From Microbotryum violaceum (taxonomy: Eukaryota), in the NCBI GenBank assembly GCA_001244265.2, contig CDLV01000006.1, positions 1,674,001 through 1,738,000 on the forward strand: a stretch of DNA of 64,000 bases, read 5' to 3'. This document shows, one piece after another, positions 1 to 64,000 of the stretch; positions within the stretch are counted from its first letter, which is position 1; every line of letters begins with the position of its first letter. Both the position numbers and the translations under genes were made by a program. The notes beneath the pieces are model-generated. The model was not told where the DNA came from. It saw only the letters and a program-made list of their open reading frames with translations, and searched no databases.

Positions 1-742
1 CACTCGATCGACGAAGACTCGCCCATCGTCACCATCGGCCACTCGCTCCTCGTCGGCACAACCCCCGCCACCCTCTGCGGCGCCTACTGGTAAACCCTCG
101 ACTGCGACCACGGTCACGCCTCTCAGTGCAGATCGCACGAACCTCCCCATCACGAGCTCAACGACATATACGACCGAGCCCCCTTCCGCAATCCCACTTT
201 CGACACGCAAGCCTCCTAAGAAGGGCAAAAAAAAGCGTTCTGCCCACGCCAACGCTCTGAACCCTCACCATCTCAACAACTATACTCCTTCACGTATGCC
301 CAACCGATCTTCATCCGGTGTCGCAGGTTCTTCATCGCCTCATGCCGACGCCCCTCCATCCCTTTTGTCCATCCTAGATGACGAGGTTCAACCTTTATCC
401 TCCTGGCCCGCATCGGACCAAGTCATCTCCCAGGCCTTGCTCACCATCCGCAATCGAAGTGCAGGTGACGCATTGAGGTTCTTCGCTGGACCAGAGGAGG
501 ATATTTGTGCGTTTTGCGATTATGAGCTTTGGTTTGGTGGGGAGGGAAATTTGGAGAGGTCTGTCAGGAGGAGGAAGAAGGTTTTGAAGGTTAGGAAGAA
601 GGCCAAGGAGAGGGCGAGAAAGGCGGCGAATGGGAAGGTGGCGGCGGCGACGACGACAACGACGACGACGGTGGAAGACCAGGGAGGGGAGAGGCTGGAG
701 TCTGGGAGTGGTGGGCGTGAAGTGGGGGATGCGGTGGAGTGA
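1..742 (+). CDS. 3' part of a conserved fungal hypothetical protein (5' end lies before the window)
   Basis: Frame is open from position 2 to TGA at 742. It encodes KKKRSAHANALNPHHLNNYTPSRMP and a CxxC motif (ICAFCDYELWFG) followed by a basic tract, resembling basidiomycete hypothetical proteins as I recall them. Confidence 0.6.
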   Translation, partial: TRSTKTRPSSPSATRSSSAQPPPPSAAPTGKPSTATTVTPLSADRTNLPITSSTTYTTEPPSAIPLSTRKPPKKGKKKRSAHANALNPHHLNNYTPSRMPNRSSSGVAGSSSPHADAPPSLLSILDDEVQPLSSWPASDQVISQALLTIRNRSAGDALRFFAGPEEDICAFCDYELWFGGEGNLERSVRRRKKVLKVRKKAKERARKAANGKVAAATTTTTTTVEDQGGERLESGSGGREVGDAVE

Positions 743-1966
743 GAGGGGGCTTGGATTGGTTTTCGATTTCGGACAAAGCGGCGCGGGGACGGATCTGTGG
801 AAGTAGCGCATTCTCACTTGGGGGTTTGTTTCGCCCCACTCTCATTTCGTGCCTTTCTTGGTGTACATACACGCCATCTGGCATTTTTCGCATGCGCTTT
901 CCGTTTTCCATACTCGAAATTCGCGGGGAAGGAGGATTCTCCGGCTTCTCACGTGGGAACGTGACCTTTCGTTGCTGGCTTGACGGAAGCCGGAGGCTGT
1001 ACACTTTTATGTACTCGTATCTTGAGATATGTCCCATTGGTCAGTTAGAAGGAGAAAATAAGTAGAAAAGACAGTAATCGTACGAGAGGAAAGGGCCGGT
1101 GCGGTTTGGTCCCTTCCGACGCGGAAATGCTTTCGTTAGATAAACAGCTCCGAGGAGCTCCGAGGAAAGCCAGTAATAACGGAGGAGGACCGCGGAAAGC
1201 CCAGCCTGACGCGCGTAGGCAAAATCCGGCAAAATCCCAGGTTTTGGACCCCCTTTGTCCAACATTTTTTGAAGTCTTCGCTCCAAAAAATCCTCCAAAA
1301 GTCCAGTCCAACTACGCGCGTCCAAAAATAGTTCTAGAATAGCTTCGAAGAATCGCGAAAACGCCGTCCGGACGTTACTCGCCCCGCCCGCACCGGCGCA
1401 GCCTGATTTATCCACCCCCGACCACGTACGCGCCTTCGCGATTTTGGCCCGTCTGAAGCCTTGTCTAGTCGGGCGCTATTACGCCAGCCCGGGCCTTCGG
1501 GGGAAGACCCCGAGTCAGCCCAATGTGCGTCTCGGAGATTTATACTTATCGGGCCCATTTATGCCTTGTAACATGCTACATGAGGTAATTTTTGATGGTA
1601 GAGTGACCTTTTCAACATGACGCGATAATTTGATCTTACAACGGAACACATACACCCCTTGGATAGGGGTATTCGGTGTACAAATCGGCTCCAAAACGGG
1701 GTTTAAATTTGTCGAGACGCCGGTCATTTCGGGGGTCGTGGCGGAGGGCCAATGTGAGCGAGCGCTCAACTTTGCGCACTCGGCCCACCTCAGCTCTTCC
1801 CCTCTGCACTACGTTTTCTTCGATCAGATCAGCTCCCCGCGTCTCGCGTATAACTTTGTCGACTAGTATATCTTCAGATCCCTTGACCCTGTCAGGTAGT
1901 GTGGCCGAATCTGGACCTCGATCGCCCGAACAACAAACACATCTCTACCGTGGTCATCGGGCAGTC

Positions 1967-4900
1967 ATGGCGCCCGGATGGTTGCCCCAAGTTTCGCGAG
2001 CGCAGGCCATGTCGACCTTCAAAGGTGAGTAGCCGTTGGAATTGGAGGTTGGTCTACATACCAGCCAGTTCAATGCGAGATGCGGTGCCTTGCATGCCCA
2101 ATGGGACAACGCGGCACCGTGACGGTAGAGCCCGAGCCCCGAGCCCAAGCCCCGAGCCCAAGCCCGAGCCCGAGCCCGAGCCCCAGCCCGAGCCCAAGCG
2201 CGAGCACGAGCACGAGTTCGCCCACTGATGCATTCTAGTCTTGGCACACGCAGGATGCCTCGCATATACGCTCGTGTTCGCACTCGTCTTCACTCGAGCC
2301 TTCTATAGGCTCAACACGTACCCGATCACGCTCAGCTCGATGGTCATTGTCAGCATCGCGGCACAACCGGGATCGTCGACCGGCGCGTGTTTGGACGCCG
2401 GGGCGTTGGCTGCGGTCGGTGTGGGCATGGGTGCGGTCATGTTCGTCATCTTGGGGCACTTGGGCCATGCTGCCGTTGCACAAGGCTGTAGGTTCCTTCT
2501 TCGTGTTCGCTTGTCGCTTGCTTTGCCCAACTCCGTTCGGCATGCAAGGACGCAGTACTAACTCGAACAGCTGCTCCGACCACCCCTCGGGCTCATCGGC
2601 TTCGGGCACTTCTGCCACAGTCATCTTTGCGATCTACGTCTACTTTATGGCCATTATCAAGGCCCAGTCGATGCGTTTCTTTGGTCTTTCGCTTCTGGCC
2701 ATTCTGATGGGTTTCAATGGTAGGCTTCAATTCTATTGAGGCTTGAGGTTTGCATACTCATATACTCATCTCATCTCCTCTCCGCGCCCCGCTCCTGACA
2801 GGAATCTACACCTCGGCCCTTCTCGGCGGCAAGTACTCGGCCGAGTATCTCAAGGCCTACCTCGAAGCGTACGCTTGGGGATTTGCTATTGGTGAGCTAG
2901 AGCTCTCTGCTTCGGCTGCTGTGACCGGACTCTCACCTATCATCGCATTCTGAACGTACAGTTTTCGCGGTCAATCTGCTGGTTTTCCCCACCTCGGCCG
3001 AGCGTGAGCTGCGCGAGCTCATGGTCGACGCCCTGGAGCACATGTCGACCTTCACCCATCTCCTAGCCAAGACGTACACTGTCGAGATCACCCAGGACGA
3101 GCGCACCGTGCGCGATGCCCTCAACGCGTCGATTCGCGCCGATTACGGTTTCCTACAGCAAAAGACGGCCCAGGTCGCGCTCGAGGTCAACTGGACCCGA
3201 TGGAGCATGGCCGATTATAGTAATATGCTGGCACGCATTCGCCAGATGCAACAAGGCTTGATCACGTCGTACTCGAACCTGATGGTTATGGAGCAGTACG
3301 AGCCGCAATCGCTTCAGATCATCAAAGAGGGACTCACGGAGCGTGCGACGGGAAAGACGTTTTTAAAGCTGAGGAAGGGCATCGATCTCGCCATCGCGGA
3401 CATCGTTCAGGAACTCGGCGTCGGAGGTCGCACCCATCATCCTGTCGCACCGGGAGAGTATTCGTGGGAGGACTTCCTCGAATACACGGAGCCGTCGACT
3501 GACAACAACCTCGAGTCGGGAGAGGGTCGACCCAAGCTTTTGGAGCGGACGACCTCCGTCGAGTCCCCTGCTTTCAACGCCGGCTTCCGAAAGATGTCGT
3601 TGCGGCTCAAGAATGAAGTTGATGTTTATTCGTCGACCCCCGTCGGATCGAGACGACCGAGCTTTAACGAGGAGCACACCGGCAAAATTAGCCCTGAACA
3701 CCCGAATCTAAACTTTGATGGTACGACAGGGGCTTCGACTCCGAAAGCCGCCACGATTATCGATGTCAAGCCGCTCGACCGAGCCGATTCGATCCGGCAA
3801 GCTTGGGCGGCTTTCAAAAATCATCAGAATCAGCACGTGGCGGACTTACTTGCTTCCGGGACTCTAACCGACGGCATTTTGCGCGTCGAGCAACCCGGCC
3901 CCTCACTTCGAGATGCGTGAGTAACCTGGGCCGTGTGTAAGCCGATGGTAAACGCCAGAATCTGATTCAGCCAGCGCCTTCCGCAGATTCCTTGCCAAAC
4001 AGCCCGATCACATCGCAGCCCGGGGGCTGATGTCATCAACGGCGGTCCGCGCAAACATAACGGATGCAAGTCAGCGAAAAGATGGCAAAGTCAAAGCGAC
4101 GGACTCCGAAGAAAAGGCCGAGCAGATGGAAGAAGGCACGACGTCCACCACACCGGCGGTCGAGATGGGTGCAGCTGGAGTAGGCCCGACTGGGTCGCCG
4201 GAACAGATCGCCGGAACAACGGTGTTGCGGGTTTTGTCTTTCATCTTCGGCATGGGACAAGCTTTAGACGAACTAACGGCTCTTCACGAAGCGGTTGTCC
4301 CCAAGGACGATGCCTCACGGCCGCGCAAAAAGATTCACTTGCATCTGCTGGAGCGTGCATGCTTATCGTCGCCCGTGTGGAAGGGCATGCCTTTCCGCGA
4401 AGCGCTTTCGAAGCTTACTGGAGTCTCCTACGCGGACGAGAAAGTCACATTGTGGCAGCGTTTCGGACAGTTCGAGAAACTCATTCGAAGTCCCACCAGT
4501 CTTTATGCATTCAAGACCACTTGCGCGGTGACGATCTTTGCGGTGTTCATTCTCGCTCCTTCCCTCAAAGTGAGTGACGCCAAAATGCCTTTAGTAGTTT
4601 GACTATTTCAATAAACGTTTCTGATTGCCGGAAGCCCCTCCACGCAGACGTTCTTCATTGACTACAGTTTGAACGGTGGTCTCATCACCATCGTTGTCGC
4701 CATGGCCCCTGTTTTGGGCCAAGGCATCTTCACTTGGGTTATCCAGATCCTCGGCACCGGTCTCGGAACACTATATGGCCTACTCATCCTTCGAATCTTC
4801 TTGCACGTCGGCCCGCACTACTTTAATCCATACGGTCTCACATCTCTCCTCGCTGTGTTCGCCGTGCCCACGTGCTTCATCATCTACACCAAGCCCATGT

Positions 4901-5896
4901 TCTTTGCTGGGAGTCTTTTGGCTTTGAACGCCGCCGGTATTGCTGTCATCACGCAATACGTCTACCGCGATATTCCAGAAGCCCGCCGGCCCGGGTTCGA
5001 CAGTCCAGCCTACCGTACCGGCAAGTCATTTGCGGCACTGGCGCTGGCACTCGGCATCGCATGGTTCTGGCAAATCTACGTTCTACGTACCCCGGCTCGC
5101 CAGACCCTTCGAAACAAGCTCGCCGGCATCACGTTTGCGCTCGGGACCTACGCAACCCTGTTCCAAATGATGACGGAATCTTTGGCCCCCATCCGCGAGA
5201 CTGAGGGATACGTTGCGCCTCCTCGCGAAGCCGTCGAAGCCGTGCAGCACGAGTTAATTCGTCGCGAGGGCCGGATTCAGGCCGAACTCCTGGCTCTAAT
5301 GCCTTTGCTCCGATTTTCAGCGCTCGAGCCTGCCTTTGGTCACAAGTTCGACGGTGCGACCTTTTCGCGCATCATTCGTGAGCACCAAGTCATCTTGGAT
5401 CGACTCAGAGAAGCACGCACCGCGATTGGTACCGAAGGGTTCCCCAGATCGATCAAGGACAACTTCACGACCCCTTTGGCGCCGTTCCGCGACCAGAACA
5501 AGCGCTTCATGCGGGCGCTCTTCTACCTCGTCGGGACAAGTTTGGCCACCAAGAAGCCGCTCCCTCATGATCTTCCGACGATGCTGACGGCCGTCAAGGA
5601 CCTTCAACACGATGCGCTGGTACTTTCGCATCGCCTTTCCGTCAGCGAAAGTGGGAGGGAGATTGTATATTCGCACGAGTTTAACCGGTAAGCTCTTTCT
5701 CGAGTGCACATCGAACGAGACGCAAATAGTGGCTGAGCTGAATGTGTGATTCCGCAGGTATTGGTTCTTTCTTGCGAGCATGAGCACGGTCTCGTACCGC
5801 CTTGAAGCATGCGAGTCCGATTTAGCGATCCTGCTCGGCAGTGTCGAGGCCTCGCCCTTCGTGATCAACGAGCGCCCTTCAGGAGGTTTCCACTAG
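1967..5896 (+). CDS. Multi-exon membrane transporter, aromatic-acid exporter / FUSC-like family
   Basis: ATG 1967 (MAPGWLPQ...), GTGAGT donor at ~2025. Two hydrophobic multi-TM blocks (2260-2990, 4500-5080) are separated by a soluble region (ORFs 3021-3920, 4030-4602). Contains YAFKTTCAV and QILGTGLG motifs. Last exon ends ...PSGGFH* at 5896. Confidence 0.7.
2128..2215. repeat. Degenerate hexamer microsatellite (GAGCCC/GAGCAC)n in intron 1 of the transporter gene
   Basis: Directly visible: gagcccgagccccgagcccaagccccgagcccaagcccgagcccgagcccgag...gagcacgagcacgag. Confidence 0.9.
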
Positions 5897-5978
5897 CCAG
5901 TGAACGTGGCAGTGCAGAAGTGTATGAGGATTCCCTCATGTTTAGATGCGTAGTTCGTCTCAGCTCTCCATCTCATCC

Positions 5979-6018
5979 GTGATGCCGTTTAGTAGTCAGT
6001 GATGCCGTTTAGTAGTCA
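5979..6018. repeat. Perfect 20-bp tandem duplication in the 3' flank of the transporter gene
   Basis: GTGATGCCGTTTAGTAGTCA occurs twice head to tail. Confidence 0.9.
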
Positions 6019-7069
6019 ATAATCCTAAAGTTATCCTCATCCTGCGCGGGCACTGGTGAAGCCCGATCGCCACACAGGGGCATATGCCCGCCCTGCATGG
6101 ACAAGCGAGCTCACGACTTTCCCACCACTGCTATCACCGTCAAAGTGGCCGATATTTTCCGCATGCTATGCGATACTCTCGCATCTTACACCTTAGTAGC
6201 TGGGCCGGCAACCAGCGAGGCGGTCGAAGGAGCCCGATCGGAAGGTTCATGGAGTTAAATGCATATGGAATATTAAAGCACGTGATGACGGCGATCGTTA
6301 ATCAGTCCACGGGCGCGCTCCGATGCCCGCACCACGTGACACCGTCCGGACCGTTCGAAGCGCCATCAGTCGAAGTGGACGTGTTAATCTGGAGTTGCGT
6401 ACCGTGTGCGTGTAGAAATAGTTCCGTGTGGGTCGGCAGCCGCCGGACATCACCAGCCGGGTCTGGTGTTATTTCTGACTCGCCGGCGGTGCCAAGCCGG
6501 CTGGCACCTATCCCTAAGAGCTATTTACCTCTACATAATCTTCCACCACAAAATATCTCCATCAAATAAGTAGCTACTGCAGCTAGGTATCGATTTGGTC
6601 AGGGGATCGTTCTCCATGATAATTCGGGTCACACCTACCGTGGGTGGGCTACCCTTTCGCTTCTACGAGAGAGTCGATCCGAGCTGCTCATGATTGACAA
6701 GAACGAGATGCCGCGTGATCCATACCTTATTTTGGCCGGCCAGGAACTGTGAAATATTGCTCCCTGCGCATCTCGAATTGGCCTGGACTTCCCGCGCCTC
6801 AGTTCGAGCTGAGACATTCGAAACTATACGAAGCGACCTGACCAGCCTTCCCAAGTCACCGCTCAGTCCGTTGCCTATCTTGCACTATCTACAATCTGCG
6901 CATAAAATTCAGGCATATCTTCTGCAACGGTAGCGCCGGTTGTAGATATCGCACATCAAGACGGTCCCCGGCCGCAGCGTCACGCTGAACAAATTGAACC
7001 GAAGCCTTGAGTGGCACTCGGAGCCCGCCTCGGCTACATCTCCTCAGTCAGTCGTGACACAACGACATC

Positions 7070-8569
7070 ATGGGCGTCAATCTCTCGACCATCGATCAAG
7101 CGGACTATCCCCAAGGACCATCGGCGACCCAACTCAATGCTGGTTACACACTGGGTGAGTGCTTCTTCTACACGTTGTGCACGACCGGCGGTCGATCATT
7201 CGCCGACGACTCGTCTTCCGGGCCGGAGTGCTCATCTTCATTTATCTCGGCTCTCGGCGAACTCGGATGCGTCGGTCTCTTCGGAATAATTCTTCTTCGC
7301 ACAGTTCCACTGTTCGTGGGGTGGATCACCAGCATCTTTCTGATGGGTACCGTCGTTTCTTGGGGCGTGACCTACTTCACTCGGCAAACCAAAGATCGGG
7401 CATGGGTACGCACCTTGGTCGGGATCGCAATCTTTGGGGATATCGTCACCGCCCTTTTCAACGCGGCTTCGATAGTACGACATGGGAAGAACCAAGATCG
7501 AAGTAACTACGCCATCTCCCTTCTCGAAGCCCCCGATGCGCTGGCCCTCCTAAGTGGGGGTTTATGCGCCGTCGCGGCGCAGACTTTCTTCTCCGTGCGA
7601 GCTTATCGCCTGCTCCCGAGTCGCCGATATCGATATCCGTTTGCCTTTCTCGCCGGGGGCCTGATCGCCGTTTCTTTCGGAGGCGCAGTCGGGATCACGA
7701 CCGTCGAACTCATGAATCACGGTTCCACCGACGAGACGCGTGGTGCCCGACCGGGGACGTACGAGCTCCTCTTTACCTTGGCCGAGGTGTGGCTTTGGGC
7801 GAGCGTCGCTGTCGACGGCTTACTCTCGACCATGCTCATCGTTCGACTCGCGGTCAATCGCAAAGAGATTGGGCAGAGGAGCAGCAAAATGGATCAAGCG
7901 ACGGGAACGTCGTTGTTGCTGCTCGACTTTATGCGGCTCGCTTTCGAATGCGCCGTTTTGACCATGCTCTTTGCCACCGTCGGTGCGATCCTATTCGTCT
8001 CGACGACCGAAACCACCAACCTCTCCTATGCTTGTGAGTCGAACCGCTACACGAGTACCCAAGGGTTTACGACGGACGGATGAGGCTAATCCTAAAATCG
8101 TTTTGATCGTTTAAATGCAGTCACCAACGCGTTGCCCGGTCTTTACACACTGTCGCTCCTCTGGGCCGTCAATGCTACACACCGTCTGCGACAAGAGATG
8201 CAAAACATCGACCCTTCCGCAATGGTACAGCTCGTATGGAATTTCGCCGAGGACGACGAGAACCAAATCTCACGGGAGGGGAGGCTCGGCGAGCTCGCGC
8301 GAGGGGAAGGTCTAGCCGTTTCGTTGCGCCGAAGTGCGGCGCCGCGGAAAGCGGTCAAGCAGTTGGGGCACGAGGTTAATTTGTTGACGATTAATCGGAT
8401 GACAATCAGTCAGGTCAGCGGTCGGAGGAGTCCTCGGCATCCTGATCCGACGCTCGAGCTGGATGATGAAGACGACGAGCACCGCAATCATTTCGACGAC
8501 GTCACGGGGTATACGGGGAGAAGCTCGGAGATGAAGCTTCGGGCGTCGGACGAGGAGGCAAGAGTATGA
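7070..8569 (+). CDS. Multi-pass membrane protein, basidiomycete DUF6534-like family
   Basis: ORF 7070-8083 has about 6 hydrophobic helices with family-like motifs (QTFFSVRAYRL, WLWASVAVDGLLS). An intron at ~8034-8120 joins it to LPGLYTLSLLWAVNA and a charged tail ending at 8569. Confidence 0.65.
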
Positions 8570-8702
8570 TATGATTCTTGTTACTTTTTCTCGTGCTATG
8601 AAGTCGTTTAGGTTGGAAGACGTATTCATCTTGGTGTACTTTGACGGATTGTGGCGTTACTCGATTGGATTGCATGACTGGCAGTTGCAAGGAACCTATC
8701 AC

Positions 8703-9661
8703 TTATGCCGCCGCTGAGCTTGGGCCGAAGAGCACATCGCTTCTCAAGACCCATTTGACCCCTTGCTGTACTTTGAGCTAAAACATGAGAGCTAGTACCG
8801 GTCAGTGACCCCTTCTGTGACATCTCAAGATGGTCGACATGCGCACGACCGACTGACCCCTGAGTGAAGCATGCAGTCTCTTCCATGCTTGTGCAGCAAC
8901 GCTCTCCCGCGCTTCAAGTCGACCTTGAGTTCCTGCCCATTCCCTTTGCGTGATGGACTGGGGTAAAAGGTTGTTTCTCCTCCTGGAAGCCGATGGTCAA
9001 AGATGACGTCAGAAACGTCGCTTTCGTGCGAGGAATTTGATCTTGCCCAACAAAGAACGTACCGACGACGCCATCCTCCTGACCGGAGAGGTAAACCAAT
9101 AGCGTCCATTCGCTCCTCCATCCTGTCCGGGAATCTATCGAGTCATCATCGTAGTGAGCTGCAAAAGGAAGTAGCCCAGTCAGCTTCCGATGTGCACTCT
9201 TCGAGAACTCGGAACTGCAGAAGGAACTGACGACCAAACTCGGCATCGGGGCCGTACTTGTAGACGCGAATATTGGAGCTCAGTCCCATAGGAATGTAGG
9301 CAGGTCTACTCGAAGCAATCTCCTTTTGACAAATCTCTTTGAGCCCCGTCCTCGTCCATAAGTTGTGCGCCAAGTCTGGGTCGTCTTTAGAATAGCGATC
9401 GTTCGTGCGATAGGCTTCCCCGCGTTTTCGAGGTGGTGAAGGTGAGAATGGGAGAGAAGGGAGGAATGTGTGCCATCGCTTGATCGAGGCGGGATCGAGG
9501 AAGGAATCGATGATGAGGATGGAGGGGAGTACGGCGGTCAGCTCGAGCGGGAGATCCGGCGGGATGAACGCTGGCCAGATTAGCCGCTTGGAGGAGGTCC
9601 TGTCGTCCCTGGCTGTGGTGGGTGTGGTAGTGGTGGAAGCAGCGACCTTGGCTTTGACCAT
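8703..9661 (-). CDS. 2OG-Fe(II) oxygenase (prolyl-4-hydroxylase-like fold), multi-exon
   Basis: Motifs across exons: RTNDRY, NIRVYKY, HxD (AHYDD), TLLVYLSG, GGETTFY, distal His (CMLHSG), and KWVLRSDVLF before TAA at 8703. Confidence 0.85.
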
Positions 9662-9732
9662 GCTGTGCGATGTTGCGGACAGGCGCGGCGGAGGCAGACT
9701 GGGTGGGGGAGAGAGGAGAGGGGAGAGAGGGA

Positions 9733-9808
9733 GAGGAACGTGGAGGAACGTGGAGGAACGTGGAGGAACGTGGGAGGAACGTGGGAGGAACGTGGGAGGA
9801 ACGTGGAG
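9733..9808. repeat. Tandem array of 7 x GAGGAACGTG(G) in a divergent promoter
   Basis: Seven AACGTG cores at 10-11 bp spacing between the oxygenase ATG (9661) and the methyltransferase ATG (10140). Confidence 0.9.
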
Positions 9809-10139
9809 CCCAATCGCGAAAGGAGCCGCGAACCGATCAAAGCAAATACGGGCACGACTCCTTTCCTGCAGCGCTCTCCTCCTATTGCTCTCTCCCCCTC
9901 CGAGGCACGCTCTCTGCCGTCAGCATGTGGTCATCCCACAAGAAGACATACGGCTAGGCTATCGCTTGCATTCCTTCCGGCACAGCATTCGAATAGGAAG
10001 GACCCGGACACCCCGTTTCGGCTCGCAGGCTCAGCGCGATCGCGTACATACGTTCTGGGACCGAAACCAGCGATCGCCACATCTTTGAGTCATTAGGTCC
10101 ATCAAAGAGACGGCATCAAGGCTCCCCTGTCTTAGCAGA

Positions 10140-11383
10140 ATGTCGTCGTCGTCCCTTCCGCCCTCCATACTCAACGTCCCGACTTTGGCCATCCCAGTTG
10201 ATGACGTCGACGAAGAAGTGAGTGCGGCATTCACCTACTGCGTCTACCATCATTCCTTAAATCACTGAGCTTGCCTACTTCCCCAGATTTTCTTGATATA
10301 CACCCGAAAACTGGGCCTCGCCGAAACCGACTCAAGAACGTCGAGCTCCGAAGGAGCTGCGAAAACCTTTCCCCCCGGGCTAGGATTCTTGGACTCGAGC
10401 AAGGAAGTCATTGTTGTACCGCTGCTCATTGAGCCATCGGAAAACACTTCTTCATCAACCAAGTCGAATAACGGGAGGAGGTCAAAGAAGAAGACTGGGG
10501 CAGGTGGTGTCCCGCTGCTGCCGAAGGAATTGGAGGTCATGGTTTGCCAGGATTTGCAGGCGTTGAGACATCGAAAAGGGGATACAGGCGAGTCAAGGAT
10601 GTGGTCAATTTTACGGGCCATAACGGCGATGATCGCGTTACTCATCATCACTTCCATTCGTCTCTGTGTAGGATCGGTCCTTTGGCGCATCTCGTCAGTC
10701 CCCAATCCACTCAGACTCGTTCGATGCTGGAGAATCCCACTCATCCGCCCACCTACCCTCCACACAGTATCCACCTAGCCCACCACATTCTCAAAGACCA
10801 CTACTTCCCCTCCCCCCTCCATCCACCTCTATTTCCCAGCCTCTCCCACCTCCGAGTCCTCGAGCTTGGCTCCGGAACAGGCTTTCTCGGGTGTGCCTTG
10901 GCGCCTTTCGTCGGACATTGGACCTTTACGGACCAATATGAAAGTCTCCAGTTGATTCAACGGACTTTGAGTAAGAATCAGGCGAATGATGTGGCGTTGA
11001 TGGATCCGAAGAGGTTTGAGGTGCAGGAATTGGATTGGGTGGAAGAAGCGAGAGATTCGTCTTCGAACTCGAACTCGACGAAACCTCCGAACGAATTGCA
11101 AAGTCGAGAGGATCTAGAACCGCATCTCATTATCGCAAGCGATTGTATATACAACCCCTCGCTGGCAAAACCATTGGCAAGGACGATCGCGAAACGGGCG
11201 ATCAAGGGCAAGACCGTCGTACTGGTCGCGAGCGAACTGAGGGACCAAGATGCGCTCGAGATCTTTCTTGCCGAATGGATAGAGTTGGATTTCGAGGTCA
11301 GGAGGTTGGTTTTTGATCAGGATTCGAAGAGGCGTGGTCTGGGGGGCAACGAGTTCGTGGTTTGGGTAGGTTGGAAGATCTAA
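10140..11383 (+). CDS. RKM5: Seven-beta-strand protein lysine methyltransferase (Methyltransf_16, Rkm5-like)
   Basis: Spliced sequence gives DDVDEE|IFLIY, GDTG|SVLWR, motif I VLELGSGTG, FTDQ, ELDW and the family motif SDCIYNP. Three introns, one of them GC-AG. Orthology to RKM5 is inferred. Confidence 0.75.
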
Positions 11384-11704
11384 TCGTTGTCGCTGTTGCG
11401 ACCCTCTCATCAGCATGTAGAGCAGCGAGAACACGGGATGAATGACAAAGCTCAAAACCAAAGCGCGTGCTAGAGAGCAAAATGATACGATCGAAAGATG
11501 CTCTGGGGCAAGGGGGCTAGTGTACAAGATGAAGAACAAGCAGGGGACGACTGGAGCGGCGGAACGGCGTGAGAACCTTGGCGACCTTTGGTGCGCTTGC
11601 TATGATGGCGATCGGTAGATGCGGCGTGCGAACAGATGAGGTACAGGTCAAATACAGGTGGGGACATAATCAAAGATGAAGGCGAGATGACGTGTTAGAC
11701 TTGA

Positions 11705-14625
11705 TCACTCGACAATTGACTGCATGAAGCTTTCGCTCATGGCGGTGAGACCCCAAAGTGTGGCGACGACACCAACACCAAAACCCACGGAGACATCGCG
11801 GAAGCTGACACGACGTCGTTTCGGTGCCGGTGTGTAAACGTTTGAGGTGGACACGGAAGACTGTAGAGGGGCTTGCTCCAGGTTGTTGATGGCTTCGCAT
11901 TTGTTGTCGTCGGACAAGGTCGAAGGACGAAGGTTTTGTCCTTCTTCATCGCGTAGGACCGTCTCGTCGGAAGCCTCCATATCGGAGAAGGTTCGTTTGT
12001 TGCTCGGAGTCTGCTGAATGACTTCGATGTCCGTACTGCACTTCTTCGTGAACTGGAGACTTGCCGAGTGTACTGAGGTCCCTGAATGTAATTCACGTCA
12101 GCGTTTCGAGTCATAGGTCTGCAAAAGACTGCGCGGCAGAGAACTCGCCTTCAAGCTCCTGAGCGTAACGCTCGTGGACTTTGAAAGGCTTGTGCGTAGC
12201 GGCCTTTTCGAGCGTTACAATGCCTTCAAAGAGCTTTGTAGGAGTGTCGGAATACTTCGGTCTTCCCATGCCGCAGTGTTGCCCATCAATGTCGGAAGAC
12301 GGATCCATGTCCTCTTCGATCGGGTCTGAATCCAAGGCTAACTCCTCGTCACCCTCAATGAAAAGGTCAATTTCGTCCAAGTCCGGGTCGAAATCACCGT
12401 GGGACTTGAATTTGGGAGAGAGGGCTGGCAGCGGGGCAGGGAGATCCAGACTCTCGCTTCTTGCACGCTCCGTCACTTGCATTCCCGTCGACGCAACACC
12501 TACGAAACGAGGAGCTTTGTAGGGTGCAACAACCTCAGAGGAAGGAGCCGTGACCGTCGCCGTGTGCGTGCGCATCGGACTCATTTCCTCGAACTCATCC
12601 ATCGCAAACTTGGTGTCGCCCTCCGCAGTCGTGGGCTCGAGGGAGGGGGTGGTGTGCTCTGAACCGCCGATGCCGGCGCTACTCGTGCTCGGTTCAGAGA
12701 GCTCTTCGATCCCGGGTTGAGCGAGCTTTTCCTGGGTCTCGGCCTCCAAAGGACAGTCAAGGGCTCTAAGGGAGGCCCGGAGAGTCTTGGTGTGGGGAAT
12801 ACCGGAGGACAGCGCGTAGCCGTCTTCGCCCTCCTCTTCATGTTGGCTTGCGAGATCACTCTCGTGATCGGAAGAGGACATAGAAGCGAATGATGAGATG
12901 GAAGATTTTCGGTGTGCTTGATCAACCGATTCCTCAGCGTCGTCCGCAGCACTTGAGCCAGGCTGGGTGTGGATCTTGGGCGGGCTCGAGGGCTTGAGTA
13001 CCGACGAGGACGGTGACGTAGTAGCGCCGCGACTCGAGTATGAGAAAGGGGAACCTTTGACCTCTTCGTCTTTGCCTACTTCGTCTCCTTCTTCGTCGCT
13101 ACTGAAAATAACACGTCTGCGTTCATGAGTACGGTTTGAAACAGACTTGCTCCTCTGAATGGGCCTGGGAACCTGATGACTCGAAATCTCTTCGCAATCC
13201 GAGTTGTACACGCTCGAGCGATCGGACGCGTGTGAGTCGTCATTTGAAGAGTACCCATCGAATCCCGAGTTCGAAGCATCCTCATCCGATTCTTCTTCGT
13301 CGCTATGGCTCTCACACATACTGGCGTCCTCGTTGGAGTCGTAAAGGTGCGAGAGATCGTTATCACCGCTCTCCTCGTTGTACGAACCACAGTGCTCGAT
13401 AAGGGAGACAAGACTGTGCTTGGGGCGATCGTCCGCTCGCTCGTTCGTGGTTTGATCAAGGGACACGACTATGTCAAGCGTTTTCTTGACCGGCTCGGCG
13501 CGATCAAATTCATTGCTCTGCTGCAGGCCAGACGCCTGAGAGCCCCTGTCGGCGATGTCCGATCGCGGAACATCCGACGTCGCGGACTCTCGATCGGATA
13601 CACTTTTCTCCTCGGTAAGGTCGATGGCGTCGGAGGACACTCCGAGCTTGGAGTCGGCCGCAGGGTTGGAAAAAAATGCCTTGTGGTCTACAGTGGTGTT
13701 CTCCTCATCGTGCAAAACGAGTTGTTCCTCCGTGAGGCCATAGCCCTTGCTGGGCGGCTGTCGACTTGGCTCGTTCGGGGTCTTCGGGGTGATCACCATG
13801 GTGTTATCATCTTCTCCGACCTCGGACTCATGTCGGTCGGACTCAGTGTCGCTGTCTTCCTGGACAGAGCACTGCTTCTGACCAGGATCGAGTTTGGCTT
13901 GAGTGGGTGACGGGGAGTGAGCGGTGGTGCTGCGTCCATCGGGAACCGAGGCTGTTACACAGTCACCTGCACCGATCTCCGACCCGATGATCTTGACTCT
14001 GAGGGTGAGGGGACGATGAGCCTCTACACATAGATGAGGGTTTGAGTTAAGAAGAATGCCAGAGTTAGGTCGTAGCTTTAAGATAACGAGGGAGGGGTAC
14101 TTGAAAAGACAGCGGTCAGAGCTCACTCTTGTCACGATCGCCGACGAGGTGCTTGCCAAACGTCAACATGTCACCATCTTGGATCTGGCGTTGTAGATCG
14201 CACGGGATTGTATGAGTAATCATCGCCCCCAACGTGGTTTAGGATCAGCTGCTGCTCACTCTGTAGAGACTCTGAGGCACGAGTTTGGTGATCGCCGACT
14301 GTCCGCGCCTTCGAAGATCCGTGCCATTCGTGGATCCGAGGTCCATGATCTCGACCACAGGACTGCAGAGCTCATCTCCAGATTTATCATCTCTGACCCT
14401 TTGCACCGTATCCCATTTGATCCTGGCATGTTTCGCACTCATGACCTGTGTGCCTTCGCGGCGGAACATGCCCGTGGAGAGGCCGAGCTCGCTGGCGTCG
14501 GCGCGATGACCTCCTCGACCGAGGTCGCGCCAGCCCCGCATGCCCGAGAAGCGCTTGATCAGCTGTTCCGATTCGGCGTCCCTCAGCTCCACCGTGATCA
14601 TGAACCGCTTGGGCGCGTTCTGCAT
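11705..14625 (-). CDS. FHA-domain protein with a long acidic/Ser-rich disordered middle and a C-terminal transmembrane anchor
   Basis: N-terminal FHA signature LGR...MSAKHA...DLGSTNGT...IQDGDMLTFG. Large exon in ORF 12111-14159. Last exon has KRRR followed by VSVGFGVGVVATLWGLTAM. A 5'-UTR intron is likely at ~14632-14916. Confidence 0.7.
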
Positions 14626-15742
14626 GGTGACTGTTGAGAGAAGCGGTAGATGAACGCAGTCAGTAATCTGAGACATGCCACTGGCGGATCACCACAGCAG
14701 TGGCACGCTGGAAGCAACGCTCGGATTCGGGACCGTTGGAAGCTGCCACTGAGCTTTCGGTGGCGGCGCGCTCGAAGCGCCTATCGAAATGTGGGGGTGA
14801 GATCGGTGAGACGCGGCGGCTCCGAACGACTCGACGCACGGGCAGCACACACACATGCCATGACTCGGAAGAGAAGGAGAAAGGTCCCCGAGCAAATAGT
14901 CTCACATTGAACTTACCGATCTAAGCGTGACTTGAGAGTGGATTGAGGCTGTAGTGGTCGTAGCGAGGCAGAGACTCCCGAGTGCAATCGCTTGCGACGA
15001 CGACTGGGGCGGGAGGTTCCACAACGAACGGCGTACCGACCGGTCGAGACCGAGGAATATCAACCGCGTTCGACTAGTTTTGACGAGGCACGTGGAAGAA
15101 GTGGATCGAGATTGAGGTGATAGACTTGAAACTGACCCCGGATTGGGGTTGAGTGGAGTGTGAGAGGGAGGGGAAAGGCAGAGAAGTCAGCGCACGATCA
15201 AGTCACGACAACCCGAGCTCGAGCTCTCGACCGGCTCGACCGGCTAGCTCGACCACCACAGGCGCACCGCCGACACTGCAGTCGGGGGCCGGTGGGTGTG
15301 ACTCGCTCTGTAGCGCGATGTAGACTTTACAATAGAGTGAAACCCGCTTCGTACCTTCATTGGGTACTTTTGAATGGTTCAGTTGACCTCAATAAGCGTT
15401 CATGATCCCACCGGCGGGCGCTCCCGTCTCAGCTTCAGCCCGCCATCAGGCCTTCCCTCGAATCGGAGCTTTGAGCTCGGGGCTACTGCGATCACCTGAC
15501 TGAGCACCACCGAGCTGGGTATGAAAATCTCCTCAGCCGACACGATACCAAACATGTTCGGACAATATGCCATCGCCTCAATCTTTGATTTCCAAGCATG
15601 TTGCAATATGCCCTTTGATCACTTTCAGTCACATGATCCAATTCTAGCACCATTCGATCGGGTCGACAGTAGAGCGCGAACCCCTTCAAGTTCCGAGGTT
15701 CTCTCAACGTAGCTTTCTCCAGCCCTCCACTGCATACCCTAA

Positions 15743-17364
15743 TCATCCCTCCAAAGTACCCATACCAGATTCTTGGTACCTCGTACCGACCGGCTCATGC
15801 TTCTCCGCAATCGTCCTCAATTCCTTGACTTCTTCATCCGTAAGCTCGATCTTGCGCGAGGCAAAGTTTTCGAGCAAGTACTTTTCGCTCTTGGTCTGTG
15901 GATGGGACGAATCATGATTGGCTCATTCATTTGAAAAGCGCAGAACTCAAGGACTGCTGGCTCCACAAGACTCACTCCGGGAATAGGGATGATGTTATCC
16001 CCTTGAGCGAGCAACCAAGCGAGCGCGAGCTGACCCTTGGTGCACCCCTTGCGCTGTGCAATCTTCTCAATTTCCTCGACGATTTTGTAGTTCTGCTCAA
16101 AGACCTCCTCTTGCAGGCGGGGCAAACTAGCACGCCAGTCCTCGTCGTTCTTGAAATCTGAGGCGGTCTTGTAACGTCCGGTCAAGAAGCCTGTAGAAAA
16201 GGGGTCATGCATCGTCAGGACCTCGCCGGTCGAGGGGCTTTCATATTCCACTTCTTACCTCGGCCGAGGGGTGAGTAGGCGTTGACAAGAACACCAAGCT
16301 CTTTGCAAGCCTCCAGCACGCCGTTGCGTTCCATGTCGAGCGTCCAGAGCGAGTCTGCAAGATGGACGGCCAAATGAAGAATCTGATCAGCTCCACTCGC
16401 GAGAAAAGGCCGGTCATCTGCACTTGTCCTGCCAAGCTCACATTCGACCTCGATGAAATCAATCTTGGTGATCTTGCTGATCTTGCGGAGCGTGGCCGCC
16501 GAGCATTCGGATACGCCGAGGTACTTGAACTTGCCGGCTTTGCGAGCCTTGTCCATCGCTCGGATCGACTCTTCAATGTCGCTGTTCCGTTTCAGTGTGT
16601 AGGAGGGGGAAATGAGTACATTTCGGGAATAATGCAATATTGATAACCGAGAACAGGGTTGCACTCACGTCTGGGAATCCACTCGGTGCAGAAGGTACGC
16701 ATCCGGGGTGAAGCCGAGCCTCTTGATGCTCGCTTCGATCGCTTGTTCAAAGTACTCTGGGCTACCATCGACCTTGAATCCACCCGGGATGCTGCTCCCC
16801 CACCTCAAACCCCACTTGCTGACGAGGAAGACCTTTTTGCGCAACTCGGGGTCCGAGGCAAGGATGGACGAGATCAATTCTTCGTTCTTGCCGAAGCCGT
16901 AGCTGGAGTCGGCGCTCGAACCAAGGTCAGTGCCAGCTTCGAGAAGGCGACGATGACAGATATGATGAGTGAATGCTTACACATCCGCGGTGTTCCACAC
17001 TGTGCAGCCCTGTGAGAGATGGTCAATCGGATCAGCGCAGTGCATTCCGGCCACCCTCGAGCCCGGAGCCCGATCTCGAGAGTGAGGAGTAGGACATGTT
17101 GGGCCAAGGTCGATGGCGTAGGGACCTCACCGACTTGATAGCGGCACGAAGGGTGTGCTGAGCCTCCTCAAAGTTGGTCTTGCCGTAGAAAGCCGAGAGA
17201 CCTGGTGTTGAAGGGAAGGGAACAAGTGGTGGGGGCATTTGAGCGTGGCTCAACGTCACAACCTGGTGGTTGCTGTCCCCACTTTCGAAGCCTGACTAAC
17301 CCATAGCTCCGAAGCCGGGACGAGGCCAGGTCTGGCCATCAATGGTGAAAGTATCGTTGGGCAT
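15743..17364 (-). CDS. Aldo-keto reductase (AKR13/YakC-like), multi-exon
   Basis: PGFGAMG|LSAFYG, YGFGKNEELI, FLVSKWG, LLHRVD, YLGVSECS, AYSPLGRG, QLALAWLL, IPIPG motifs. Ends ...GTRYQESGMGTLEG*. Confidence 0.9.
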
Positions 17365-18398
17365 GTTGAGAGGTGGAAGGGTCGTGAGGTTGCTTCTGAA
17401 TGTGGTGTGGATGAAAGTAAGAGAGAGAGAGAGAGTGAAGGGGAAGCGCGCGCGGGTGGGGCTTGCCGTCACAAGTGGAGGTCCGGCAGGGGAGGCACGG
17501 GGAGAGGCCTGCGTAAGTGGAGGTATCCCCGAACTTTGGGGGAACTCTACGTTATGTGGCGCCCATTCATTGCGTCACATCCATCACCTAGGGTCAATAT
17601 TGCCTACTTGCATACTCTCTTCCAAAGCTCGAGCACGTGCTTAGCAAAACTTGTTACACCGCGTGGCCGATCAGCTTTAGCCTTTTTCTTTGTCGGCTGA
17701 CTGATCGCCGGCGATCGAGACGTCTTAACAGGTCCGAGCTCAACCTTCTGTGCTGCACGAGAGAGAGCATTCACAACCAAGGAGAGGAACTTCAATCAGT
17801 AGAGCCTGGAGGAATGCTAGGTGGACCTGGAATGTGAAATCCCCGTGCGCTGCTCAGTAAGTGGCCTTTCGAAATGTGACCCCTAAATCCTAATTCAGTC
17901 CGACCTCCGACTGGCTGATACCTACGCGACCAACGCCGCTGGTGGAGTCAGCGTTGTATGAAAGCTTCAGCGACCTCACCCAAGTTGTGAAAAGTGCCAA
18001 CACTAGTGTATCAACTCTTTCGGTCGGTGCGTCCGTTAAGAGCGAGGACGGGTCGGCAATTCCCGGATTAGGAATTACTATAGGTCGGCCGTATGCCGCG
18101 AGTTTACCAACTTTACCAATCGCTGATTCGGATTCGGTCTCGGTGGTGCGACGGCCGACTTGTGAGGCCCTGGCTCGCTTCATCCGTACCTCGTCCCTTT
18201 TGTGCCCGGAACAACTCGCTACCTTCGTACTACAACTCGGATCGGCTGATCATATCTGCAGCCGAGAGATTCCCGACAGCACACCTGCATACGAATTAGG
18301 ACCTTACCCCTGACCTACGTTCTCGCCACCAACACTTTGACTGGACTCGACTCCCCAACCCACACCTGACGCCCCACCCCACCCCACCCCACCCAGCC

Positions 18399-19786
18399 AT
18401 GGCACCCATCGGATTCGACATGTCGGATGACCTCGACGATTCGACCGGATCCAACCCGGCCACCAGCAACGGTGCGGCTGCTGCCTCGCCAGCGTCGATC
18501 CTGGTGCTTTCGTGCCAACAGGCCGCAGGCGACGGGTCTTACCAATCACTGGTGCAGTCGCTGATCCGACTCGGCCAGGGCCAGGTCGAGATGCACATGT
18601 TTGACCGTATTGTCGAAGGAGGCGAGTGATCTGGATTGCACTGGTCTGGGAGCGGTTTGAGTTTTGGATCTTCGCCAATAGATGACTGTTGTCATTCTGG
18701 GTCTGGGCCGGGGTGCTCCGTCGTCGTCGCGGCTCGTCCGCTCGTGACTTCGCTGCTGCCGGTTGCCGGCCGGTTGGCGCGCGCGGGGCAACCAGATCAA
18801 ATTCAAATCAAATCATATCAAATCAAATCAGATTGCGCACGATTGGCTTCATCCCGGGCGCGCCTTCATCGCAGCATTCCTCCTAAAGCGGTATGTAGTG
18901 CTGACAGGTGCTCCTGGTTTCTTCCTACAGCCACAGTTCTCACACCAGCGCAATACCAGCACATTTCGATCCTCCTCCCTGCGACGCTCATCACCCCTTC
19001 CCTACTAGGCTTGATCGAACCTTCGCTCGCACCGGGCGGAGTACTCCAAGTCCACGGTCAGGAAGCCGCCTCGTCCGAATCGGTCGTCAACGATCTCAAG
19101 GCGGTTCCCGTTTTCGCTGGTAACGTCGCGACCGACCAAAAGGATCCGACCGTGTTGTTGTGCTCCAAGCCGATAGCCCCCTTGTCGGACCCCTCCTCGA
19201 CATCCGCACCCGCGGCTAAATCCTCCGATGCCCCCTCCTCCACCTCGGCACCTGCTTCGGTTGCTCTCCCCCTTCGATCTTCCCGAGCCGCCAAAGCTGC
19301 TAAAGCCTCCCTCTGGGCCTTCACATCCTCCAACGGAGCCGCGACACCGACCATTGACGAGTCTACCCTGTTGACGCCCGAGGACCTCGAACGCCCTTCT
19401 TTGGTCGAGCGCGAGGATTGCAACGTCAAGAAGACGCGCAAGGCATGCAAGAACTGTTCGTGTGGGTTGAGGGAATTGTTGTTGCAGGAGAAGGACGATT
19501 TGGGTGCGGCTGGCTTCGCGGAAAGGACGACGGGGGTGAATGGGGCTGCTCCGGGGGTCGGAACTATGGGCGCGAATGTGACGAGTTCGTGTGGTAGTTG
19601 TTACCTCGGGGATGCGTTCCGATGCGCCAGCTGTCCTTATTTGGGTGAGTAGCTGTGCGCGGGTTATCTCCACGTACAGGATGGCCTTGCTGATTGTCTT
19701 TTCGCCGCATTCTCACAGGCATGCCCGCATTCGAGCCAGGACAAAAGGTCGCGATCGGCGGTCATGATGACAAGCCCATCGCTTAA
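18399..19786 (+). CDS. DRE2: Fe-S cluster assembly protein Dre2 / anamorsin
   Basis: CIAPIN1 motifs CX8CX2CXC ([15 protein letters not shown]) and CX2CX7CX2C ([15 protein letters not shown]), then [14 protein letters not shown]. Two introns. Confidence 0.95.
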
Positions 19787-20249
19787 TTCCGTAACCCTTG
19801 GCGTCGGTGATCGATGCTGTACTGGCTCAATAACCTTTCGTTACCTGGTTGCAAGTTGTAGGTTAGTCTAGCCTTTGGCAAAAGTTTTCAATCCGTATAC
19901 ACATCAAACACACTTGCCTGGGACCCGAAACAGAGTAAGGGCACACTGCGAAGGAACTGCGATTGCATACTTGTAACAGTGGGGCACAATTATACAGAAA
20001 TGCGAAGGGGAAGAAGAAGAACAGAGAAGAAATACTGCAATACTGAAGACGGGAAGACGGCACAAGAAGAAAAAGAGGAAAGGGGATTAAAGAACGAACA
20101 TCCGAATACCCTTAGTGAAGAACCCCACGAGGAGAGAAACAAAAGAGGCATACATGTAGTGTGCGACGGGTGGTGAATGTGGGGACGACGCATACTGATG
20201 GATGGCGAAGTCGATATGAATATGGGTAGGTCTCGTAGAAGGGGCACAC

Positions 20250-23200
20250 TCAGCCACTGCCCCTTCGTTCGTCCGAGGGTGGATTGAGCAAGTTGCCACT
20301 CGAGCGACGGCGATCGCTCATGCCCGCAACCGAGCCGGCCGTGACCGATTCGCGACGAGACGACGATGGGTCGTTGACCGAGCCGCGACGATATTCGTTG
20401 CCAAAAACCGAGTTGCTCAACCCTCGTCGGGTCGGCTTCTCCTCAAGCCTAAAGCCGAGTCGAGAGAAGATGCGTAGCAAGTCGGCCTTCAACTGTAGCA
20501 GAGAGAAGCGCGAGCGAATGGTCAAATATAAGCGTGGAGTCAATTGGCCCGATGATCTGCGACTTACAATTGGCTTCGGCAAGACACCGCTGAACAAGGT
20601 CCCAGCTTGATTGTCGACGGCGCCAGCGTGCGAGCATACCGCAATCGTGGGCGTGTTCTGCGACGGGTTATTGGTCGACTTGATCATTCGAGCCGCCGTC
20701 TCGCCGTCAACGACGGGCATTTGAATGTCGAGGAAAATGAGGTCGAACTTGACGCCTTGTGCGGCTAGGATGGCGTCGCCGCCGTTGTAGACAACGACAC
20801 AGCGACAGCCGAGGCGGATGAGCATCGTCTCGAGCACCTTGGTGACGATAGGGTTGCGACCAGCGACGAGGCAATCGATCGTGTTGGCACGAGAACTGCT
20901 CGAAGGTACGGGCGTGGCGGGGATTGGTGCAGCAGCGATCGGAGCAGTGGGGACCGGCGCCGAGGTCGACTCCTGAATAGCGCGGGTAGGAGCGGGCGGC
21001 GAGAGCATCGAATACGCGTTGGCGTTCGTAGTGGCATTAGCGCTCGTGTCTGGCACCTCTTCCTCCAGCGACGGAGGCGACGCGCTTTCTTGCGTGTCCT
21101 CGAGCAACGATTTGCTCGAACTCGCCGTCTGGGCCGAAGTGCGTCGACGTTCATTGGGCAGCGAATGCTCCGAGGGCAAACATCGACCTGAATCGCTGAT
21201 CGATGTGCGACGCAAGCGTGACGGCAACGAGTTCCGTCTCGAATGGCCTGAAGTCCCACCAGGTCCAACCGTCGGGATGCTGGCTTGACGAGTCTTGAGC
21301 CGGTCGATCGCTGTGGGAGGCGCACCCGTGGGAGGGACCTCCGACGCTCGGCGCGAGTGCGAGGACTGAAGACTATAAGGTGACGACGGTGCGGTCTGGC
21401 GCGAGGGCACAGAGCTACTCGATGATGCCGAGGGAGACGACGGGGATGAGGGTCCCCGGAAGTCGACGCTCGTCGTACGGCTTCGGCTCGTCTTGCCTCC
21501 TGCTAAAGCGAGCGGGCGGTTATGCATGATCGGCGATTCGAGCGGTGAGAGCGTAGGCGGGAGGAGCTGTTCGTCGCGCATCTTCTTGATCACGTCGTCG
21601 TTCGCTTGCTTGAGCACGGTCAAGTTGCGGAAGTTGAATGTGCCAAAATCGTCGTGCGGCGAAGGCTCGGTCTCGGAACGTTCCCGCGCGAGGCGTCTCG
21701 AGGTCGAGGTGGAGTTGGAGCCGATTGACCTTGCGCCAGAGGACGAGACTGAGTTCTTGATGTCGGAGAGGTTAGTAGCAACGGTCGGCTGCGCACCAGG
21801 GAGCATGGGATCCTTGAATGTGCTCGTCGAACTCGTGGCTGCGACCGTCTTGACTTCATCAGGCTGAGTGTCTTCGTCGGTAAAAGCTTGCTCGGTCGCA
21901 CCTCGAGGATCGAAATAGTCCGTGTTCTCCGGGTCCGTCACATTGGGGACGAACTTGACTTCCCCTTGGAGTAGGTTGGCCCAGTCAATACCCTCGAGCC
22001 ACGGGTGCGCCTTAACTTCTGCAGCACCACCCCTTCCGAGGCGGCAGCTCGGGTCCGTACTTAGCAGGCGCTCCATAAAGTCCCGGGCTTCGGGGGAGTA
22101 CTCGACGAGGTCCTCGTGCCATTCGATCCGGTGCGAGAGAATGTTTTCGAAGACCTTCTCCGGCGTCTCGTCGTGAAACGGAGGTACCCCGTACAGGAAT
22201 CTGTGCATCGTACGCGAACAGACGCAGAGTTCAGCATACCAAGAACATCCAGCCAGTGTGCGAAAGAAGAAACTCACTCGTAGCAGATGACACCAAGTGC
22301 CCACCAATCGACACATGCATCGGTACCGACACCCAGAATACTCTCGGGAGCCAAATAATCCGGCGTACCCACGAACTTTTGCGGTGGTTCGACAAGAGCT
22401 TCCTGCCTAGAGGTAGTGAGGGGATCGACGTACGGGTTGGCGGCTGTCTGCGCGGGAGCTTTGTTGGACGCCTGATCGCCACTGCCCGACGAGCGTTCAC
22501 TTGCCGGCGTGTCGAGCGAGAACGAGTCCGTGATGGCCACGCTTCCAAAGTACGAGGCCGGCGACTGTCCGAGCGCATTTGCCGGGGTCGAAGACGGCGA
22601 CGACGACTGTGAAAGCGCAGGATCCCGCGATAGCGAACGCAACGAGTCACGCCCGGGTTCAAAACCTCGTCCCCGAGCGGTCGGCATTTGCGTCTGACGA
22701 CCGAGCAGACCGATTCGGCTCAGGCCAAAGTCGGTGAGCTTGAGATGGCCCTTGGAGTCGATCAGCAGGTTGTCTGGCTTGAGATCACGGTGGACGATCC
22801 CGGAGGCGTGCAGGTACTCAAGGCCGACGATGACCTCGGCAATGTAGCGCTTGGCCCAGTCTTCGGGCAGCTCGCCCAGATTCTTGACCAGCGCGCCACA
22901 GTCGCCACCGTTCAGGTACTCCATCACGAGGTACAAGTAGTCCTTGCTTTGAAACGTGTAGTAGAGCTTGACAACGAAATCGGACTCGGTCTGCGTCATC
23001 AGGATCATGCGTTCGGCCTTGACGTTGGTAACTTGATTCTTAGCAACCATGTCGGACTTCTTCAACGTTTTGATGGCGTAGTAGTCGCCCGTCGTAATCT
23101 TTTGCGCGAGGTAAACCGATCCGACTGAATGAAAGAATGAATCAGCGGACGGTCACACAGATCAAGATGGCCGGAGACCATACTCACAGGCACCCTTGGA

Positions 23201-26200
23201 GATCGGCTTGAGGATTTTGAAATCCTTGATCGAAGACGCCTTGGTTCGCGACGAAGGGACACCCGACGGGATGCGAGGTGACAAGACCGATGATCCAAGT
23301 GGCGAGCCTATTCCGCCGAGCGAGTCTTGAGGCGACAGCAGGGGAGATGTCAAGCCATAGAGCGAACTGTGACGACGGACCCTATCCTTCTCGGGGATAT
23401 CGAGCGCCTCGACGGCGTCGTTCGAGGGGAAAGGTTGCAGTGCCGGCGAGCCAAAGGGAGAAGAACGAGCCTCCTCCTTGGCCGCGGCGAGAGCTTCATG
23501 GGCTCGCGCTTCCCACTCCTGTCGTACCTTCTCCGCATACAAGATCGTGTTGCGGAGACGATTGACCGTATTGAGCTTGAAGCGGATTTGCTCTTCGGCG
23601 TCTTGAACGAGTCGAACCAGCGCTGCTTCATCGGCGACCGGTCGTTGCCATCGCATAACCGCTGCCAAATTGCTCTCAGACTATAAAGGTATGGACGGAG
23701 GAAAGGAATTCAGTGTCAGTGAATGCTCGACCAAGCGTCTCCGAGCAGCGTCCCAAGATCACTTACGTTCGGGCTGAGAAGTCGTTGATCTTGGATCGGA
23801 ATGTCTCCCGTCTCGTCGAGCACGGACGGGGTCGAGATCGAGAGTGCGGTCTGTACAATGTCATAAATCTGGTCCAAGGTCTTGTGCTGCGCCTTCCTGA
23901 CTTGGAACGGACCAGGACGAGCACTCGCAGCTGCACCGAGCGGGGACTTGAGGCCTTCGAGATAGCTGGGGGGTGTATCATTTGCCGAGGACTGAAGCAG
24001 TGGAATTCCTCGATACTCGGCGACGTTCTCGAGGCTAGCTTCGTCGATTGCAGCGGCAACGTCGTCGATCGTGCGTGCGAGTTCCTTGAGTCGATCGTTG
24101 CAGTCCGTTATGTCACCTTCGAGTCGATGGGTCTCGTTACACGTCTCGTTGTGCTTCTCAAAGAACCAAATCGGCGTCGCTCGCTCGCAAATGCGGCAAA
24201 GCACCGTCTCGATCGCCAAGCGCGGGTTTGGCACCTGGTACGCGACGGGGTCGCTCGCGCTGCGGCGATGCTTCGTATCGAGACCGAATCGAGCAAGCGT
24301 CTCTCCGACGGGGTCGTCGGTCTGGTCGGCCAAGGGAGCGGGGCGAACGACCCACATCGTGTGCGAAGGCGAGCCCGTCATACCGTCGAGCATGAGCATG
24401 CCTTTGCCCTCCATGGCTTCGTACAAATCTTCCGGTGACTCTTCATCGTCCGAGGATTGCGATGACGAGCCCACTCGTAGTCGAAAGTTGACCTCGACGG
24501 TGTGCGAGTCGTCAGCTTCGAGTTGTCGAGTTGCTTCGGCAAAGACGGCGGCATCCTCGGGGAACACAAAGTCGGCGATTCCGAAATTGAGGCATTCAGC
24601 GGGTTCGAGACTGTATGGAGAAGATTCAAAGAGTGATATCAGAAGTGGGACGTCGACAAAACCCTGAATCTAATTCATTACTGACCCGACAAGTTCTTGC
24701 CAAGCAGACGAGAGATATTGGAAGAGCTGGTCATCGAGCGTCAACTCCATCAACAGCGTCGAGCTTCGGATCTGCTCCACTGTCTGACGAAGATCTTCGT
24801 GGTGTGCCTCGGCGGCATCCTCGCTCGTGGCATCAGCGTCGACATCGTCGAACTGCTGCTGCGTTGGCTCAGAGTCGTCCGGATTTGCGGACTGTTCACC
24901 GAGATCGATACCGAGAGGCAACCATCTCGGAGCGCACCCGATGATCCCTTCTGGCATGGTGTTGGCGGCAGCGAGGACGGCGCCTGCAGAGGACGAGCAG
25001 CTGTCTCCCCGTGCGCGAACCTCGGGTGACTCCTCAGCCGTCGGTTTCGTGACGAACAGGATAGGCTCGGCATCGGCGTCGTCGCCCTCGCTGAACGACC
25101 AGAAGCCACGCTCTGCTTCCCACCACTCGATAACTCGACTGAGACCAGCGACGGCGAGCAGCAACTGGACGTACCACCCGCGACATGCAAGTTCTGGGTT
25201 ATCATCCCACGCCTTGCCGATCTGTTGCACGCGAGAGATGAAGTCGGAGCACGAGTGCGGATTCGATGTCAGCTTCGAGACGGGTGTATCCAGAATCTCG
25301 GTGGCGACGGTGATGATCTCTTGTAGCAGGACAATGAATGCTGGTTGAGCCACGCGGGAGTGTGCCGCGTTCGGCGTCGTCGAGGTTGCCGGTGAGCGCG
25401 ATCCATTCGAGGCGTTGCGCAGCTGCAAGGGCAGCGGCGAGTGCGAGCGCGAGTTGGATCGTGAACTATGGGCTGAGCCTGATCCCGACTTGGTAGCACC
25501 CTCGGCAAGCGAAAGCGACACGGCCGAAAGGTCCGCCGAGCGAGGTGCAGCCGTCAGATACCTCTTGCGAGGGGCAAGCGAAGCACGGCGAGGTGACTTG
25601 GCAGCCTGCGTCATTGAGGGTCGTCGAGGTTGCGGAGCGCCGGTCGAGAGCATTGGCGTGCGCATCCGCGATGTACGGGAGGACGGACGACTCGTCGCTC
25701 CGTCCGAGTCGGTGTTGGCAATATCGTCGCCATCATTGAGATCGATCGCCGCCTCGTTCTCCGAATCGATGTCGTAGGGTAGTCCGCCGGCGAACATGGC
25801 GTCCTCGTTGACGACGAGATCGCCGAAGCGGCCGTCCTCGTAAGCTGTCCCACCGATCATCGCGGTCGAGGGCGCCTCGTCGCTTCTATGCAACTCGGTC
25901 TCGACGTGTGCCGTGATACCTTGGATGATGCGACGGAGCTCCTTGTCGCAGTTTTCCTTAGCAGCCGAGAGGCGCGAGCGGATCGTATGGCGCACACTGT
26001 GCATTGAAAAGTTGGGCGTTTGCGACGTTGCAGCAGGTGGCTTGGGTCGCTTATCCTCGACAGCGGTGGGAAGCGGATCCGTGGGAGCAAGGAGGCCCCG
26101 AATGGGGAAGTGCGTCGACGTCGGGACCAGCGCCGGGGTCTGGTCCCAGTACATAGGTGAGAATGACACGCTCCCCGATTGAGTGTGGACCGTCGAAGAG

Positions 26201-29200
26201 TAGTTGCCACTCTTTGAAGATTCCGCAGACGGAGGGCCGATCGGACTAATAGGAGAAAAAAATCGATGCGACGTGCCCGCCGAGGCCGAGTTGCTCGAGT
26301 CGGTCGACGCTGACTTGAGTTTCGTACCTTGACTATAGGTCCGCACCCGCACATCTCGGTTGAGCGTGCTGAATGCTGGCCCCAGATTGAGCGAGAGGCG
26401 TGGGTTCTTGCGCTTCGTCTCGCTTCCGGGATCGCCACCCTCGCTGCTTGGATCGGATCCCGATGAATCGTGTTGCGCCGGCTTCGGTGGTTGCAAGCGA
26501 TTGCTTGCGACGAAACGAACGCCAGGTGCGAGCGCCCCGGCGGGAACGGTCGCACCGAATCGGCTCTGATACATGTTCGAGGCCGCTTGAGCACGCGCAC
26601 TCAAATCCTGCGCCGAGCTCGCGGTACGCAGCGCAGGTTTCGGGGTTTGAGGGCGCGTAAACTGCGACGACGTGCGGGAGGCGACGGGCTCGAGGGTATG
26701 CGGCGACGTCGCTTGGTCGCTCGGTGTACGGGGTGCACGCTGATCCGTGGGCGAAAGAGGGGAGAAGCTCGAGCGCACGGCGCTCCACCAAGTATCGATT
26801 TTGAACCCAAGCTTGCTACGACGACGTTTGCCTTCAGGCGAAGCGCCGACGTTGGTGCTTAGCGTCGAAGCCGTCCGTATGAGCGGCGCAATCGGCTCCG
26901 GCAGAGGCGGCGCAATCGGCTTCATGGGTATCGACGAAGAGGAAAGTTTGCTCGGCATGGATTGCAGCTTCAATCCGGGCGTCGTCGGAGGACCGAGGCT
27001 GTGAGTCGGAGACGAAGGAGTCATGGCAGCCGTCGTGGCTTCGAAAGGGTAGTATTGCTCTGCAAGAGATTCAGCAGCTCCAGATTAGAAGGCGAGCTTA
27101 GGTGGTCGCTTTAATTTTGCAAGTTCACGTATCACTTACCACGTGCTTTGCCCTTGCCCTTGTCATCAACCAACTCACCGCCTGTCTCGGCCTCGCTAGC
27201 AGCCCCTAGCGCAGGGGTCTGTTGCTCAGCTCGCATCTTGGCCGCCTTCATACGTTCGTATTCGTCGAGCCAATCGACCCATTCGACCTGCGCACCATTC
27301 CCACCTTCACTCTCCCCTTCGAATCGCGTGATGTCCCTCTCGACAATCTCCGCATCCGAAGCCAACCCCTCTTCGTTGGTCGCCTGTGACCTCGGTTGTA
27401 GCGATAAATCACTGAGCCACGACGAACCCCTCGCCAAGCCGGGGTGCGACCCACTGGACGATTTCCACTTGCGCATCTTGGCCGCTCGACTGGCGACGAT
27501 TATTTGCGCGTACTCGTCGGTGCTACTCTCGGGGGCGAAGAGGCCGCTCCCGGAGCCAATGTTGGTGGGGACGATCGACATGCGGTGGTTCGTCACTCGC
27601 AAAGATGAGCTCGGCGCTGCCCAGTCATTGTCGATTTGGCGCTGCGAGATTGAAGTTAACAGCTCGGGCGAGAGGAGCGCATCGCGAGCGGCGTTGGCGG
27701 CGAAAGGGGACAAACCCGCCGAGAGAGGGGAAACGCCCAGGTCGTGCTGAGGCTCGTCGAGCGAGGAAGAGCCAGTCATATCGAAAGGCGACGAGGAAAA
27801 CGCGTGGCTGAACGGTTGCGCCGCGCTTTTTGTCCGACTTCGGCCCGCGGACGAGGTCGAGGCAGAAGGGGGGAGGGACGGAAATGGAAAAAGAGGGGCA
27901 AATGCCGATGAAGTTGTTAACGGAGTCGCGGGCGAAGGGCCTGAATGGTGTCCTCGATCAAGACTGGTCCTACGCGATATAGGTCGTGATCCCGGTCGCG
28001 ACGAAGGATTTGACGAGAGTCGCGAGCGGTTTTCAGAGTGCGCCGGTGAAGCAGATCCCGATGCTGAAGCCGGCGAGTGCGCGCGCGTCGCAGATGGTGT
28101 TCGAGGCAAAGCGTTCTCGAGCGTCGGGAACGTAAAACCGTCGGATGCGCTGCCCACAGGGCTCTGCGTCAACAGATTCGGTCGAAAGTCGATCGCACTC
28201 CGAACAGACTCGGGGACCTTGGTCAACTTGATTGACTCGGCGGGGGGGGGAGCGGCCGGATATGGGCTCGAGAGCTGAGCCGAGAGCTGGGACCGGTTCG
28301 GTGCGCGCGAGCTCGTCGGTGAACCGGGAGCAAAGGGCCGCGGAGCAGAGACCAAGTTGATCGAGGCTCGTCTCGAGATGGAGTTGGCAGGCACTGACGA
28401 CATTGACGGCGACGGAGGACTCGAAGTCACAGCGAAAGCCGCGGCGGCTGCCGAGGTGCTCGCTCTGGGCGTCGAGTTGGACGAGCTTGCGTTGCCGCCG
28501 GCAGGCGAACTTGTGACGTCGAACAATCGCGACCTTCGCCGCGGTCCGAGGTCATCCGTAGGTGTCGTTGGACTCTGGCTTGGACTCGAGACGGCCGAGC
28601 TGACGGGGAGACCGCTCGCACGTCCTATCGACCGCACGCGTGGTGTCCAGTTGTTGCGAGCGAGGTCATGCTCGGAACTGCTATCGACGAGGCTGGGCGA
28701 ACGTTTGTGGTGCGTCGTCGCATTAGGTGCCGTCGTAGATCTGACTCGGGGTGCCGAGAGCGTAGAAGACAAATTACCCTGTAAACTCGGAGCGTTGATA
28801 TCCGGCAAGGCGACGATGGAAAGTGTCGGTGAGATATCGATATCTGCAAGATGCCAAGCGGGTCAGTTTGGTTCGTCCGATCGGGTCCCGCGAAGGAGAG
28901 ACGGGAACAGAGTGCTGACTCGCCTCCAAAAGGTGCCAGATTCTCGCGTACGAGAGGACTTCCTGCCCTTCCTCCGCCGAGGGCCCCTCGGCTTCCTCGA
29001 TGACCAATCTCCTCTTCTTCGTCATCGATGGCTTCTTCATCACCGTCTTCGTCGCCTTTCGAAGGCTCGCCATCCTCTTCAGGGCCCGAGGCTTGTGCTA
29101 ACGGCGATGGAAACAGGGGAGTAGTACTCAGCCGAACGCTGGAAGGTGTGGTGGTGGCTGAAGGGGCGATGACGGCGGGGACGGATTGAGTCGCCGAGGG

Positions 29201-29642
29201 GATTGAAATGGCCTGAGATGGGGAAGAGGGGTGCGACGACTCGCTCAATCCGAGTGGGGAAGGCGCCAACAGGTTTGTCGTCACCACGGTAGATGTAGCC
29301 AAAGGGGATCTTTTAGTTGTAGCCGTCGTCAACAAGCTCGAGGAGGAGCTGCTACCGCTATTGCCGCCGAAGCTGCTCGACACCGACGAAGGTGGGGCAA
29401 GATGGGCCGAAGATGTAGAAGCCTTGTCGTGGGTCGGCGAGAACATGCCGGTGACGTGGGGCCCTATGTGATGGCCCGATTCGGATTCACTCCCGCTCTC
29501 GAGGCTGGTGGTGTAGTCGGTGAGGCTGGCCGACGACGAGACGATCGCCGACACGGTGCCTCGTCGACTGCGCCGCGTCGAACCGACCGACGAGCCGGCG
29601 TACGTCGCGACTGACAATCGACGCGAGGTGATCGACGGCGGA

Positions 29643-29689
<47 letters not shown>

Positions 29690-30205
29690 AGGTGGTGGGG
29701 ATGACGATGTCGAGGAGGTTGGGGTCGACCCAGCGCGGTACAATGGACTCGAAGACGACGAGGACGAGGACGAGGCGGCTACGGTCGACAAGGGCGATAG
29801 GCGTGAGACCGTTCCTGACGATGAGGCTCTTGAGGCCAGGTGGGGATGGCGGCTGCTGCTGCTGCTGGGAGCGCCGGCGGAGCTGCCCGACGTAGCCGAC
29901 CGCAACGATTGGGCTTGCGCCAAGGGAGGTGAAGCTAGTGGAGGGGATCCCGAAACAAAAAAAGTCGAGGTCAAAGAAGAGAATGCAGCTGATTCGGTCG
30001 AAGATGACGGTGCCGGGGTCAGTAGCCGAAGAGCAATCGCGCTAGTCGCTGAGTTCGATCTGCCGCTGTCGCTCGTGCTGCCGGAGGCGCTAGCGGTGGA
30101 CGCTGCTGCTGCAGCTGTCCCAATGCCGAGATCCGACTGCGTGGTGCTGTTGCTCCCTGTGCCGGGAGTACGGCGAGACGAGTCGTCCTCTGGCACCTGG
30201 GCCAT
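20250..30205 (-). CDS. RIM15: Rim15/Cek1-family Ser/Thr kinase (PAS, C2HC finger, split kinase domain, receiver domain), ~3100 aa over ~8 exons
   Basis: AAKENCDKELRRII and WYVQLLLAVAGLSRVIEWW helices, PAS (YLSSAWQELVG), CRICE...HNETC, KPISKGA, HRDLKPDN, TDFGLS-insert-FVGTPDYLAPE, and C-terminal REC (FLDIQMP). Exons can be joined in frame. Confidence 0.9.
29643..29687. repeat. (GAC)~15 coding microsatellite encoding poly-Ser in Rim15 exon 1
   Basis: Perfect GAC run on the plus strand, read as TCG (Ser) on the minus strand. Confidence 0.9.
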
Positions 30206-31141
30206 GCTGGTGTCGACTCGAGAAAAGGTAGTCACGGTCCTCGGACGTCGGTGGATTCGGACACGAAAGTACCTTCGAGTGGTCGTCGTCGTTGTACGGA
30301 ACCGCCAGACGCGTATAGCTGGGGCGGCGCGGGATTTCGAATTTCGACGCGGCTAGACCAGCTATATTCGGCCACGGGTATCACCGCTTCGTCGTACACA
30401 CGCTTACAGACGAGCCTGAAAGCTTGATGCGAGGGTCCGATAAGCAGGCCAAGTGCACCGAGCAAGCGTCACATGACACAAGCCCCTCGGTGATTTTGCC
30501 TACTCACATCCGGACCTTTCCGAGGTCGAAGAAGCGCCTATAGAAAGGGGCTGCTCTGCTGCCCGGGGCCAACGTGGAAGCACGGGTCCCCCTCGTGCAC
30601 TCCCGTGATCGCGAACCCGGCGCCCCGCTCAGGCCCACCCTTTCACCCCGAGCACCCCGCTTTTCAAAAAACGTTGATTTTGCGTAGATAACCGAATATG
30701 TATCAGTCTTGATACAACACCAAAAAAAATGCCTATTTGGGCACCGCCCAAGGGCTCTTCCTCACAATCTATCTCAAAAGCCGCCTTTCTTTGATTAAAG
30801 TCTCGTTTTGAGCTAAGAGGAGTTGTTCGAAGTGCGCCACCGTCGCGCAAAGTTCTCATACTTTTCCCCGAAGGAGGTGGTCAGGTCAGTGGCATCTGTG
30901 CGTACGACATTTATTGTAGTCCAAACGATACATCTTTTTTGAAGTCTAGCTGTAATGTAGACCCTCGTTCTTCCTTGTCCAGCAAGCCGTTTCGATCTTC
31001 ATACAGGGGGTGAGTCCCTGCGCGGTAGTTCAGAGGCAGTACAAGCGTCTCGATCTAATCTTGTACGTAGCGTAACATAGTGAACATAGTCCCTCCAAAC
31101 AAAAAAATTATTCAAAAAATACTACTTAAACCTTTTAAGAC

Positions 31142-32806
31142 CTACCTAACCCCTGCCCCACCCGTTCCCCCAGCTACCGTCCCAGAAGGAGGCCCCTCTT
31201 TCTTGATCCCCGTCAACCTCCCAAATAGATTCGCCGAGGGGTTCATAGGCACCCGAGTTCTAGAGAGAAGTTTTTGAGGTTCTATTGAAGATGGTGGTGG
31301 ATGGGGGTTGGATTTGTTCGAGGAAGATGGTGGTGGTGCCCCTCGAGTGGGTTTTACATGAGGTGGTGGATCTCGATCGGACCGAAGTTTCCTCGGACTA
31401 GGTGGAATAGCCTGCCTTGAACCTGGATGATCGGAAGTTTTAGTTGATGGTGGTGGTCCTTTTCCCGTCCGACCTGAAGCAGGTGGAGGCGACGTCGAAC
31501 CGGCTTTGAGAAGAGTCGAATCGTTACCTCTGGTCCTTCGTGCTGGTGCAGCACCGCTTCTTGATCCAGCACCACCTCTCCCCGTCGCACTTGCACCGAT
31601 ATTCGGAACCCCTCCGACCCCTCTCCTCGCGAATCGACCCTCCAACGATGGTGGGGAACTCGCACTTCCGGCACTGGTAGGTGATATCGACAGCCCCGAA
31701 GCACGTGTCCCCAAATCGTCGATTTCCATGTTCGACGTCGTCGTGTTCGTGTTCGTGGTCGTGGTTGCCGAAACCAACCAATCATCTTCCAACTCGGGTA
31801 ACTCCCCATCTTGGTCATCGTCGTCTGCCCAATTGATGTGCGAGGTTGGAGTAGCGGGTGGGGAAACAGACGGGTTCGAAGCTGGTGGTGGTGTACTAGA
31901 CCTTGAAAGAGGTTTTTGGACTTGGACGGGCGGACTGGAGGGAAGTTTCACGATCGGCAGTGAACTCTTAGCCGTCGGTGGGGAAGGTGTTGAAGAAGGG
32001 ATAGAGACCACGGGCGTCGGGGGAATTGGCGTGGGTTTCGGCGTCGTCGAAATCTTCACAGCCGGTTCAAGCTGCATCGACTTGTTCGTCTCGAAGAACA
32101 AAGCGTTGTATGTGTCGGGGATCTTAGCATGTTCATCATCGTCTGAATCATCGGCCCACATCGATCGACCACCCAAAGCAGGTTGTTTCGCCGATACGGT
32201 GTTGCTCGTCTTTGGCGGTACAGACGAAGATGGCGCCGTCGAAGTCTTTCGTGGAGGGGCCGTCGCCGGTTGGGTCGAGGGAGGTGAGACATCCAAATTT
32301 CTCAACTTGGCCAGCATTCCATCGATCGCATCGATCGCTTCTGACGAAGTGCCTTCATTCGTCTTCGCATCGTGTGAAGTCGAAGGAGGGGAGGACGAGA
32401 AACACAATTTCGCCACGGTGTCCGGATTAGGTTTGAACTTTGCCTGGGGTGATTTGGACAAAGGTGGACTCGGGGGTGGAGTAATAGCCCATCTCGAAGT
32501 CGCGAGATCGGTCGTAGGCTTCGTTGTCGCCGCGGGTATGCCCGTGGCTTTGGGTGGGGCTTTAACTCGGGGTGCCGGAGAATCGTGCTGGGTCGCTGTT
32601 GGATGCGAAGATGAAAGCTGCGACTGCGACTGGGATTGTGGTTGGGTTTGATTGCGATTTCTCGCGCCTCTCGTCCTTGTTCGCTGTACGATTGGTGAAG
32701 GCGCGCCTGATCCGGCAAGGTCCGCAAGGGCCCCTGTTGAAGAGTTAACGGCGCCGGGCCGAGGTGGAGGAGCCAAACGTGAGAGGAGGGAGGGGGCGGT
32801 CGTCAT
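31142..32806 (-). CDS. Low-complexity Pro/Ser/Thr-rich hypothetical protein (554 aa, single coding exon)
   Basis: Long ATG-initiated ORF with short Trp-containing islands (SRWA, SMWADDSDDD, INWADDDDQDGELPELEDDW) and C-terminal NLFGRLTG. Intron signals upstream suggest a spliced 5' UTR. Confidence 0.65.
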   Translation of the reverse strand: MTTAPSLLSRLAPPPRPGAVNSSTGALADLAGSGAPSPIVQRTRTRGARNRNQTQPQSQSQSQLSSSHPTATQHDSPAPRVKAPPKATGIPAATTKPTTDLATSRWAITPPPSPPLSKSPQAKFKPNPDTVAKLCFSSSPPSTSHDAKTNEGTSSEAIDAIDGMLAKLRNLDVSPPSTQPATAPPRKTSTAPSSSVPPKTSNTVSAKQPALGGRSMWADDSDDDEHAKIPDTYNALFFETNKSMQLEPAVKISTTPKPTPIPPTPVVSIPSSTPSPPTAKSSLPIVKLPSSPPVQVQKPLSRSSTPPPASNPSVSPPATPTSHINWADDDDQDGELPELEDDWLVSATTTTNTNTTTSNMEIDDLGTRASGLSISPTSAGSASSPPSLEGRFARRGVGGVPNIGASATGRGGAGSRSGAAPARRTRGNDSTLLKAGSTSPPPASGRTGKGPPPSTKTSDHPGSRQAIPPSPRKLRSDRDPPPHVKPTRGAPPPSSSNKSNPHPPPSSIEPQKLLSRTRVPMNPSANLFGRLTGIKKEGPPSGTVAGGTGGAGVR

Positions 32807-33746
32807 GTCGTCCTGAGTATATCTTCTCCGTGGGGGAGAAGGGATGGGTGCTGATATGAAGTATAGTGGTGGGTGGGCCGGAGGGATAACACGAAAGGAT
32901 CTGAGGTGTGTTCCTTCTGCCCTAGTGCGCCGGCGAAAATGTGGGGAACCGGGAAGAAATCGAATCGAGCACGCGAAGGGATCAGTACATCTCCTAAGCA
33001 GCAGATGGATTCAGTAGAAGTAGGGACCTACAAATCAATAAGACGAGGACGAGACTGATGGGCCAGGATGATCAGGTCAGGGTGTACGAAAGCGTGGGTT
33101 GGGGGATTGAGTAACTGAGCAGGCAAGGACCAGGCGTCCGCATAGTCCAAGGTCAGCCAAGGGTCCGAGACGAACGTGGTGATTATGCACACCCCAGATA
33201 CCGCCATGATCTGGATGACATGTAGTGACCCCTTGTCGAAGGGACGGAGCATGTGTCCAGGGTCGAAGCCGCTGCGCCCCCACTCGAGTCGGAAGGTGGT
33301 GGTGCAGCCGAGGTTGGGTCGCCGCGGTGAAGCTAGACTAGTAAGCAGACTCACAACACCCGAGAATTCCAAGCTTGAGTGAATTCCGAATAATAATAAA
33401 TTAAAACAAGAGGATCGAAGGAGATACAGGGAGGGTGGGACCTTGGACGGTCGTCTGCCAGATTAGCTAGCACAGTTCGCCGCCGGTACGGTACAGATGG
33501 GGCGGTGTCTGATTTGATTAGTGCTGCATGATTGTCGGGAGTAGAGTTGGGACTAGTTGTGCCCGGGTAAAGTAGAACCCAGATCGTTGTGCGGTGTAGG
33601 TGACGGTGGGGAAGGAGAGGGAACGAGGTGGTGCTCTTGCTGAAGCGGGCGAGGCGCTTGCAGGGGGTGGCGAGCCAGCGCGAGGCCAGGCGCGCCGGTC
33701 GGTTAGAGCTGGTCCGAGCGGGTGAGCCAACCCTATCTGCATATTA

Positions 33747-33798
33747 GCCGTCCCGCGCCGTCCCGCGCCGTCCCGCGCCCTCCCGCGCCCTCCCGCGC
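33747..33798. repeat. Tandem array of 5 x GCCSTCCCGC in a divergent promoter
   Basis: GCCGTCCCGC x3 followed by GCCCTCCCGC x2, ~110 bp upstream of the SmG ATG. Confidence 0.9.
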
Positions 33799-33907
33799 GC
33801 ACGATCAGTCACGCCCCAGACAACGCCAGACTGGACTGGTCGCCTCGTTCTTGCTCGGTCTCTCGCCTCCTCCGCACCTCGTCTACCCCCCCTCTGATCC
33901 CATCAAA

Positions 33908-34515
33908 ATGGCCAGTCGCACGTGTACTCGCACCATGACCGGATCTCACGTAACTGACCTCCGCCCTACACCGCGCTCTCTCTCGTCCGCTCTGTTCCCG
34001 CTCGCAGTCCAAGGTCTCTGCCCCCGAACTCAAGAAGGTGAGTCTCCCTCACTCTCACGCATGCCGTACAATACACAAGAAAGAAGGAATAGACCCTATC
34101 CATGCGCTCTGGCTTTTCTGGACCATCACGCACCTCCCTCTACACTCCTCTCGACGAACCGGATCCTGAAACTGACCTGACCCTCTCCCACCTCACCTCA
34201 CCTCGACGAACCCCTTATTCCCCCCCACTCCAACTGACCACAGTACATGGACAAGCTCCTAGTCGTGAACGTTCAAGGCGGTCGGAAAGTCAGCGGCTAC
34301 TTGAGGGGTTACGACATCTTCCTCAACTTGGTCCTCGACGACGCGAGGGAGGAGAACCAAGTGGACAAGACACCTTGTGGAACTGTCGTACGTGAGCACA
34401 GCCTGAGCAGAGTAGTAGTCCCGGGGCTGATCTTTCCGAGTTGGGGTTTTTGGTTTGGGATTAGGTCATTCGAGGGAACTCGGTAACGAGTATGGAACTC
34501 ACCGCAAGTCGATGA
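33908..34515 (+). CDS. SMX2: Small nuclear ribonucleoprotein G (SmG), 4 exons
   Basis: Exons 33908-33910, 34008-34037, 34244-34387 and 34465-34515 give M|SKVSAPELKK|YMDK...GGRKVSGYLRGYDIFLNLVLDD...|VIRGNSV, with the Sm1/Sm2 motifs typical of SmG. Confidence 0.92.
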
Positions 34516-35008
34516 GCCGTACCTTGGACCCGCAACGAACGAGTGAACAAACGAGCGAACGAACGACGAGCGTACACACCAAAACCCGCCCACCAGGACC
34601 AACTGCAGCGTCCTCTTTTTATTGTAACAACACCACAACCCAACTCTCGGGTCGCGTTCCTCCGCTTGGCCCTCATCGCGCCTATAGTGTTCTTGGCGGA
34701 GGACATCACAGAGGAATGGATTTTGGGGCATGTAATTACAAACACGTTGTCGATAAGTCCTCATCACGAGAGGTTGAGAGAAGGAAAGTCAAAGAGTTGG
34801 ACAGGAGACAGAATATCTGGTCCTGCTCGAGCGAGACGATTGATATCGGTCGGGTGCACGATCAAGAGCCCAAGGTCACTCACTCACTGCATCTCGAGCA
34901 ATCACCTTACGTCAATTTCGTTTCTTTGGGCAGACCAAGCCTCACAGCCGAATCATTGCAACACACTCCCTCCTCTCTCCTCGGCCATCATCCCTCCTCT
35001 CCCCTCGT

Positions 35009-36417
35009 TCAAACCACCAGCTCCCACCCCAGCTCTTCCCCAGCCATAAAAGGCACCACGAATTCCCTCCCCTTTTCCCCCTCGAACCCAAACGCCTTCT
35101 CGACCTTCCTACCCCCTTCCTGAACCCTCCTCAATTCGACTTCCTCCCCCTCCCGAGCAGGGATCCTATAAAACCTCCTCCCAAATTCCGAGACGTAGCC
35201 CTCCAACTTGTCCAAAGGAATTTCAAATCTTTCAAAGATCGTAGCGATGAGTGGGATAAGATCGGCTTGTGTGTAAATCCCGGCTGCGCATGGACTGGGT
35301 AAGACGATCTCTTCGCCTTGGACAGCGTTCAGGTTCGTACGGGTGTATTTCAACGTTGGCAATTTGGCGCCTGATGGGTGCGGTGCCGAATCACTGCCGA
35401 GGAAGAATTGAGGATTACCCGAAGCGATGACCGATCGGAGCGCGGATCGATCGGAAGGGTATTTGGCGAGGGGTTTGCAGAAGTGCAGGGAGGAGCTTAC
35501 GGCTTGGTCGATGGTGAGGGCGAGGTGGTGCGGCGTGATCGTCGCGCAGACGTTCGAGGGGAGCGTCTTGACCTGTGTGGGACAGATGTTAGTTAGCAAC
35601 CGTTGACGCAAGTCGATCGGTACGCCCTCTCATAGCTCATGCGGCTACGAGGATACTCACACATTCGACAGCGGCGGCGGTCGTGCAATGTTCGAGCACG
35701 ATGCGCAACTTGGGAAACTTGGTGTGGATCTCGCGCAAGTGGGGCAGGAAGCGTTCCTCGGCATTGAGGACGCAAGTTCCCTATGAGAACATCGTGAAGG
35801 ATGATGTCAGCCCGTCTATCCGTGCTGAGTCGATAGTGCCGCTCCCCAGCGTCGATCCGGAGGCCGAAATTTTCGCAACGCCCACGCATCAGAATACTCA
35901 CATCACCGTCCACATCACTCGGCACCTCGCCATGCAAGTTCAACACCATATCACACCTCTCCATCTCGGCAAAGACCTCATCAAAAACCGAATACCCTTC
36001 CATCCCGACCCCACCTTCGGAATTGGTCGTCACTCCACGAGGATAGGATTTCACACCGACGATCCCTTTGGAATGCGCTTCACGGATCACGGAGGGGGTG
36101 AGGGAACGGGTCAGGTAGAGGGACATGAGGAAGTCGGTTCGGGGGGCTTGAGCTTGGAGTTGGGTTAGGTAGTCCATCGTTTGGGAAGGTTCGGTCAAGG
36201 GCGGGATCAGGTTGGGCTGCAGGAGAGGGAAAAGAGGGACGATTGAGCCCACGAACCTGAACAAGAGCCAAGGAGATGAACTGACCATGACGAAACAAGC
36301 CCTGACCCCACCCCTCTCGACATGGGGAGCAACGAGCTTCATCAACGCGCCTTGTCGAAGATGGACATGCGCATCGAATGGCGACGAGAGCTTGAGCGTC
36401 GACGGGGAGGCGGACAT
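35009..36417 (-). CDS. URA4: Dihydroorotase (homodimeric PyrC/Ura4 type)
   Basis: DAHVHLRQG, VM|PNL, GVKSYPRGVTTNS, LNLHGE, LEHCTT, ATITPHHL, FCKP, FFLGSDSAPH, CAAGIYT motifs. Confidence 0.95.
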
Positions 36418-36587
36418 GGCGGCACGGAGCAGCTTGGAAGAAAACAGGGGACGAGGGTGGAGATGGGGGAGCGAAAGAGTCACTTTCAGTAGGAGTGGTG
36501 TGGGGGGAGTCGAGAGACGAGTGGGGACGGTAAAGTTCTGCCCGCGGCAGCTCGCAAGTAGCGAGATAGTACGCGATCGCTAATGAA

Positions 36588-36617
36588 CAATTGCCGCCAA
36601 TTGCCGCCAATTGCCGC
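36588..36617. repeat. Tandem array of 3 x CAATTGCCGC in a divergent promoter
   Basis: Three perfect copies between URA4 and the HD-domain gene, followed by a (CT)n tract. Confidence 0.9.
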
Positions 36618-36717
36618 CGCCGCGCTCCCCCTCGCCACGCCTCTCTTTCACTCTTTCTCTCTCTCTCTCTCTCTCTTTCGGCTTCGCCCCTATCGACGAC
36701 CACTTTCAACCACAGCC

Positions 36718-38150
36718 ATGTCGCCCGCACTGAACGGCACACGAATTCCACTGCCCGTGTCGATGGCCCAAGATGATGAGCGAGGCATGTTGGGCTTCTT
36801 CCACACTCTGGAACGGTTAAAGGTACATCCAGTGGAGACTCGCCGAACCGACTCGAACAGGCCAACATCCGGAGAGCTGATGATCCACTTCACCCCTGCT
36901 TGGGCGGACAACAGACCAACAAGAGGACAGGATGGGTCAACAACAACGTCCGACTACCCGAGTCGATCGCCGATCACATGTACAGGTACGTCCTTCGACT
37001 CGTCTTTCGATTTGACTCCTTTCACAACCCACGTTCGGATCAAAGCTGACCTGTCTTTTCCCGCTCGCAATGGCACAGGATGTCCATGATGGCTTTGGTC
37101 CTGCCCCCTCCGACAAATGGTGAACCGCCTTTGGATATTTCGAGGTACGAATACATGCATCTTCAACTCAAGAGCTCTCCGTCGCCGCTTTGCCGATGCC
37201 CTTCCGCGATTAGAACGAGGCACTTCACTCAACTCGCACTCTCGGTCGGAAGAGATCCGATCTTCCCCTCGAACGATCACTAATCCCCGAGCCTGTACTC
37301 GTCTCTTCTCTAATTCAGATGCGTGATGATGTCTTTGGTCCACGATTTAGCCGAAGCTGATGTCGGTGACATCACACCCGAACATGCGAGTGGTATTTCG
37401 AGGGAGCAGAAGCATCTCATGGAGCAGGTCAGTGCTCGGCTCAAAGTCTGAACCCACGTTAGCCTCGACCAAATCTGACTCATCCATACCTTTGTCTTCC
37501 AAAGGCCGCTATGGAAAGGATCAAACGTTTGTTGGGCCACCCTTCGATCGCTTCGTTGAGGGTCGAGTCGCTGTGGCGAGAGTACGAGGATCGCCAAACG
37601 CCCGAGGCCAAGTTCGTTAAGGATTTGGACCAGTTCGAATTGGCAGTTCAGGGGGTCGAATACGAGAAGGGTATGTAGCTTTTGTGTATAGATCGGATTG
37701 CGAGGAGGATTGAATGCTGATGATCCTTCATTTGGCGTCGATTCACAGCTCAAGGGATTCAGTCCATTCAGGCCTTTTTCGATACAACCGTATCCAGAAT
37801 TCTTCACCCGACTGTCAAGCAATGGGCGAGGGAGTTGTAAGTATCCATTGACACAGCCATTCAAATCATCTGCTGACCTGAACTCTTTTTGCCTCCGCAG
37901 GATGGAGCAAAGACGAGCCCTGTGGGCCTCTAGAGGGTGGGAAGGCTACGTCCACGTCGACGTCGCACCGGATGCACCCGCAACGTCGACAAGTACCCAA
38001 CCAACCACTTCAACACCCATACTCAGCGGCCACATTGAGGAAAAGTCCTCCGCTCGAAATACTCTCACTCAACGAGTATGGGGTGAACATCGATCGGACG
38101 ACACCGGGCCCCCAGATTCGTCAAGTCAGGAAGTTGGGGCTGAGGCTTGA
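36718..38150 (+). CDS. HDDC2: HD-domain 5'-deoxynucleotidase (HDDC2 / YGK1-like), multi-exon
   Basis: LK|TNKRTGWV, ESIADHMYR, LVHDLAEADVGDITP, LWREYE, EAKFVKDLDQFEL motifs. Confidence 0.9.
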
Positions 38151-39069
38151 TCAGTGGAAAAGAGTGGGATGGGATGGGTATTGAAGGAGTGCATGTCATT
38201 TAGCGTTATCCTGTGTTTGAGGTTGTCGGTTGGTTCTTTCGCCATTTTCTGCAATTGCTTCTTTCTTTTAGTTCGTCGCTTCGAGCCTCGAGGTTCGCTT
38301 CACTGACGCCCATTCGGTCCTGTGGGGCTGGCGAAACTGCCGGAAGGGCACGTGACCATTGGCGGATTTCCGCCTCTCGCGGTGCGAGGGCAGCGAAAGC
38401 CGGACTCCCAGCGAGGCTGCGGTCCCTGGCAGCTGAAAGCCAGATAACAAAGTACGGAGAGAGCCCACCCTTCAAGCACAGAGGTAACAACAACGACTCG
38501 GGTAACAAGCGAATAGGGTTTTCTGGTGTCGTAGCTTCTCGCATGCCTGACGTGGTCGTCTTTTTGTGGTCGTGCATGTTCAGATCGGAGTAGGCCTCAG
38601 CGCGCTCAGCGCGAGCGGTTCGACGGAGATGGGCGCGCGCGCGCGTGAGCGTCACCGTGGGCGTCATTCAACATTTGTCACGGTCTGCGCGCCGAACAAG
38701 AAACCGGTGGACGTCGGCGTGAGGCTCCTCCTTTGGCCTCGCGCTCGCCACTTGCATTTGCACAACAATACCCGAGATTTACTTAGCTTACAGCCTACAC
38801 CGAGCTCTCCGCTTCCGATTGACGGTAGTGTAAGTTCAGCATTGATACAGTGGACACGAGCAGGGGTGCTGATGCTGATGGTCACGCGGGGTTGTGTTCG
38901 TTCTCTCTCTCTCATCGCAGCAGCTCCACCCACCCAGCGCCGAGTCAATCAACTTAAACTCGCCGCGCTCTCGCTGGCACGCACTCTGCACCCCAGCAAC
39001 GCAGATACTACCCAGCTGGAAATCAGCTCTTTCTCTCTGGACAGTTGAACCGATTACGGTCACCGAACG

Positions 39070-42000
39070 ATGGCGGCGATGACGATGATGACCGCTTCCT
39101 CGTCCCCGATGCGCACGCCGGGCCTGTACTCGTCCCCCGCGTCGCCCTCGACGCTGCGTTCACCACAGGCACCCCGACCAGCCTCGAGCTCCACCGCTCC
39201 CCCACTAGGGACATCCTCTTCAGCCAATGCCAACTCGACGTCGTGGTCCTGCCCCGATCGACGCCAGCCCGTCTCGATCGTCGCTGGGGCTGATGGCGGC
39301 GCCGAAGCGATCGCGGTCAGAAGAAGGGGTTCCAACTCGTTCAGAATCATGTCGACCGGTAGTCTCGTCTCCAACTCGCCTTTCGCGAAACGACTCGGTC
39401 AAGTCACTTCGAGCCCCAAGTTGAACGACATCACCTCCCCGACCATGTCCCCTACCTCGACCTTGGGCTCTCGTATCCCGACGACGACGATAACCAAGTA
39501 CGGTGGTCTCTCCGTCGGCCTCGGTGCGCTCAATGGTTCGAGGCGAAAAGTCAGCGGCGAGAATGAAGAGAACCGCAACGTCTCGGTGGAATATGCGTAT
39601 TTGGACGAGCACGAGGGCAAGGTCATCTTTGATGGGACGGGGGAGGGGCTACCCCGGAGTCGATCGGCATCGCCCACGGTGCCGTTCCGGCCGATTCGTT
39701 CGGTCAACCCGAGTCATTCAACTGCGCTCGCTGGATCGACGACGACGGGATCGAGCAATGCGGCGTTCAAACCTTCTCGACCTGCGTTCACGTCGACGAA
39801 TGGCAGTCATCACGCAAAATCGGCCTCGGTCGGTAGTGGGCCCGTTTCGAATTCACTCTTCCTCAACCGAGCCAAGGACAACGAGATCAGCCCCCCGCTC
39901 CAACAAGCTCCGTACGAAATCGCGCCTCTCAGTCACGAGTCCGCCCCATTCTCCTTCCACACCACGAGTTCGAGTTTCAGTCAGCCCCGTGTGGCGCCGA
40001 TCGTTCCTCGTCCGATGAGCTCAACGGGCACGCCCATCTCGCCCTTCTCGTTGGGTCATCGACCAGGACAGACTTCTCTCAATGGTGGGGAGAGGCGCTT
40101 TGGCGGTGCAGCGGAGCCACCTCCCAACACGCCTCCTCGCGCTCGTTCGGCTACTTCGGCAAACAATGGTTCTCCTGCTCCTGCATCAGCAATGAGTCCC
40201 CATCGACGAGGTGCGCATTCCTCAACCGAGAGCGAGACGGAATCGACGGCGAGTCGAGTGATTCGTCGTCAACCTAGCGCCAAAACCGTCACCTGGGCCG
40301 CGACGGAGGAAGTGCTCGAATTCGAAGTCGACGATCGACGGGCTTCAGATGTCAGTTACGCCTCCTCCACTAGCGATGATGCGCGTTATTATGGTCGGGA
40401 GCAGGACGATTCGACTGAGGTCGAGGAAGGGAATTCAAGTATGGGTTTCGAGGAAGGAGGCTCCGTCGAGGTGCATGATTACAATTCGTCTGAAGACGAG
40501 GACGATGATGGTGAATCTGCCGTGTCGACTGTCGATGAGTTGATTGATAACATCGATCAGTTCATGGTCGAAGAACGAGGGTACAACGAATTCTATTCGC
40601 CGTCCCAGATCACGTCTGATTTTGATGCGAGGCCGATGGCAGAGGCGCTTCAGGTCGCGGCTCCTTCGTCGACTTTCAGCTCTTCGACTACAACGACGAC
40701 TTCGAGTGGCATCTCGACGGGAGAGGAAGAGGACGAAGACGCGTCGAACTACTCGAATGATGATGATGCTGAAGGGGACGTGACGCAGGAGACGATCGCT
40801 GCTCACGGGGACTCAGCCCCAGATGCCTCTGCCAACGCTTCATCGTCATCCTCGCCTTGGTCACTCGAACGACCTTTGCCTAACTTCCCTTCCTCAAACA
40901 GGGACTTTCTCGACTCGGTGTTGATGATGGACTCGCCCAAACAATCCAAAGTCAGCATCTCGACGTTCGAATTGCCTGACATTCCGGGGATTTCCCCCTT
41001 GATGGACTTTGGCGACGATGGTTCGGCTGGGTCGGTCGTGACGCTCGACATGGATCCAGCGGTGACGACGACGATAACGAGAGCTTCGATGTCGGCGCTT
41101 CCTCAGGCCTCTCACCCTTTCAGTTCTTCGGCCTACCCTGTTCGAAGTGTTGCTCAATCCGCGCCTGCCCAACTGTCCCCCGCCCAGCCGGTTCGGCAAG
41201 AATTGATCGGTGACTCCCCAATCCTCTCGGCTTTCAACCGTACATCCGCGCCAGTCCAACCTCTGCAAGCTTCACCACAGCTTTCACGCAAAGGCTCGGT
41301 CCATAGCGACGCTGCTTCGAGTCTGAGTTACTACGGTTCGATCAGCAGCGGCTCGAACGGTCCCATCTTCATGGGACGTGGACGACTCGATGAGAAACTC
41401 TCAGCCCATCAAGCGATGCTAGAGGCTTTATCCCCATCTTCGACTTCGACGGGTCGATTCCCCGACACCAACAACTCCGTCCCTTTCATCAAAGCTCGCG
41501 ATTTTGCTTTGGACGACGATCGAAGTCAGACTAGGGAGATTCAGGCCAAAGCCGCGACCAAACCTTCGTCCGCCACGCTCTCGACGGGAATGATGCCCAC
41601 AATTCATGGCTCGTCCGTGGTTCAAGGCCTCAATATCGGTGTCGGATCGTTGTTGACGCCTCAACTTGCTCACGCCATGTCGAGTCCTTTGGATCGATTA
41701 CAAAAGGGCGTTGAGAGGGCTGAAGGAGGCTCGGTGTGGAAGACGGGCGATTCGTTGTTGTTGGGCGTTGCTGAGGTTCCTAAGGAGGCGGAGGAGAGTG
41801 AGGACGAGGAGGATTTGAAGACAAGCATGAAAAATTCTGGTGGTCGACCGACGAGAAGGAGAAGTTTGTCAACAGGGGATGCCAAAGTGTCGGAGACGAC
41901 TTCGGTAGGTCTTTGATCTTTACCCGGTAGCCGTGATTGTTTGCTGAGACTTTTGGTCGGATCACGATCTACAGAGCACCGATGACACGCCCAAAAAGCT

Positions 42001-43516
42001 CGAACTGCGCTTCGAAAGGCGTTTGGCGGGCATTCCCGAAGTTGAAGCGTTTGGAATGAGCACGCAGTCCTCCCTCGACGATATTTTCAACTCGCGCCAT
42101 CATAGCTATCGTGTGCGCGAACACAAGGTCGTTATCAATGCTACGGACTCGAACCGATTGACGGCGGTCAACAAGGCGGGTGATTTGGCGGCTAGTCCGG
42201 CGGTCAGGAGGAAACGTCCTTCCAACATGGTGAGCACTTCTCGCCGCGCTGATCAGGGACTTGGAGCAAGAAGCTGACTTGATCCGTTTGGTCTCAGCAT
42301 GAAATCAACCGCTCCCTCAGCACTGTCAGTGTCACCTCGACCGCAAGTCGACGCAGCAAGGCGTTCCGAGGGCAACTCTTTGTGCACATTCGAGAAGTCC
42401 AGATCGATGGTGTCCCCATGCCTCGCGAGCGTACGAACGTCATCTTCTCGCTCGACAATGGCAAGCAACGCGTTGAGGCTGGACGTCGGGTGCTCGAGCC
42501 TCACATTGCGGTTCGCAAAGAGTTCGAGCTGTGAGCCGAAGTGGACCTTGCTTTCGAGGGAATACCGTTGTTGAACCTCTAAAAATTTCATTTTTCCCAG
42601 TATCTGCTCCCCTGACCTTGTCTTTTCTATCGATCTCTCCGTGGGACCTCCTCCACCGTCCCCGGTGCCAGTACCACAAGTCCGAAGGACCCCGCCACCA
42701 CCTCCGTCTCCGACCAAGACACCCGGCAGCCGACTGCGCGCACTGCTGTCATCCCCGAAAAAGAAGGCCGCTTCGAATGCCAAGGCAGCTGCAGCAACTT
42801 CTGCTCTTCCGCCACCCGTTGCCGTCGCCCCCGATCCGTTTTACTCGTTCGTCGCTCCCGATGGCAAGTTCGCAAGCGCGACCGTGCGCTTCGTCGACGA
42901 GGCTCTACGGTGTCGGCACAAGCGAGCTCGCATCACGATCCCCTTCAGCAAGAACCCCGCTCTTCCCTCGAATCGCCGCGTTTCAGGCTCGGTCACGATC
43001 GATCTCTTCTACCTCCCTTCCATTTCGGGTATCAACAAAGCTGCGCTACCCAAGTCGATGGACGAATCGATCGAGGGCATGCGCTTGGCCGAGACCAGCA
43101 TCGACGTCACCCACGAAGGCGTCTTGACTCAGATGGGCGGAGACTGCTCCGTCTGGCGCCGAAGGAACATGAAGCTGCGAGCGAACCGACTTGTTCCTTA
43201 CTCTGAAGTGACCAAGATGTCGCATGTCGAGATCGACCTCTCCGTCGTTGCCAGCATCGAGGACCTCAACGCCACGGTTGCCTCGGGAGGCAAGTCGGCG
43301 GCCAATTTCGACGCCGACGATGTCGTCTCGACAATGGACAACTCCTTCCGCCTCGTCTTCAAGGATGATACTTCTATCGATTTCTACGCCGATACGGCCG
43401 AGTCCAAGAAAAGGTGGATGAAGGAGATCTCGCAAGCCATCTCCGTCACGGGGAATGAGCCGGTTCCGCAATGGGCGCTTTTGGCCAAGCGTCAGGCGGC
43501 CAAGAAGGCACAATGA
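39070..43516 (+). CDS. BUD4: Bud4/Int1/Mid2-like anillin-related protein with C-terminal PH domain
   Basis: Long disordered N-terminal exon (39070-~41905) with RRRSLSTGD, a C2-like exon (GKLFVHI...FSLDNG...AKEFEL), and a Bud4-type PH domain (EGVLTQMGGDCSVWRRR...SFRLVF...FYAD...W). Confidence 0.8.
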
Positions 43517-43763
43517 TGATTACCTCGTACTTTACTGTAGTCCTTGCTTTACGTACTCTTTCTGCTCTTCGTTTCGATCGGTGTCCAGGGGACATCGATC
43601 TTGCTTCTTCTTCGTCTCTTTGTCTTATGGACCATTTCCTTTTACCTTTCTTTTTGCTCTTCTTGAATGGATAAATTCCATTTTTGCATCGATTGACGTA
43701 ATTCTTGTGCTTTCCCACATTGAAATAGAACTTTCTGTGCTTTGTGAAGTTGTGATGAAATTG

Positions 43764-43766
<3 letters not shown>

Positions 43767-43806
<40 letters not shown>
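43767..43806. repeat. (TC)20 microsatellite between convergent genes
   Basis: Perfect dinucleotide run. Confidence 0.95.
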
Positions 43807-43811
<5 letters not shown>

Positions 43812-43874
43812 CCCCCATAGAATAAAAACGTGAATTCAATGCTGGTATGGAATTGTAAGATGAGCTCGGTCCGC

Positions 43875-45694
43875 TCAGTTCGCTACTGCATCCAAAGCCT
43901 GCTTCAGATCCCCGGTTGACTCGACACCACTCGCCTTCCCTGTCTCAGCCTCAGCCCCACCTGCGGCGGCAGCAGCGGCAGCAGCAGCAGCAGCATCCCT
44001 CGCCTTCTCCTCTGGTGTCTTCAAGTGCTCAGGCTTGGGTGTGAACTTTTTCTCCTTCTTGGGTTTTGTTGCCTTGACTTCAGGCGGGTACGCCTTGGCC
44101 TCGGCGGTCTTGAACGCCTCCGAACCGCTGAAGTCGTCCTGAATCGGTTTGAGCAAAGCGTTGATCGCTTGCACGGCGGCGATTTTGAGGTCACCAGGGT
44201 GGATCTCGTTCGCGGCGTAGGCCTCCTCGAGGTCGTCGGCGGAAGCAAACCTGCGCGCCTGACCACCGTGTTTGGGGTCCCCCTTGATGGTGAAAACGAC
44301 GTCGTCCGAATCGGCCCAGGCTCGTTCCGAAGCTCGACCTTGCCCGCTCATCAATTTCCCGATCGGGATGACGACGTTCCTAATAAAAGCGAGTACGCCA
44401 TTACCTTCGACTTCGCCAGGTGCGCAATGGGCTTTCTGGATCTTGGTCTTGACTTGGGCCGGGGTGTCGAGGAAATCGATCTTGGAGTTCGGGTCCGAGG
44501 ACGACATCTTGCCTCCCGAGAGACCGGGAACCATCGAGTTCATCAAGTGCGAGCGCTTTTTGTAGCCGAGCTTTGGGAGGTACAGCTCGGCGTAAGTGAA
44601 GATCTTGCGCTGCTCGGGGAGAAAAGAGGGGGTCCGTAAAAGTCGTCAGGTTCCAAAAGGCTGATCTCAAGAGGAATCGCCTGGCGTTGCTTACCTGATC
44701 GACACCACCGAACTGGAAATCGACACCCAAATACTCCTCGTCGAGGGCTTGCAAAAGAGGGTACAAAAGACCACTGAGCAGCGGGCTGGAAACCTGCTTG
44801 ACGACCTCAGCCCCGGCCTTGCGCGCATCGTGCTCGGAGGTAATGGAGGTGAGCTTGTACTTGTCGAGGTTGTACTCGGCCGAATACTGGTACGACGACC
44901 CGACGACGAACTTGACCTGGTCGAGCGAGAGGTGCAGCGAGCGGAAAACGGAGCTGATGAGCAAGCGGTAGTACTCAGCGCGGGCTTGGACGAGCTCGAG
45001 CGGAGCTTTGAGGTTGTCGAGGAAAGCGTGCACGTCTGATTTGATGAGCATGAGAGAACGGTCATTATCAGCTGGGGTTGATCGGAGCATAGCAGAGCAA
45101 CTCGAGCCGAAACTGACCAGCCAGCAAGATCTTGACTTCGACGCCGGCGGTGATGAAGTCGGCGAGCTTGGCTAACGGAACAAAGTATCCCAAGTGCGCT
45201 GTGATTGATGGATCAAGAATCAATTAGTCGTGAGCTCTGTCGTCGATCCTCGCAGCGCTCTGTGGACCCATGCCCCCGCCGAGTTCGAAGCTAATCGTGC
45301 GAAGGAAATCATCCCGGGGCCAGGTCCTCTAACGTCAAGGTAGGGCAGCATCCCTGAGAGACAAGTCATTGGACAAGGGGCAGGATGCCAACTCACGCCT
45401 TCCGGTGGGTGCTGTACCCCAGTAAGCGACGAGATCGCGCTCCTCGAGCGTGGCCTTCATCGCGTCACCGCCCAAGACCTCAGCAAGGTTCTGCGTGATG
45501 ATCTCATACTTCTGGCTGGCCGAACTGCAAAATGGAAAGACGTTGTGATGGGTTGTAGTCAGCACCGCGAGGATTCGCCGGTCAGCGCAGCCCTGACGTT
45601 GCGACTGGGTGCGAGGATGGGTGGTAGATGCACTGAAAGGTGCTTACAGCGACCTCGTGGGGGCTGACGTTCCTTCTGTTGTTGACGCAGACAT
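43875..45694 (-). CDS. TYS1: Cytosolic tyrosyl-tRNA synthetase, multi-exon
   Basis: YWGTAPTGR|..HLGY (HIGH-like), [43 protein letters not shown]. Poly-Ala tail encoded by a GCT repeat. Confidence 0.96.
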
Positions 45695-46571
45695 CGCTGG
45701 CAAGATAGACGGTCGTGATGGCTGCTCAAGAGTTAGGTCTTCGTCGCGGCCGGGCAAAAGAATTCGCGAAGTTGACTCACATTTGAGCCGCAGCTAATAG
45801 TCAATTCCTCGCCCGAGGCACAGCTCCACTCCGTCCACAAATCGCGGGCATTATCGACCAGTTGATTTCATCCAACTTGCGCTACACGTCTCCATCTGCT
45901 TCTTGAAATGATTGAATTGTCTAATCTCGACTGGTCCTCGCCATATGGGACAAAGTGACGAGTCCTGCGCAATTCCGCTGGAAATTTGCAAGGTCGCCGA
46001 CGACGTCGACGTCGACTCAGACCACAGCATCGTCGCTTCGGACTGGAGTCGACTCGCGATCCAAAATTGACCAGAAAGCTCTTGACAGCGAATTAATGCT
46101 GCTTTATCTGATCTAGTTCTGGGGGGTGCGCCCGACGAATCGCAGGCCTTGTCAGTGATCGTCCTGCACGTGTTCTCCATTGGTTGGCAAAGATAGAGCT
46201 GCGGAAGCGCCGGGTCCCGCTTCCGAATTTGAAATTGAACCGGAATTTGAAATGATCTCGCCCGCTTCCGTCGCATCTCGCAATACCACTCAGCCAGCGG
46301 TGTCTGCTCTCTCTGTCTCTGCTTCCACGCCACGACCCTTGCTAGGTCTCCTACATCCCTTTCTAGGTCTCCTACATCCTCATCGACCTTTGCAACTTCA
46401 GCCACTCGTCCTGCCACCACCTCACGAGCCGTGGCCCGACACGAATCGGCGATCCAAAGCTTCGAATTTCCAATCCGTGGTGCATGCGCATCTCGATACG
46501 TGCACTCAAACTACACTGACAAAGCTTCGGAGTTCAGGATCCAACTTAGCGCGAGCATCATTCAGTAGACG

Positions 46572-48301
46572 ATGGCTGATCATAGCGCACCATACGATGT
46601 GGGTTTGTCGGCCTCGACTGTTCATAATGACGCCCATACGACTGTTCGGAAAACCCAGCACGTCGGTGCCAAAGGTGAGCAAACTCGGCTTAGGCTCCTC
46701 TCCAGGCTGCCTCCGTCGGCTGCAGCTGGCAGCGATCCTTTCGCGCCACTAGTCGCGACAGCGACAGAGCAATTATAGGCACTCATCGTCTGGCTCTCGT
46801 GGTTAGAATGGGCTTGAACTAACAAACTTGGCGCATACTATCTAACAGATTTGTTTCGATCATTGAGTTGGGGAGACCGATTGCTCGCGCCGGCGGTCCT
46901 CGGGGCGATGATTCTTGGAGTTGGGTTGGGCAACGCCATTCCCGAAGCAAAGCTTTCGCGGATGTTTGATGCTGGCAGTCCTGGTTCGACCGCATCTTGG
47001 CAAGGTGTTTCCATTCGTTAGTCTCCTGGATTGCCCTCTCGACATCTGAAGAGCAATTACTGATCGGTCTCGGCTACATTTTCGGTCAAACAGCCCTCAT
47101 GATCGGTCTCTTGGTCATGATTTGGCCTGCGATGAGCAAAGTGCAGTGGGAAACCATTCCGGCTCTGTTTCGTTCCCGGTCGATCTACATCCACCTCGGC
47201 ATCTCGCTCGTTCTCAACTGGATCGTGGCGCCCTTCATCATGGCCGCGTGCGCGTGGATCGCGCTGCCCGAGGCGAGCTTGGATCGGGAACGAAGAGGGG
47301 TTCTGCTCGTCGGGGTCGCTCGCTGCATCGCCATGGTCATCATTTGGACCGGTATCGCGCAAGGCGATACTGACTTCTGCGCCATCTTGGTCGTCGCAAA
47401 CTCGCTGCTGCAGATCGTCCTCTTCAGCCCTTACGCCGTGCTCTTCTGCAACTACCTCGGCGTGCGAGCCGGAAGTGATCTTGGCCCCCTCAAGCTGGCC
47501 TACACTCAGGTCGCCAAAAGTGTTGGAATATATCTCGGCATCCCCCTCGCAGCGGGTGCGGTAACACGTGCGCTCGTGCTCCTCACACTGAGACCGAAAG
47601 CCCGAGCCCGCTTCTTCAACTACTTCGGTCCCCTCGGCGAGATCGGACTGCTCTACGTCATCATCGTTTTGTTCACGAACCAAGGCCGAGCCATCATTCA
47701 CAATATCGGGACCGTTGTTCGCATCTGCGTTCCGTAAGTGCCTCGTTCCCATCCGATCTTGGCGTGTCTCACTCCCTATCCCCTATCTCAGTCTCGTGGG
47801 GTCAGCGTCCCGCTCTTTTGCGTTGCCAAACAAGAGAGTTATAAGTGGAGGTCAACTGACACGGCACCCCGACTTCTTCCGTGGCCCAGGTTGATCATGT
47901 ACTTCACCATCGTTTGGACCGTCACGTTCTATTCCTTCTACAAGTTCTCTCGCTCGAAGTACGGCGCCATTGCTGGTGGATACGAAAAAGCGGCCACACA
48001 GGCTTTCACTGCTGGGTCCAACAACTTCGAAATTGCAATTGCAATCGCAGTCGCATCCTTTGGAGGGGAAGCACCAGAGACGTTGGCGGCGACGCTTGGG
48101 CCGCTGATAGAGGTGCCTGTCTTGTTATGCCTGTCTTATGTCGCGCTCTACCTCCGCGATCGGATGGATTGGGGTTCAGACGCCGCGGTTAACAACGCGG
48201 TCGCTGGTGGCCACCACTCGGATGCTGAAGCTGGCATAGGATGGCTGGCAAGCGAGAAAATGGAGGTAGGGTCCGCGCGGAACGAAAGGGTGAACCCGTA
48301 A
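46572..48301 (+). CDS. ACR3: Arsenite efflux permease, Acr3 family
   Basis: LSWGDRLLAP, IGLLVMIWPAMSKV, SLVLNWIVAP, GVARCIAMV (conserved Cys), NSLLQ, YLGIPL, FTAGSNNFEIAIA, GPLIEVPVL. Three introns. Confidence 0.95.
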
Positions 48302-48925
48302 CGAGAATTCGGTGTAGCTGTCTGAATCGAATACTCCTCTTGCAGTGACTCTGCGTATCTGCGTAAATTCAGCGCCAGCGACATGGCTGTTCGGCCTCGG
48401 AGTTGAGCCGGACACAGGAGAGCTGAAGCGCCCAAGCGCTTTCACGATGTCCAGCAGAGCAAGCGTCGACCTGAAGCTTAAAATCGTATCCCCGCCTGCG
48501 CTCCGGTTCGGTTTCGTCAAATGCCGGTGGGTCTCAAGTCACGCGTGCATGCCACATACTCGTAAGAACCAGTGGCTTCGACCGCTTGATGGGTTTAGCC
48601 GAGATCGATGCCTACATCTCTAGAGTGAGACCCGAGGCCAATGCAGTGCAGGCACGTATCCGATGACTTGCACCTACACAGTATGCATTACATTTTCAAA
48701 CGGTGCCGCACGGCCGCGAATCAAGCTGCGACTAGCCCTGACGAGCTCGGCGCCGGGTCGGGAATACGACGCGTGTCTCCTCTCCGGCGATGGCTCACGG
48801 TTGTCGATCTGGGGCTGAAGGGACACCGGTCGCATCAGACTGGCCCTTCAACATGGTCCCTCCATTCCCTTCTCTCTTCTGTTGTTCGTCCGTCCTGTTG
48901 TCCTTGTGCCACGCACTACCCAACG

Positions 48926-51639
48926 ATGGCCACAATCAACTCGCGTCTCGAAGACTCCCAGAGCGATCCGCTAGTAATCTTTCACCTGCCCCCACCTGGC
49001 GAGACGGCGGTGCAAAAAGCGGAACGAGTATCCCAAGAAATGGAGGCGAAGCACATCTCTCAGCAGGTCAGTTTGCATCCCTCTATGGTCTTTCGCCCTT
49101 CCCCGGGTCGTTGTCCGGGGTAGGCGTGACAAGCCGCCGATGCATTGGAGTCGTGTCAAGGCGATGCGACGCTTCGCTGGACGTGGCAGCCCGGCGACCC
49201 CTAGCGCGGGCTAAGCGCCGTGACAACTCTAGGCCCTTCGCCGACTTCCAAGGTTGTTCGTTCGGATCTCAATGCAAGCATGGGCAAACTGATGCCGACT
49301 GTTCATGCATCACTCTTCGTCTACGACCCACTTGGGGGCGTCATCACCTCTTCCGCGTCGCCTTCAATGACACTCTTCCGCGGCTCACCCTTCCTCCTGC
49401 TTCGACGGCTCGGCTTCAACCACGCGGAGCACTCGGAAGATTGACCGCGCACTCGAAGCCGAAGCGAAGGAGCGACGGAGGAGGGCGGGCAACGTCAAGC
49501 AACTCGACGTACTACTTCTTGGGCCAACCGAAGCGTGAGTCCATCTTCCTGCTGGATGGCTTTCCCACGACGACCAAGCATTGGCGCTATCCTGCGATGC
49601 GCTCTGACGTGGGAATTTCGATGCGCAAGGGCCTCGCCCGTTGCGAATTGGGTACGGAGAGGAGGTAGGGGCCATCGCATCGCCGTCATCAACACGGTGT
49701 ATTCCAAGCCAATCTCCGGCCCATCCATACCTCTGTTCCGATGTGAAACACCCCATGACTTGGAAGATCGGCTGAACTCACACTTTGATCAGTTTGTTTC
49801 CGCTGTTCTCCGGCCGGTCCACGTTGTCCCATCCCCTCTAGTGGCAAGAGTACATTCCTCCGACAGTGAGTTCGGGGCACGTGCATGTCATCGCCAACGG
49901 ACAACGCCGAATGTTCCGCTACGGAACCTGACACACTTCGGATCCCGCTCGTCCGTGCGCACTCCGCAGGCTCCGCCTACAGTACGACGTCAAAGGTGAG
50001 CTTGAACCAGGCCGTCTCTTGGCGGGATAGAGCATACGATTATCCTGTCGTGATCATGATCACATCCCCTTCCACTTCAAACCATAGGTCTAGACGCAGA
50101 GCGAGAGTGCCTTCGCCTCGTGATACTCTTGTCACTCGTCACATCCGTCAAGACACTGCTCGACGTTCTCGACCGTCAAGATGCCAATGATGACACCCCC
50201 TTATTCGACGCTCGCACGACACAACCGCCGTTACGCGAGCCAAAGACACCACGCGAGCTCGCAGCTCGTCGCCGTCTTCGATTAGCACCCTTTCTGGCGC
50301 TCGAACACCAGCTTCGAGAAGCGCTCGACCTCGCTAACACCGGGACAGGAGCAGAGTCGATCGCTGCGCACGCGGCTGCCCCACCCTCCGCCGAGCTCCA
50401 CAACGATTACCAGGACGAGTCTCCCGTCGATGAGGTCGCATTGAAGCTGAATATTGAGCACCGCGGAGCCCAAAACTCGCCACCCCCTTCTGACCCCATC
50501 GTCCCGCCCGGTCGACTCGCGCAGCTCGCTTCGACCGTGGGCTTCGGCACAGGCAAGGATTCGCGTCGCGCCAAGGCGCAGTCGGCGACTCAGAGTCCCA
50601 ACTGGACATCCGACGGCAAGTTCTTCGCCAACAAGGATGATCCGATACACCTTGTCGCCGCTCTTAAGAACTCGATCGTGAACCTCTGGAAAGAGGCTCA
50701 GGCAAGAGGTCTTGTCGTTGGGGTCACCACGCCCGGAGACCCCAGCGCGGCGCCTCAAACGGTCGTCGATGGGGCAATCGAGTTGAACGAATCGTCGATG
50801 TTCTTCTTAAACGAGATTGATCGCATCGCCACCCCGGAGTGGCTCCCCGGAGATCAAGACCTGCTCAATGTTCGCATTAGAACTAGGTGAGCTCTGTTGA
50901 GCTTTAAGCGCGCTGCGAAACATTGCTGTGCATTCACTGATCTCTACGATGATGTCCCATTCTACAGAGGTATCGAAACACATGACCTGCAGATATCTTC
51001 CAAGAGGGTATACCGTATCTGCGACGTCGCCGGTGCACGAGGGTCCAAGTCCGCTTGGGCCCCCTTCTTCCAAGACGCCTCAGCCATCATCTTCATCTGC
51101 GCCGTGTCCGAATACAACGTCTGCGACCCCACAGACCCGACGCGCAACCGATTACGTGACGCCCTATTGCTCTTCAAGGACATCTGCGAGAATAGACTGC
51201 TACGATCTGCCGACATTGTGAGCGTCCGTCGAACCCGAGCTCCATGGTAGGTCGTGCGCCTGACCTAGTTTTGCGACCCCACTCCGCCTATAGATTACAT
51301 TCATGAATAAAGTTGATGTGCTGAGACGCAAAGTCAAGTCGGGGCAGTACCCTATTCAGCGCTACTTTCCTCGCTACCTTGGATCCGATCGCACCTCGCG
51401 TATTCTGTCATTCTTCCAAACACTCTTTGAAGAATGTCACCGTGTGCGCCGGCGCCCTTTTTACATCTTCGCGACCCAAGCGAACGACGCTCGCTCAATT
51501 GTGACGGTCACTGCTGCCGTCAACGACAGTGAGCGCCTCCCCATTGTTCAATCACACTGTTCTTTTAGTTTACTGAACACTTCGACCCTGCGTTACAGTA
51601 TTGATTCGGTCGGAAATGACGTCCACGGGAATACTTTGA
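48926..51639 (+). CDS. Atypical heterotrimeric G-protein alpha subunit (Gpa4-like), ~8 exons
   Basis: Spliced P-loop LLLGPTEA|GKST, G2 DLLNVRIRT, G3 DVAGAR, G4 FMNKVD, G5 TQAND, C-terminus ILIRSEMTSTGIL*. Long insert in the helical domain; no Gly2. Confidence 0.85.
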
Positions 51640-51833
51640 CCTCGGTTTCAATCGAGCGGATCGCGCAAGCTTCCCCGAGCCCTCGGGCCAGGCTTATTTT
51701 ATGTGTCTACAGTCTCACGAATTTTAGATTCGATCTAGTAGTACATGGTTGTATTTAAGCCCTTGCATTCCAGTCTTCCTCTTGCATCGCAACCGCTTGG
51801 AGCTTCGTGATCACAGCGTGGCACATTGATGTT

Positions 51834-56599
<4,766 letters not shown>

Positions 56600-56934
56600 A
56601 TGTTTAGAAACCTCGGCGAGGGCTGAGCCAATCAGCGGAATCGATTATCTCTCACAAAGCAATTGTTTTAGGACTTTGAAAGAATCTTGCATCAATGGCA
56701 TGAGCTATGCGCGGCCACCCGCGTCGGCCCTTGGCGGATACACGCTCGGGGCCTCGATTCACGGTTACCCCTCTCCTGTCTCATTTGTCGAAAGCTGGAC
56801 CGCACCGCCCTATTCGAAGGCGACGCTGGACTATCTCTCCTCTCTCCCGCTCCCTCCTTCGAGCCTTTCGTATACAGTCCTCATAGTGGTCACAAGAACA
56901 AGGAACCGTGCCCACCGAACGTTTGCCACATCCA

Positions 56935-59226
56935 ATGGGACGAAGTGGCCGGGTTTTGCCGTCCTCGACCCTCTCCGCGTTGTCCGCGCTCGCTTGGGCT
57001 ACTCTCTCCCTAGCAGCGGCTACGGTCGGCCACGCACCGGCACCGGGCAGACTTCTGCGGAGAAACCCGGATGGCTTTACCCCATCAAATCAGATACCGT
57101 ATGGTGGTGAAGCGTACTATACGAACTATCGGAAGAGCCCTGCAGTCGTCTTGACCGCCGTCGCCGCCCTTCTCGCGGGTGTGTACCTTTGCTTGTTCGG
57201 CAAGCGGGGCTGGCGTTTTACGACCGGCCTCTGCACCGCTTTGATGGGCCAGCTCTTGACCTGGATCATCATCACCAATGTCGCTGCCATCGATCTCAAA
57301 GGGATCGCCATCTGGGGCTTCTCCATGATCGGCTTTGTCGTTGGATTCGCGGTTGGTGCACTCTTGTGGCGATTCGGCATCGTCGTCGCTGGTGCCGATG
57401 GGGGCCTTGCGCTCGCTCTTGGCCTCAATCTTATGGTGCCGCACGAGAGCAACTCCCCCACGTCAGTAGCATCGCCAAATTTTATCATACGGAATGATAC
57501 TGATAATTTCAGCCTCATCAATGGGCCAATTTCTTGTTTCCGAACGTAGCTGGATCTCCATCGGGGTGCTCTCCGCAGTCTTTGCGATTTTCTGTCCGCT
57601 TCTCTCGCAAACGTATGGCATGGCAAGTCCAATTCCAGGCCTCTGCCAAATTCAATCGGGCTGACCTACAATGTTCTTGGAAATCTTGTTACGTCCCCCT
57701 GACAGGAGATAGCATGCTCATTGACGGGCTCATTCGTCTTGGGCCTTGGTATCGACTTATTCGTCGAGCAAGCTTCGGGCTTCAGCTTGGGATTGGTGAG
57801 CGCCAGAGCTGGTTGGCATCGATTATCGAGCATACTGATAGCATGTTTTTTGGCCATGAGTCCTATAGAGGTACATCTTCGACCAGCGCCACCTCCCCCC
57901 CGATTTGATGTATCAACCCAGCGAGGTGACTCGAGTATTTCTGGGCGTGATGTGGGGTCTGACGTAAGTACGCTGCAGCTGAGGAAAGCAGGCCACAGCT
58001 GACTTCACCCCAATTTCCCCCATAGAGTTATCGCAACCGTCTTCCAGACTTGGAGATGGCGCCAACATCCGTTCGAAAGGACCGGCGACGCGTTCACAAA
58101 TCTTCAGGGAGAGCGCACGGAGGAAGCCGCATGTTCGCTAAACGCCCGTTCGGTCAGGAGCGAGGAACGTCTGTGCGAGTCGCGTGCCCATACGTTCTCG
58201 ATGATTACTTGCGCCGGTAAACGCACGTCCTGGGGGCCGCAAAATCGGAGTGAAACCAAAATGGATCACCTCGCAAGTCTGGGTCCGATTCACATGAGTT
58301 GCACGTCGACCTTCGAAGGTCGACCCATTCCTACACCGCCAGGGGTCGTCCACCACAATGAGCCCCCGAGCCCACCCTCGTCGATCGTATCGACCGAATT
58401 TGCGCGCGGTCTCCATTCTCGCCCTCCCACCGAATACGATCACAGTCGGCGTATTGACCCACACAATTCCGTTGTGCTTCTTCGACCGATCCCTCGCTAT
58501 GCTGAGCCAAACCCCGGCCCGACGCCCTGTTACGAGGAGACGCTGACTGACACGACCCTGCGCCCGGTCGAGCCCGTCGGGGTCCCAGGAAGGCAAACAC
58601 CATCGTTCGAGGGCGTCGGGAGCGCACCTGGCAACCCAACCCCTGTAGGTAGCAACCTCACCAAGCGTACGTCGTACCGCAAGCCCGTCCCACCTCTCGT
58701 TGATCCACAGCTCGAGAATGCTGCGTCTAACATACCAAAGGGCAGCAAGTCCCCGCCGATTGAAAACGGCGGCGATAGCAGTGCCGCTCATGAGAAATAT
58801 GCCTTCGAAATCCCAATGGCGCAAGGGTTCGCTTCCGGTCGCCGTTACCCTTTGGATGAACGAGGGGATGACGCAATACTTGATGATTCCGGCAGCGAGA
58901 CGCCGATCTTTGGCGCGAACCGCCAGATCCGAGAGGTTGGGCCTCCTACGGACACATATGCTACCGAGTCGGCCACTGGCACGCGGCGGCAAGCCGAGGC
59001 TTCAATACGTCAAGTGCGACCCGTGCTCGTCTCGCGCTTCACTTCGACGACGGATCATCTTCCTATGGCGAATGGTGTACATTCTCCTCTCGGCGAACCA
59101 GGGGTGCAATTCGCGGCCCGACCCAATCCTCGAGAAATTGTACCCTCGGTCCTGTTCTGGCCTGAATGGATGCCCGCTTCTTCCCGCGGCAAATCACCTG
59201 GCGTCAGTTCTAGCCCGAAATCTTGA
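56935..59226 (+). CDS. DUF4203 (TM7S3/TMEM198-like) multi-pass membrane protein with a Pro-rich tail
   Basis: Signal-like N-terminus, GVYLCLFGKRGWRFT, Gly-rich TM helices, LTGSFVLGLGIDLFV, then a last exon reading through ORF 58201-59226. The 3' exon structure is uncertain. Confidence 0.7.
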
Positions 59227-59480
59227 TTGGATCAGGATCCGGGCGTCCAATTTGCCTTCATCTCCTTGCACCCTCATGAACGCACCGTGACATTTCCATT
59301 TTGAACAGACCAGCTTCTTTCTGTCTCTTACTTGGGGTCCATATAATTGCCTGCACTCATGTGCAGATAGGTATATATGCATACTAGTATGCATAAATTT
59401 TCAATATTTGCATGGTTCATTATTCATTACGATGTTCACGTTGGGGCAGAGTTTGCAACGAGTATCAATAGAGGGCAAGG

Positions 59481-61003
59481 TCAAGTTTCGGGTGGTGGTG
59501 ATAATAAGCGAGCTCGAGCGATGATAGCTGCTTCATCCTCGGGGGAGAGGGACTTTGAGCCGAAGACATCGGGTGGACGTGCTGGCTCTGTCAAGGTTGA
59601 AGTGGCCGCACCAGTGGTCGTAGGTTCCATCTTGATGCCATTCGACGACGATCGCATCGCCACCCTCGTCGCCTCCATCTTGATCGGTTTCTCCTGCTCT
59701 TGCTTGACCGGTGCTTCCTTCACCTTCTCCTTGACTTTCTCGTCGCCCTTCCTTCTCACCTCCTCCTCAACCCTATGCTTCTCCGCGCCTCTCTGCACCG
59801 CATCCTTCCAAGCCTCCTTGGTTCCCTCTCCAACCTTCACCTTCAAGCACTTGACCAAATCCTTCGTCTTCTCACTCACATCCTCCAAAATCTCCTCAAA
59901 TTGTTCATCCCTCATCCCCTCCCCTAACAAAGGCCTCAACTCGCCCCATTTCAACATTCTCGATTCCTGTTCCAAGCCTTTCAAGACCATCGTCAGATCT
60001 TGGATCAAAGGACGTATAGCCTCGGTATCTTTGTAGGCTTGCGCGGTGAGACGCTCTTCGATTGAGGAACCTTCGAGAGAGGCTTCGAGCATGGAGGCGG
60101 TGGAGATCAAGGGTGTGAGGTGGGAGAGGGCCATGGATCCGGAGATGAAGAGTTGGCGAAGGAATTGGATTTGTTCGTAGGGGAGTCGGTTGGGGAGGAG
60201 GAGGGATAGGAAGGGGTGGGCGAAGGATAGTCCGAGGGAGGTGCGGAGTATGATGTGGAATTCGAGAGCCGCGGTAGCGAGAAGGAAGAGGTAACGCCAC
60301 TGAGATAATGACAAAGGCTTAAGTTAGTTGGTGCAGGCACGAACCATCATCTTGAATCGTGAGATTCACGCACATAGTTGTTGACTCGTTCACTCCTCCT
60401 GAACCAAGAGATCATGTAGATAGACCCGAGCGCAACGACATAGAACCCAACTGTGGATTGCGCTCCACGAAAAACGACCTCCCTCTGCGCCGCCGGTTTA
60501 GGTTGCCAGGCCAAAGCGTCCATACCGAACCTCTCATAGGCCCATTTCAGACTCCCTTCATTCTCCAATACTAAAGCGGCTTGCTTGAGCGCGATGAAGA
60601 GGGGTTCGCCTTGTTTGCCTACTTTGTCGGGGTGTAATGATCGAGCGAGTCTGCGGAAATGTGATTTGACGAACGATGAGCCGCCGACTTCGACTTGTTC
60701 CCTTGTTAGACCGAGGAGGGTGTAGAAATTCTGGGAGAATAGGGTGCCTTGTTCGATGTAGACCGAAGAAAGAGTGTAACCCAGATAGGCCAGGATGAGC
60801 CCGATGCGAGCAAAGCGATGGTGGCGTTGGGCGCGTGAGTTTTGATGCGCGATTTGATCGGCGGACGCGTTGGGGGGAAGTCGCGGTTGAATTTGGGGCA
60901 AGAGGGTGTAGAAGCCTTTGAGGACGAATGAGGTCAAGAGTTGGGGCAAGACGGCCCAGAGGACGATCGAGCTCAAGTGGTGCGAAATGCCGCCGATTGC
61001 CAT
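59481..61003 (-). CDS. Membrane-associated DnaJ-domain protein
   Basis: Two N-terminal TM segments, J-domain (NFYTLLG...FRRLARSLHPDK...AYERFG), further TMs. One coding intron at ~60303-60372. Confidence 0.85.
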
Positions 61004-61038
61004 CGTTCCGTCTCGGCTCCTCGCCTCGCACAAAATGT

Positions 61039-62356
61039 CTGTCCGTGGGGGCGCAGCCAGGGGGAGAAGAAGTGGGGGTGGGTCAGCATCGTGTGATCGA
61101 AAATTCGAACGGCGAGCAAATTTTATAATAGTCGGATCAGATGTGTCTCAAGCGATCAAACACGCGCTTCATCCCCTCCAAGTCAAAAGAGCCCTTCGGT
61201 CACACGCCCCAAGTCTCGAGCCGACCGACCACTTCTCACTGTCCCGCCGCTGTCGCCGCTTCGATCCTAACCCAATCGCGCTCGATTGTAATGACATCCC
61301 CGCATCAACCTCGCTGCCACGCAGCAAGTACAACGACCCACTCAACACGTCTTCACTCCGTTCCCAAACATGATAGCACCATGTCCTCCCAATCGCACTG
61401 CCTTGGACTCGCCCAAGGCCAAACTGTACGCCAGGACCCCCTAAACAGAAACCGACTTTGGCCTCCCAAGTCGCCCCGCCTGTTATTAGGTCCGCGCCAG
61501 AGTAGATGATGTCCCCTCGAGAAGAGAGCACTAAGATCCAAAGCAAAAACCTCGAATCTCGATGCTCCGCTTTCCTTTCTGGTTGTCTTCCACCTTCTAC
61601 GGTCGAGTCTTTTTTTTTTGGTGAAAAGCCGAGAAAGTTTGGGTAATGACCGAGGGATGTGGGGGATGTCGATCTCCGCCTTTGACTCGGGATCTTTGGG
61701 GAAGCAGGGTTGTGTACTGGACACGGTCCCCGAAGAAGAAGAACCAAGCCCTTTTGGTTATAGAAGATCGACGTCCAGTCGTCCCTCTTGACTTTCTTGG
61801 CACGCGGCATTCCTGATCAACGTCACGTGAGAGAGCGGAGGAACAGAACGCGGTCGCGCCAAGTCGACGGTTCACGTTTCCATACTATTTCCCACGTGAC
61901 GACGAAGCACCGGTGCCGAGAAGAAGTGGGAGGAAAGGAAGATGGATGTACCGAGTGTTTTGAAGCGGAGAAAAGGTCACCCGTAGTGGAAGTTTCGGGT
62001 CTGCACCCGAGGGCACAAACGGTGACGACGAGGGACCGTTTCTCTACCACCCTCGTGGCGCCCTGATGCAGGCCCAAGCATGTGCAAGAAGACAAGGTGG
62101 GGACCACATTCGTGTAGAGCGGGGTCCCAACGCATCGAGCAGATTGAAGGTCGAACAGGGCGCCATTACAACCGAGTTGGACGCGATCGAACCGCGAGAG
62201 AGAACGGACACCAGAGACGAGATGAAACAGAGAGACGGGAAAGCCACGAGACAAGGAGCGCGTGGAACGAAGGACTCGTGGGTATGACGAGTTGTGGGAC
62301 CCTTTTACTTTTGCAATAGATCATTTCCGGGGTAGAGGGAGGGAGGAAAGACTTAC
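61039..62356 (-). other. Predicted 1318-nt 5'-UTR intron of the J-protein gene containing an extended foldback; candidate structured ncRNA
   Basis: Minus strand: GTAAGT donor at 62356, GCTGAC branch site at ~61085, pyrimidine tract, CAG at 61039, about 35 nt before the ATG. Many collinear nested inverted repeats inside. Confidence 0.55.
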
Positions 62357-62501
62357 CGGTTAGGGACGAATCCGGATGACGTGGTCGTGAACGGCGAGGA
62401 AAACGGTGGAGGACAAGCGACGGACTCGACTTGCGCGCGGATGGCTTCTTTGCCCTCATCCCCAACCTCACTCGTCCTCTGGCGTCGCCATCTTTGAAAC
62501 G

Positions 62502-63738
62502 ATGGGCCCTCCCGACAAGCTCAGCACGGACGTTAGCGAGGCTACACCCGCCACAACTCAGTCCGCAAATGCCTCGGCGCCGATCCCAGCGCGCGATCCC
62601 AACGATCCCATGACGTGGGCCGAACGAGGCCTCTTCCCCATCGGCGCAGCTCCGCCCCTCAACCCAGAGTCTGACGCACTCATACCACGTGTAGAAACGA
62701 CGAGGGAGTCCGTAGATGAACGATGTTGGATAAGGACCAAGCAGACCAATGCCAGGAGGTGGGTTTCTCGTCGCTGTCCTCCCCGACGACAACGAGAAGA
62801 GAGCTGAGCTGAGCTGACACAAAAAGTTGTACTATTCGGCAGAGCACTGGGGAGAGAACCCAGAGTGACCATGTATTGCTACCTCAATTTCAAGAAGCAA
62901 ATTGTCGATCTCATACCCGTGCCAGGTCAACGCGGTAAGCAATAATTTTTCCCTTCATCTCCGTGCTCCGATCGTCATCGAGTTTTATCAGAACTGACCG
63001 GGTCACATTTCCCTGGTATGTGCGCACGCACCTCATCAAACGATTTGAACATACGCAGGCGCATACATGGCCAGGGACGCGCCCGTGAGCAAAAACTCGG
63101 GCCCCACTCACTACGTCCCGACCGGTCCACCGACGACCTTGGCTCCTCCACCTACGGTCCCTTTTTACCATTGGCCAAGGATGGAAGATCGCTATATCTA
63201 CATTGCTCGTGGTCGTACCTATGTTAATCGCCACCTCCAAGAATCTGGTGGACCCGCCGAGTCACGCATCTCGATCGAGGATCTGGCCGAGCGTTGCGAA
63301 CAGGGGCAAATGGCGCGAGCGGCCGAGCGCAAGCAAAGGGCCGTCCAACGCGCATTGGGGATGGTGGACCCTATCGAATTTGACGAGTATGAGAAGCTCA
63401 TCTCGTTGAGTGACGCGTGGTCACATTCTTTGCAGAGATTACACCTCCATGTGCATCGCATCTATTCGCCTGGGTGGAGGAATCTGGCGAGGTTGCCGGA
63501 GGTGTGGACGGATGGGACGGCGAGCAAGATGTTGGAGAGGTGTACGGAGACGCTGAGTGATGGGAGTGCGTTCAAACTTGTGGGGAGGATGTACGAGTCG
63601 ACGATAAGGGTTTTGGGTGAGCTGGAGGAGAGGAGGAGGAAGGGTGGGTCCGATCCAGGTGCGGGTATCGGAGGTGGATCGGGTGGGATCGTACCCCCTC
63701 CACTACCTCCCTCTATTGGTGGTCCTCCGCCCATGTGA
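62502..63738 (+). CDS. Hypothetical protein, 4 exons
   Basis: Exons join in frame through GT-AG introns: MGPPDK...NARR|ALGREPRVTMYC...QR|ELTGSHFP|GAYMARD... to TGA at 63738. Confidence 0.65.
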
Positions 63739-64000
63739 GGATATTTTATGCGCTTTTCCCGACGTTTGCATGTTGTTGTAATAAGTTGCCTTTGATCCTT
63801 TAACGCTTTAGGTTGAGCACCTAGCTTGACGCGGAACTGTGAACCTCGGACCAGAAAATCAGAAATTGCGGTTGGAAATCCTTTCAAACTTTTGGGCCCA
63901 AAAAAAGCTACAGAATTGAGTGTCGTCTTGACTGCCCAACAAATGTTGTGGCGATCGTCACCCACCCCGACCGGACGTTCGACCTGGCATGGCTTATATT

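Follow-up and report, generated by a model that had tools for sequence, protein, structure and literature searches.

A strand-specific rod-like fold predicted in an oversized leader intron of a Microbotryum DnaJ-domain gene

The DnaJ-domain gene and its leader intron

The window, i.e., the whole 64,000-nt stretch of DNA of the anther-smut fungus Microbotryum violaceum analyzed here, contains a minus-strand gene for a membrane DnaJ-domain protein that lies head-to-head with a divergent plus-strand gene, the start of which is overlapped by exon 1 of the DnaJ-domain gene. The features of the locus are as follows.

62445..63738, plus strand: divergent gene, with its ATG at 62503 and introns of ~84 and ~125 nt, from contigs and joints in runs X19 and X20
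62457..62459, minus strand: upstream ATG in exon 1, in frame across the junction with the annotated start (46 codons, no stop)
62357..62480, minus strand: exon 1 (leader) of the DnaJ-domain gene, from an X19 contig; the limit at 62480 is a guess
61039..62356, minus strand: spliceosomal intron of 1318 nt, with GT..AG ends, a GTAAGT 5′ splice site and a spliced junction in the contig of a relative (X19)
62060..62277, minus strand: 5′ arm of the predicted rod on the sense RNA, C/U-rich, pairing with 61189-61419 in the minus-strand minimum free energy (MFE) structure
61420..62059, minus strand: 640-nt interior looped out by the predicted rod, with local hairpins and inverted repeats I14, I15 and I18
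61189..61419, minus strand: 3′ arm of the predicted rod on the sense RNA, G/U-rich, from the minus-strand MFE structure and pair probabilities
61082..61086, minus strand: probable branch-point motif CTGAC with the branch A at 61083, predicted by motif scan
60375..61038, minus strand: exon 2, with a 35-nt leader, the annotated ATG at 61003-61001, an N-terminal membrane segment and the J domain

The protein encoded by exon 2 is 100% identical to a 482-aa protein of Microbotryum silenes-dioicae and 91% identical to that of M. intermedium. The DnaJ match of the exon-2 piece in Pfam reaches 25.9 bits, under the cut-off of 27.8, and PF00226 is precomputed for six of seven homologs. A metagenome scan with the same protein gave 173 pattern matches, none of which is a relative, and a Pfam scan of the last exon of the divergent gene found no family. 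The X19 contig is unbroken over 62357-62756 and is joined to exon 2; because it merges with the plus-strand gene, whose X20 contig begins at 62445, the outer limit of exon 1 had to be guessed. The initial annotation placed the intron in the 5′-UTR, which is correct for the annotated start and needs qualification for the gene as a whole, because, in a longer isoform starting at the in-frame exon-1 ATG, it could be a coding-phase intron. In the relative, 62357-62459 contains no indel and the leader is 6 nt shorter, so that the reading frame from the exon-1 ATG is kept. The start lies near the downstream Met in all seven annotated orthologs.

At 61039-62356, the leader of this gene contains a genuine spliceosomal intron of 1318 nt. 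On the minus strand, the 5′ splice site GTAAGT occupies 62356-62351 and the terminal AG 61040-61039; the branch A of CTGAC is 44 nt from the intron 3′ end, and a pyrimidine tract then runs up to the AG; all four of these elements have a canonical form. In three short introns of the window, the motif scan places a CTRAY motif 25-46 nt from the 3′ end. The junction, 62357|61038, was found in an X19 contig that is RNA-derived and comes from a relative, ~93% identical, rather than from the strain of the window; none of the contig runs is recorded as RNA by its source. The aligner cut this joint at 61021 and left 11 letters between the two sides, but the last five of these match 61034-61038, so that the stretch skipped is 61039-62356. 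Seven other joints in the X19/X20 contig alignment skip 66-125 nt, with GT..AG joints at the neighboring short introns, which bears out the earlier statement that this intron is more than ten times as long as the local norm. Thus, the ends, the consensus 5′ splice site, the branch motif and the junction in RNA that characterize a GT-AG intron are all present. The initial annotation also saw no credible protein inside the intron and advised a comparison with Rfam. Nine open reading frames scanned for protein domains gave a best E of 0.024, all far short of the cut-offs, and the covariance models of Rfam 15 gave no match at E ≤ 1 over 58000-64000 on either strand. A tRNA scan of the 64-kb window found no tRNA.

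Folding energy and strand specificity

According to the initial annotation, complementary segments within the intron lie along a single anti-diagonal and fold it into a long branched rod. All twelve left-hand strings, and every partner checked, were found where they had been placed, and the coordinate sums of the outer pairs (123457-123476) confirm the single anti-diagonal. Both strands were folded and compared with shuffles, as had been proposed, using shuffles that keep composition and, in the block version, local composition. The MFE of the minus (sense) strand, -502.4, was reached by none of 60 whole-length shuffles (z -3.13) and by none of 57 six-block shuffles (z -5.04). The plus strand (MFE -451.9) has z -1.61 against 69 block shuffles. 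Twelve control segments of 1318 nt from the window have a mean z of -0.12 (sd 1.11, range -2.40 to +2.05); the sense-strand value is not near 0. These calculations indicate a fold that is real but specific to the sense strand. Ten of the twelve helices proposed earlier recur in the minus-strand MFE structure, as against five in that of the plus strand, which includes none of the six outer ones.

In the minus-strand MFE structure, the outer arms form a rod of 174-176 predicted pairs (89 GC, 47 AU and 40 GU), whose mean probability is 0.92 and 77% of which exceed 0.9; the centroid retains 173 long-range pairs. The longest unbroken helices, G-U pairs included, are ~16 bp. When the arms, which were picked after folding, were folded alone, z was -8.96 and none of 150 shuffles reached the native energy. 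When G-U pairs were forbidden, both strands gave z ~-5 in the same register and none of 120 shuffles reached it, and it follows that a true inverted repeat exists in the DNA; G-U pairing then takes the sense strand to the z of -8.96. The predicted core of the rod is therefore an old DNA inverted repeat, to which 40 G-U pairs present only on the sense RNA are added. The 640-nt interior contains predicted hairpins between 61652-61677 and 61763-61787 and between 61821-61832 and 61890-61901, the latter with CACGTG in each arm, and has z values of -2.12 (plus) and -2.15 (minus) with 100 shuffles each. The long branched fold described earlier is thus strongly supported in its outer ~230-nt arms and modestly in its interior; the inner arm, which had been called mixed or favoring the plus strand, is mixed. 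Weaker complementarity appears to extend into both flanking exons.

When the exact segments are considered alone, the complementarity described earlier is at the level of chance, even though its coordinates are right. The best anti-diagonal band of 6-mers scores 19 as against 16.4 ± 2.6 and was reached by 56 of 300 shuffles, five other word-band settings were reached by 64-164 of 300, and a strict local alignment scores 25 as against 21.1 ± 2.3 (reached by 29 of 300). A BLAST search of the intron for an inverted self-match found none at E ≤ 10. Because these tests are blind to G-U pairs and to short helices separated by gaps, their outcome was not read as a refutation of the fold. For 60850-62520, a palindromic global alignment gives z of only 3.2. 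Two further measures were dropped: a G-U-aware Smith-Waterman comparison over the whole window fell into a linear scoring regime (mean 128, max 265) and did not discriminate, and the energy of a forced duplex between the left and right halves is dominated by GC content. On the latter measure, -388.0 places the locus about eleventh among the 157 windows of the minus strand, whose mean is -338.9 (sd 34.5), with a minimum of -415.7 and a tenth-lowest value of -389.1.

These results bear on the notion that the complementarity arises by chance from composition, a C-rich left half facing a G/A-rich right half. The two halves differ in GC skew (left -0.4, right +0.2), neither exact words nor local alignment exceed chance, the forced duplex is not extreme, and block shuffles already form 113 ± 34 long-range pairs (max 195) as against the 176 observed, so that the topology of the rod is not exceptional, only its energy. 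However, shuffles that keep local composition never attained the native energy, whether for the intron, for the arms or without G-U pairs, and the control segments stay within the range given above. The chance reading is already disfavored and we consider it highly improbable.

An equally improbable possibility is that an independent plus-strand non-coding RNA gene, e.g., that of telomerase RNA, lies between the divergent genes and that the “intron” merely spans it. A TATA-like element at ~61124-61129 lies ahead of 61147, where the X17 contigs have their left end, CCTAACCC occurs on the plus strand at 61266-61273, there is a run of ten T at 61610-61619, and the size resembles that of the ~1,300-nt telomerase RNA of Ustilago maydis (in the available part of PMC9564094). 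The telomere repeat reported for the species is TTAGGG (in the part of PMC4469406 at hand). A telomerase template holds at least ~1.5 telomere repeats, but the 8-nt CCTAACCC is all that the plus strand offers and amounts to 1.33; by a rough estimate, not computed, such a telomere-like word is expected by chance in about one-fifth of such regions. The 9-nt UAACCCUAA template that the same portion of PMC9564094 describes for Ustilago is absent, no pseudoknot or P6.1 element was identified, Rfam yielded no telomerase match at E ≤ 1, and the plus strand is without excess folding. The 64-kb window contains no telomere array.

The arms as a decayed inverted repeat

Alignment of one arm with the reverse complement of the other gives 131 matches, 44 + 8 transitions, 20 transversions and 43 gap columns, i.e., an identity of ~64.5% (131 of 203 aligned columns); relative to arm-wise shuffles, the alignment has z 8.9. 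The transitions are strongly asymmetric, with 44 of the type that leaves a G-U pair on the sense strand and 8 of the opposite type, so that the bias toward the minus strand claimed in the initial annotation is upheld for the outer arm. The G+U content of the sense strand is 0.56 and 0.63 in the arms, 0.495 in the interior and 0.38 and 0.49 in the linkers; this restriction of the excess to the arms argues against a general mutation bias linked to transcription. On the other hand, C-to-T changes confined to the non-template strand could also suffice to give the 44:8 bias. In the intron of the relative, for which one substitution and two indels were displayed, the substitution 62167 T>C replaces an A-U pair of the rod by G-U, and a 1-nt deletion listed at 61334 falls in the large bulge of the rod.

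It is thus conceivable, although on balance unlikely, that the arms are an inverted duplication or a foldback/MITE-like insertion that arrived upstream of the gene, decays neutrally within an intron that happens to be spliced and plays no role, the G-U excess being a product of strand-biased C-to-T mutation. The repeat is present at the DNA level on both strands without G-U pairs, the arms have diverged far, with many transversions and gaps, and all 44 biased transitions can be expressed as C-to-T on the non-template strand. The G+U skew is confined to the arms, although the interior and linkers, which lack it, are transcribed within the same intron; this speaks against such a relic, as do pair probabilities that are very high for a repeat 35% diverged. 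TCG/CGA is the context of RIP-like hypermutation in Microbotryum. Only 8 of the 44 biased transitions lie in it, as compared with 7 of 86 matched C/G sites, which is not a convincing signature and was set aside. That repeats in the genus undergo RIP-like hypermutation is stated in PMC4469406, the available part of which does not give the context, and would fit a neutral relic.

Like foldback or MITE elements, the locus has two ~230-nt inverted arms, in the manner of terminal inverted repeats, around a non-coding spacer, and no open reading frame with a family. It differs from them in its strand-biased mismatches, in lacking a visible target-site duplication (no direct repeat was seen by reading in the flanks of 61189 and 62277, a weak test at such decay) and in having no second arm copy in the 64-kb window by BLAST. 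Moreover, the weaker complementarity that seemingly reaches the exons would not be explained by an insertion. The intron, its junction in the RNA of a relative, the excess folding energy of one strand and the repeat in the DNA are established.

Possible roles of the rod

The initial annotation offered three alternatives, namely a structured non-coding RNA hosted by the intron, a fold that brings distant splice sites together and a decayed foldback element. The data favor the second, built upon a decayed inverted repeat, with a hosted RNA as a less probable reading. We tentatively propose, at somewhat less than even confidence, that the rod is a zipper-like structure that brings distant splice signals close; we infer that the arms pair in vivo, that selection maintains this pairing and that it aids splicing. 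In this model, an inverted duplication within the intron, with arms of ~230 nt and 640 nt between them, would zip into an imperfect rod of ~174 bp on the sense pre-mRNA only, because the arms differ mostly by transitions of the kind that yields G-U pairs on that strand. With ~1.09 kb looped out by the rod, the 1273 nt that separate the 5′ splice site from the branch point would shrink to two linkers of ~78 and ~105 nt, which may let the intron be recognized in a setting where introns otherwise measure 66-125 nt. Measured as graph distance, the branch A lies 25 from the 5′ splice site in the MFE structure and 51 in the centroid, as against 1273 along the sequence.

The logic would be that of the “zipper stems” of Saccharomyces cerevisiae introns such as RPS17B, RPL7B and others (PMC12350175; PMC2536676), on a scale about ten times larger. 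Common to both are the pairing of a segment past the 5′ splice site with a segment ahead of the branch point and the shortening of the effective distance, within an intron that is unusually long for a genome of short introns. The yeast stems are roughly 6-20 bp, whereas the rod is a predicted, long interrupted helix that derives from a recognizable inverted repeat in the DNA and occurs in a basidiomycete. PMC12350175 defines a zipper stem by at least 6 bp of high helix confidence, which the 174 pairs with their predicted mean probability provide, and the linkers of 78 nt and 105 nt agree with one of its linker limits; the total linker of ~183 nt lies outside its range of 42-85 nt and, although hairpins within the linkers reduce the graph distance to 25-51, the linker length itself still exceeds that range.

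Some of the contigs do not sit easily with an aid to splicing. An X20 contig reads, without splicing, out of exon 2 and on across the intron as far as 62331, and a separate X19 contig of 1069 nt covers 61254-62319, so that much RNA appears to keep the intron, unlike what efficient removal would give. The transversions and gap columns of the arms likewise give the look of a neutrally decaying repeat. X16 resembles low-depth DNA, with contigs of ~200-400 nt at a depth of ~3 that run across a short intron. Contig cover is missing at 61022-61253 in X19, at 62332-62444 in X20 and outside 61147-62315 in X17, gaps that prove nothing.

The same contigs raise the possibility, which we regard as improbable, that the intron body itself is the product, either as excised intron or as a transcript from ~62315-62331, ~1.1 kb in length and protected by the rod; that estimate covers jointly a stable intronic RNA, a hairpin precursor for RNAi and a long structured leader by which an unspliced isoform would be kept from translation. 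Contigs of two studies cover the body and end at 62315 (X17), 62319 (X19) and 62331 (X20), i.e., within 16 nt of each other and 25-41 nt inside the 5′ splice site, which is a weak hint, and on the minus strand 62331 is preceded by a CT-rich tract. Depth in X19 is 15.5 for the intron contig as compared with 29.9 for the spliced mRNA contig, and all four X17 contigs on 57000-64000 lie within 61147-62315. An unspliced leader would carry 13 upstream ATGs. M. lychnidis-dioicae is recorded as having a single Dicer, two Argonautes and a single RdRP, each of them expressed (in the accessible part of PMC4469406). However, contigs give no strand, true ends or reliable level, the labeling of X17 as RNA is a guess, and Rfam offers no match.

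The locus resembles the stable linear introns of S. cerevisiae (10.1101/426049, as far as the available part goes) and stable intronic sequence RNAs in that RNA-derived contigs carry sequence of the intron at appreciable depth. In the yeast case, that part of 10.1101/426049 states that stability needs ~20-25 nt between the branch point and the 3′ splice site and that introns with 37-45 nt are unstable; the distance here is 44 nt if CTGAC is the branch site. [quoted passage not shown] With hpRNA loci, the locus would share a long intramolecular double-stranded region that is transcribed, in an organism with Dicer, Argonaute and RdRP (as recorded in the part of PMC4469406 used above), but many interruptions break up the duplex, G-U accounts for 23% of its pairs, and helices of no more than ~16 bp make a poor Dicer substrate.

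It is slightly less probable still that the rod is kept at the RNA level precisely because the looped-out intron, or an internal transcript, persists as an abundant, largely double-stranded RNA of ~1.1 kb. Such a rod-shaped stable intronic RNA could act in trans or feed the Microbotryum Dicer/Argonaute pathway, and it could also switch the DnaJ gene, by start-site use, between a spliced productive mRNA and an unspliced isoform with a structured leader.

To our knowledge, structure-assisted splicing of long introns is documented almost only in Saccharomyces, with short stems. If the proposed role in splicing is true, the Microbotryum intron would add a case from a basidiomycete, with ~170 bp of pairing supplied by an inverted duplication. 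The pattern of decay in the arms, i.e., transitions that preserve G-U pairs on the sense strand only and within the arms only, hints at selection at the RNA level. A neutral relic would make the locus an ordinary curiosity. If confirmed, by contrast, it would be a clean example of a repeat co-opted to keep an oversized intron spliceable, as well as, in a plant pathogen capable of RNAi, a candidate locus for a stable structured RNA derived from an intron.

The host gene and its long leader intron

Two divergent genes occupy 59.5-63.7 kb of the window, and the minus-strand gene has the following features.

59.5-63.7 kb region, minus strand: membrane DnaJ-domain gene, identified by homologues of its exon-2 product
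61003-61001, minus strand: annotated start ATG
61039-62356, minus strand: intron with a GTAAGT start, CTGAC, a pyrimidine tract and AG

The product of exon 2 shares 100% identity with a 482-aa protein of Microbotryum silenes-dioicae and 91% with a protein of M. intermedium, and more distant homologues (45-50% identity) occur in Sporobolomyces, Rhodotorula and Rhodosporidiobolus. These matches assign the window to an anther-smut fungus, either a Microbotryum or something very closely related. Exon 2 alone scores 25.9 bits for Pfam DnaJ, just below the 27.8-bit cut-off, and PF00226 is precomputed in six of seven homologues.

Contigs of four coded sequencing runs were aligned to 57000-64000. Those of runs X19 and X20, from a relative ~93% identical to the window, skip the short GT..AG introns of neighbouring genes and are therefore derived from spliced RNA. 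One X19 contig links 62357 with the exon-2 side, where the aligner cut at 61021 and left 11 letters unaligned; because the last five of these match 61034-61038, the skipped part is 61039-62356 and the leader of the relative is 6 nt shorter. This junction comes from one contig of one run, and from the relative rather than the window's own strain. Seven other splice joints in these contigs skip 66-125 nt, so this intron is 10-20 times as long as is usual locally, in line with the initial annotation, which had described it as more than 10 times longer than is typical here. The intron is genuine, and its presumed branch A lies at 61083 (CTGAC), 44 nt from the intron end, followed by the pyrimidine tract and AG.

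An ATG in exon 1 (62457-62459, minus strand) shares the reading frame of the annotated start via the splice junction (46 codons, no stop), and this frame is intact in the relative, which has no indel in exon 1 from that ATG to the junction and whose leader, being 6 nt shorter, preserves it. Translation from this ATG could therefore give the spliced isoform an N-terminal extension rich in arginine, serine and proline; the seven annotated orthologues all begin near the downstream Met. The two divergent genes seem to overlap head-to-head at their 5′ ends (62445-62520): one X19 contig continues from the minus-strand exon 1 directly into the plus-strand gene, and the X20 contig of the latter begins at 62445. 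A TATA-like AT-rich element at 61120-61135, similar on both strands, precedes the annotated ATG by ~120 nt and could act as a proximal promoter for the DnaJ gene or serve a plus-strand transcript.

Predicted sense-strand folding of the intron

The complementary strings from which the initial annotation had proposed a fold-back are all in place, but counted as exact words they do not stand out: the top anti-diagonal band of 6-mers scores 19 vs 16.4 ± 2.6 in shuffles (56 of 300 reach 19), a strict local alignment scores 25 vs 21.1 ± 2.3 (29 of 300 reach 25), and BLAST of the region against itself returned no inverted self-match. The MFE of the intron RNA is −502.4 kcal/mol for the minus strand and −451.9 for the plus strand. 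Compared with whole-length dinucleotide shuffles, z is −3.13 for the minus strand (0/60 reach the native value). Since the intron's left half is rich in C and its right half in G/A, shuffling was also performed within six blocks, which keeps this gradient; z was then −5.04 for the minus strand (0/57 reach) and −1.61 for the plus strand (n = 69), and 12 control segments of equal length across the window, treated alike, had a mean z of −0.12 (sd 1.11, range −2.40 to +2.05). The number of long-range pairs is unexceptional (176 native vs 113 ± 34, maximum 195, in block shuffles): composition already favours long-range pairing, and the exceptional part is the fit of the native arms. Among the controls, 52000-53317 (minus strand) had the most negative z (−2.2 to −2.4). 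The highest scores of a discarded G-U-aware fold-back scan fell at 20000-30000 (plus strand), where they probably reflect G/T-rich composition.

In the predicted minus-strand MFE structure, 62277-62060 pairs with 61189-61419 as a rod of nine helical blocks and 174-176 pairs (89 G-C, 47 A-U, 40 G-U), with a mean pair probability of 0.92; 173 long-range pairs persist in the centroid structure. Ten of the 12 helices proposed in the initial annotation are present, as is its outer fold-back, whereas the plus-strand MFE adopts another register with none of the six outer helices. When just the two arms are folded with a neutral linker between them, z is −8.96 for the minus strand and −3.96 for the plus strand relative to arm-wise shuffles; both values are inflated because the arms were picked after seeing the fold. 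With G-U forbidden, z is about −5 on both strands in the same register, so the locus holds a true, old DNA inverted repeat, over which the G-U pairs form a second layer confined to the sense strand. The 640-nt interior is modestly structured, both strands alike (z −2.12 and −2.15). Near the intron centre, a 12-nt inverted repeat (61821-61832/61890-61901, 92% complementary) has CACGTG, an E-box-type palindrome, in each arm; it could be a promoter element or merely part of the palindrome.

Searches for known families and for further copies found 0 Rfam families in 58000-64000 at E ≤ 1; across the 64-kb window there was no tRNA and no second copy. Nine ORFs in or over the intron matched no Pfam family (best E 0.024, far below cut-offs), in agreement with the earlier statement that no credible protein is encoded. 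A 13-nt inverted pair (61260-61272/62358-62370, 85% complementary) has a telomere-like 8-mer in each member: at 61266 the plus strand reads CCTAACCC, and the complement of this word lies in exon 1 just upstream of the 5′ splice site. Telomerase RNA is a very unlikely reading, suggested by one 8-nt word and a resemblance in size and opposed by the unstructured plus strand (z −1.61).

Decay pattern of the arms

A symmetric DNA alignment of one arm with the reverse complement of the other (64.5% identity, z 8.9) comprises 131 matches, 52 transitions, 20 transversions and 43 gap columns. Forty-four transitions leave G-U on the minus-strand RNA and eight would on the plus-strand RNA, which bears out the initial claim that outer-arm mismatches favour G-U on the minus strand. 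Composition-matched shuffles are likewise skewed (35 vs 10.5), so the transition bias is inherent in arm composition. A general transcription-coupled bias should affect the whole intron; because the G+U skew of the sense strand is local (arms 0.56 and 0.63, interior 0.495, linkers flanking the rod 0.38 and 0.49), the pattern leans towards selection for pairing. That the arms are a neutral relic is the less likely reading. The RIP-like process of Microbotryum prefers a TCG context, and its signature is not evident in the arms (TCG/CGA at 8/44 transitions vs 7/86 matched C/G sites). RIP-like hypermutation in this genus is described in PMC4469406. The displayed intron differences of the relative, namely 62167 T>C, which turns a rod A-U pair into G-U, a 1-nt deletion at 61334 inside the large bulge of the rod and a 3-nt deletion at 61618 in an interior T-run, fit the predicted rod; three are far too few for a covariation test.

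Intron-body RNA and a possible role in splicing

A 2844-nt X20 contig has the short second intron spliced, yet runs on past exon 2 and across the long intron as far as 62331. A separate 1069-nt X19 contig covers 61254-62319 at a depth of 15.5, vs 29.9 for the spliced contig, and all four contigs of run X17 on the 7-kb stretch (100% identical to the window, RNA by guess only) lie within 61147-62315. Contigs from two studies end ≤16 nt apart, 25-41 nt inside the 5′ splice site, an agreement that is a weak hint. They may reflect an internal start site downstream of the CT-rich tract 62332-62350, giving an unspliceable leader with 13 upstream ATGs, a processed intron fragment protected by the rod, or a plus-strand transcript; since the contigs carry no strand, true ends or level, these readings are kept as rivals. 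A persistent intron-derived RNA is rather improbable, and a stable linear intron of the yeast type is unlikely, as the 44 nt from branch point to 3′ splice site place it in the unstable class as described in 10.1101/426049. It is conceivable that the rod has a hairpin-RNA role, given the Dicer, two Argonautes and RdRP reported for M. lychnidis-dioicae (PMC4469406), but even the longest of its helices run for only about 16 bp without interruption.

The 5′ splice site lies 1273 nt from the presumed branch A in linear sequence. Formation of the rod would leave two linkers, one of ~78 nt and the other of ~105 nt, and the graph distance between the two sites with the rod is 25 (MFE) or 51 (centroid). 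Such a shortened path is shared with the yeast zipper stem (PMC12350175, PMC2536676); unlike that stem, the rod falls outside the total linker length of 42-85 nt in the positional definition worded in PMC12350175, so it is classed as zipper-stem-like in its putative action, not as a member of the class. Bringing the splice signals together is, tentatively, the most likely function of the predicted fold. The observation is confirmed, and its interpretation is narrowed to a sense-strand-specific predicted structure, derived from an inverted repeat, within a genuine long intron; among the alternatives initially offered, approximation of the splice signals built on that repeat is favoured, with the relic and the intron-derived RNA retained as the main rivals.

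The complementarity may extend beyond the intron. A minus-strand fold of 60850-62520 retains the rod and brings exon 1 (62357-62518) into ~100 further pairs with the initial 190 nt of exon 2 (60854-61045), a stretch that includes the start codon and the 3′ splice site. With exon arms set by the splice sites, z is −3.55 for the minus strand (0/150 reach) and +0.70 for the plus strand, or −2.44 and −0.67 without G-U, and when the entire 1.67 kb is aligned globally as a palindrome, z is only 3.2; this exon-exon extension is suggestive only. If real, it would mean that the duplication took in the 5′ end of the gene, and that a hairpin would enclose the start codon in the spliced mRNA.
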